IMG/VR virus record: IMGVR_UViG_3300025390_000015
Span: 1-42,714 of that record
DNA length: 42,714 nt
Strand: one strand, 5' to 3'
Source of the DNA: a virus
Taxonomy: Duplodnaviria > Caudoviricetes
Shown: positions 1 to 42,714 of the stretch, piece by piece
Layout of the letters: the number at the start of each line of letters is the position of its first letter
How positions within the stretch are numbered: position 1 is the stretch's first letter
Notes under the pieces: model-generated
Told to the model about the DNA's origin: nothing
Databases searched by the model: none
The model's input: only the letters and a program-made list of their open reading frames with translations
Program-made: the position numbers and the translations under genes

Positions 1-190
1 GGAGTGGGCACAGGTGCTGGAGCTGGTGCTGGTGAGGGCTCGGGTGCAGGAGCCGGTGCTGGTGAGGGCTCAGGTGCAGGAGCTGGTGCTGGAGTGGGCA
101 CAGGTGCTGGAGTGGGCACAGGTGCTGGTGAGGGCTCAGGTGCAGGAGCCGGTGCTGGAGTGGGCACAGGTGCAGGAGTGGGCTTAGGGG
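1..190 (-). repeat. Pro-X (PAPAPEPS/PVPT) coding repeat with 18-30 bp units
   Basis: Repeated ggtgctggtgagggctc(a/g)ggtgcaggagc and ggagtgggcacaggtgc units, in frame with the giant ORF. Confidence 0.9.
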
Positions 191-3100
191 GAGTTTCGCT
201 CACTAAAGTACCGTCTGGGCCATACGTTTCAGTACGACCATCAGAATAAGTATACGTAGTGCTGTTATCCGCATTTTCGACTGCTGAAGTTATTTTTTGG
301 CCAGTAATTTCAACTGTCGGGTATTGAAAACCGGTTCCGTCAGAATTATAAAGCGTGTTGTCGGGCGCTTTATACCCAATAGTACCATCAGGCATTATGG
401 TAGCCTTCCAAGAAGGATCAATTGTGTTGGTATTTGAATACCCAACAGGATCAATTGTTGCTTGGTTTTGATTATATTTATCTAAAATTTCAGAAGGAAG
501 TGTTCCACTTTCAATGACACCAGGTTCCAATAACTTTTCAAGAATAAACGATTGGGGGCCAGCAATTTCTGGGTTATTTAAGAACGCTTGGATAATAGAT
601 CTTAACGCAGAACCAGAAACACCTTGAGCAGCTTGATTCAAAATATTTTGGAAAATACGACTATTATTTACTTCTTCTGCAGTAGCGTTAATAGTTGTAA
701 CAGACGGGTTTACATTTGGATTAAGCAAAGGCCCTTTGCTCAAAGCCTTGTTAATTTCATCAATGTCGCCAGACGTGCCATAAATATTTCTAACCATTTC
801 CAAATATTTATCTGGATTGGTTTTATAAAAAATTCTTTCGGCTTCTTCTTGTGTTAAAGTTTGAGGCTCTCCGTTAACTAAATACTGGTAACTACCATCT
901 GCTGCCTGTGTTACAGGCACATTAACCAGTTTGCCTGTACCTGAACTCCAATCAATAGTGCCAATAGAAATTGGCCTGCCTTGAGAATCGACAATAGCTT
1001 GGCCGTATTTTGGAGAAGGCATTTCCGGCATTTCCGAAACTGGTCCCGCAACTTTTACATCTGGAGCAACTACCACGCTGCTTGGTGCCAATGTACCAGT
1101 TGTCTTAGCGTTGTTATAGTCTTCAGATGATGTAAAGCCCAACTGCTGGGCATTTTGCGCTTGTTCCAAGCCGGACAAAGTTGTTGCAAAACCGCCGTTT
1201 GATGCAAAAGAAGAAAGCTTGTTGTAGTCTGCGGCGTCCATGTAACCCAGGCTACGGGCATTTTGAGCGGCTTCTAAGCCGGACTTGCTTCCATCAAACC
1301 CTTGATTATTGGCATATTGTTGTAAGTTGGCATAATCAGATTGATTAGATATGCCCAAAGACAGAGCATTACCATAGTCTGTCGCGTTATTAAAGCCAGC
1401 AGCAGTGGCAGCTTGGTAGATCTGTGAATTGTTAAAGCCTTCAGCAAGGGCGGCTCGATAGGTCTGGGCATTTGTAAATCCAGCTGCAGTCGCCGCATTG
1501 TATGTTGCTGTGTTTTCAAACCCTTCACTAATTGCGGTTTTGGCTGAAGAAGCACTGAAACCGTTTGACACCATCGAATTAAAATCAGACAGTTGTTGTG
1601 CTGAAGTAAAACCTAAGTTTTGTGCAGATTGAGCATCCGACAAACTACCAAATTTTCCAGCACTTTGAAAAAGTTGCAAGTCTTGTAAGTCACCATAGCT
1701 ATTAAGGCCTAATGATTCAGCAGTATTATAATCTTGGGCGTTTGTAAAACCAGCATTTGATGCAGCTAAATACTGGGCCGCACTGGTGAATCCAGCACTT
1801 GTTGCTGAATTATAAACTGAAGCATTATTGAATCCCTCAGATTGTGCTTTATTAAAGGTTGTAGCATCACTAAAACCTTGTGAACGAGCCGTATTAAACG
1901 TTGAAGCATCACTAAAACCTTGCGAACGAGCTGTATTAAAGTCGTTGGCATTAGTAAATCCAGCGTTAGTGGCCGTCTTATAGGTGTTTGCATCCGTAAA
2001 TCCAGCATTGGTCGCCGTCTTATAGGTGTTTGCATCCGTAAATCCAGCATTGGTTGCCGTTTTATATGTGTTTGCGTCTGTAAACCCAGCATTGATTGCT
2101 GTTTTATAGGTGTTCGCGTCTGTGAAACCAGCATTCAACGCATTTTGGTATGTGTTTGCGTCTGTAAATCCAGCATTTAACGCACTTTGATAAGCACTGG
2201 CATTATTAAATCCAGCGCTCTTAGCTGCTTGATATGTATTTGAATCATTAAAGCCTTCAGACTTTGCTGTATTAAAGTCGTTAGCATTATTAAACCCAGC
2301 ATTGGTTGCGGTTTTGTAGGTATTCGCGTCTGTGAATCCGGCATTCAACGCATTTTGATATGTGTTTGCGTCTGTGAACCCAGCGTTCAATGCATTTTGA
2401 TAAGTGCTGGCATTGTTAAATCCAGCATCGGTTGCCGCTTTATAAATTTGCTCGTTATTAAAACCTTCGCTTAGAGCTCTATTATACTCGTTTGCGTTAT
2501 TGAAACCAGCATTTTGTGCCGCTTGATACGTGGCAAAATTAGAAAAACCAGCTTGTGTAGCGGCACTGTATGTTGAAGCGTTATTGAACCCTTCAGATTG
2601 CGCTTTGTTAAATGTCGCAGCATCATTAAAGCCTTCAGACTTCGCTGTATTGAAGTCACTGGCATTGCTAAATCCAGCAACAGTGGCTACTCTATAAGTA
2701 TTTGCGTCTGTGAACCCAGCATTGGTTGCGGTTTTGTAGGTATTCGCGTCTGTGAATCCGGCATTCAACGCATTTTGATATGTGTTTGCGTCTGTGAACC
2801 CAGCGTTCAATGCATTTTGATAAGTGCTGGCATTGTTAAATCCAGCATCGGTTGCCGCTTTATAAATTTGCTCGTTATTAAAACCTTCGCTTAGAGCTCT
2901 ATTATACTCGTTTGCGTTATTGAAACCAGCATTTTGTGCCGCTTGATACGTGGCAAAATTAGAAAAACCAGCTTGTGTAGCGGCACTGTATGTTGAAGCG
3001 TTATTGAACCCTTCAGATTGCGCTTTGTTAAATGTCGCAGCATCATTAAAGCCTTCAGACTTCGCTGTATTGAAGTCACTGGCATTGCTAAATCCAGCAA

Positions 3101-4631
3101 CAGTGGCTACTCTATAAGTATTTGCGTCTGTGAACCCAGCATTGGTTGCGGTTTTGTAGGTATTCGCGTCTGTGAATCCGGCATTCAACGCATTTTGATA
3201 TGTGTTTGCGTCTGTGAACCCAGCATTTTGTGCGTTCTTTGCTGTAGACAAAGAAGCAAACCCACCATTTGATGCAAACGATTGAAGAGCTTCTAATCCT
3301 TGTTCGGTATTGACGCCTAAAGACTGCGCTAAATTATAGTTATTTACATTACTAAAACCTTCTGACTGCGCTGCATTAAACGTTGTTATGTCTTTAAATC
3401 CTTCAGCTTGAGCAGCTTGTGCTTGATTTAATGAATTAAAACCGCCAGCGTTGGCAAAAGATTGAAGACTTTGTAATTCAGAAGCTGTGCTAAGACCAAG
3501 AGATGCCGCAGTATTATAATCACTAACGTTTGTAAAACCTGCTGATACCGCAGCATTAAATGTTGAAGCGTTATTGAATCCGGCTAATGTTGCTGCAGCA
3601 TAGGTTGATGCGTTGTTAAAACCTTCCGCTGTTGCATTATTGTATGAAGTGGCATCAGTAAACCCATTGTTGCGGGCAGCATAGTATGTGTTGCCGTCGG
3701 TGAATCCGCCATTTTTACCAGCTGTATAATCGGAATAGTTGCTATAGCCTGCGTTTGTAGCAGTTTGTTGCTGCAAGGCTTGTATACCGTATTGATTACC
3801 AATGCTAACTGCTTGGTTCAAAAGTTCGCTAGTTGTCAATCCTTTACCGCTAGAGGCTTTAATAAAATCCCCAATTACAGTGTTGATTGTATTTTTACTG
3901 GCAGAACTTAAATCATTAAATCCGGGTATTTGACCAGTGGTGTAGTTTACAAAAGTATTGACCAATCCCGTTGTTAAAGAATTTACAACTTGGCTTGGGT
4001 TTGTAATAGCCGTACCAACCGTGTTGGCAACCGTTCTAGCCAATGCATTCGCTGTTGAGGGATCCAGACTTAAGGTAGTTTGGAAATAATCAGATATGCC
4101 GCCTATTTGACCTTGGGCAACATAAGACACAACAGCAGAAGTTAAAGCTTTACCAAAATCTTGGCCGCTTGCTACAGCTGCGGTGAAGTTTAAAAGAGCT
4201 GCTAGTTCCGCATTACCAGAAATTGTTGCGGCAATTTGTAAAACAGGAACAAAAAACGATGAAAAATTGTCGTTAGAAGTATTTAAGTACTTTACGATTT
4301 GTTGTACTTGGGCATCGGATTGAAAATCTACAAGACCGCCGCCGCTTGGCTCATACGTCGATATGTAATTACTTACAGGATCATAATAGTATAAATACCC
4401 TGTACCACCATCTCGCCCCGGAGCTTGATAGCTCCAACCATACTGTGGATCTTTTACATTCCAGCCCGGAATTTGTCCGAGCATACTGTTCAGTTGATTA
4501 AGCGTATCACCACTAATAGCTTGGCCGTAATCGGGCGGAACAATACTAGCAAGCGTGGAAGCAACCAAACTTGGTGGCCACGATGATGTTGTGGTATTTC
4601 CGCCGCCGTAATTATCTGATCCGCCTGCCAT
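1..4631 (-). CDS. Giant repeat-rich virion (probably internal/ejection) protein, 3' end outside the window, >=1543 aa
   Basis: Absent from the ORF track because no stop lies in the window. ATG at 4631 follows an AGGA RBS (MAGGSDNYGGG...). The frame was open at every point checked. It contains many 14-aa repeats (AGFTDANTYQNALN-like) and a Pro-X tract (PEPSPAPAPAPVPT) at the window edge. Confidence 0.85.
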   Translation of the reverse strand, partial: MAGGSDNYGGGNTTTSSWPPSLVASTLASIVPPDYGQAISGDTLNQLNSMLGQIPGWNVKDPQYGWSYQAPGRDGGTGYLYYYDPVSNYISTYEPSGGGLVDFQSDAQVQQIVKYLNTSNDNFSSFFVPVLQIAATISGNAELAALLNFTAAVASGQDFGKALTSAVVSYVAQGQIGGISDYFQTTLSLDPSTANALARTVANTVGTAITNPSQVVNSLTTGLVNTFVNYTTGQIPGFNDLSSASKNTINTVIGDFIKASSGKGLTTSELLNQAVSIGNQYGIQALQQQTATNAGYSNYSDYTAGKNGGFTDGNTYYAARNNGFTDATSYNNATAEGFNNASTYAAATLAGFNNASTFNAAVSAGFTNVSDYNTAASLGLSTASELQSLQSFANAGGFNSLNQAQAAQAEGFKDITTFNAAQSEGFSNVNNYNLAQSLGVNTEQGLEALQSFASNGGFASLSTAKNAQNAGFTDANTYQNALNAGFTDANTYKTATNAGFTDANTYRVATVAGFSNASDFNTAKSEGFNDAATFNKAQSEGFNNASTYSAATQAGFSNFATYQAAQNAGFNNANEYNRALSEGFNNEQIYKAATDAGFNNASTYQNALNAGFTDANTYQNALNAGFTDANTYKTATNAGFTDANTYRVATVAGFSNASDFNTAKSEGFNDAATFNKAQSEGFNNASTYSAATQAGFSNFATYQAAQNAGFNNANEYNRALSEGFNNEQIYKAATDAGFNNASTYQNALNAGFTDANTYQNALNAGFTDANTYKTATNAGFNNANDFNTAKSEGFNDSNTYQAAKSAGFNNASAYQSALNAGFTDANTYQNALNAGFTDANTYKTAINAGFTDANTYKTATNAGFTDANTYKTATNAGFTDANTYKTATNAGFTNANDFNTARSQGFSDASTFNTARSQGFSDATTFNKAQSEGFNNASVYNSATSAGFTSAAQYLAASNAGFTNAQDYNTAESLGLNSYGDLQDLQLFQSAGKFGSLSDAQSAQNLGFTSAQQLSDFNSMVSNGFSASSAKTAISEGFENTATYNAATAAGFTNAQTYRAALAEGFNNSQIYQAATAAGFNNATDYGNALSLGISNQSDYANLQQYANNQGFDGSKSGLEAAQNARSLGYMDAADYNKLSSFASNGGFATTLSGLEQAQNAQQLGFTSSEDYNNAKTTGTLAPSSVVVAPDVKVAGPVSEMPEMPSPKYGQAIVDSQGRPISIGTIDWSSGTGKLVNVPVTQAADGSYQYLVNGEPQTLTQEEAERIFYKTNPDKYLEMVRNIYGTSGDIDEINKALSKGPLLNPNVNPSVTTINATAEEVNNSRIFQNILNQAAQGVSGSALRSIIQAFLNNPEIAGPQSFILEKLLEPGVIESGTLPSEILDKYNQNQATIDPVGYSNTNTIDPSWKATIMPDGTIGYKAPDNTLYNSDGTGFQYPTVEITGQKITSAVENADNSTTYTYSDGRTETYGPDGTLVSETPPKPTPAPVPTPAPAPAPEPSPAPVPTPAPVPTPAPAPAPEPSPAPAPAPEPSPAPAPAPVPT
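1140..3750 (-). repeat. Degenerate 42-bp (14-aa) tandem repeat array in the giant ORF
   Basis: Recurrent GF(T/N/S)(D/N)AxxYxxAxx(A/E) periodicity; near-identical 42-bp units around 1950-2200. Confidence 0.85.
2293..3224. repeat. Exact 420-bp tandem duplication (about 2.2 copies, 10 x 42 bp)
   Basis: Lines at 2341-2760 and 2761-3180 are identical; identity at a 420-bp offset spans 2293-3224. Confidence 0.95.
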
Positions 4632-4643
4632 GTTTATTAATCC

Positions 4644-4904
4644 TTAGTGGCTCTTACCGTTGATAGCAGAAGTCAGGGCACGAGCCCAGTCTTGCCAGTT
4701 GTCAAAGGTCTGCGGGTCAGCAACTGGGTAGACAGAAAAAGTTTGCAAAGACATAATTTGAGCAGCAGCACTTTGCCAATTTTCTTCGGACTCAACAGGC
4801 AATGTCTCTTGGCCATAGTAAATGACAAAGTTGCCATTCCAATCTTCCCAACTCATGTAGTCAGGAAGAAAGGGGAAAACTGGTTGTGTCTTAGGGGCGC
4901 TCAT
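4644..4904 (-). CDS. Small phage protein (Trp-rich), tail/ejection module
   Basis: ORF overlaps the upstream stop; WEDW/WQDW motifs; start at MSAP (4904) or 4916. Confidence 0.75.
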   Translation of the reverse strand: MSAPKTQPVFPFLPDYMSWEDWNGNFVIYYGQETLPVESEENWQSAAAQIMSLQTFSVYPVADPQTFDNWQDWARALTSAINGKSH

Positions 4905-7014
4905 CGCCGTACTCACAAGTTATAATATTACGACCCATTTCGTAGTTTCCATCAAGTTCATTAGATTCAAATTTTAACCTAATCAAACGATATTCTACAC
5001 GAAGATCGATCTTACCAGTGTTTTGATCAAAATAATATGGGCCAGATTCTTCCATGTCAGTACCACCGGCAAACTTGCGGCCAAGAATGGTCATTGTCAT
5101 AGTGCCGGTTTGCAAGAAGTTTGGCTCAAACCGACGCAAGTGCATACGACGATTGGCCCCTTGCAAAGCCTGACCGCTTGGTGTTCCAGTAAGCCAACCA
5201 ATGTCGCTGGTTGTAATGCTAGAGTATACAGCCTGCTCACCGGTAAACGACACGGCATTTTGACCAAACTCATGTTGCCAAATACGGTAGCCACCAGTTG
5301 CCAAATACACAGGAGAACCCGTGGCAACCGTAACTGGAAAATCTTGGGACACCGTTACCAACGTAACGCCAGGTGCGCCGATTGTTGTATTGTATACGTT
5401 CTTACTGGCAGTAATTAAATACGTTGGGTCAATGTTTGTTTTGCCCAAAGACATATAACTGCCGGGACTAAACTCGGGCGTCAAGTCACCAGAGACATAA
5501 AACTGATTTGTTCCTGCAGCTGGTTGCCCTGTTGGCGTGGCGATAGTATATTTAGGTGCGCTAAATATAGGAACATAATTCCAATCGGCCCAAATGGGGG
5601 TTGGAAAAACTTCTGTTGTATAGCCACAAGAGCGTTGTGAACCAACTGCCATACCGGCGTCGTACCACAACTTATCTTTGACATTATAAATAATTGCGTC
5701 GTTGCATTCTGTTACATTACCACGGGGGTAAAAAAACCAGATCTCATTGAAACGAGGAACTTTAGTAGCCCAAACTTTTTGACGTTGTTGATAGTTGATA
5801 TTGTCAAAAAGATAGTTGACGTTTTTATCGTTTGGCAAAACTTGCACATTACCATTGTACAAGTAAAACCGGTCAACGCCCATCCAGAAATAAACACCGT
5901 CCATTTCAGCCACGGCGTTAGACGACATGATAGAAATTTGGCTACTGATAATATCGTAAGACCAATAGTTAGGTGCTGCTGCAGCATTAAACGATACGCG
6001 AATCAAACTGTCAGTAGCCCAAAACAAACCAGAGGGCGAATTAGTACCACCCCTCATGGGCATACCCTTAACTATTTTGGAACTTGCAACGTTGGTTTGG
6101 TTGGCAAGGGGGCCGTTCCAATCGTAGAGGTTCTGAAGGTCGTAAGTAGTACTGATATTATTATTAGCAATAAAACCATTCGACCCATAGACAAAAATAA
6201 ATGGATAAAGAACACAAACGCCACCGTCAACCGAAATTGGCTGGAACGTAGGATTGGGTCCTGCGCTATCAGACAAGCCGCTAAAAGACCAACTATCCCC
6301 CGTACTGGGAACAACATTGCCCACTAAAACTTGGGACTTTACAGCATTGTCAATGCTATTTAGGTTAAGACCTGGGTGGGCCAGTAATTGAAGATTGCCA
6401 CCAAGCGGACTAAAAATCGCATCAAACTGCCAATCGTTTCTGGTATCAGAAGAAAATACAGTGCCTTTTTTCCATACCTCTGTTACTGTAACACCAGAAC
6501 CCAAAGCTGGCGTAAAAGTTATTACGGTGCTTGGTGATGTATAAGTCGGGGTTCCAGAAACAGTGTATGTTGTGGGCGTTCCAGACTGACTAAAAATAAT
6601 TTGAGTGCCGTTTGGAAACGCACTTACAGCGTTGCCAGTAACAGTGATTGTTGTGGTGGTGTTAGTTGTGACCGTTGCCGAAACTGTGCCGTTCAACATT
6701 GTGCCAGTGAAAGGGCCCGCGCCAGATCCGTAAGTAGATCCAGTACCAAAAACATCTAAGCCATTTGCGTTACCAGCAAAAACGTAGTTAACGCCGTTAT
6801 AAGGCTGGGCAAACATGCCACGATACACGCCAGTAAAACTACTAAACGTTTCCCGATAGCCGCCCATCTTTTTGGCAACACCACGTTGAAACCTGCACCA
6901 AACACCATCGGTAAATTCTTCTGTTTCAAAAACAGTGCCGTCCCGCTTTATACCTGGCTGAATAGCCAAAGTATAAACGGAATTAAATTGTTCTTGGTTA
7001 TTTAAATCTGGCAT
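4891..7014 (-). CDS. Tail/head-closure protein (P22 gp10 / tail tubular B-like, beta-rich)
   Basis: 707 aa, beta-strand-rich; FWMGVDRFYLYNGNV and FNEIWFFYP segments resemble podovirus stabilisation proteins; fits synteny. Confidence 0.7.
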   Translation of the reverse strand: MPDLNNQEQFNSVYTLAIQPGIKRDGTVFETEEFTDGVWCRFQRGVAKKMGGYRETFSSFTGVYRGMFAQPYNGVNYVFAGNANGLDVFGTGSTYGSGAGPFTGTMLNGTVSATVTTNTTTTITVTGNAVSAFPNGTQIIFSQSGTPTTYTVSGTPTYTSPSTVITFTPALGSGVTVTEVWKKGTVFSSDTRNDWQFDAIFSPLGGNLQLLAHPGLNLNSIDNAVKSQVLVGNVVPSTGDSWSFSGLSDSAGPNPTFQPISVDGGVCVLYPFIFVYGSNGFIANNNISTTYDLQNLYDWNGPLANQTNVASSKIVKGMPMRGGTNSPSGLFWATDSLIRVSFNAAAAPNYWSYDIISSQISIMSSNAVAEMDGVYFWMGVDRFYLYNGNVQVLPNDKNVNYLFDNINYQQRQKVWATKVPRFNEIWFFYPRGNVTECNDAIIYNVKDKLWYDAGMAVGSQRSCGYTTEVFPTPIWADWNYVPIFSAPKYTIATPTGQPAAGTNQFYVSGDLTPEFSPGSYMSLGKTNIDPTYLITASKNVYNTTIGAPGVTLVTVSQDFPVTVATGSPVYLATGGYRIWQHEFGQNAVSFTGEQAVYSSITTSDIGWLTGTPSGQALQGANRRMHLRRFEPNFLQTGTMTMTILGRKFAGGTDMEESGPYYFDQNTGKIDLRVEYRLIRLKFESNELDGNYEMGRNIITCEYGDERP

Positions 7015-8282
7015 TAGAATGAACCGCCAGTGATCAATTGAGCATTCAACTGGGCCGCTACCGTAACCAAAGGTTGTGCGGTATTAGAATTGTCTATACG
7101 AATAATTTCAGTTGAATTTGCAGAAAGGCCCAAAATACTTGTGCCGTCCAAATACATGCCTGAGTGTAAATCGCTATTAAAAGAAAAGGACGGCAGTCCT
7201 GCAGTACCATTTGAAGCTCTATAAACACTGGTTGAACTTGCATTTAAAATATACAAGTTAGTACCGTTACTCAACACAGTCACAATACTGCCAGTAGTCA
7301 GCGTAATGGTTGACCCGCCACTTCCAGCTAATTGGAATATGATATTATACCCAGCTTGGCCTGTGTTATTTGACAGAATATAAAACTGTGTTATGGCGGG
7401 CAAAGTGACTGTTAAATTGGCAGTACGAGTGCCAGATTGAGCCACATAAGTTTGAATGATGGGCGCTGATGCTTGCAAACTAAAAGAGTTGCCTGAGATC
7501 GAGTCAACGTCATAAGTGCCCGAAGTAAATGTCACGTTGGCAGTAGAAGCTAAACCCACTGTAATAAAAGACAGTGTGCTTACATCATAAAAGATAAAAC
7601 CGGAATCGCCGGGATTGGCAACCACAGCGCTCACGCCATTGATAGTGGCTGGTGATTGAGCTGCAAGACTTAAAGCACCGGTTCCAGAATTACGGAAACC
7701 AATGTACCATCCCGTTGTGATGCTGGTTGGCAAAGGCAAGGTAAATGTGCCTGCACCGCCGCCCCACACAAAAGTTGCCGCACGACTGGCGTCATTGATT
7801 GTTGGTGCTGAAGTAACATCAACAATATTTTGAGTCGTTGCAAGCTGGCCAGCCAAGGTGGTAAGACCAGCACCTTGCAAGGCCGCTGCGCTGGCCGATG
7901 ATGTACCGGCACCAAATGTTACGTTATTCCAAATGCCACCAACCGTAGAATTGTCGGTCAAGTAGAAGTAAAGGCTGATACCAGGCGCAATAGAAACAGA
8001 TTGGCCCGAAGCTGCATTGGTAACAAAGAAAGCGTAAGAACCAACGTTGCAGATCAAAATGTCTGCGCCCAACGTGCCTTGAGTGGCATCGGGCAACAGA
8101 ATTGTTTTGTTGGCTGCTGTTGCAGTTGCGTTGATAATTCGACTGGCTGGCGCTTCTACAGCATTAACAACAGTGGGCCAATATAACTGGGTATTGCCAG
8201 AAAATGATAGTGTAGAAAAGGAAACGTCTGTCGGGGTAACAACCGTTCCAGTAAAAGGGGAAACATAGGTTGGGGTTGTCAT
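7014..8282 (-). CDS. Virion tail/fibre-adaptor protein
   Basis: 422 aa, T/S/G/A-rich, repeated TLTLP-like modules, ends ITGGSF; lies in the tail module. Confidence 0.65.
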   Translation of the reverse strand: MTTPTYVSPFTGTVVTPTDVSFSTLSFSGNTQLYWPTVVNAVEAPASRIINATATAANKTILLPDATQGTLGADILICNVGSYAFFVTNAASGQSVSIAPGISLYFYLTDNSTVGGIWNNVTFGAGTSSASAAALQGAGLTTLAGQLATTQNIVDVTSAPTINDASRAATFVWGGGAGTFTLPLPTSITTGWYIGFRNSGTGALSLAAQSPATINGVSAVVANPGDSGFIFYDVSTLSFITVGLASTANVTFTSGTYDVDSISGNSFSLQASAPIIQTYVAQSGTRTANLTVTLPAITQFYILSNNTGQAGYNIIFQLAGSGGSTITLTTGSIVTVLSNGTNLYILNASSTSVYRASNGTAGLPSFSFNSDLHSGMYLDGTSILGLSANSTEIIRIDNSNTAQPLVTVAAQLNAQLITGGSF

Positions 8283-8285
8283 AGA

Positions 8286-8900
8286 TTAGGGTTCCTGTAC
8301 AGAAGTGTTCCGGTCCACACGACGAGTATTGTCTTCTTTCTTCAGTGCGGCAAGTGCATCGGTATAATACTGTTTCCACACTGGTAATTTATCCAGTGCT
8401 TTCAAAAAGCCTTGAGCTTGCAACAACGTGCCATATAACATAGCTTGGGGTGCTACAGCAGTAAACAAGTTTTGTTGATTTTCCGAATCCAAAGGCTGGA
8501 TCTCGCTGTAGTAAATAATTTCTACAGGATACGAAGTGTCTGGAATAGGGGCAAAGTTCCAGTTTGAGTAATCATACTCAGCATAGAACTGGGGCTTACC
8601 ATTTGAAGATTCGGCTTGGTACATCGCCACATAGTCTTGGCTACGCAGCGTAATGGGTTCGCCATTCACCTTCATGCTGACCGTCTTACGCCACCGAGCT
8701 GGCTTATTGAGAATGGCTTGATTGGTGGCGAGGGTGGTTTCTACAACAGTCAGTTGCAGATAAGTCTTCAGTTCGGCAGCAATCGAAGACTCCGCCAAGG
8801 CAATCAAATTGGGGATTGCCGCCACAAAGTCGGCATCATCCCGTTCGCTGTAATCGATAATGTTTGCTACAAGCGAATCAAAAGTCATCACAACGCTCAT
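8286..8900 (-). CDS. Head-tail adaptor-like protein
   Basis: 204 aa; IPNLIALAE, GKPQFYA, FAPIPD and MLYGTL motifs resemble podophage adaptors. Confidence 0.65.
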   Translation of the reverse strand: MSVVMTFDSLVANIIDYSERDDADFVAAIPNLIALAESSIAAELKTYLQLTVVETTLATNQAILNKPARWRKTVSMKVNGEPITLRSQDYVAMYQAESSNGKPQFYAEYDYSNWNFAPIPDTSYPVEIIYYSEIQPLDSENQQNLFTAVAPQAMLYGTLLQAQGFLKALDKLPVWKQYYTDALAALKKEDNTRRVDRNTSVQEP

Positions 8901-9563
8901 TTAAGCCCACCTACATTCTGTAATATAAGCATATTTTTTTCCGGGTTTCCCTTTGCCGTAGCACCAGTATTTAATTGTTGCTTTCGGAATATTTAAGATA
9001 ATTGAAGCTTCTTTTGCGCTTTTATATTTTGTATTGTTTACTTGGACAGCTTTTATTTGCCCTTTTGCAATACGAGTGGCTTCTCTTGTTATTTGCCGTT
9101 TTTTAATGTGTTCTTCAGTATGCGGTTTAGAAACTCCCGCAATAAATTTAGCTTTTTGTTCTTCGGACCAATATCCTACTTTACCCTCGTTCCAAGGTTT
9201 GCGGCCAAACATCCAAGGAGTATCCTTGGATTTGCCTTTTAGAGGACTTACATAGTCATCTCCGCGAGGTTGCGTAACCGGGGGTTTTACTCCCCCTTCT
9301 GCAATATTCCAACCAATTTGTCTTATAGGCCGTAATTTATTTTCTACAGCGTAGCAATAATCCGAATAACTAATTAATAAAATTTGCTTTATTAAATTTT
9401 CCCAGCCGTATTTTTTTATTGCTGCTTTTAGATGCGGATTGTCTGAGTACTTACTATGTCTTTTAAAACGGTTTTCAGTATTACTAGACACCCCAATATA
9501 CCCCTCACTAAACATGTCTGTGTGGTCTTTATGGCGTATCCAGTAAACAGAAGCGGTATCCAT
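8901..9563 (-). CDS. GIY-YIG homing endonuclease, free-standing
   Basis: N-terminal VYWI...GYIG.S...RF..H, conserved E and GWN, basic NUMOD-like C-terminus; more AT-rich than neighbours. Confidence 0.85.
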   Translation of the reverse strand: MDTASVYWIRHKDHTDMFSEGYIGVSSNTENRFKRHSKYSDNPHLKAAIKKYGWENLIKQILLISYSDYCYAVENKLRPIRQIGWNIAEGGVKPPVTQPRGDDYVSPLKGKSKDTPWMFGRKPWNEGKVGYWSEEQKAKFIAGVSKPHTEEHIKKRQITREATRIAKGQIKAVQVNNTKYKSAKEASIILNIPKATIKYWCYGKGKPGKKYAYITECRWA

Positions 9564-9579
9564 ATGTTTAACAATATTA

Positions 9580-10644
9580 TCAGGATGTATAATATTTTAT
9601 CACGGGTTGAAAATATATCGGGCTCTTATCGCGCTCTTCATCTTCAGCTTGTTGCAACCATTTCATATACTGGCCTTCCAAATACGTGATTCGGGCCAAA
9701 TCCACACTAGGCAATTGCAAAGACATTTCATGGCTCAACCATGCTTGAACAGCAGGGATCCAACGATTGGGCAGTTCCAATTGGTTGGTCATCGAGCCCA
9801 CATCCATGATCTGGCTTTCAATTACCAACTGCAACATTTGGAAGTCGTTATTGGGAATTGGCCACAACCACATTTGAGGCGTAATCTGGCGATCAAACCA
9901 GTACTGCAACGAACGGGCGCTGGGGAAATCTTTGTTTGGCAAGTTCCAGTAATCGTCACGGTTCAGCCGTGCCAAGGGAATGACTTGCTGAACGTAAGAT
10001 AACGTAATTTGACGCAAAGAAAACGTTGGGGCTACTGTCTCCCTCAAGCGGTAATTTAAATGCGCCTGAGTGGTGTTAATGGGGTAATAGGCCCATGTTC
10101 CGTCTGCCAGTGTGGTAGAGGGGAAAGTTTCAAGCGTGGTCCATGTAACACCGTCTGCGCTGGCTTCCAACACAAAGTTGTAAGTGGCCGAGCCGCCTGG
10201 TGCATAGGCATTGAACCCGACGTTTACAATGCTCTGTGCAGTTTGGTACTGTGCGCCAAACCAGTTTTCGCCAACAGTCGATGTGGCATGGTTATTCAAA
10301 TTCTGAGTAAACAGTGCCGGTGAATTGGGATTATCAACCGGCAAAGCCTCACTAATTTGAGGATAGATATTGTAAGACCAGTTGGCCTCACGAATATCAA
10401 TTGTGCTGGCATCCAACGGTACAATCTTTTGGTCTTGGATCAAACCAATCAATTGGTTCTTTAACATCCAAAGATTAACACCACGGTTGGACAAATTCAT
10501 CAGAATATAATACAGAGCCTGTTTGGCTGCGTTGATATATTCCGGTGTTTGCTCTTCCGCAGTCTTACCTGCAGCACGGAAGGCATACTCAATGAGCTGC
10601 CCTACCGTGATTTTGGTTTGGTTTGTAGTGTTGGAATAAGCCAC
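9580..10644 (-). CDS. Head-tail connector/tail tubular protein with probable inserted beta-sandwich domain
   Basis: 354 aa; NRGVNLW, RDDYWNLPNK and WLWPIP motifs; central LEASADGVTW segment is discoidin-like. Confidence 0.6.
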   Translation of the reverse strand: MAYSNTTNQTKITVGQLIEYAFRAAGKTAEEQTPEYINAAKQALYYILMNLSNRGVNLWMLKNQLIGLIQDQKIVPLDASTIDIREANWSYNIYPQISEALPVDNPNSPALFTQNLNNHATSTVGENWFGAQYQTAQSIVNVGFNAYAPGGSATYNFVLEASADGVTWTTLETFPSTTLADGTWAYYPINTTQAHLNYRLRETVAPTFSLRQITLSYVQQVIPLARLNRDDYWNLPNKDFPSARSLQYWFDRQITPQMWLWPIPNNDFQMLQLVIESQIMDVGSMTNQLELPNRWIPAVQAWLSHEMSLQLPSVDLARITYLEGQYMKWLQQAEDEERDKSPIYFQPVIKYYTS

Positions 10645-10647
10645 GAA

Positions 10648-10824
10648 TTACCGTCCTCGACCAGATGTTCGAGTAGGCTTGTTGGTTACTCGGCTTGGCA
10701 AGTTGGCCTTTTTAGGACCAGCCTTGACAAACTCCTTGCCTACTTTTTTAGGAATACCAATGTTGCTCTTGCCTTCGGCAGCAGCATACATAGCACCTTG
10801 TTGGGCTTTGCTAACGTAAGGCAT
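10648..10824 (-). CDS. Small basic phage protein (MPYVSKAQ...[10 protein letters not shown])
   Basis: ATG at 10824 immediately after the upstream stop; 58 aa, basic. Confidence 0.75.
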
Positions 10825-10825
10825 C

Positions 10826-12670
10826 TTATTGGCCTTGTTGCATAGCACGTTGGCGCAACAAATTGTTCAACAACTGTTGTTGGCTTGCACCGCCAGTGCC
10901 AGTAGGATCATTCACAGCTTGGGGAGTCGCCATTTGAGGTTGCTGTTGAGGCATTTGGGGCGCTTGCTGTGGCTGAGGAGCTGGTTGTGGGGCAGCTTGG
11001 GGTTGGGGTTGTGGCTGGGGTTGGGGTTGTGGCATCATGGGGCGTTTTTTAACAAACGGATTGCCAGCTTGACCAGCTGGGTCACCCACAGCTTGGGGAG
11101 TTGCCAAAGGACCAGTAGAGCCGCCAATGTCAAAGCGGGCCATACCGCCTTCTTTCAGGCCCATACCAGCGCCGGGACCAGCAGCCCAAGCGTTCTTGTT
11201 CATCACAGCAGAACGGTCAGGAGCAGGCAAACGGCGCATTTGTTCGGCCATAGCTTGAGCAGCGGGAGTGCCGGGAGTAACGCCAGAACGAGCGGCATTT
11301 TCACTCAACATGTCGGCATTACGGCTAGACGCACGAGCAGCACGTTGAGCACCCAACAAATCGGCTTTAGAAGGGCCATTCAACATACGAGTAGCGTTGT
11401 TGGCCAATTGAGGAGCGCCACTGCGTTCCAAAGCAGGCATTGCATACTCGGACAAAGCAGCGCCACCACGGCCAGCCAAACGAGCTGCCAAACCATGCAA
11501 GCCCTTCAAGATGGAACCAAACTCACCGGCAGGGCCACCCACACCTTGGATATAAGGATCTGCATCGCTTGCTTGGAATGGAGCCAAAGTGCCCCGAGCA
11601 GCTTGAGCATGTTGAGCAGCGGCCAAGCTGGGATGCTGGTCATTGTCGCCATAGTCAGAAGCATCGTTTTGATAAAAACCAATGTCATCGGCAGAGGGGC
11701 CGCCTTGACCACCACGACCAGCACCAGCGCCCATAGGAGCAGCAGGACCACCACGGCGGGTCAAACCACGTTGGGCATTCAAATAGTCACGCAAGTTGTC
11801 AAAGCCAGAGTCCTTCAATTGTTTTGCAGTGACAACAGGAGCCTTTTTAGAAGCAGCCGAAGGAGCTGCAGCGGGGCGAGACAAAGGATTGCCAGTGAGG
11901 TCGGTGTCGCTTGAAGAAACGGGATGGGTTTCAACACCCTCGCCTGTGGGCGTATACATCGAATAATCGGGATGCGAAAAGATTTTGTCGCTGCCAACAT
12001 TTTGGTCGGTACCGGTATCACCACCGCTAGCAAACTTCTTCACATCACTACCCTTCATGGCAGGACGCTTTTCACCCTTAGAAGGAGCAGCAGCCTTTTT
12101 GTCGCCAGTGGGTTTTACTTTGGACAAGCTGCCTTTATCGCCAGCGGGCTTGCTTTTTTCTTTTTCCACATCGCTACCGCGCAGAGCAGGACGTTTAGTG
12201 CCTTTAGACTCAGCTTCGGCTTTTTTGTTGCCAGTGGGTTTTACCTTGACCATAGCGACTGCATCGCCAGAGGGCTTTTTCTTTTCTTTTACAACGTCGC
12301 TTGAACCGCCTTCTTTCAGCTTTTTGGGCTTGAAGTTTTTGGCTTGTTCAATGTCTTTAAGATCAGCAGCGGTTTTCTTTTCGCCATACACAGCGCCGCC
12401 ATCTTTTTTGAATTTTTTAACAGTGCCGGTTTCTTTTTTAGCACGACCACCTTTACGCAGCTTAATTTCGCTGGCGTCTTCTTTATCGTGTTCTGCCTTG
12501 TCGTGCTGTTTGAATGCTTTTTTGATCATGGCCTTGTCTTGGGCCATGTCTTTCTTCTCCACTTCACCACCGGCTTTTTTCTTGGTCATGCCACCGCCGC
12601 AGTACTTTTCTGCCGCTTTAGTGGTGCTACCACCGGATTTCATTTTGGGGAGTGTTTTGAAGCCGTCCAT
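10826..12670 (-). CDS. Low-complexity Lys-rich protein with repeated xxGG motifs (probable internal head protein)
   Basis: 614 aa; GAGGA RBS; preceded by the late promoter motif; K-rich N-half, PQ-rich C-terminus. Confidence 0.8.
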
Positions 12671-12720
12671 GTTTTTGTCCTCTAGAGTGTTTATTATTGA
12701 CGGGGAATTGATCAGATTCC

Positions 12721-12758
12721 CTATAACTACTAATGCAAAAAAGGACCTTTTCAGGCCC
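12721..12758 (-). promoter_or_regulatory. Putative phage late promoter, copy 1
   Basis: GGGC-N17-TGCATTAGTAGTTATAG on the minus strand; one of five copies. Confidence 0.75.
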
Positions 12759-13173
12759 TTTCAAACAGCGCTTTTTCCTTTTTTCTGCGCTCTATTAATT
12801 CTGGTGGTTTGTTCCAAAGCAAGAAATCATTAGCAGCTTGGGCATAATTCAACTGATTAAGATGCCGCAATACCGAAGATTCTGTAAAATGCTCTGTGCC
12901 AATATTAAAACACAGGCTACACAGCGCATCAAATTGGTTTTGATTAATGGGCGCTCGGACCATTTTATCGATGCAACGTTGGCATTCTGCCAAGTCTTGG
13001 CGCAATAGACTGTCAACACCTATCTTTGTAAGCTCTGTCGTAATAAGATGCTGCTCGTTGGGTTTAATCAAATGCCCAACACCAATCGTCCAAAGCCCCT
13101 TGGTATCCTTATAGGCTCGGGTCCTAAACCCCTCAAACCCAATAATTGTATCAAGGGTTGATTGCTGAATCAC
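12751..13173 (-). CDS. Endolysin, GH24 lysozyme
   Basis: Catalytic E-x8-D-x5-T (FEGFRTRAYKDTKGLWTIGVGH), QNQFDALCSLCFNIG and RRKKE motifs. Confidence 0.95.
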   Translation of the reverse strand: MIQQSTLDTIIGFEGFRTRAYKDTKGLWTIGVGHLIKPNEQHLITTELTKIGVDSLLRQDLAECQRCIDKMVRAPINQNQFDALCSLCFNIGTEHFTESSVLRHLNQLNYAQAANDFLLWNKPPELIERRKKEKALFERA

Positions 13174-13660
13174 GTTGTCTTAGAAAGTTTTGTAAGTCAA
13201 TGAGTTGCTTAGACAACTGTTCGTATTTGAGATTGTTTTCAATGGCAATACTCAAAACGTCCGTCTCACTTACTTGGCTGGTAACGGTGTCAGTGGCGGA
13301 GGCGGCAACATCAATGCTGCTGGGGGTTGGGGGCACATCACTGGCGCTGGTGTTGTACAAGCGCACAAAGCCATTAGTAACACGGCAATTATTAGCGCCC
13401 ACAGCAGCCGAAACCTGCTTTTGCAGTTGGTTTCGTTCAGTCGAAATTTGCTCAATTTGTTGGACATAAGTTGCGACCATCTGGTCACCACGTTGCTGAA
13501 TATCATTTTTTTCCTTCTGCGCTTTTAAACTAGCACCTTGAATTTCTGATATATAATAGTTAGAAGTTAGCCGGTAAGCGCCGTATGCGCCAATCAGAAT
13601 ACTGACTAGCGCAATGACAATATAAATTTTAAGGCTGTTGAGTAGGTTTAATAGCATCAT
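13151..13660 (-). CDS. Inner-membrane spanin (Rz-like)
   Basis: N-terminal TM helix (IYIVIALVSILIGAYGAY) then coiled coil, between holin and endolysin; start likely 13660 or 13657. Confidence 0.8.
   Translation of the reverse strand: MMLLNLLNSLKIYIVIALVSILIGAYGAYRLTSNYYISEIQGASLKAQKEKNDIQQRGDQMVATYVQQIEQISTERNQLQKQVSAAVGANNCRVTNGFVRLYNTSASDVPPTPSSIDVAASATDTVTSQVSETDVLSIAIENNLKYEQLSKQLIDLQNFLRQRDSAINP
13270..13467 (-). CDS. Outer-membrane lipoprotein spanin (Rz1-like) embedded in the i-spanin gene
   Basis: Alternate frame; hydrophobic stretch, lipobox LCAC and Pro-rich mature part (CTTPAPVMCPQPPAALMLPPPP); start uncertain. Confidence 0.8.
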   Translation of the reverse strand: MSNKLSKFRLNETNCKSRFRLLWALIIAVLLMALCACTTPAPVMCPQPPAALMLPPPPLTPLPAK

Positions 13661-13880
13661 GTTCTGTTGCCGCCTTTCCGCCAACCAACACACCACCGCC
13701 GCCAAGTAGTGTTCCAAGGCCAATACCCATGTCAGATAGGTTAATTACCCCATTATGGGCCACCTGAATTAAGCTTACTACCAGGTATCCAAAAATACCC
13801 ACCAGTACGGCAAATCGAGCAATACAATACGTCTCGTTGTCGTCTTCAGTTAAAATATCTTTTAGAAATTTCCAAGTCAT
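13629..13880 (-). CDS. Putative holin
   Basis: 83 aa with two hydrophobic segments, located in the lysis cassette. Confidence 0.65.
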   Translation of the reverse strand: MTWKFLKDILTEDDNETYCIARFAVLVGIFGYLVVSLIQVAHNGVINLSDMGIGLGTLLGGGGVLVGGKAATEHDAIKPTQQP

Positions 13881-14113
13881 TTTTTATCTACTTTGCTATC
13901 AAGCTTGTCTTCGATGCGGTGGAGAAGAGTAATAATCTCATCCCACCGATCAAAAAACTCATCTCGGCGCAGGTATTTAGAAGGAATATCAGCCCGAAAG
14001 TGGCCATGTTCCTTCTTGATTTCCTGCACTTCGTTCCAGATTTGTTGGCAAAACCAGCCCAACCCCACACAAATAATGGGGATAATTGTATTTATGAGGG
14101 ATTGGATATCCAT
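13877..14113 (-). CDS. Single-TM coiled-coil protein (holin/antiholin-like)
   Basis: N-terminal TM segment, C-terminal RIEDKLD coiled coil; ATGA overlap with the next gene. Confidence 0.65.
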   Translation of the reverse strand: MDIQSLINTIIPIICVGLGWFCQQIWNEVQEIKKEHGHFRADIPSKYLRRDEFFDRWDEIITLLHRIEDKLDSKVDKK

Positions 14114-14118
14114 TTTGC

Positions 14119-14304
14119 TTATTTTCCAGTTTCGCGTTTTAGACGTTCTGCAGCTTGGTCAATGGCCAATTGAACAATCGGGCTGATAGTCCCTTTGGGA
14201 GCTTGCACCACAACCGGAGCAACTTCTTGCGATGCCACTTCAGCTGCAATTTCAGCTTGCAATTCTTCGACTTTTTGTTCAATTTCTTTAAGAGAGGTAG
14301 CCAT
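14119..14304 (-). CDS. Hypothetical protein
   Basis: 61 aa, GGAG RBS, tightly packed. Confidence 0.7.
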   Translation of the reverse strand: MATSLKEIEQKVEELQAEIAAEVASQEVAPVVVQAPKGTISPIVQLAIDQAAERLKRETGK

Positions 14305-14305
14305 A

Positions 14306-14476
14306 TTACTCCGCTGCAGGTGGGGTGGGTTCTGCGGCCTGTTGGGCGGCTTGAACCTGGGGAACAGCTTGCTTTTCGATCTTGCCTAAAAGCTCGTGAA
14401 CTAGCTTGTGTGGCAATTCGCGCAAAGCCGCAATAATCAAGTTAACTTCTTCAATGGTATGTTCTAAACTAATCAT
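14306..14476 (-). CDS. Hypothetical protein, 56 aa (MISLEHTIEEVNLIIAALRELP...), not in the ORF track
   Basis: Read by hand; AGGA RBS; fills the gap exactly. Confidence 0.75.
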   Translation of the reverse strand: MISLEHTIEEVNLIIAALRELPHKLVHELLGKIEKQAVPQVQAAQQAAEPTPPAAE

Positions 14477-14527
14477 AGTTTCATCCTATATTGCGCCACC
14501 AAAATGGGGTGGTGGCTTCCCACTATA

Positions 14528-14872
14528 TTATGCAGCAGGAGTGGCCCAAGGCAACGGTTGTGTTACAGGCGACACAGGGGGGTTAGCTAATGAATTCAAT
14601 TGACCCTGCACATTCGCCTCATAGTTGGCGATACCTTGTTCGCCCAGAGACTCTTGCACCCAACCAATGACTTGAGCTTCAGTCAGGCTTGAATAGGGTT
14701 CGAAGCCAGCTTGTGCGTCAGTAACGGGGTACTGGGTGTTGCCACCAATAGATGCGGTGTGGACTGAATCAGTACCAGTAAGCAGCCAGTTGACGTTCAC
14801 AACGTAGCCAGCGTTTGTGCCGCTAGGCCATTGTTGCATGGAGGTAACTGTCCAAGTGTAAGTTGTTGCCAT
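14528..14872 (-). CDS. Fibre-associated protein (chaperone-like)
   Basis: MATTYTW start, LTEAQVIGWV and PLPW end; follows the fibre genes. Confidence 0.7.
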   Translation of the reverse strand: MATTYTWTVTSMQQWPSGTNAGYVVNVNWLLTGTDSVHTASIGGNTQYPVTDAQAGFEPYSSLTEAQVIGWVQESLGEQGIANYEANVQGQLNSLANPPVSPVTQPLPWATPAA

Positions 14873-14873
14873 T

Positions 14874-15122
14874 TTAAGCTCCTAGTTGAGAATCAATTTG
14901 AGATTGGATGTTGTCTTGGTACGTTGCCGCGTAAGTATCAATATCCGCTTGTGTCCAACTTGAAGTTGGTTTTAAGTCTGCGCCGCCAAAAGATACGCTC
15001 ACGCTACCAGTTGCGGTTTTGCCGTTTGGGTCAGTACCCTGCATTTCAAAGAAGCCGGTGTCAGCATAACCACGCATATTGGTGTTTAAGTGCTTGACAA
15101 CCCATGTGTATGTATTAGCCAT
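14874..15122 (-). CDS. Fibre-associated small protein, paralogue-like of 14528..14872
   Basis: Shares the MA(N/T)TYTW N-terminus. Confidence 0.7.
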   Translation of the reverse strand: MANTYTWVVKHLNTNMRGYADTGFFEMQGTDPNGKTATGSVSVSFGGADLKPTSSWTQADIDTYAATYQDNIQSQIDSQLGA

Positions 15123-15130
15123 TTTTTTCC

Positions 15131-17437
15131 TTAGATTGTGAAGAACGAAGCGCCAGCCAATGTTCCAGAAGTGGTTTGCATACGCAAGCTATTAGAAGAG
15201 AGGGTGAACGATACTGTTAACCCTGTGCCGTTTGAACTACTTATCACCGTAACCGAACCACTTGCCCAAGCAACCTGCCACCAGCCTTGCGCTCCACCAG
15301 ATGTGTTGTACATTGTTATGAAGGCAAGTCCACCAATCCCAGATTGCGGAGAAACAGCAGTGGCGGTTGTAGACACACTGGCAATTTGAAGCCGCCCAAT
15401 GTTTGGATTCCCATCCCCATCAGACAGAACAATGTTGTTGGAGGATGTGCGGATGTCTAGGCCGCCATTGTTTCCAGAATAAGCACCAAGAATTGTGTTC
15501 TTTGAGCCTGTGGTAATGTTGGAGCCTGCACCCCCAGATGTACCAAAAACACCATTACCAACTAAAGTATTATTATTACCTGTTGTTAAATTGAATCCAG
15601 AGCCGTTACCAATAATAACGTTACCAAATCCACTTGAAAGTGCGTAACCAGCAGCACGACCGATTGCTACGTTATCAGTTCCTGTTGTATTACTATACCC
15701 CGCCTGATACCCAACAGCAGTGTTGCTAGAGGCTGTGGTGTTGGCTTGGAGTGCAGATGTACCAATCGCGGTGTTATAGCTACCAGTCGTATTTGATAAT
15801 AAAGAAGCAGAACCCAGCGCAACAACTGAATCACCAGACGTATTTGCGGCTGCTGCACTTGTGCCGATAGCCGTTACATTGTTTGCATTATTTGCATATC
15901 CGGCTTTATAACCAAACAAAGAATTACTTGTACCAGTTGTGTTTGTATATCCTGCTTGATAGCCTACAGCCGCATTGTTAGAGGCGGTGGTGTTGTTATA
16001 AAGGGCTGAAGTGCCAACAGCAGTATTAGAACCACCAGTTGTGCTATTCAACAGGGTCTGACTGCCAACTGCCACGTTGTTAGTGCCGCCAGTACCACCA
16101 GACGTATTGCCATTTAAAGCAGAAAATCCTAGTGCCGTGTTACTGCCGCCAGTTTGCCAAAAACCAGCTTGATAGCCTACAGTAACAGAGTTGTTATTTG
16201 TAACATTGCTGTATCCAGCCTGATACCCTACAGCCGTGTTGTTAGAGGCTGTGGTGTTGGAGTACAAAGACTGATACCCTACTGCTGTGTTGTTAGAGGC
16301 TGTGGTGTTGGCATTTAGTGCTTGAAGACCGATGGCGGTATTGCCGCTGCCGGTGGTATTGGCAAATAAAGAATTTGCACCAAATGCGGCATTATTTGAG
16401 CCGGTAGTGTTGTTTTGAGCGGATGCGTTACCGACCGCAGTATTAGCACCACCGGTAGTATTGCTGTACAAGGCGTTTTGACCAACCCCAGTTAGGGTAG
16501 CGCCAGTTGTATTGTTAAAAACGGATTGATAGCCAACCGCTACGTTGTTGGATGCCGTGGTGTTGGAATAGAGGGCTTGAGTTCCAACGGCGGTGTTTTG
16601 ACCGCCTGTGGTGTTGAAGAATAAAGCAGAACTTCCTATGCCTACGTTGTATGAACCCGTTGTGTTGGAATATAAAGAATTGCGGCCAATAGCAATTACA
16701 TCGGTTGCACTTGTAGATGAATACAATGCAAGTGAGCCTATTGCAACCGCATTACTGCCAGTGAATGTACCAAAACCCGACTGAAAACCTACAAAAATAC
16801 TATTTGTGGCAGTAGTAACACCAACACCAGCTTGGTATCCGCTGAATACGTTTTGATTGCCGGTTGTGTTGTTGTAACCAGACTGATACCCTACAGCAGT
16901 ATTGTTAGAGGCTGTGGTGTTGGAAAAAAGCGCAGCATTTCCAAATGCAGTGTTAAACCCACCTGTTGTATTTGACTGAAGGGCGCTCACACCAGTTGCA
17001 CTGTTATATGACCCACTGGTGTTGTAATACAGCGCATTCAGACCAACAGCAACATCTTGTGCGCCTGTTGAATTTGTCGTCAAAGCACTAGCACCCACAG
17101 CAGTATTTGTAGAAACACTACCAGCCCCTTGACCCACAGTCAGTCCGTGGATAGAGGCGTCATTGGCAAGGGTCAACGATGTGCCGTTGAAGGTCATGTT
17201 GGCCGAGCCAGCCAAGTTCCCCGAACTGTTGTATTGAACCTGAGTGTTCGATCCACCGGCAATACCTGCACCGCCAGCACCAGCCAACACCTTGATCGCT
17301 GAACCAGTGTTGTAGTAAAGTTTTCCATCGGCGTAATTTATAGCCAACTCACCCACAGCCAAGTTGCTAGTAGTAGGAACGTTGCTGGCCGTGCCAGACT
17401 TAAACAAAATAATGGGCGTGTATCCAGTTTGTGCCAT
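15131..17437 (-). CDS. Tail fibre/adhesin with 14-aa NTAVG (YadA-head-like beta-roll) repeats
   Basis: 768 aa; dozens of NTT(A/G)SNNTAVGYQ repeats; N-terminal GELAINYADGKLY (Mtd-N-like). Confidence 0.85.
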   Translation of the reverse strand: MAQTGYTPIILFKSGTASNVPTTSNLAVGELAINYADGKLYYNTGSAIKVLAGAGGAGIAGGSNTQVQYNSSGNLAGSANMTFNGTSLTLANDASIHGLTVGQGAGSVSTNTAVGASALTTNSTGAQDVAVGLNALYYNTSGSYNSATGVSALQSNTTGGFNTAFGNAALFSNTTASNNTAVGYQSGYNNTTGNQNVFSGYQAGVGVTTATNSIFVGFQSGFGTFTGSNAVAIGSLALYSSTSATDVIAIGRNSLYSNTTGSYNVGIGSSALFFNTTGGQNTAVGTQALYSNTTASNNVAVGYQSVFNNTTGATLTGVGQNALYSNTTGGANTAVGNASAQNNTTGSNNAAFGANSLFANTTGSGNTAIGLQALNANTTASNNTAVGYQSLYSNTTASNNTAVGYQAGYSNVTNNNSVTVGYQAGFWQTGGSNTALGFSALNGNTSGGTGGTNNVAVGSQTLLNSTTGGSNTAVGTSALYNNTTASNNAAVGYQAGYTNTTGTSNSLFGYKAGYANNANNVTAIGTSAAAANTSGDSVVALGSASLLSNTTGSYNTAIGTSALQANTTASSNTAVGYQAGYSNTTGTDNVAIGRAAGYALSSGFGNVIIGNGSGFNLTTGNNNTLVGNGVFGTSGGAGSNITTGSKNTILGAYSGNNGGLDIRTSSNNIVLSDGDGNPNIGRLQIASVSTTATAVSPQSGIGGLAFITMYNTSGGAQGWWQVAWASGSVTVISSSNGTGLTVSFTLSSNSLRMQTTSGTLAGASFFTI

Positions 17438-17446
17438 GTTTCTTCC

Positions 17447-18802
17447 TTAGAAAGTTCCGCCGTTGATGCCGCCGGTAATCGCGTTTGATGTTCCGTTATA
17501 AGTCAACCCAGAGTTGACCGTAATGCCATTGTTGCCCGATGTGGCTGTCACAAAGGCAAGATAGTTGGTTGTCGCACTACCCGTTGAGGTCGCCACATTG
17601 GTAGCATTCGTCGCTGTGGTAGCCGTTGCAGCATTACCACCAATACTCAAGCCCGATGCCGTGCCAGTAATGTTTGTACCAACCAACGTGCTGGGTGTGC
17701 CCAAATTAGGCGTCACCAGTGTTGGCGATGTGGCCAACACCACACTACCAGAACCCGTGGTTGATGAGCTGGACGCTGCAGTCAATTGCCCTTGAGCATT
17801 GACTGTGAAGTTACCAAGCGTATAAGAACCAGCAGTTACAGCTGTGTTGGTAATGCTAAACTGTGTGCCTGTAAGTGTCAGCCCCGTACCGGCTGTATAT
17901 GAACCCGCGCCAGCAAACTGCACCCAAGTAACTGCAGTAACGCCCAACGTGCCGCCTGGGTCAACCGTACAAACCCAACCTGTGTCGGCCTGCAAAGTGC
18001 CTTGTTCAACCCACACATAAGCAGAAACCAATTGATTCCATGTGTTGGCGTCACTGGAGCGGGTCCATGCGCCTGAAGAAGACACATAAATGCCGTTATT
18101 TGCTGCGGTTGATTGGTTCTTAACCAACACACGGCTTGAAGACGTTGTAAAACCGTCAATTGTCTGCTCACCAGACAGCGTGATGTTGGCTGTTGTAGCA
18201 ACCAAAACCGGCGCTTTGGTATTCAAACCTTGAGCGACGGAGTCAACATACTGCTTAGTGGCCAACTGCAGCGCCGACACGGGATCTTGCGTCACCGTCA
18301 CGCTGGTCAAGCCAGCAAGCGTTGAAGCCGTAGCACCCAACGAAATTGCTGTTGAACCAATCGTCACCGAACTGTTTGCCAACTGAGCGTTGGTAATAGT
18401 GCCGGATAGCGATGTTGTGGGGATTGTGGTGCTTGCTGTGGTTGCACCCGCGCCATTACCATACAAATAGCCTGTGAGGCCCAACGCCAAGCTATTCAGT
18501 GTGGCAAGGCCTGTGGTACTCAGCGTTGTAAAAGCGCCCGTAGAGGCCGTTGAAGCCCCTATTGTGGTCCCGTTGATTGAACCACCAGTAATCGTGACGT
18601 TACTAAATGTGCCTGCTGCAGCCCCCTTTGAGGCCAGCACTTGAATAGTATTGGTGTTGTCTTTGTAAAAAAGCTTACCATCAGTGATATTGATGGCCAA
18701 CTCAGAACCGCTTGAGCTGTTGGTTAGACTAGAAGCAACTGGTGAATTTCCAGAAGTACTTGATGCGTATAACAGGATGGGCGTATAGCCAAATTGTGCC
18801 AT
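17447..18802 (-). CDS. Tail fibre protein
   Basis: N-terminal ELAINITDGKLFY, ATKQYVD, RVLVKNQ...NGIY and VNAQGQLT motifs; ends INGGTF. Confidence 0.85.
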   Translation of the reverse strand: MAQFGYTPILLYASSTSGNSPVASSLTNSSSGSELAINITDGKLFYKDNTNTIQVLASKGAAAGTFSNVTITGGSINGTTIGASTASTGAFTTLSTTGLATLNSLALGLTGYLYGNGAGATTASTTIPTTSLSGTITNAQLANSSVTIGSTAISLGATASTLAGLTSVTVTQDPVSALQLATKQYVDSVAQGLNTKAPVLVATTANITLSGEQTIDGFTTSSSRVLVKNQSTAANNGIYVSSSGAWTRSSDANTWNQLVSAYVWVEQGTLQADTGWVCTVDPGGTLGVTAVTWVQFAGAGSYTAGTGLTLTGTQFSITNTAVTAGSYTLGNFTVNAQGQLTAASSSSTTGSGSVVLATSPTLVTPNLGTPSTLVGTNITGTASGLSIGGNAATATTATNATNVATSTGSATTNYLAFVTATSGNNGITVNSGLTYNGTSNAITGGINGGTF

Positions 18803-18811
18803 TTTTATTCC

Positions 18812-19474
18812 TTAAAAAGCTCCGCCACCGATGCCGGTAGTAGCCGTTAAAATTAGGCTAGAAAATCCGCCTGTTGATGGGTTGTATTGCAATTTAGTAG
18901 ACGAGGTGTACTCGGTTGTCACATTGCCGCTTGTAGCGCTTACAAACACAGGATACCTCGTTGCGTTTGTGGTTGTATCATCTTGCAACGTCACATTACC
19001 ACCAGGCGCACCTTGTGGAATACCAAAATTAAAAATTGCGTTGGATGTTGTACCCACATTCGTCACAGTGGGTGTTGCGCCGTAAGGCAATGTGGTTGCT
19101 GTTCCAGCTGTTAGCGTTGCTGCAGCACCAGTAGCGCCGGTGTCGCCTTTAGGCCCTTGTGGTCCAATCACATAACCGGCATCTGTCATAGCGCCAGTTG
19201 AATTGGTCAAAATTAAGTGGCCTGCACCGTTTACAGTTGCAGCAATATAGCCAGGAATTGGGCCAGCAGATGATGTTGTGCCATCGCTGTAGTAAAACAC
19301 CAAGTAATTACTTGAATTAAACGCAACATTCGTGATCAACTTTCCCGGCGAAATTGCGTTGGCAATTTGGCTGATTTGGACCTGCTTAGTAACGCCGCCT
19401 TGGACAATGACTGTTTGTTCATTGCCCGTAACGGTCTGTGCAACAGGAAGTTGGGTTATCGACTGATCAGCCAT
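18812..19474 (-). CDS. Fibre protein with a short collagen-like segment
   Basis: GPQGPKGDTGATGAA and FNFGIPQG; ends IGGGAF. Confidence 0.75.
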   Translation of the reverse strand: MADQSITQLPVAQTVTGNEQTVIVQGGVTKQVQISQIANAISPGKLITNVAFNSSNYLVFYYSDGTTSSAGPIPGYIAATVNGAGHLILTNSTGAMTDAGYVIGPQGPKGDTGATGAAATLTAGTATTLPYGATPTVTNVGTTSNAIFNFGIPQGAPGGNVTLQDDTTTNATRYPVFVSATSGNVTTEYTSSTKLQYNPSTGGFSSLILTATTGIGGGAF

Positions 19475-20080
19475 TTAATTATATGTGAACCCGCCGTTGA
19501 AGGTTGCAGTATTAAAAGAGGTTGTCACAGTCACGTTAACAGGACCCGTCACAGCATAAGCTGGCGTAACGGCTGTTATTGTGGTCGAATTCAAAATATT
19601 AAAACTTGCGGCATGTGTTCCACCAAACGCCACATTCGTAGTATTGGTAAAATTGTTGCCTTGGATTGTTACGTTTGTACCGCCCGACTTTGTGCCATTG
19701 TTAGGTGTCACAGAGTAAATAATTGCAGCCAAAGAGTTGTTTGATACCGCAGTGCTGTTGTAATTCAAGTCGCCCTGAGTATTGCCACTTGGAACGCCTT
19801 CAATAAAGATTGCGTTATTACCATACCCGTCTGTAGTTAAGATCTCGTTGGCAGTCAACGCAATATTAACATCAGGACGAGGAAACCGAAGCGCAATGTT
19901 TTCAGTTTGACGAGCAGGTAAGCGCCAAGGGTCAAACTTATCTAAATCATCCTTGCATACCCGCATCCCAGGAAAGTTGGGATCTGGCATTAAATCTACA
20001 TAGGCGAACTTACGGTTACACCTATCACAAATTGCGATAGATAAAACCGAGTTTGCGCGGGTATCAAGGTAGACAGGCAT
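19475..20080 (-). CDS. Cys-motif protein fused to an IPT/TIG Ig-like domain
   Basis: CDRC...VC..D.D.FDP N-terminus; C-terminal SVTPNNG...GGTNVTIQGNNF...V.FG...ITAVTP...FTY is the IPT/TIG pattern. Confidence 0.75.
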   Translation of the reverse strand: MPVYLDTRANSVLSIAICDRCNRKFAYVDLMPDPNFPGMRVCKDDLDKFDPWRLPARQTENIALRFPRPDVNIALTANEILTTDGYGNNAIFIEGVPSGNTQGDLNYNSTAVSNNSLAAIIYSVTPNNGTKSGGTNVTIQGNNFTNTTNVAFGGTHAASFNILNSTTITAVTPAYAVTGPVNVTVTTSFNTATFNGGFTYN

Positions 20081-20089
20081 TTAAGTGCC

Positions 20090-20887
20090 TTACGCTGTTT
20101 GACCGTCGAGCTTAATCAACTTACCAGTTACAATAACACCAGCCGCAACAGTGCCTGTGCTTGCAGAAAGTTGCCATTGAATATCGGTTTTTTGCGTATA
20201 CGCAAAAGGATCCGATGCGCGGTTGGCTGAGTACAAGGAGACAAAAGGTTGTTGTAACACAGTCAATTGAACACCGGTCACGTTGTTTAACGCTTGAACA
20301 CGATACGTAATAATCACACTGCCAGTGTAGCTATTAGAAGTATTGACTTCTGCTAAATCTAAATAGAAAGTATAACCATTTGGCACAGTAAAAACTGTGC
20401 TTTGTGATTTACCAACGCCAGCGTTAATTTGAGCCAAAGTATTAGTGCTTTGCTTGATGGTAATAGTACCAACATTTGTAACTTGGCTAGTGCCTGGAGA
20501 TGCCATAACCAAACCATTAACACGCAAATAACTATTAACCGTAGTGACACCCGTAGTGCCATTCAAAAACAACGTTTCTGAAATGGGGTTAAAATTAGCA
20601 TCCAAACCACTAATAAGGACCGATGCGCTGGTATTATCCGACGTAGAATTACTAACTAGAGTCAGGGTAGATGCTGATGTGGGAAAAGTGTAAGTTGAAG
20701 CATTTTCCCAAATTGGAATTGGGGTTGTGCCAACGGACGCTTGATAACCAAAAATGCTAACAGTTTGATGACCAGCAATTTGGTTACGAGCAACTTGTAA
20801 ATCAAACGGCTCATATGCACCCTGCATGGTAACAGAGGGCATAATTGAAGGATGCTGTTGGAGATTTGAGACGAGATTCGATGCCAT
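20090..20887 (-). CDS. Putative virion structural protein
   Basis: 265 aa, beta-rich, AAGGA RBS, in the structural operon. Confidence 0.7.
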   Translation of the reverse strand: MASNLVSNLQQHPSIMPSVTMQGAYEPFDLQVARNQIAGHQTVSIFGYQASVGTTPIPIWENASTYTFPTSASTLTLVSNSTSDNTSASVLISGLDANFNPISETLFLNGTTGVTTVNSYLRVNGLVMASPGTSQVTNVGTITIKQSTNTLAQINAGVGKSQSTVFTVPNGYTFYLDLAEVNTSNSYTGSVIITYRVQALNNVTGVQLTVLQQPFVSLYSANRASDPFAYTQKTDIQWQLSASTGTVAAGVIVTGKLIKLDGQTA

Positions 20888-20911
20888 AATTAATTCCTTA
20901 TAAGTTAAATC

Positions 20912-20928
20912 GGGGGCACTAGGCCCCC
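20912..20928 (-). terminator. GC hairpin (weak terminator or RNA stability element)
   Basis: GGGGGC/GCCCCC stem with a 5-nt loop, intergenic; poor U-tract. Confidence 0.45.
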
Positions 20929-20939
20929 AAGGTAATTAA

Positions 20940-21470
20940 TTATTGGTTGGTATAACCTTGGCCCACGTTAGTGACCGAACCGTCAAAGTTACGAGCAGAA
21001 TAGCTAACATCAAACATGCCAGCCAAAGTTCCGGTCACGCCAGAAGTAGTGCCAACAGTGAAGGTAACTTGAACGTCGCTAGTGCCCACGTTGGCCAACA
21101 ATGCTGCAACAGCTGCAGTAGCAGTGAAAGCAATAGAAATCACGCCGCCAGTGGTGGTGGGGGTAATAGTACCAACGGAAGTGCCGTTAACAGCAACAGT
21201 AATAACCATGCCAGTAAAAGCCGAGGGAGCGGTGGTTTCAAACAAGCGCACGTTGGTGATAGCAGCGCCAGCGGGGATCCACACGGGATCTTGGGTAATA
21301 GAAGAGCTGCCCGTGCCGTAGGTGGTGATAGCACCAGCTGCGTTAACACCAGAGAAGGTGACTTGTTGGCTGACAGACACTACGCCAGTGTTGTCGGGAG
21401 CGATGACGCCGTTGTTCGTGGGGTTGTTATATTTGTAGACACGAATCGGCTGATTGAAAGTAACTGACAT
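20940..21470 (-). CDS. Putative capsid decoration/structural protein
   Basis: 176 aa, T/V/G/A-rich, IPAGAAI motif; has its own promoter and structured leader. Confidence 0.7.
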   Translation of the reverse strand: MSVTFNQPIRVYKYNNPTNNGVIAPDNTGVVSVSQQVTFSGVNAAGAITTYGTGSSSITQDPVWIPAGAAITNVRLFETTAPSAFTGMVITVAVNGTSVGTITPTTTGGVISIAFTATAAVAALLANVGTSDVQVTFTVGTTSGVTGTLAGMFDVSYSARNFDGSVTNVGQGYTNQ

Positions 21471-21479
21471 GGGTTTTAT

Positions 21480-21552
21480 TCCTATCTAGAGTTTATAGCC
21501 CCACTCAGTCGCTAGATCGTCTACTGGGAAGCTCAGTAGTCTGTTGGGGGCA
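21480..21552 (-). ncRNA. Structured leader RNA with pseudoknot (possibly the Mu-gpT-DE motif)
   Basis: GCCCC/GGGGC plus CAG/CTG outer stem, CTACTG/CAGTAG hairpin, and ATCTAG/CTAGAT pseudoknot abutting the AGGA RBS. Confidence 0.55.
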
Positions 21553-21560
21553 AAATCTTC

Positions 21561-21598
21561 CTATAACTACTAATGCAGAAATTACGCATTAAATGCCC
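21561..21598 (-). promoter_or_regulatory. Putative phage late promoter, copy 2
   Basis: GGGC-N17-TGCATTAGTAGTTATAG. Confidence 0.75.
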
Positions 21599-22056
21599 CA
21601 AATATCATACTTGTTTGACTTCTTTATGTTCTCTGCACCTGGTATTACTTGCAAGTTTTCTGGCACATGCAAACCAGACACATTACGGCCCTGTAACGGA
21701 ATGATGTGATCAACGTGCCAAGGAAACCCAAGCAACTCGGTGCGCCTTTGCGCTAAATGATAGTATTCTTCTATTAACCACAACCCTTCGCTGGTTAGCC
21801 AGCATGGTGTGCGTTGCAGCTTGGCTGCGCGGCGTTTTGCTTCTAATGCGGCCCGTTTATCTGGATTTCTAGCAAAATATTCTCGGTTTCTTGCATTGTG
21901 GTTTTCGCGGTCTTTTTCTCTGTTTTTTCTATGGTGTTCATGCCGTTTTTCAGGATTAGCCAAAGCCCATTCACGAGAACGTTGTTTGGTAAGTTCCTTA
22001 TTACGTTCGTACCACTCCTTGCGAAGTCGTTTGGCGTTTTCTTCGTCTCTTGGCAT
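21589..22056 (-). CDS. HNH homing endonuclease
   Basis: WHVDHIIPLQG...GLHVPENLQVI...N..K.N; start reassigned to ATG 22056 (MPRDEE). Confidence 0.9.
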   Translation of the reverse strand: MPRDEENAKRLRKEWYERNKELTKQRSREWALANPEKRHEHHRKNREKDRENHNARNREYFARNPDKRAALEAKRRAAKLQRTPCWLTSEGLWLIEEYYHLAQRRTELLGFPWHVDHIIPLQGRNVSGLHVPENLQVIPGAENIKKSNKYDIWGI

Positions 22057-22089
22057 AAAAAAGGCTCCCAACCTTTTGAGTTGGGAGCC
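22057..22089 (-). terminator. Rho-independent terminator after the capsid gene
   Basis: GGCTCCCAAC-7 nt-GTTGGGAGCC, a 10-bp perfect stem followed by TTTTTT. Confidence 0.85.
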
Positions 22090-22098
22090 AGTATAGCA
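22090..22098 (-). promoter_or_regulatory. Putative extended -10 promoter (TGcTATACT) for the HNH gene
   Basis: TGn-TATACT directly upstream of the hairpin; no clear -35. Confidence 0.45.
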
Positions 22099-22113
22099 GA
22101 TTAATCGGTTAGA

Positions 22114-23031
22114 TTACAGACCTGCAGTGCCATAAATATTTCTGGCATCGTGCCATCCGGTTGCATAACGTTCGGTGGCTTTGTAGCGCATCGAATCAGT
22201 CTCAAAGTCTCCCTCCATCGATTTTTCCATAGGACGGCGCATAACGAGCATCAAGCCGTTTTCAGCGTCGGTCTGGATCCACCATGCTTTAGAAGAGCTC
22301 AAACGAGTAACCACATGAGCGCCCTTTGGCAACATGCCGGTGGACTTGATGGGGTTCAGATCGTTATCAGCAGTGCCGGAACGCAGAACAGACTTCAAGA
22401 TAACTTCCGATTGGAATTCCAAAGCGGGAGGAACCACGAGTTGTTCAGCTTTCAGACGGATACGCTTGCCGTTATTGTCAACAGCGCTGCGGATTTGAAT
22501 CAACAACTGTTCAACAGAAGTTTGGCTCAAAGAAGCTGCAGTAGACAATTGGTTCGAGTAAGAACCGCCGTTAGCGATGGGGTGAGCGCTATTGATCAAA
22601 GTAACGCCGTCGCCGCCGATGTAACCGCTGGTGAACGCAAAGTTCAACAAGTTGGCGCACAAGGTTTCCTTGGTTTCAATCATGGATTGAGCCAAGTGTT
22701 TAGCGAAGGTGCTGCCGATACGGATATGGTCGCCGTCTTCCATCAAAACTTTGGTCAAGGCATATGCCAAGCCATAGATTTGGTAGATGAAACGGGTGAT
22801 ATACAGCGTACCGCCTTGATCGTACGACACTGGAGTGCCGTCGGGCATTGCGGGAGCTGCATTCATACCGTACAACATCACTTCTTCGTGATAGTTACGG
22901 GGAATACCTTGGATTTGTTCAACAAATCCTTTCCATTCATCGTCACGTTGCTCGTAAACACCGTCAAAGACTTCGTTGATAATCGGTTCGACTACCGCAC
23001 GAAAGTCCGTACTACGCATTGGGGTTGCCAT
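22114..23031 (-). CDS. Major capsid protein (Mu gpT-like, HK97 fold)
   Basis: 305 aa; GGDGVTL...HP, LVVPPALE and DFETDSMRYKATERY.GW.D.R motifs; AAAGGAG RBS; followed by a terminator. Confidence 0.9.
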   Translation of the reverse strand: MATPMRSTDFRAVVEPIINEVFDGVYEQRDDEWKGFVEQIQGIPRNYHEEVMLYGMNAAPAMPDGTPVSYDQGGTLYITRFIYQIYGLAYALTKVLMEDGDHIRIGSTFAKHLAQSMIETKETLCANLLNFAFTSGYIGGDGVTLINSAHPIANGGSYSNQLSTAASLSQTSVEQLLIQIRSAVDNNGKRIRLKAEQLVVPPALEFQSEVILKSVLRSGTADNDLNPIKSTGMLPKGAHVVTRLSSSKAWWIQTDAENGLMLVMRRPMEKSMEGDFETDSMRYKATERYATGWHDARNIYGTAGL

Positions 23032-23055
23032 AGCTTATCTCCTTTCGTTAATTAA

Positions 23056-23727
23056 TTAAACCGATACCGAAGCGGCAGCGAATTGGTTGTTGCAGATTTG
23101 GACTTGCACGATAGTGTAAGCGTCACCCCAAGCGTTGTTATAACCGCCAGGATAAGCCACTTCACGACCCAAGCCAACCACGCGAACTTGACCTTGGTTG
23201 CCGGTACCGACAGAGGTAGCCAACAAAGCAGTGGTCGAGAAGCCAGCGCCGCCGTTACCGATGGAATAACCGTCAGTCACAGTAGAACCAGTGGCGGTGT
23301 CAAAATTGTACTCAGTACCAATAGCTGCAGTAGTAGCAGAACCGTTAACTTGAGCTTCATACACCAATGCGGGATCAGAGAAGATCCAGAACAAGATATT
23401 GGTAGAAGCGTCCAAGGTGGTTTTGGAAGCATACTTAGCCACGGAACGACGGCCATCAGAGTTGGTGTACTCGACGCCATCAAACACACCGAACACTTTA
23501 CCGGAGCCAGAGCCCGAAGCGTTTTGTGCGGCGATAGTCAATTGACCAGTGGTCGTAATGGCCACGGGTTGGAATTGAAAGAAAGATTGGCCAGAAGACA
23601 GCGAGTAAGGGGCGGTATAGGTAACGCCAGCATTGTAGGTATTAGTACCTGCAAATGCGGTAGCGCGATCCAAACCACTTGGATGGTACACTGGCTTCAG
23701 ACCAAAGGGTTGAAATACTGTAGACAT
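23056..23727 (-). CDS. Capsid-associated (cement/decoration-like) protein
   Basis: PFGLKP, GVF.GVEY and DP.LVYEAQ motifs; immediately upstream of the capsid gene. Confidence 0.7.
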   Translation of the reverse strand: MSTVFQPFGLKPVYHPSGLDRATAFAGTNTYNAGVTYTAPYSLSSGQSFFQFQPVAITTTGQLTIAAQNASGSGSGKVFGVFDGVEYTNSDGRRSVAKYASKTTLDASTNILFWIFSDPALVYEAQVNGSATTAAIGTEYNFDTATGSTVTDGYSIGNGGAGFSTTALLATSVGTGNQGQVRVVGLGREVAYPGGYNNAWGDAYTIVQVQICNNQFAAASVSV

Positions 23728-23755
23728 ATTTTTCCTTTGTTATTTTTGAAGTTTG

Positions 23756-24307
23756 TTAATCGAAACGAACGTTCATACCGTTCGCTCGTTTGGTTTCCTT
23801 TTCCATTTCCAGAACACCGCCTTCAAGAATTGAGCGCCCGCCTTTTCCAGCCTCTGCAGCGCCACGGACTTGGTCCATAATGCTACGTTGGTGTTGAAGC
23901 GGATCTTCCAAGTGGAACATTTTCATCACTTCTTGATAGATGTCTTCTGGTAATTTAAATAAAACCATTTCGTTACAGCTAACACAGCCTTCAAACTTGC
24001 CCGAGCTCATCTTACCTAGCGATTCAAAGCCAACTCCGAGTTCTGCGGCTTTCACTGGTTCATAACCCAACGCCATGCGTTTGTCGATACTGTCATATGT
24101 GTTGGTTGTTGACAACCAGCACAAGTGCATTCCGGGGATTAATCCCTTTGGAATGTCTGGCAAAGCAGAGTTTTGCCATTTATCTCGGAACGCTTCGAGG
24201 CGTTCCCGTTTAGATAACTCTTCAGGATTTTCGGTACGTTCACGGGCTTCATGCGCTCGTACAATCAAACGATCATCCACATCTCGTGTAATTCTTGAAT
24301 TAGACAT
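23756..24307 (-). CDS. Phage head-module protein
   Basis: 183 aa; PGMHLCWLS, GYEPVK and MVLFKLP motifs; AGGAG RBS. Confidence 0.75.
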   Translation of the reverse strand: MSNSRITRDVDDRLIVRAHEARERTENPEELSKRERLEAFRDKWQNSALPDIPKGLIPGMHLCWLSTTNTYDSIDKRMALGYEPVKAAELGVGFESLGKMSSGKFEGCVSCNEMVLFKLPEDIYQEVMKMFHLEDPLQHQRSIMDQVRGAAEAGKGGRSILEGGVLEMEKETKRANGMNVRFD

Positions 24308-24318
24308 TTTATTTCTCC

Positions 24319-25290
24319 TTATGCGTTACGGTTTTCACGGTCAAATTTGGCGTAGGCTTTAATCATTCGAGCCCGTGCTGCTGGATTATCCCAAGCACCG
24401 GCATCTTTGATTGCCTGAACACGATCACGACTCAACGTGATGGTGTTTGCTGACTTCACACTAGGGCTGGCAGTTCTGCCATTAGCCTGTGGGCCAGCAT
24501 TACGCTGTTGTCCCGTTTTACCTGCATAACGATGCGGCAAACGTGCCTTCAAACGATTATCTAACTCATCCCAATACTCAGAGTCAGACGGATCCCATCC
24601 ATCTGCTGCTAATTCTTGGTCAATAACCTTGGCGATCTTGGAATCAGTATCCTTTGCACCAGGGTCATACCACTTATTTTTGTTTAGCCAAGTTTGTGCG
24701 TTACGCTGTACCTCATCAGACACAGGGTTAGGCACATTTTGTTTGGGCCTTTTAGCTTCTTCCAATTGTTGTTTTTTCAACGCTTGGACTTGGCTCAAAC
24801 GAGTCTTCGCATCTTGCAATTGTTCCAAGTATTGAACTTGGCCAGCTGCATTATTCTGTTGCGAGGCCTCTAACAGTTTCATTTTGGCATATTCAACACG
24901 AGTTGCCTCGTCTTCAATCGCCTTATCCACTTGAGCAAACTGGTAAGATGCTGCAGTGTTCTCCACCGCCGCTACTCGCCTAGCCAACTCTTCATTACGT
25001 CGCTCTAGCGCCGCAATTTTATTCTTTGCTGAAATTTCACGCTGGCGAGCCAGCTCTTTTTTCAGATTTCGTTCTTTACGACGGGCTTCGCGGATTTTGT
25101 CACGCTTATCGCCACTATCGTCGTCCGATTCTTCGTCTGCATGGGCCTCTTCTTCATGATGCTCTTCTTCCTCGGCATCTTCTTCGGCTTTTTCTTCTAA
25201 TTCAAGCTCTTCTTCAGCCTCAATAGCAGCAACAGCAGAACCGTCTTCTTTTTCCTTTACAGGAAAGATCTTTTCATCTTTTTCTGACAT
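24319..25290 (-). CDS. Putative scaffolding protein
   Basis: Acidic N-terminus, long coiled coil and W...N.WY motif; lies between portal and capsid genes. Confidence 0.7.
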   Translation of the reverse strand: MSEKDEKIFPVKEKEDGSAVAAIEAEEELELEEKAEEDAEEEEHHEEEAHADEESDDDSGDKRDKIREARRKERNLKKELARQREISAKNKIAALERRNEELARRVAAVENTAASYQFAQVDKAIEDEATRVEYAKMKLLEASQQNNAAGQVQYLEQLQDAKTRLSQVQALKKQQLEEAKRPKQNVPNPVSDEVQRNAQTWLNKNKWYDPGAKDTDSKIAKVIDQELAADGWDPSDSEYWDELDNRLKARLPHRYAGKTGQQRNAGPQANGRTASPSVKSANTITLSRDRVQAIKDAGAWDNPAARARMIKAYAKFDRENRNA

Positions 25291-25307
25291 ACTTTTTCCA
25301 AAGTTAA

Positions 25308-25748
25308 TTAATCAACAAACGCTTTCATGCGTTGGGCAAAATCAAACGAGCGAATCTTGGAGATAATCTCGCGGGCTTGGAGTGTAATAAACACCACAGG
25401 AGCGCCACCGTCATCAGGACTCACAACAAAACGGTCACCACCATATTTAATGGTACGAACCAGATCGCCAACTTGACACCAAGGGCCTTCAGGCCAAGGT
25501 TCCAGCGTGTCGGGGCTCTTATAGGCCAGCGGGCCAATCCCAATCACTTTGGCTACAGTTTCGTTAAACCGCAACGTTTGCTTGGTTTCATCAACCAAGA
25601 TAATTCCACCCTTACTGGCTGTCTTTTCTCGGCGCAATTGCACCAATACTCGGTCACCAAGGATATCAACACCTGGATCTACAATCGGAAAACATTCCAA
25701 CTCAGACCGTGTGTCAGGATCATCCTTTTTGTTATAATCAATTGCCAT
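25308..25748 (-). CDS. groES: GroES-like co-chaperonin
   Basis: LGDRVLV...T.SKGGIIL (mobile loop), VIGIGP, VGD.V...KYGG. Confidence 0.85.
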   Translation of the reverse strand: MAIDYNKKDDPDTRSELECFPIVDPGVDILGDRVLVQLRREKTASKGGIILVDETKQTLRFNETVAKVIGIGPLAYKSPDTLEPWPEGPWCQVGDLVRTIKYGGDRFVVSPDDGGAPVVFITLQAREIISKIRSFDFAQRMKAFVD

Positions 25749-25766
25749 TCGGCAATCCTTTCTAGG

Positions 25767-25958
25767 CTATTCAGCCTCGTCATCCTCCGAAAGTAACTCA
25801 TCAATCAGGAGTAAGGCTTCGGATACGCCCTCTCTTTTTCCTACAAGCTTTTGGTATGAATCAAAGCTATGGATATTAGTACCGGATGCAATAACTTCGA
25901 CTAATTCTTTATCAACTTTTTTAAGTCGATGAATTAATTCTGAAATTAAATCTTTCAT
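25767..25958 (-). CDS. Small phage protein (MKDLISEL...Y..LVG..EG)
   Basis: Probable start ATG 25958; 63 aa, helical. Confidence 0.7.
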   Translation of the reverse strand: MKDLISELIHRLKKVDKELVEVIASGTNIHSFDSYQKLVGKREGVSEALLLIDELLSEDDEAE

Positions 25959-25994
25959 ATTACAACTTATGCATAATATTGGGGCAATATGCCC
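25957..25994 (-). promoter_or_regulatory. Putative late promoter, copy 3 (degenerate)
   Basis: GGGC-N17-TGCATAAGTTGTAATAT; 13/17 match to consensus; overlaps the ATG and a TTGGGGCA/TGCCCCAA hairpin. Confidence 0.6.
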
Positions 25995-26000
25995 CAAATA

Positions 26001-26213
26001 TTAATAAAAGTTACCGTGACCGACTTCTTTAAGGTTTTTATCAGGACCAATTTTTTGTGTTTTGGTCAATTTGGCTTGAGCTGCGCCAATTTTCCAGTTA
26101 TTATCGCGGTGTGAGCCGCTGGGTCCTTGTTCTACCTTTTGATCAGGGCCACCAGCATAGCCGGGGGTGCCAGTCATTTGGTACGATTTGCGAAAACCGA
26201 GGTTCTTGTCCAT
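26001..26213 (-). CDS. Hypothetical protein
   Basis: 70 aa, directly after the portal gene, AGGA RBS. Confidence 0.7.
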   Translation of the reverse strand: MDKNLGFRKSYQMTGTPGYAGGPDQKVEQGPSGSHRDNNWKIGAAQAKLTKTQKIGPDKNLKEVGHGNFY

Positions 26214-26215
26214 TT

Positions 26216-29059
26216 TTATTGTCCTACTGGTGGTTGCTGGGGTTGTTGAGCCGGTTGCGCGGCCTGTTGGGCAGCTTGTTGCTGCATTGTGTTTTGATGT
26301 TGCGCCTGTTGCTGGGCAGCTTGCTGTTGTGCTTGGGCCTGTTGGTTAACTTGTTGGGCCTGTTGCTGGAAAGCTTGCTGCTGGATTGCTAAACCATGCT
26401 GGCGAATGTCCTCATTGGCCGCATCGATAGCTTGAGTGGCCGACATATCCTGTTCGTGTTCCAATTGCAGCTGTTGCTGGTCCATTTGAGCGCCTGCTGT
26501 GATGGTTGCAATCCGTTCCCGAGCAGAATTATTGATGTTGGCCATTGCAATGTCAGTTGCATTACGTTGGTTGTCAATACTTGTCTGTGTTTGGTACTTG
26601 GTTTGCAAGTCAGCAACCTTTTGTTGCAACTCAGCGACCCGAATTTGGTATTCTTGCTGGTCTTGTTGCATTTGGGCTTGCAGTTTGGCTTGTGACTCTT
26701 GTGCTTTACGTTGCGTTTCAGCAGTTTGGGTCTGCACCAAAGCTTGCGCTGTCGGATCTTGCATCGCAGCTTGTTGTGCTTTCGACTGCTGCATTTGTTG
26801 GACCTTCTGCACCATGTCTTGCAACACGGGTTGGATGGGCTGGAACAATTGTTGCGAGTCTTGCGACACCAATTGAGCTGCCAAGGCCAGTGCTTGTTGG
26901 GCTTCAATGTCCAAAGCACGTTCTTCGTGCAGTTTGAAGGTGTCTTTGCCGCCTGCTGCCTGGGCAATTTGGGCCCGCATCGATTGCAAATAGTGCAAAG
27001 TCAAATGCTGTTTGATGTGATCCAGTGCCAAGGGTGTAAAAACTGGACCAATCATGGGGCTGCTGCCGTAATTTGGGTCTTGGTAGTAGGCCATATGCAC
27101 TTTGATGTGCGACAAATGGTCTTGATCTGGGTAAGCAGCCGCTGGACGGCCCATTGTCATGGACACATTTTCCAAAGCTGGGTTAGATTCCTTGACACCT
27201 TGAGGATTTGGCAAAATTTCCTCAACGTTTGGCACTTTCATTTGGCTTAACATGCGGCTATACACGGCGCGAATGTCAAACATGCCCGGAGGCGCAGAGG
27301 TTGCCATTTGCAAAATGGCTTGGGTCTGGGCCATTCTCTGAGTTTCAGAGAAAATATTGGGGTCAGAAACAGGACGAATGTCGTTGTTGTCTGCAAAATG
27401 GCGTACTTCAACCTCAGTGCCGGACAAATTGTCCATTTCTTCCAAGTACCAGTGATTGATACGAGAAAGAATGTTGAGCGACTTGGCTTGTGCTCGGTGC
27501 AAACGTGAGTGAATGCTTGAAAAAACCTTGGCCCCTTGCTCAATCAAAGCTTGAGTTGTGCCAACAGGAGCGTTTGCGTTGATGTCACCGATTTTTTCTT
27601 CGCTTGTGGTGACCACTCCTTTGGCAGCGTCCGTCAAGAAGCCAAGTAAATTATACAAAGTGCTGGATGGTTGGTTAAATGGCAACGGCATTGCCAATTT
27701 ACGAACGTCATCAACACCAGGGGAGCCTTCAATTTCTACAACTTGGGTAGGCTCGATTCGATCACTTTGTCCAGAAATGCGTCCACCCTTGAGTTTAAGC
27801 ATAGTCTGACTATTGCTAATGTGAGCAGCGTCCAGCAAAGCCCTAAGAGCGCCAGTAAGAGCGGCGGCAAGGCCACCAATAAGGTGAGGCAACCCAATAG
27901 CATACGCACCGCGCCAAGGAATAAATTTAAACTCGACATACCAATCCAGTTTGGTTAACTTGTCATCACCGTACGCCCAGTTACGGCGGATAGCCAGAAT
28001 CTTGCTGCTTACTTCGTCAATCGTGATGATGTAAGGAGCGCGGCGACCTTTTGTTTCTTCGTCGTCTTCAAGTCGTTCGTAGCATGTAATTTCGTAGATT
28101 CGTCGAATGCCATCGATGTTAACAGACGGCATAGAACGACCTTCGATTTTGTCGTTTGCTTTTTGGGACTGTGTTTGGTCGTCAACGCTGATGTTGTCAT
28201 AGAAACTCGCATTCTCCAAATCACGGTAGATACCTTGATCCACCCGTTGAAGATAAGTGTCTTCCGTGATATCTTGGACTTCAGTTGCTCGTTGGGCCGT
28301 ATAAAAATTTGTTGCTGCATATGGCAGCAAAACATTGTCAATCGGAATCCATTCACACACCGGACGTTTTTGCTCTTCGTCAAAACGCCATTTCAAATAT
28401 TGCGAACCGCCCAACGGCAATTGGGTCAGAAGTTGTTCCATCTCATCGCGGTACTCAGGAATCTGCTCCGAGAGTTGCCAGTTCATAAACTGGACTTTGT
28501 GTTCTGCTATTTCTTGGCTGTTGTTATCCGCAACACCTTTAATCTGCGACTTAACAATGCCTTCTGGTGGAAGAAGTTCTTTAGAGCTAGATGCAGCAAA
28601 GTCCACGCAAGCTTCTGCCATGACAGGATGCACAACCTTAGAAGCGCCATCAAAAGTTGCACCGCCAGGAGCATCTTTGCCAAGACCTGTACGACGCAGT
28701 CCATCCTCGTACTGTTTATCACGTTCTTTACGTGCTTCTCGGTCAATGTCAATATATTCAAGATAAGTGTCGGCCAGCGAGGCAAGAAGCCCTTCATCCA
28801 TTGTCTCTGCCAAGTTGGCATAGAACTCAGGCTTCTCTAATGGGCCATCCGTTTTTTTATAATTAACAACAACCGAACCGTCTTCCAGCTCGATGATATC
28901 TTCATCCAAACTGTCTTCTTGGTCATCTGGGTCTAAACCCAATTCATCTTCAACACCTTCAACATAGTCCTCTTGTTCTTCGCCAAGATGGACTTTATTG
29001 TTAGTGGCCAAACCGGGGAGGTTCAAACCTTGTTGAAGCGGAATAATTGGTTGCGCCAT
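26216..29059 (-). CDS. Portal protein with a long Gln-rich C-terminal extension
   Basis: 947 aa downstream of TerL; GASKVVHP, LPLGGS, GAY.IGL.HLIG, PVGTT.AL and PVSDPNIFS motifs of P22-like portals. Confidence 0.9.
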   Translation of the reverse strand: MAQPIIPLQQGLNLPGLATNNKVHLGEEQEDYVEGVEDELGLDPDDQEDSLDEDIIELEDGSVVVNYKKTDGPLEKPEFYANLAETMDEGLLASLADTYLEYIDIDREARKERDKQYEDGLRRTGLGKDAPGGATFDGASKVVHPVMAEACVDFAASSSKELLPPEGIVKSQIKGVADNNSQEIAEHKVQFMNWQLSEQIPEYRDEMEQLLTQLPLGGSQYLKWRFDEEQKRPVCEWIPIDNVLLPYAATNFYTAQRATEVQDITEDTYLQRVDQGIYRDLENASFYDNISVDDQTQSQKANDKIEGRSMPSVNIDGIRRIYEITCYERLEDDEETKGRRAPYIITIDEVSSKILAIRRNWAYGDDKLTKLDWYVEFKFIPWRGAYAIGLPHLIGGLAAALTGALRALLDAAHISNSQTMLKLKGGRISGQSDRIEPTQVVEIEGSPGVDDVRKLAMPLPFNQPSSTLYNLLGFLTDAAKGVVTTSEEKIGDINANAPVGTTQALIEQGAKVFSSIHSRLHRAQAKSLNILSRINHWYLEEMDNLSGTEVEVRHFADNNDIRPVSDPNIFSETQRMAQTQAILQMATSAPPGMFDIRAVYSRMLSQMKVPNVEEILPNPQGVKESNPALENVSMTMGRPAAAYPDQDHLSHIKVHMAYYQDPNYGSSPMIGPVFTPLALDHIKQHLTLHYLQSMRAQIAQAAGGKDTFKLHEERALDIEAQQALALAAQLVSQDSQQLFQPIQPVLQDMVQKVQQMQQSKAQQAAMQDPTAQALVQTQTAETQRKAQESQAKLQAQMQQDQQEYQIRVAELQQKVADLQTKYQTQTSIDNQRNATDIAMANINNSARERIATITAGAQMDQQQLQLEHEQDMSATQAIDAANEDIRQHGLAIQQQAFQQQAQQVNQQAQAQQQAAQQQAQHQNTMQQQAAQQAAQPAQQPQQPPVGQ

Positions 29060-29061
29060 AT

Positions 29062-29310
29062 TTATTTAAACCTTGGGGGTACATGACCGGCAGCAATCAT
29101 TTCATGCTCCATTGCTACCGGATTTTTGTTTTCATTAAAATGAATACGCACATGTTCCAATTCATGTGGCTCCAAATCCCGACCATATTCCCGTTTGAAA
29201 AATTCAATGAATCGATCCAACTTACTTTGTTGGGCCGAACCGCCGCCAGCCAAGGCAGGAATGCCAGCGGCTTGGAACATCATTTCTTGGGGCGTTTTAA
29301 TTGGATTCAT
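29062..29310 (-). CDS. Hypothetical protein
   Basis: 82 aa; ATG 5 nt after the promoter motif; no SD. Confidence 0.7.
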   Translation of the reverse strand: MNPIKTPQEMMFQAAGIPALAGGGSAQQSKLDRFIEFFKREYGRDLEPHELEHVRIHFNENKNPVAMEHEMIAAGHVPPRFK

Positions 29311-29315
29311 AATAT

Positions 29316-29353
29316 CTATAACTACTAATGCACAAAATCAAGCCTGTGTGCCC
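29316..29353 (-). promoter_or_regulatory. Putative late promoter, copy 4
   Basis: GGGC-N17-TGCATTAGTAGTTATAG. Confidence 0.75.
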
Positions 29354-30792
29354 TATTGTGCGTACGGGTTATATCTTTTTCTTCCAACCTCATCGGCATA
29401 ATCATAGTCGCGTGGTGGCAGCGGATCCAACATGATCCATCCTGAGTCACGCAAAACCCGTAATGCTTGGGACAATGAATCCACATAGTCATCATGCCCG
29501 CCCGATTCTGGAAACGAACACACTTGGCGCAAAAACCGTTTTGACCAATCTGCCGGTTCTTTCAATCGTTTTGGATCTTCGGGGATGTACACCTTGCCTT
29601 TAGCTATCAAGGGGGCCACAATGTTCATGCGCTGCACCTTATCAGCTCGGCCAGGGTTGTACCCCCTGATTGGCACACCAGCGCCTTGCAACTCTTGGAT
29701 CAGGCTAATACCCGCCGACTTATCTTCCATCAAAATAAGGTCGGCCTTCTTGCCCTTCGTAAACTTATTATCGCTGCCGTACACCACTTCCTTAAAGTCA
29801 TTGACGACCCGTTTTCTCAGCTCGGGGTAAGAAAGGTGGTTATCCCATGCGTCCAGCAAGATCACACAAGTTCCAACATCTGGCCGCTCAAAGATTCCCC
29901 ACACCGTACATGCCGTTGGGTCATTGTGGGTTTTTTCTGATGTGGCTGGATCGTATGATGCAATCACATACTCCAGGTCCGGTGTTTCTTTGTCCGCTGG
30001 CCACAGCTTGAACCATTTGCGCTTGACAATACCAACGTCTTCCGGATCCAAGATCTCGCCATAGATTTCTTGTTTGCCCAGATCCGTGCCTTCGTACGTC
30101 TCCAACTGTTTGAAGAACGTGCTGGACAAGTTGGCTCTATTGTCGTACGATGAGGCGTTTACCATGTACACATCGCCACCAACTTTACCCTCGGCCAGAT
30201 CCACAATCAATTCCCGTGGCTTGGGGGTTGTTGTAATGATCTGCTGCACCCGCTCAATCTCAGGGTGGCGTAGACGCAGCGTAAACTGCATCTGATCATA
30301 CGCATCGTCCAAATACTCAAACGCACACAACTCATCGGCCCAAGCGCCGTGGAATTGCTTACCCCGATACCGTTCTGGTTCCGAGGCGGGGATGCCTTGG
30401 ATCAACGACCCATTGATCAGCGTAATCTCAGACAACGACTTATTGTAGTCTTTGATCAGCGACTTGGGTATGATGTTCAGCAATCCCGAATCCCCTTCAA
30501 AGCAAGTTGCACGGATGTCGTTTGATGTAGGTGCTGTAACGAGCCATCGGGTTCCAGCATGTTTCCAAGCTCGGATCCCCACCCAATTACTTGCCGTGAA
30601 TGTCTTTCCAGATCCTCGACCGGCAAGCATGAGGAATGTATCATACTCATTATCATCAGGCTCTCTTTGGTGCGGGAGCGCTTGGATTTGCCAGCGTACT
30701 TGCCATAATGCCGCATCAAGTTCTGACTTGGGCCAATGTGCGTTGTTCTTTGCGAAGTCTGCAAGTATTTTTTCCTGTTGCTTAGTTAACAT
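29353..30792 (-). CDS. terL: Terminase large subunit
   Basis: Walker A AGRGSGKT, Walker B WADE, TTTPK, nuclease acidic residues YDPA, ND.TA and HDDYVD. Confidence 0.95.
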   Translation of the reverse strand: MLTKQQEKILADFAKNNAHWPKSELDAALWQVRWQIQALPHQREPDDNEYDTFLMLAGRGSGKTFTASNWVGIRAWKHAGTRWLVTAPTSNDIRATCFEGDSGLLNIIPKSLIKDYNKSLSEITLINGSLIQGIPASEPERYRGKQFHGAWADELCAFEYLDDAYDQMQFTLRLRHPEIERVQQIITTTPKPRELIVDLAEGKVGGDVYMVNASSYDNRANLSSTFFKQLETYEGTDLGKQEIYGEILDPEDVGIVKRKWFKLWPADKETPDLEYVIASYDPATSEKTHNDPTACTVWGIFERPDVGTCVILLDAWDNHLSYPELRKRVVNDFKEVVYGSDNKFTKGKKADLILMEDKSAGISLIQELQGAGVPIRGYNPGRADKVQRMNIVAPLIAKGKVYIPEDPKRLKEPADWSKRFLRQVCSFPESGGHDDYVDSLSQALRVLRDSGWIMLDPLPPRDYDYADEVGRKRYNPYAQ

Positions 30793-31769
30793 ATTGCTAT
30801 AAACCCTTCCGCTGCCAAAAATGTACCACCATCAGTTTCAATATGCACACACGGCATGGGTTCCACTTCTTCAATTGCCGTTATAAATCTTCTCGTATAT
30901 GCAACCCTTCCGATTCTCTTTTTTGTTTTATACATCAAATCCATACCAGTCCTAAAATATATTTCTCTGGCAAGATGGTATTCAGGAGATTGAATCTGTG
31001 TTGTCACTATTCCAAGGGATTCACATAAACCCCGAAATAAATGTGCTGCTTGAAAATTACGAGTCCTAAAATCATACCGGTCTTTTTTTGGATCATATGC
31101 ATTAAACCGGCTCATTAATAAACCACGCAATAGTTCCATTCGTTGTTCAATAGAACCAAAATAATATTCTATTGGCAACTCTTTTGGAATTGTGGTATAA
31201 TAATATTGCAACTGTTTTAGTATATTGGGTTCGGGTATTAATGACAGTTTTAATTTAATCTTACATTTATAACCAAACTCCGCAACCTTGTTCTTAACAA
31301 TTTCTAAAGTATCGGGTTTGCAGTTTAGTTTATTGGTCCTGACTTGGCTACCGTACCAATACCCCGCAATAAACGGCGGCACTGGAAAATCTTCGTGCTT
31401 GTATTGAATTGGTTTTGTGGCGGGAATAGAATACTCCAACCTGTTGCGTTCACAGCGCAAACCAAGTTCCAATAATTCGGGGATTGTAAATCGTTTGAGT
31501 TTTTGACGAAAGCGTTGTATGTTCTTGCACAGGTATAGTTGATGCCGATACCGTTCGTTCTCAACTTCAAAAGCAAGATGCTTGTCGCCCTTGATCACAG
31601 ACCCATCATGCAGCGTCACCTTGTACATCTGCTGTGGTGTGTATTCTTGAACCAGTGTGACTTGTTTCGGTAGTCCATCCGGACCGTACAAATAGTCTCC
31701 TGGCTTGATGGTTCCAGCGGGTGCCCAACTCTTCAGCGTGGGTACTGGAATGTTTGTTCTGATCGCCAT
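30786..31769 (-). CDS. Stand-alone degenerate intein-like protein (Hint + LAGLIDADG remnants)
   Basis: Block A-like AIRTNIPVPT...W...IKPGDYLYGPDG, block B-like DGSVIKGDKHL, eroded LAGLIDADG motifs, block F/G-like RFITAIEEV...TFLAAEGFIAIC; no exteins. Confidence 0.8.
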   Translation of the reverse strand: MAIRTNIPVPTLKSWAPAGTIKPGDYLYGPDGLPKQVTLVQEYTPQQMYKVTLHDGSVIKGDKHLAFEVENERYRHQLYLCKNIQRFRQKLKRFTIPELLELGLRCERNRLEYSIPATKPIQYKHEDFPVPPFIAGYWYGSQVRTNKLNCKPDTLEIVKNKVAEFGYKCKIKLKLSLIPEPNILKQLQYYYTTIPKELPIEYYFGSIEQRMELLRGLLMSRFNAYDPKKDRYDFRTRNFQAAHLFRGLCESLGIVTTQIQSPEYHLAREIYFRTGMDLMYKTKKRIGRVAYTRRFITAIEEVEPMPCVHIETDGGTFLAAEGFIAIC

Positions 31770-31799
31770 TGTGTCCTTTTCGTTTATCCAAACGAATGT

Positions 31800-31838
31800 C
31801 TATATCCACTAATGCACAAACAGACTACCTTTGTGCCC
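31800..31838 (-). promoter_or_regulatory. Putative late promoter, copy 5
   Basis: GGGC-N18-TGCATTAGTGGATATAG; 15/17 match. Confidence 0.7.
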
Positions 31839-31864
31839 CAACCTTCCAAATTTTCTTCTTTTTT

Positions 31865-31971
31865 GTACCAGTAGTATGGGTAGTACCCCTTTATTCTTAT
31901 TTTATTTAAAAAAATAAAAAAATAAAAAAATATTTAATTTCCCCAACGATGTTCAAACTAACCCATACTAC
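31865..31971. repeat. AT-rich element with flanking inverted repeat, copy A (ori/pac-like)
   Basis: GTAGTATGGGT (31871)...ACCCATACTAC (31961) around a T-rich then A-rich core; homologous to 38259-38371. Confidence 0.7.
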
Positions 31972-32252
31972 CCAGACAACCCTGACAAACTTACAGCTAA
32001 CTTACAAATTCTAGATGAGAATTATTCTCATTAAAATTTCATGCAATTTTTCAAAAAAAATTTTAGGAAGTCATGTTTTTACAGAAAGGTGGGGTGGGGT
32101 GCAAAAACTGGGGATCTGTGGGGCCCCCCTCCGCCTCCCTGGGACGGATCCTAAAAACCCTGGGTGGCAAAAACATTTAACCCCCTGCCAACATACCGAC
32201 CCGCCGATTTCGCATTGTGGTATGGCGTTTCACTATGTGAAATGGCACATTG

Positions 32253-32561
32253 TGCATAGCATACAATGGCCACAATGTCAAATAACTCTGGCACGAGTAG
32301 GGTTATTGTCTACCACAAAATGGCCACAATGTCAAATAACCCTGGCACGAGTAGGGTTATTGTCTACCACACAATGGCCACAATGTCAAATAACCCTGGC
32401 ACGAGTAGGGTTATTGTCTAGCATAGAAAAGCCACAATGTCAAATAACCATGTTGGCATTGTGGTTATCCTGGCCATTTGACAATGCGGGTTTTTTAGTG
32501 TAGGCAAATAACCATGTTGGTAGTGTGGTTACTTGACAATCGGTGTTAATTGTGTTAGGCA
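32253..32561. repeat. 54-bp tandem repeat array with internal dyads
   Basis: Units start at 32265, 32319, 32373 and a partial near 32427; dyad AATAACCCT-N9-AGGGTTATT; degenerate continuation to about 32561. Confidence 0.9.
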
Positions 32562-32764
32562 AAGCGGGCACGATAGCTAATAACTATTGTGGGCATCAAT
32601 TTAGTAGACACTGTCTACATATGCTGGCATTTCATACAGCTCATTTATCACATCGTGAAATAGGCCTGGCAAGGCCTTTTATAGGCGTTTTGAGCGCTTT
32701 TTTAGCGTTTTGAAGGCCAAGTATTAACCCAGCAAAAAAACGCGCCAAAATCGATTCTATGACT

Positions 32765-32855
32765 TAGGGTTTTCCCTAGGTTTTAAAACCTGGTTTTTTA
32801 TTACTTTTGGCAATATTAGGGTTTTTATACCCCAAAAACTAGGGTTTTCCCTAGT
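32765..32855. promoter_or_regulatory. TAGGGTTTTCCCTA dyads (operator-like)
   Basis: Copies at 32765 and 32840; related dyads at 33575 and 34377. Confidence 0.55.
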
Positions 32856-32915
32856 GTTTTTTCTCACCAAGCCCCTAAAATATGTGCATATCAACAAACC
32901 ACAAAGGGTTTTTAT

Positions 32916-33563
32916 ATGCGAGTAATACCGATTGTCCAAGCCAAGCAAATAACTGGCACGTTAACGCAAACCAGCAAAATGCCATGTAAGTCATACAGCT
33001 TGCCCACGCTGGCTTGTCATACTGGCTTCAAAATGGCACAAATTGAGGGTTCTATTTGTGCATCATGCTACGCCGATAAGGGTTTTTATAAAATGTACGC
33101 AAATATTATTTTGCCTGCACAAATGGCCCGATTGGATTCTATCAACGATCCATTGTGGATTGATGCCATGGTTTCACAAATTGGAACCGATCACTATTTT
33201 CGCTGGCATGATAGCGGGGATTTACAGTCGGTCGACCATTTGATCAAAATTGCCAAAATTGCAGAGCAAACCCCTAATTGCCAGCACTGGTTACCAACCA
33301 GAGAATATAAAATGGTTTCCGATTTTCTGGCACTTGGCCACAAATTGCCACAAAATTTACACGTCAAATTATCGGCCATGTATCCCGACAAGCCAGTAAC
33401 AGTGCCAAAATCATTACAAAATATTGTCAATATTTCTACCGCTAACGTGCATAAAGCAAAGCCAGCAAACGGCTTTGAATGCCAAGCCCCTAAAAACAAT
33501 GGCGCTTGCCTTAATTGTCGGGCTTGCTGGCAAGATATTACAGTATCTTACGCCATGCACTAA
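32916..33563 (+). CDS. GP88-like Cys-rich protein (possible Fe-S / radical-SAM-like)
   Basis: KMP..SYSLP..AC, C..CYA, FRWHDSGD, HWLPTRE, C...C..CRACW. Confidence 0.75.
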   Translation: MRVIPIVQAKQITGTLTQTSKMPCKSYSLPTLACHTGFKMAQIEGSICASCYADKGFYKMYANIILPAQMARLDSINDPLWIDAMVSQIGTDHYFRWHDSGDLQSVDHLIKIAKIAEQTPNCQHWLPTREYKMVSDFLALGHKLPQNLHVKLSAMYPDKPVTVPKSLQNIVNISTANVHKAKPANGFECQAPKNNGACLNCRACWQDITVSYAMH

Positions 33564-33626
33564 AATTCTAGGTTATAGGGTATTCTGTACCCTATTGCAT
33601 AGAATTTTATTTGAAAGGGTTATATT

Positions 33627-33875
33627 ATGACGAATGCCGAATATATACAAAATAAACGTGATAGCGTGCCAAGTGTTTTGGCCAAAATTGCAATCGATAT
33701 AGCGCATTATCGGACAAAAAACTATTATCCCTATACCGAATGGGAAAAACAAGCCGATAGCGCTTATACTGAAATTTTGCTTGCATACAATGACGATGAT
33801 AAGCTTTGCAAATTGTCTAAAAATGCAAATCAATATTTCTTTAAAATGCCACAATGGGGTTATTCTGGTACTTAA
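33627..33875 (+). CDS. Hypothetical protein
   Basis: 82 aa, AAGGG RBS-like sequence. Confidence 0.65.
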   Translation: MTNAEYIQNKRDSVPSVLAKIAIDIAHYRTKNYYPYTEWEKQADSAYTEILLAYNDDDKLCKLSKNANQYFFKMPQWGYSGT

Positions 33876-33946
33876 TATGATTACAATCATTTTGGTTTTT
33901 ATATTACTTAAATTCTTTATTTTGTTCTTTTTAATGGGAGATTAAA

Positions 33947-34105
33947 ATGCTACCTTCAATCATGATCTACAGTAAAAAAACTGTATACACCAAAACTGGA
34001 AAACCCAAGGCCGAATGGTCAACTGTAATCGATGGTAAAACGATTACAGCACCAACTAAAAAAGCATTACAGCAAATGATTCAAGAATTGTTTTCAATTA
34101 TTTAA
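33947..34105 (+). CDS. Hypothetical protein, 52 aa (not in the track)
   Basis: GGGAG RBS; MLPSIMIYSKK...ELFSII. Confidence 0.65.
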   Translation: MLPSIMIYSKKTVYTKTGKPKAEWSTVIDGKTITAPTKKALQQMIQELFSII

Positions 34106-34116
34106 AGGGGTAAATT

Positions 34117-34344
34117 ATGACTACACGATCACTATCAACGATTGCCAAGGATATTCGCACCGACTGGAAAAAACCTTATTTCGGCGCTGTTCCGTATCTT
34201 GATGCCATGCGAGATTTGAACGACATAAACGACAAGTATGGGTTTGATTCAGGCCGATCCATTGTCCAATACTTTTTGGCCAATGCTGGCACTTGGAGAG
34301 GTGAAACAGCCAAACGAATCAAGGCCGAATTGAAGGCACTCTGA
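34117..34344 (+). CDS. Phage early protein of unknown function
   Basis: IA..IR.DW...YFGAVPYL.AM...YFL.NA..WRG..A..IK.EL pattern. Confidence 0.8.
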   Translation: MTTRSLSTIAKDIRTDWKKPYFGAVPYLDAMRDLNDINDKYGFDSGRSIVQYFLANAGTWRGETAKRIKAELKAL

Positions 34345-34448
34345 CCTGCCAGGCTTGTTGCGTAAAAACAACAACCTAGGGTTTGCCCTAGTATACCAAG
34401 GCAAACCCGACACCTAAAATTTAATCTTACTTAACTGAAAGGGAAATC

Positions 34449-34712
34449 ATGTCAAATTATCTCGAAGCTCAAATTGCCGATTCTAAAGGCAAATTCATTA
34501 CGGTTACATTCACCAAAAACGATGGGACAATTCGCACAATGAATTGTCGCACAGGTGTGACAAGCAAATTGTCGGGCGGAAAATCGACAGTTGACCACAA
34601 CAAGTATTTAGTGGTTTACGATATCAAAAACAATGGATATCGCTGTATTAATCGTCAAAGTATCTTGTCTGTTAAAACAATGGGCAAAACAATCACAATG
34701 GAAGGGGTTTAA
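34449..34712 (+). CDS. WYL_2/Sm-like SH3-fold protein
   Basis: F.TVTF.K.DG.IR.M and VYD....YR.I motifs. Confidence 0.7.
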   Translation: MSNYLEAQIADSKGKFITVTFTKNDGTIRTMNCRTGVTSKLSGGKSTVDHNKYLVVYDIKNNGYRCINRQSILSVKTMGKTITMEGV

Positions 34713-34713
34713 A

Positions 34714-34872
34714 ATGAAATTACACATTGACAATTACAGTTTATTTGTTCAATATTTGGCCGACTACATTTCAGAAGAAATCAGCCGTGGTATTGTTATC
34801 ACGTCTTATACGATTGACGATGCCATTGACGCCTATTTGAATGGCGCTGCTGATAATGAGGTGACAGAATGA
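34714..34872 (+). CDS. Hypothetical protein
   Basis: Start reassigned to ATG 34714 after AAGGGG. Confidence 0.65.
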   Translation: MKLHIDNYSLFVQYLADYISEEISRGIVITSYTIDDAIDAYLNGAADNEVTE

Positions 34873-35252
34873 AACCAATGACCGATTATGAAAAGCGTTT
34901 GACTGCTAAGAATATCCTTGCTGCTTGTAAGGATATTAATAAACTCAATAAACGTGGCTATGCGTTTTTAAACGTGGCTTCGGGGTTTATTGCCCATTAC
35001 GATATCAATGGGTTCAAGCATTACTATCAGCGTGAAGGCAAACTGCAACAAGATATTGAGCGTAATGCGAAGGCCAATCAATGGACTAATTTTCGGGCTG
35101 GTGATGAACACGCCGATTATTACCATGCCAAACGTGACTGCTACAATCAAATTCTGGGCGGCTTGGTTGCCCGAGAATATATCGACACACTATTTGGTGA
35201 CGCTGTTAAATTCCTGCAAGATCACGTTAAAATCATTCACGTTAAGGGGTAA
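34869..35252 (+). CDS. Hypothetical protein
   Basis: 127 aa; GAGGTG RBS; ATGA overlap. Confidence 0.75.
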   Translation: MKPMTDYEKRLTAKNILAACKDINKLNKRGYAFLNVASGFIAHYDINGFKHYYQREGKLQQDIERNAKANQWTNFRAGDEHADYYHAKRDCYNQILGGLVAREYIDTLFGDAVKFLQDHVKIIHVKG

Positions 35253-35254
35253 AC

Positions 35255-35449
35255 ATGAAAATATATGAGATTAAATTCACATCGGAGGTTTTTGTTGTGG
35301 TTGAGGCCGATAATGTTGATGATGCAGAAAATCAGGCCATTGAACACCTCAAAGGGTTGACTGGTGCTGATTGGCGAGAAAATATTTATATGACCGATAT
35401 TGATAGTGTGGATGAATGGGTTGTCCACACAGAACCAATGTCAAAGTAA
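35255..35449 (+). CDS. Small acidic protein (VEADNVDDAE motif)
   Basis: AAGGGG RBS. Confidence 0.7.
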   Translation: MKIYEIKFTSEVFVVVEADNVDDAENQAIEHLKGLTGADWRENIYMTDIDSVDEWVVHTEPMSK

Positions 35450-35462
35450 AACGAGGTGCAAA

Positions 35463-35666
35463 ATGAAAGTATTTAAAATGACCGTGAGCATTCTGGTTGA
35501 GGGCGACAGCGCCGAGAATGCGGTTAAAAACGCTTTGAGTGACCTTGAATATGTTCTGGAGATGGACACATCCATTTGTGGCTATGACAAGCCCAGAGCG
35601 CCCAAATTGTATAAAGAATACGACACATCGGGCTGGACGTTGGAAATGGCAGGAGAAGCAGAATGA
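35463..35666 (+). CDS. Small acidic protein (VEGDSAENA motif), similar in type to the previous gene
   Basis: GAGGTG RBS; start reassigned to 35463. Confidence 0.7.
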   Translation: MKVFKMTVSILVEGDSAENAVKNALSDLEYVLEMDTSICGYDKPRAPKLYKEYDTSGWTLEMAGEAE

Positions 35667-35773
35667 GTCACCCACACAGAACCTATACCACAGTCGAGAA
35701 GGTGTGGTTTATTGTTTATTTGCTTGTAATGGCCATTATGCTGGTGCAGACATTCATTTTCTTTGGCAAATAA
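35663..35773 (+). CDS. 36-aa single-TM protein (not in the track)
   Basis: AGGAG RBS, ATGA overlap; hydrophobic VWFIVYLLVMAIMLVQTFIFF. Confidence 0.6.
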   Translation: MSHPHRTYTTVEKVWFIVYLLVMAIMLVQTFIFFGK

Positions 35774-35774
35774 C

Positions 35775-35954
35775 ATGGTCAACACGATACAATTTGACAC
35801 ACAGGCCGACTTGTCGGCTTGGCTAAATGAAAACTTTCCTGAGCGTCAAGCCGTGGAAGTTACCAAGCTGGGCTCAGGTTTGTGGGCTTTTGCCAATGAC
35901 AACATACTGCAACTATTTATAGGTGAACCCAATGAGAGTTTTAGTAGCGTGTGA
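35775..35954 (+). CDS. Hypothetical protein
   Basis: ATG 1 nt after the previous stop. Confidence 0.6.
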   Translation: MVNTIQFDTQADLSAWLNENFPERQAVEVTKLGSGLWAFANDNILQLFIGEPNESFSSV

Positions 35955-36540
35955 GTATTCTGGGGCGGTGAGGGATGCCTTCACCGAACTTGGCCACTAT
36001 GCTATGTCGTGCGATCTGTTACCGACAGACGCACCACATGGTCTGCATTATCAGGGTGACGTTTTTGACATCATTGACCAAGGCTGGGATTTGATGGTAG
36101 CGCACCCACCTTGCACCTACCTATGTTCGAGCGGGCTGCATTGGAACAAACGTAGGCCAGAACGCGCCCAACAGACTGAGGAAGCCCTTGAATTTGTCCG
36201 GCGACTGATGGATGCGCCAATCGAGCATATTGCCATTGAAAACCCGATTGGGTGCATTGGTACACGCATTCGACCCTATGACCAAAAGATCCAGCCTTAC
36301 GAGTTTGGCCACGATGCCAGTAAAGCGACTTGCCTTTGGCTCAAAAACCTGCCAAAATTGAGGTCTACCAGTTATTATCCACCCCGCATGGTCAATGGCA
36401 CACCCCGATGGGGCAACCAGACCGATAGCGGCCAAAACAAATTACCACCGAGCAAAGACAGATGGAAAATCAGAAGCGAAACATTCAGCGGGATAGCAAA
36501 AGCGATGGCACACCAATGGACTACCAACGTGAGCTCCTAA
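35932..36540 (+). CDS. C5-cytosine DNA methyltransferase-like protein (short type)
   Basis: MRVLVACEYSG (motif I-like), HPPC (catalytic PC), IENP (motif VI), K.TCLW. Confidence 0.75.
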   Translation: MRVLVACEYSGAVRDAFTELGHYAMSCDLLPTDAPHGLHYQGDVFDIIDQGWDLMVAHPPCTYLCSSGLHWNKRRPERAQQTEEALEFVRRLMDAPIEHIAIENPIGCIGTRIRPYDQKIQPYEFGHDASKATCLWLKNLPKLRSTSYYPPRMVNGTPRWGNQTDSGQNKLPPSKDRWKIRSETFSGIAKAMAHQWTTNVSS

Positions 36541-36632
36541 AACATTGGCCATTTCCAAGGCAAATACTGGACGACAAGCCACACACAATGCCAAGTTTGG
36601 TGTTGGAAGGCATGGACGAGGCCCCGTTTTGA
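36516..36632 (+). CDS. Possible 38-aa protein (WPFP...DEAPF)
   Basis: Read by hand; overlaps the MTase end and couples by TTGA to the next gene. Confidence 0.45.
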   Translation: MDYQRELLKHWPFPRQILDDKPHTMPSLVLEGMDEAPF

Positions 36633-36928
36633 GAGCGGCATTGATTGGGTTGGCCTTGGTGTCAACCCACACGATAGCGGGTCAGGCTTTGCTTAAAATC
36701 GAGGATTATTATGGCAAAGAGGCCACGTTGATGTCCTCGCCCTGTGACGGGGCAAGGGATATTTACGAGGGCTACACCACGGGAGAGGATCAGCGGTTAA
36801 AATACTTGTGCTGGTTTCCTATGGGCAATGGTGTTTATGTGATTGACATGAACACCAAGGCGGGAACTTGGGTGACCCCAAGTACCAGGTCGGCAAAGAA
36901 AACACCCAGGTTGGAGAAATTATTGTGA
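36629..36928 (+). CDS. Putative exported protein
   Basis: A TTG start at 36629 after GAGG gives a signal-like MRAALIGLALVSTHTIA; two Cys. Confidence 0.55.
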   Translation: MRAALIGLALVSTHTIAGQALLKIEDYYGKEATLMSSPCDGARDIYEGYTTGEDQRLKYLCWFPMGNGVYVIDMNTKAGTWVTPSTRSAKKTPRLEKLL

Positions 36929-37146
36929 CCGATGAACAAATTATTGAGGCGGCAAAACAATTGGGGTTTGAGCGTATGCGTATAGACCACGATTATTATG
37001 TTTGCTTTTCAAAAGAAATCGTGGAATTTGCCAAACTGGTAGCAAAGCATGAAAGGCTAATGTGTTCTAAGTTTTTACAAGAAACCATGAACCCTTTGAA
37101 ACCTGAGTACATCGATCAGATCGAGGAGGGTATTTGGAATGACTGA
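36925..37146 (+). CDS. Hypothetical protein (MTDEQIIE...FAKLVA family)
   Basis: GTG start with GGAG RBS; paralogue of 41296..41565. Confidence 0.7.
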   Translation: MTDEQIIEAAKQLGFERMRIDHDYYVCFSKEIVEFAKLVAKHERLMCSKFLQETMNPLKPEYIDQIEEGIWND

Positions 37147-37708
37147 CCGAAGCGCACTAGGCGACTATTTAAAAAACCTATACCAGTTTGATGAGCTGAC
37201 CAAAGATCAGGAAGCGAGCTTGGCCAAACAGATACAAGCTGGGGATCAGGCGGCACTTGATCTGCTGATCAAGCATAACCTGCGGTTTGTTGTGTCGGTG
37301 GTTAAGGAGATGCCAGACTGGCGACATGGCAGTATGCCAATTGAAGACATTTTGGGATACGCCAACAAGTGGCTGGTGGTTGCGGCATTGCGCTGGAAAC
37401 CCAAAAACGATGCAAGGTTTTGCACCTACGCCAAGAAGTTTATTCAGCGGGGCGTAAGGCGTGATATCAATAACAATGACAAGATGATTCGACTGCCTGT
37501 GAATGTGGAGGAAGAGGTGAGGAAGCTGACCTACCTTGAGCGTAAAATGTCACAGCAGTTGAACCGTGATCCAAGTGATGCCGAATTGGCGATTCAAATG
37601 GGCACAACAGAAAAGCGGGTTGGGCAGATCAAGAGCTACATCAGCAGAGAACCGATCAGCCTTGATGCCTTGAACATTGAACACTTAACAGATGAGAGAG
37701 ACGAGTGA
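37139..37708 (+). CDS. Sigma70-family factor (regions 1.2-3, no region 4)
   Basis: YL...LT.DQE..LA..IQ.GD..A...LI..NLRFVVSV.K, RF.TYA, IRLP, L.R.P...ELA and SLD, then stop. Confidence 0.9.
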   Translation: MTDRSALGDYLKNLYQFDELTKDQEASLAKQIQAGDQAALDLLIKHNLRFVVSVVKEMPDWRHGSMPIEDILGYANKWLVVAALRWKPKNDARFCTYAKKFIQRGVRRDINNNDKMIRLPVNVEEEVRKLTYLERKMSQQLNRDPSDAELAIQMGTTEKRVGQIKSYISREPISLDALNIEHLTDERDE

Positions 37709-37881
37709 AACTATATAATGCACCAAGAAACTGCCGGATTATGACCAAGTATGGTGAGGAATACAATTTTCACCACATCGATGGGCTATATTCATATTGC
37801 ACCGATGATGATGGTAATGTGGTATTTCTGCCAGCATATGAGGATGTTTTATTGATAGACCCAAAGAAGGAACACAAATGA
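37705..37881 (+). CDS. Hypothetical protein, 58 aa (MKLYNAPRN...FHHIDGLYSYC), not in the track
   Basis: GTGA overlap with the sigma stop and ATGA overlap with the next gene. Confidence 0.7.
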   Translation: MKLYNAPRNCRIMTKYGEEYNFHHIDGLYSYCTDDDGNVVFLPAYEDVLLIDPKKEHK

Positions 37882-38081
37882 CCAAAGTACGAATTACGAA
37901 GTGGCACGATGAGGGCAAACTGGTTTGCATCGAGGCCTATGACGAGAATGGCAAGCATGTGATCGATTTTGTTTGGGACGAGCGTGACGAGCAAACACCA
38001 GAAAACCTGCGTAAGTTTGACGAGTGGGTATTTCACATGATGAAAAACAAAGACTTGGAGTTAATTGATGACAACGTATGA
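37878..38081 (+). CDS. Hypothetical protein
   Basis: AAGGA RBS. Confidence 0.7.
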   Translation: MTKVRITKWHDEGKLVCIEAYDENGKHVIDFVWDERDEQTPENLRKFDEWVFHMMKNKDLELIDDNV

Positions 38082-38256
38082 ACACTTTGCCACAAAGGGC
38101 ATTTACCAAAACCTGCGATTCAGCCGAGAGCTGCGGTATCCAGACTATTACAACCCAATCCAAAAGTTTGAATCGAGTAACAACCTGGCATGGATCTTGC
38201 CTGTAAGCATATTCTGTGCCAGCTTATTGCTTATTTTTTGGGCAAATTTGTCATAG
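38068..38256 (+). CDS. Small protein with a C-terminal TM helix
   Basis: GGAG RBS; LAWILPVSIFCASLLLIFW. Confidence 0.6.
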   Translation: MTTYEHFATKGIYQNLRFSRELRYPDYYNPIQKFESSNNLAWILPVSIFCASLLLIFWANLS

Positions 38257-38258
38257 TA

Positions 38259-38371
38259 GTACCAGTAGTACCCCTTATTTCTTATTTTTTATTTTAAAAT
38301 AAAAAAAAATAAAAAAATATATATTTCCCAACAAGACTCAAACATACCCATACTACTGTGACTACTGGTAC
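38259..38371. repeat. AT-rich element with flanking inverted repeat, copy B (ori-like)
   Basis: GTACCAGTAGT (38259)...ACTACTGGTAC (38361); core similar to copy A; directly upstream of the primase. Confidence 0.7.
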
Positions 38372-38380
38372 AATTGACCC

Positions 38381-40684
38381 ATGACAAAACCTACTGCACT
38401 TCCTGTTCAATTTGATAACATTCCCCATGAGATCAAAAAAGTCCCCCGTTGGGTTGTATGGAAATTTGTGGCCATTGGGGACGCCACAAACCCAAAGTGG
38501 TCAAAGATTCCATTCAGCCCGTCCGGCAAAGCGGCCAGCACCACCAATGAGGCAACATGGTCAGACTATTTCAACGTGGTCGATGCGTACAACAAAGGCA
38601 CATACGATGGTGTGGGCTTTGTGTTCTGTGCGGATGATGACTTGGTTGGGGTGGATCTGGACAATTGTTATGATGCGGCACAAGGCACATTTACTAATCC
38701 AGCACTCCAGCACATTGCCGACAACGTAGAGGGGTATCTTGAGGTCAGTCCAAGCGGAACTGGCGTCAAGTTGTTCACCCGTTCCAATTTGGCACATGCC
38801 TTTGTGGATCATGCCTTAGGTCTTGAGATTTACAACTCATCGCGGTACTTCACCATCACGGGTCACAAACTCAAAGGTGAGATACCAGACGAACCACAAG
38901 ACCTGAGTGCCTACATCCCTGAGCGTACCATACAGGACTCAGGGGACGACTTTATGGACTTCTCTGCCCCGCTGGACGATTGGCCAACAGAGCGCATTGA
39001 AAAAGAGATCCTGCCATACCTGGACGACATGCTGGATGAATATACAGGATGGCTGACTGTTGGTATGGGTCTGCACCACCAGTACCAAGGTAGTTTTTTG
39101 GGTTTAGAGCTTTGGGACAAGTGGAGCCAAGGTTCAAGCAAGTACGACACCAAAGCATGTGGTGAGAAGTGGGCGACATTTAGGCGTTCAAGTGGAGCGA
39201 CCCTCAAATCACTGATATTTCACTCTAACCAAGTTAGGGTTCAGGCTGCGCTCAACAGTGGCGAGATCATATTGGACGTTAACACACCTTATATCAGCGC
39301 TGAGAAGTTCTTGGAGGCCAAGTACAGTTCTGAAGAGGGCCTGACACTGGTACACTATGCTGGGGACTTCCACCTTCATGTCAGCACACATTACCGATTG
39401 CTGGAGGAAAGTACCGTCAGGTCTGAGCTTTACAAATTTTTACAGAGTTGTAAGAAGGTGGACAGAAAGGGCAACGTGCTGCCGTTCTCAGCGAACCAGT
39501 CTGTGGTGACGAACATCATTGACGCACTGAAGGCACAAACCCACCTTGAACAGATTCCACAGACTTCGCCACCAGTTTGGCTACCAGCATTTGCACAGAA
39601 CAAACCAGTAGCGGAAAAGCTGGTGTCGATGAAGAATGGCCTGTTTCATTTAGAACAGGAGATCCTACTGCCACATTCACTGGGGTTCTTCAATCAACAC
39701 TCACTGCCATTTGAGTATGACCCACAGGCACAAAGCCCACAATGGCGGGCATTCCTGAGCGATATTTGGGAAGGTGACCAGGAGACGATTGAATGCCTGC
39801 AAGAGATCTTTGGGTATATCCTGAGTGGTGATACCATGCAACAGAAGTTCTTCAACATCATTGGGCCAAAACGAAGCGGCAAGGGGTCGATCAACCGAGT
39901 GTTGGTGGACTTACTTGGCCAACACAATACAGTTGCGCCCCAGTTGGAAGAGCTGACTGAAACGTTTGGGCTACAGAGCTGGATTGGTAAACCGCTGGCT
40001 TCGTTCACCGACTGTCGTGCGCCAGATAGGGGACGGTCTGGTGTGGTGAGCCAGTTGTTGCGGATTGTTGGCGGGGACACGGTGACAGTCAACCGCAAGA
40101 ACCGAGAAGCTTGGAACGGGTATTTGCCAACACGAATTGTGATGTATTCCAACGAGGCATTGCAGTTGACAGAAAACTCTGGCGCACTGACGGGCCGCAT
40201 GATCGTTTTAAAGATGTCTAAATCGTTTTTTGGCAAAGAGGATACGACCCTAACCACCAAACTGAGATCGGAGCTTCCAGGCATCTTTAATTGGAGTTTG
40301 GAAGGGTTGCGGCGCAGGTTGGCACGAGGTGGCCAGTTTTTACAACCTGCCACGGGTAATGAGTACTTGGATTTGATGCAGGAACTTGGTAACCCGATTG
40401 GGTCGTTCGTTGAGGATGCCTTGGAGATGGATCCAATGGCCAAGGTGAGCAAGGATGATGTGTTCAGTGCATACAAACACTGGGCGCTCAAGAAGAGTCT
40501 ACCACCTGGCACGGAACTTGCTTTCAAGCGGCGCTTTTTGGCGGCGGTTCAAGAGCATCATGTGATTGCAGACCTTGAGAGGAATGGAGGGGCTAGACAG
40601 CATGTATACAGAGGTGTTAAACTTAACCCCAAAGCACAAAATTTTGTGGATTCTATTAAATCATTTGACGAGGAGATTTTCTGA
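38381..40684 (+). CDS. Primase-polymerase-like (AEP) / PriCT / D5-type SF3 helicase
   Basis: GVDLD and EVSPSGTG (NrS-1-like prim-pol), W..VGMGLH...W..WS..S.KY (PriCT-2), Walker A GPKRSGKG, YSNE. Confidence 0.9.
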   Translation: MTKPTALPVQFDNIPHEIKKVPRWVVWKFVAIGDATNPKWSKIPFSPSGKAASTTNEATWSDYFNVVDAYNKGTYDGVGFVFCADDDLVGVDLDNCYDAAQGTFTNPALQHIADNVEGYLEVSPSGTGVKLFTRSNLAHAFVDHALGLEIYNSSRYFTITGHKLKGEIPDEPQDLSAYIPERTIQDSGDDFMDFSAPLDDWPTERIEKEILPYLDDMLDEYTGWLTVGMGLHHQYQGSFLGLELWDKWSQGSSKYDTKACGEKWATFRRSSGATLKSLIFHSNQVRVQAALNSGEIILDVNTPYISAEKFLEAKYSSEEGLTLVHYAGDFHLHVSTHYRLLEESTVRSELYKFLQSCKKVDRKGNVLPFSANQSVVTNIIDALKAQTHLEQIPQTSPPVWLPAFAQNKPVAEKLVSMKNGLFHLEQEILLPHSLGFFNQHSLPFEYDPQAQSPQWRAFLSDIWEGDQETIECLQEIFGYILSGDTMQQKFFNIIGPKRSGKGSINRVLVDLLGQHNTVAPQLEELTETFGLQSWIGKPLASFTDCRAPDRGRSGVVSQLLRIVGGDTVTVNRKNREAWNGYLPTRIVMYSNEALQLTENSGALTGRMIVLKMSKSFFGKEDTTLTTKLRSELPGIFNWSLEGLRRRLARGGQFLQPATGNEYLDLMQELGNPIGSFVEDALEMDPMAKVSKDDVFSAYKHWALKKSLPPGTELAFKRRFLAAVQEHHVIADLERNGGARQHVYRGVKLNPKAQNFVDSIKSFDEEIF

Positions 40685-40809
40685 TGGACAGTAAGCTGAT
40701 GCAGCAAAAGATCGTTGAGCAAGAACGATTGATTGCCCAATTGAAAGAAGAAATTAAAGAACTTCAAAAACGGAACTATGACTTGCAAGAGTTGTTGAAA
40801 CACAAATGA
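40684..40809 (+). CDS. 41-aa coiled-coil protein (not in the track)
   Basis: GAGGAG RBS; TGATG overlap. Confidence 0.65.
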   Translation: MDSKLMQQKIVEQERLIAQLKEEIKELQKRNYDLQELLKHK

Positions 40810-41114
40810 AAAACAAACGACCACATTCCAAATTAATCAAAGCCTGGGCCAACGGGGCTATTATCCAATTTAGAGACATGAAGACTGGAAAATGGGAAGA
40901 CTGTTGGGATAATGATCCCTCATGGGACGAAAATTTAGAGTACCGCATCAAGCCAGACACCATCGAGGCAGACGACATGGTGGTGATGTACGCATGGGCC
41001 AACCTGCACGACTTGGAGATTGACCTGACCCCCGACCAGCACTCGATGGACAACTTGCGTTTGGTGTTTGATAGGCAGCATGGACACCTGCTCAAAGCCG
41101 AGGTGATTAAATGA
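40806..41114 (+). CDS. Hypothetical phage protein
   Basis: H..LIKAWA.GA.IQ...W.D...P.W....EYRIKP pattern. Confidence 0.75.
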   Translation: MKNKRPHSKLIKAWANGAIIQFRDMKTGKWEDCWDNDPSWDENLEYRIKPDTIEADDMVVMYAWANLHDLEIDLTPDQHSMDNLRLVFDRQHGHLLKAEVIK

Positions 41115-41299
41115 ACAAAATGATCGCAAAATTATATGACCAAGCCTTGGTTATTGAAAACAATGGTGACTATGTTGCAGGTGAATTGGATCCTGCAAAG
41201 TTCGCCGAGTTGATTGTTAGGGAATGTATTGATACTGCCTTTCATAGAGGACATCCTGATTTAGAATTTTTGTTGAAACATTTTGGAATTGAACCATGA
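41111..41299 (+). CDS. Hypothetical protein (KFAELIVREC...HFG)
   Basis: GAGGTG RBS; coupled overlap. Confidence 0.75.
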   Translation: MNKMIAKLYDQALVIENNGDYVAGELDPAKFAELIVRECIDTAFHRGHPDLEFLLKHFGIEP

Positions 41300-41565
41300 C
41301 TGACGAACAAATTATTGAGATGGCTAGACAGGTTGGCATAAAACGGCGCACTGATAATTTTTTCTCAGAATATTGTGACGGTATTTATGATGATGATCTT
41401 AAAGCCTTTGCCAAACTGGTAGCACAGCATGAGCGTGAGGCGTGTGCAGAGTTGCGCAAAACTTTGTCAGCCATTCCAAATAGCCATGTTCCACAATTAC
41501 AACCAGCAGTTGATTCTGCGCTTGATTTTTATGCCGAAAGAATCCGAGCAAGAGGTGAAGCATGA
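41296..41565 (+). CDS. Hypothetical protein (FAKLVAQHEREACA...IRARG)
   Basis: ATGA overlap. Confidence 0.75.
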   Translation: MTDEQIIEMARQVGIKRRTDNFFSEYCDGIYDDDLKAFAKLVAQHEREACAELRKTLSAIPNSHVPQLQPAVDSALDFYAERIRARGEA

Positions 41566-41822
41566 AAAGCATTGAACTTGTATTTGACCGCCTCAGCGTT
41601 GATTGGACACCCGAAGAAGACGAAGCCTTTAACGAGGTGGAGAGACAGTCCAACTTGGGTAAGCAGATACTTCAAGAGATCAAGCCCCAGCGTGAATGGG
41701 TTGGTCTGACGGATGAGGATGAACTTGATTGGGAAGAAGGTGGCAACTTAAAAGATTTAGTTAAAGCTATAGAAGCCAAACTCAAGCAAAAGAACGGTTA
41801 TGCCGAGGAGAAGAACACATGA
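41562..41822 (+). CDS. Hypothetical protein (WVGLTDE...IEAKLK..N)
   Basis: GAGGTG RBS; ends EKNT. Confidence 0.75.
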   Translation: MKSIELVFDRLSVDWTPEEDEAFNEVERQSNLGKQILQEIKPQREWVGLTDEDELDWEEGGNLKDLVKAIEAKLKQKNGYAEEKNT

Positions 41823-42040
41823 CACCATCAGAACAACTGCATCTTGATGCCGCAAGATATGCGACCAACCGAAAGAACGCTTACGTCGAGGCAATGAAAA
41901 AAGGCGACGTTCCCCACATGAGCGATGAAGATTTGAACGGAAGGTGGCTTGCTCACTACGAAGGATACCGAGAGGGCTATTGGGTTGCCATTGGCGACAC
42001 CAAGTTCACAACCGATCCACTCAAGGAGAAGAACACATGA
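41819..42040 (+). CDS. Hypothetical protein
   Basis: Starts and ends in junction repeats. Confidence 0.75.
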   Translation: MTPSEQLHLDAARYATNRKNAYVEAMKKGDVPHMSDEDLNGRWLAHYEGYREGYWVAIGDTKFTTDPLKEKNT

Positions 42041-42399
42041 CTGATGAAGAAATCCTGAGATACGCCGCTAAAGCTATGGGCTTTGCAGAGCCGCACAGTT
42101 ACAGACCTAAATCAAACTCGCTGCTTTGGGTTGGCAAAGAATCTGGCGCAGCAATTTGGAGGCCTTTCGATGACGACAAAGAGGCTTTTCAAATAATGGT
42201 TGACCTGAACTTGTTTGTCTTTCATGGCTGGACCTATGCGCACGGTGAGGATGTTCCGCTCGCCAACGTGGTAGTGGATAACGCAGAGCAAACCGTGCCG
42301 TCAGGGGAGATTAAAGGCGATGACCCAAGAGCTGCTACACGACGCGCCATCTTGAGAGCAGCAGCTTCAATCGGAAAAGCCAAGGAGAAGAACACATGA
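42037..42399 (+). CDS. Hypothetical phage protein (W.PF.DD..AF...RRAI.RAAA.IG)
   Basis: Start reassigned to ATG 42037 in the junction repeat. Confidence 0.75.
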   Translation: MTDEEILRYAAKAMGFAEPHSYRPKSNSLLWVGKESGAAIWRPFDDDKEAFQIMVDLNLFVFHGWTYAHGEDVPLANVVVDNAEQTVPSGEIKGDDPRAATRRAILRAAASIGKAKEKNT

Positions 42400-42605
42400 C
42401 TAAAAAGAAAACCAAAGAGCCGACATACCACTGTCCTGAATGTGGAAGCGACCAAGTGACGACTGAACATCATCAGATGTTCATGGTCAATACAGGCGAA
42501 CACTATTGCCACAGCATGAAAACGCAAGATCCAGATTCACCAGCAAACTGTTTAAGCTGCCCTTGGATGGGAGTGAGGAATCAACTTGAGGAGAAGAACA
42601 CATGA
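42396..42605 (+). CDS. Zn-ribbon protein
   Basis: CPECGS...CLSCPW. Confidence 0.75.
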   Translation: MTKKKTKEPTYHCPECGSDQVTTEHHQMFMVNTGEHYCHSMKTQDPDSPANCLSCPWMGVRNQLEEKNT

Positions 42606-42714
42606 CTAAAGACGAAGCCCCAGATTACTTTTTCTGTGAGCGAACATTGATTAACTCGTTGGAAGATACAAACGTAAGTCAAAAAATTGAAGATTCGCAT
42701 CGTTTTGCATTGGC
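42602..42714 (+). CDS. Hypothetical protein, truncated by the window
   Basis: ATG in the junction repeat; MTKDEAP... open to the end. Confidence 0.6.
   Translation, partial: MTKDEAPDYFFCERTLINSLEDTNVSQKIEDSHRFAL

Follow-up and report, generated by a model that had tools for sequence, protein, structure and literature searches.

The open reading frame (ORF) that directly precedes the large terminase gene (terL) of this phage encodes a whole intein as a separate gene, and it is well supported as a domesticated intein because it is universally present in the relatives surveyed, its reading frames are intact, its dN/dS is about 0.08 and it separates from embedded inteins on a single branch. Based on sequence comparison and a structural model, its product is tentatively proposed to be a nuclease-dead and splice-dead DNA-binding accessory of the terminase that is produced together with TerL, a reading to which we give somewhat less than an even chance. 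The window, i.e., the whole stretch of DNA analyzed (42,714 bp), is an entire record in which a gene is cut at one end, and the genome is therefore incomplete; complete relatives have genomes of 63–66 kb. Among the sequencing runs listed, the stretch was matched in freshwater metagenome DNA runs only and in no RNA run.

Gene Organization at the terL Junction

The intein-like ORF (30786..31769, minus strand) comprises 327 codons plus a stop codon and opens the late operon, immediately ahead of terL. Its initiator Met is followed directly by intein residue 1 (Ala), and its end falls 2–3 residues before the canonical C-terminus of an intein. Because in-frame stop codons are located 9 and 12 codons before the ATG, the ORF carries no N-extein. 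A Shine–Dalgarno-like AAAGGA (31774..31779, minus strand), read directly, lies 5 nt ahead of the ATG. The downstream terL gene (29353..30792, minus strand) is complete and encodes a 479-residue protein with Terminase_6N and Terminase_6C domains, the Walker A motif of which (GRGSGKT, residues 58–64, nucleotides 30601–30621) is free of any intein. The ATG of terL is embedded in the last sense codons and stop codon of the intein-like ORF, giving a 7-nt overlap with the sequence ATGTTAA (30786..30792, minus strand), and 126 of 128 loci preserve the homologous junction. This start/stop overlap is predicted to couple the translation of the intein-like ORF and terL. The intact frame, the ribosome-binding site and the 7-nt overlap had all been noticed in an earlier reading of the letters alone (the sequence-only reading), and each was recovered here. 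A programmed frameshift that would join the ORF to TerL was rejected, since several relatives have a stop codon in the terL frame 5–6 codons ahead of the ATG, the 0 frame has no usable slippery site, and there is no Asn for splicing.

Upstream of the ORF lies a leader motif, TGTTTGTGCATTAGTGG (31806..31822, minus strand), the core of which, TTTGCATTAGT, is conserved ahead of the first ORF of the operon in relatives; this motif is possibly a late promoter or leader. A small ORF overlaps the start of the intein-like gene in 82 of 111 relatives and is absent in the lineage of the window; this extra ORF was counted against the accessory reading. For these small ORFs (clusters 1 and 2), searches gave no Pfam family and no Atlas lead, and PHROGs gave only a weak HNH match for cluster 2.

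Intein Identity and Overall Fold

The claim that the whole ORF is one intein was borne out by structure prediction and profile searches, in which both a Hint and a LAGLIDADG fold were found. A tblastn search with the intein-like protein matched 279 phage records, 214 of which align with at least 80% of the query; among the matches listed, the identity is about 23–26%, and the annotations are TerL, DnaB-like helicase, exonuclease, AAA, PhoH, RNA ligase or hypothetical protein. The PHROG matches correspond to the insert portion of intein-bearing TerL profiles, and PDB searches retrieved the class-3 DnaB mini-inteins 6rix, 6riy and 6bs8, with an E-value of 3e-8 for the family profile. Searches of Pfam, including its LAGLIDADG families, and of NCBIfam gave no match even at E-values of 1 or 10. 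An AlphaFold2 model based on a 68-sequence alignment reached a pLDDT of 93.3 and a pTM of 0.90 and was used throughout, a single-sequence model with a pLDDT of 38 having been set aside. In Foldseek searches, the alignment-based model matched PI-SceI across the whole protein (E = 1e-13, TMq 0.70) and also matched the VMA, DnaB, gp41-1 and Prp8 inteins, PI-PfuI and I-DmoI, the last over about 170 aligned columns with a TMt of about 0.5.

The Hint-fold splicing domain, which was recognized in the AlphaFold2 model, by Foldseek and by the PDB profile, consists of two parts. The N-terminal part (residues 1–124; 31398..31769, minus strand) contains blocks A and B (MAIRTNIPVPT...W...GD, then GDKH), and its boundary, drawn from PDB alignments to class-3 DnaB inteins (residues 2–71) and from the strands of the model, is approximate. 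The C-terminal part (residues 291–327; 30789..30899, minus strand) contains block F (PMPCVHIET) and a truncated block G, which reads EGFIAIC where ..IPTHN is expected. Between them lies a degenerate LAGLIDADG domain with approximate boundaries (residues about 125–290; 30900..31397, minus strand), assigned through the Foldseek matches to PI-SceI and I-DmoI, in which two LAGLIDADG helices at residues 132–140 (IAGYWYG-S141-Q) and 207–219 (ELLRGLLMS-R221) form a pseudo-dimer with a beta saddle. Each LAGLIDADG half of the model has only two beta strands, and the DNA-binding saddle may therefore be reduced. PI-SceI (the VMA1 intein; 1vde, 1lws), the best structural match, has this two-domain Hint plus LAGLIDADG architecture in common with the phage protein, and both of its domains contact DNA. 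In contrast to the phage protein, with which it shares 12–14% identity, PI-SceI splices and cuts, is 454 aa long and possesses an extra DNA-recognition region.

Residues Lost and Retained

According to the available text of PMC5050341, class-3 inteins have no nucleophile at A:1 and are characterized by a triplet of Trp (B:12), Cys (F:4) and Thr (G:5). The class-3 P-loop inteins of phage TerL, DnaB and further ATPases (6bs8, 6rix; for mycobacteriophage TerL inteins, the same available text) are the best sequence relatives of the phage protein, and they share with it an Ala at position 1, the block-F Cys and a LAGLIDADG domain inserted in the Hint fold; the embedded inteins match profile positions 2–330 and thus have the same length. 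Residue columns were counted over 68 family members. Ala occupies position 1 in 57 of them and Gly in 10, in line with the earlier observation of a Met followed by an Ala-starting block A, and block-B His is found in 31. The A:1 non-nucleophile and the Cys at F:4 are kept, but Trp was found in none of the 68 at the B:12 column, the assignment of which is approximate, and the region of the G:5 Thr is truncated, which leaves the class-3 triplet incomplete. N- and C-exteins are absent in the window and in the 128 loci, where a Met stands before residue 1 and the stop codon falls at block G, as had also been read earlier. The phage protein differs from class-3 P-loop inteins in lacking exteins, the block-B Trp, a Thr-His-Asn end, a +1 nucleophile and the LAGLIDADG acids, and in being a fixed, separate gene rather than a sporadic insertion in a P-loop.

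The suggestion that the splicing residues have been lost stands for the block-B Trp and for the C-terminal His-Asn, an end that no family member has (128 loci and the 68-member count), but not for block F, where Cys307 (in PCVHI) falls in the column of the nucleophilic Cys of class-3 inteins and is retained by 64 of 68 members. The strong conservation of this residue and of His309 (60 of 68) has no explanation in the accessory model. The sequence-only reading had also pointed out that THN is replaced by IC and a stop codon; the His-Asn is indeed missing, but the codon of the terminal residue (Cys in 61 of 68, Trp in 5) overlaps the terL ATG in the arrangement xxA TGY TRA, and the residue is thus constrained by terL and not necessarily by the intein-like protein. 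As had been claimed, the canonical metal-binding acids are replaced in both LAGLIDADG motifs of the window protein, by Ser141 and Arg221; in the family, the acid of motif 1 is kept in 8 of 68 members and that of motif 2 in none (Lys in 38, Arg in 17). The basic character of the protein was likewise confirmed, its pI being 9.32 in the window and 9.2–10.0 across the family.

Conservation and Selection among Relatives

The gene is located beside terL in all 80 protein-seeded loci and abuts terL in all 72 terL-seeded loci for which any upstream DNA is available, with no empty site among these 72 informative loci; 479 matching stretches were found in IMG/VR. The ORF is intact in 128 loci, a number that excludes four in which no ATG stands where the start is expected (L093, L119, L120 and L157), and frameshifted or stop-interrupted copies were found in none of the 128. 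The median dN/dS is 0.082 (IQR 0.068–0.139, maximum 0.29; 183 pairs) versus 0.033 for terL, as calculated for pairs of equal length and 60–99.5% identity, of which 183 out of 220 had a dS above 0.05. Universal adjacency to terL, the lack of decayed copies, this low dN/dS, the Hint plus LAGLIDADG fold and the loss of the catalytic acids and of His-Asn together uphold the domestication proposed in the sequence-only reading, which had named patchy presence with decay as the counter-evidence; the opposite was seen, in that the homologues are extein-less, lie upstream of terL and are under purifying selection.

The same data bear on the extremely improbable idea that the ORF is a functionless relic, retained solely since its 3′ end holds the translation start of terL. 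The overlap would make a clean deletion costly, and one locus (L155) carries an in-frame deletion of 54 residues; however, stop codons and frameshifts would then build up before the last few codons, whereas dN/dS is about 0.08 across the full length and 128 ORFs are intact over lineages with saturated synonymous sites.

The identity of the intein-like protein tracks that of TerL (Spearman 0.79), and the protein is about 30% identical where TerL keeps about 85%. Such fast divergence is compatible with a changing DNA specificity and also with a function in an arms race. The latter would be expected of a selfish, free-standing homing element that cuts terL, or DNA close to it, in phages without its allele and spreads by repair. 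High divergence of alleles at modest divergence of terL suits this scenario, as does the location of the gene, the flanks of which are a hotspot of HNH-type insertions (L008, L054, L048 and the cluster-2 ORFs). In the available text of PMC7282813, the yeast HO and WHO genes are similarly intein-derived and extein-less, with a non-functional or missing motif G and a mutual identity of 24–55%, and WHO adjoins FBA1 as the intein-like gene adjoins terL, both being essential and conserved genes. According to the same text, however, the LAGLIDADG nuclease of HO and WHO has stayed active and the proteins carry a C-terminal zinc finger, whereas the phage protein ends at block G without the catalytic acids; WHO forms polymorphic clusters with pseudogenes and fragments of the target gene, whereas the phage gene, in a bacterial virus, is a single copy with universal occupancy and without pseudogene clusters or terL fragments. 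The sporadic distribution typical of mobile homing endonucleases is not seen either, all 72 terL-seeded loci being occupied; for the ordinary homing-endonuclease genes that the window also contains, the counts are 0 of 4 and 1 of 4 complete relatives. Purifying selection is strong though no targets remain to be invaded, the acid of LAGLIDADG motif 2 is gone from every member and that of motif 1 from most, and WHO-like co-conversion was rejected, since the 5′ end of terL shows neither raised divergence nor a gradient in 130 pairs with different alleles. We therefore regard a selfish element as distinctly unlikely.

Embedded Relatives and Possible Origin

A profile search of 1.84 billion proteins gave 17,308 matches at E ≤ 0.001. 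Among the best 150 of these, the top ranks are mostly stand-alone proteins of about 290–337 aa that match end to end, and long proteins with an internal match join from rank 25; at 50% identity, the stand-alone proteins among the matches listed fall into about 40 clusters. The closest embedded relatives end in xHN ahead of an S, T or C in 61 of 66 cases (THN in 60), and about 27 of the 66 sit after the G-K of P-loops. Of 19 embedded relatives that were checked, eight are TerLs and 16 match Pfam LAGLIDADG_3. In a tree from a quick IQ-TREE search, 42 stand-alone and 66 embedded sequences part on one branch with an SH-aLRT of 100, which suggests a single origin of the extein-less forms. The ancestor may have been an intein in the P-loop of a phage ATPase, most likely TerL, that shed its exteins once; the extein-free intein would then have been retained as a scaffold for DNA recognition.

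Close kinship with inteins embedded in the P-loops of TerL and further ATPases, an intein-free Walker A motif in the window and a retained scaffold without catalytic acids could also be accommodated by a guard of the homing site, in which the nuclease-dead derivative covers the P-loop DNA of its own phage and blocks the active inteins of co-infecting phages. We know of no precedent for such a role. The Walker A codons of terL, at the ancestral homing site, show no synonymous constraint beyond that of the rest of the gene (conservation 0.39–0.45 vs. a mean of 0.43), an observation that was counted against the accessory reading as well, and a universal, tight coupling to terL translation would be unnecessary for guarding. 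Such a guard is accordingly rated as quite improbable.

Possible Role in DNA Packaging

In the proposed accessory mechanism, the overlap of the two genes would couple their translation, and the intein-like protein and TerL would be made together from late mRNA. A specific DNA site could still be bound by the basic saddle of the LAGLIDADG domain, perhaps with a contribution from Hint in the manner of PI-SceI, and this binding may serve packaging, either by marking the site at which the terminase starts or cuts or by tuning the nuclease of TerL. HNH accessory proteins of the HK97 gp74 type are encoded beside terminase genes, serve packaging, stimulate cos cleavage and keep their nuclease motifs. 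The intein-like protein is proposed, by analogy, to work like these accessories, from which it differs in having an intein/LAGLIDADG fold without the canonical catalytic residues instead of an HNH fold with nuclease motifs. WhiA and LAGLIDADG maturases are further cases in which a LAGLIDADG scaffold was kept for nucleic-acid binding after the catalytic acids were lost; unlike the phage protein, they have no Hint domain, belong to cellular or organellar genes and have other partners. A Skunavirus example of an HNH terminase accessory is described in the available text of PMC12967558.

A role as a late-gene transcription factor or co-activator, acting on repeats and GC-rich motifs in the intergenic region at 31.8–32.9 kb and related to the second idea of the sequence-only reading, was weighed against the accessory function. 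A 54-bp × 3.4 tandem repeat lies in this region along with conserved motifs, a sigma-like factor is encoded by the phage itself (37139–37705), and WhiA offers a parallel as a transcription factor derived from a LAGLIDADG protein. Nevertheless, its place as the first of the late genes and its coupling to terL would suit a stoichiometric partner better than a pre-made regulator, and a transcriptional role is considered very unlikely.

The sequence-only reading had further cast the protein as a substitute for the small terminase (TerS). Its statement that the window has no TerS agrees with our result that none of the 55 ORFs of this incomplete genome matches a TerS in PHROGs. However, all four complete relatives encode, in the replication module about 16 kb away, a conserved 129-aa HTH protein (P0016 family) that matches PHROG 309, "terminase small subunit" (E = 2.4e-9), and the nearest language-model (Atlas) clusters of which are Sf6_terminase/HTH, with Sf6_terminase at 0.96; the family gave no match to the PDB (by profile) or Pfam. 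The absence of a TerS from the window is uninformative, because the window stops short of the region of this TerS-like gene, and attempts to extend the genome past 42,714 via the last ORF gave only mosaic matches, none of which reached that gene. Substitution for TerS is thereby weakened, as it is by the monomeric intein fold. The presence of the HTH protein also implies that a recognition subunit may already exist, which argues against the accessory role itself; a terminase accessory would probably work alongside this Sf6-type TerS-like protein encoded elsewhere.

A stronger version, in which the domesticated intein is the actual small terminase and sole pac/cos recognition subunit in place of a canonical TerS, is unlikely in our estimation. 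As in small terminases (review, PMC9611059, available text), the gene is small and located before terL, and its product is basic, predicted to bind DNA and faster-evolving than TerL; it adjoins terL through the overlap kept in nearly all loci, and the two genes would be co-expressed. Pfam Terminase_2 is absent from the four complete relatives, and neither the window nor any of 158 loci contains a homologue of the TerS that is annotated in the two nearest annotated relatives (MW202545, Caulobacter phage RLK). On the other hand, unlike small terminases, the protein has an intein fold with no sign of the HTH-plus-oligomerization fold of a ring-forming TerS core, searches of Pfam, PHROGs and NCBIfam matched it to no family of small terminases, the complete relatives contain the separate TerS-like candidate, and the window genome is incomplete. 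If the HTH protein were not a TerS, the domesticated intein could be the DNA-recognition subunit of the packaging motor that is made with TerL and reads the packaging start, its divergence setting the specificity between phages; this too is held to be improbable.

Implications for Inteins and Phage Packaging

Inteins are usually viewed as selfish passengers, and HO is the textbook domesticated intein; to our knowledge, yeast HO and the related WHO genes are the accepted cases in which an intein became a host gene. No description of a phage family of whole stand-alone inteins beside terL was found in the literature searched. The present family is large and diverse, and in it a whole intein has been retained as a separate gene, stripped of its splice junction and nuclease acids and joined to terL. 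Accordingly, where an "intein" match adjoins terL in a metagenomic phage, its annotation as a broken terL gene should be avoided. If the protein is a packaging factor, it would bring a new protein fold into the terminase machinery and would represent a natural LAGLIDADG scaffold turned to pure DNA recognition, which would be of interest for engineering.

Intein identity of the gene upstream of terL

The ORF at 30786–31769 (minus strand; ATG start, 327 codons) encodes an intein along its entire length, as the sequence-only reading had claimed. Pfam and NCBIfam searches with its product gave no match, and the PHROG matches fell on the insert portion of three intein-bearing TerL profiles (E 3e-13 to 4e-10). 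In a tblastn search of 50,697 phage records, 279 were matched, 214 of them with at least 80% of the query aligned; the matches listed, at about 23–26% identity, lay over genes annotated as TerL, DnaB-like helicase, exonuclease, AAA, PhoH, RNA ligase or hypothetical protein. The family profile matched the PDB sequences of class-3 DnaB mini-inteins (6bs8, 6rix and 6riy) and the gp41-1 intein (E 3e-8). The AlphaFold2 model, computed from a 68-sequence alignment (pLDDT 93.3, pTM 0.90), has the fold of an intein with endonuclease, and its Foldseek matches include PI-SceI (E 1e-13, TMq 0.70), VMA inteins with endonuclease, PI-PfuI, I-DmoI and mini-inteins.

An exhaustive family-profile search of 1.84 billion representative proteins (E≤0.001) gave 17,308 matches. 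Among the best 150, the top ranks are held mainly by stand-alone proteins of about 290–337 aa that are matched from residue 1 to the end, and long proteins (600–2,200 aa), in which profile positions 2–330 are internal, join from rank 25. Judged by sequence, the embedded relatives among the matches listed are canonical class-3 inteins: 61 of 66 have an xHN end followed by S, T or C (THN in 60), and about 27 of the 66 lie directly after G-K, i.e., in P-loops. The host protein was TerL in 8 of the 19 embedded relatives checked and FtsK, DnaB or a primase-associated protein in others, and 16 of the 19 still match Pfam LAGLIDADG_3.

Residues were counted in 68 aligned stand-alone family members. 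Intein position 1 is Ala in 57 and Gly in 10, the block-B His is present in 31, Trp occurs in none at the column taken as B:12, and no member has the C-terminal His-Asn. Of the two LAGLIDADG acids, the first survives in 8 members and is otherwise mostly Asn or Ser (Ser141 in the window), and the second survives in none (Lys in 38, Arg in 17; Arg221 in the window); the family is basic (pI 9.2–10.0). The list of lost residues drawn up earlier thus stands except for the block-F Cys, which is kept in 64 of 68, with the following His in 60; the conservation of Cys307 and His309 is left unexplained by the mechanism proposed below. The last residue is also conserved (Cys in 61 of 68, Trp in 5) because its codon contains the TG of the terL ATG (xxA TGY TRA, or CA TGY NNN TAA).

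Genomic setting

The ATG is preceded by in-frame stops 9 and 12 codons upstream and by AAAGGA at 5 nt, and the gene's stop shares the 7 nt ATGTTAA with the start of terL; the intact frame, the AAGGA ribosome-binding site and the 7-nt overlap read earlier all agree with this. The adjoining terL is complete (479 aa, Pfam Terminase_6N and Terminase_6C), and beyond it lie an 82-aa ORF and the gene for a portal protein of 947 aa. The 82-aa ORF (29062–29310) has at its place in G001, a complete relative, a 437-aa ORF (32152–33465) without a family match. In the portal protein (26216–29059, minus strand), about 250 residues at the C-terminus form a long tail rich in Gln and Ala. At 3–4631 (minus strand), a reading frame longer than 1,543 aa, without a PHROG match, runs off the window start, its DNA a GGTGCT/GGAGCT-type repeat (Gly/Ala-rich).

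The intein-like gene opens this long minus-strand late operon, with about 1.15 kb of non-coding DNA between it and the early genes, which run divergently; that the protein at the head of the operon is a late transcription factor is considered very improbable. This intergenic DNA holds a 54-bp tandem repeat at 32265–32449 (3.4 copies, 94% matches), each unit with an inverted repeat (AATAACCCT..AGGGTTATT), and its candidate roles are those of a binding array, an origin or a packaging signal. The DNA upstream of the late operon also contains an AT-rich (TAAAAAAA)x3 run at 31907–31932 and a G/C-rich stretch (GGGGTGGGG...GGGGCCCCCC) at 32085–32140; similar AT-rich and GGGCC-type stretches are present at the corresponding position in relatives, where they showed up as translations of spurious ORFs. 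In 82 of 111 relatives, a small ORF of about 95–113 aa ('MNEYVYQIQGAL..'; e.g., L012:2734–3075), for which no family match or lead was found, shares 10–74 nt with the start of the intein-like gene; 15 have an HNH-related ORF instead, and 14, including the window lineage, have neither. The conserved leader found before the small ORF in relatives lies, in the window, immediately before the intein-like gene.

Conservation beside terL

A word-indexed search of proteins yielded 13 homologues that stand alone (230–331 aa, 27–52% identity), and 479 IMG/VR stretches matched the protein; in all of the best 80, terL at 75–100% identity follows the homologue. In the reverse test, 80 loci were seeded by terL and scanned upstream. 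The homologue was seen by tblastn in 66, and four more, with only 155–242 nt upstream, matched the family HMM (E 1e-12 to 1e-19); two with 17 nt upstream read ..EGFISTC-stop, and the remaining eight, which start inside terL, were left out as uninformative. The gene is therefore present in 72/72 informative loci. The 128 loci with the N-terminus present encode 93 distinct proteins (270–338 aa, mode 330), all but one starting MA or MG, and the junction with terL is positioned homologously in 126 of them. In the two exceptions and in locus L054, an HNH-like ORF is inserted exactly between the two genes (L008:5064–5450, L048:2056–2595 and L054:969–1355). At its N-terminus, the L048 ORF is similar to the cluster-2 ORFs, which lie upstream of the intein-like gene in 15 loci. 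L155:1583–2395 is the L152 copy minus an in-frame 54 aa, including the second LAGLIDADG helix; the deletion may be natural or may have arisen in assembly. At L122:1–120, the contig's first ~120 nt are unlike the gene and the next 120 nt match it, which could reflect a contig-end artefact or a recombinant.

Patchy presence with decay, which would have spoken against domestication, was not the pattern found: the gene is fixed and not a patchy parasite, unlike the two ordinary endonuclease genes of the window at 8904–9563 and 21592–22071 (both minus strand; PHROG 314, HNH/endonuclease VII), which are inserted between structural genes, occur in 0/4 and 1/4 complete relatives, respectively, and are truly patchy. 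A still-selfish element of the yeast WHO kind is, beside this distribution, decidedly unlikely.

The median dN/dS (Nei-Gojobori, 183 pairs) is 0.082 (IQR 0.068–0.139, maximum 0.29) versus 0.033 for terL, below one as had been anticipated, and dN exceeds that of terL about 2.5-fold in these pairs; that the gene is a mere relic is extremely improbable. Its identity follows terL identity (Spearman 0.79, 96 distinct loci) and drops much faster, from ~93% at TerL identities of 95–99% to ~52–55% at 85–95% and ~34% at 80–85%. No special divergence was seen at the terL 5' end in 130 different-allele pairs, and the terL Walker-A codons, as the simplest target, showed no synonymous constraint; there is little chance that the protein acts as a homing-site guard. 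A quick, unrooted maximum-likelihood tree has one branch (SH-aLRT 100) with all 42 stand-alone sequences on one side and all 66 embedded ones, picked by similarity, on the other, which is compatible with a single extein loss.

Small-terminase question

The protein was proposed earlier as a TerS substitute from its slot before terL and the lack of a visible TerS. The slot argument stands; that of a lacking TerS does not. No window ORF matches a TerS family, and neither the window nor the loci hold a homologue of the TerS annotated in the nearest relatives. However, the window is the entire record, 42,714 bp without terminal overlap and with a gene cut at one end, versus 63–66 kb in complete relatives, and all four of these encode P0016, a 129-aa HTH protein of a large, well-conserved family (the G003 copy has a TAA within the match). 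Among the 90 ORFs of G001 compared with PHROGs, P0016 (52210–52599, equal to L163:16210–16596; replication module, outside the window) was flagged as PHROG 309 'terminase small subunit' (E 2.4e-9). Its alignment with the HTH of the TerS annotated in MW202545 is weak (E 0.003), and its nearest language-model clusters are Sf6_terminase/HTH at 0.96; Pfam and PDB profile searches gave no confirmation as TerS. It would be expected ~5 kb beyond the window end, and it is unlikely that the intein-like protein is the sole TerS.

Comparison with known systems and proposed role

Functional inteins possess exteins and His-Asn, whereas this protein has neither; active LAGLIDADG endonucleases possess the acids and mobility, whereas this gene lacks the acids and is non-mobile; and the protein belongs to none of the TerS families. 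Searches of open-access papers and preprints turned up no account of a phage in which an intein gene stands alone next to terL. By analogy, the protein is predicted to work most like the HNH-type endonuclease-derived accessory proteins reported for terminases. The nearest evolutionary event is that of yeast HO/WHO, which PMC7282813 describes as extein-less, without motif G and divergent.

It is tentatively proposed that the protein descends from a P-loop intein, can neither splice nor cut DNA, and serves packaging as a DNA-binding partner of TerL. The start/stop overlap may allow it to be made together with TerL, and the basic LAGLIDADG scaffold is predicted to bind DNA sequence-specifically for packaging, where it could mark the start or cut site or control the TerL nuclease, probably beside the TerS-like P0016. 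Its fast yet constrained divergence would then reflect shifting site specificity. Intein domestication is known; the present case is rated as novel among viruses and prokaryotes, as is its association with the terminase.
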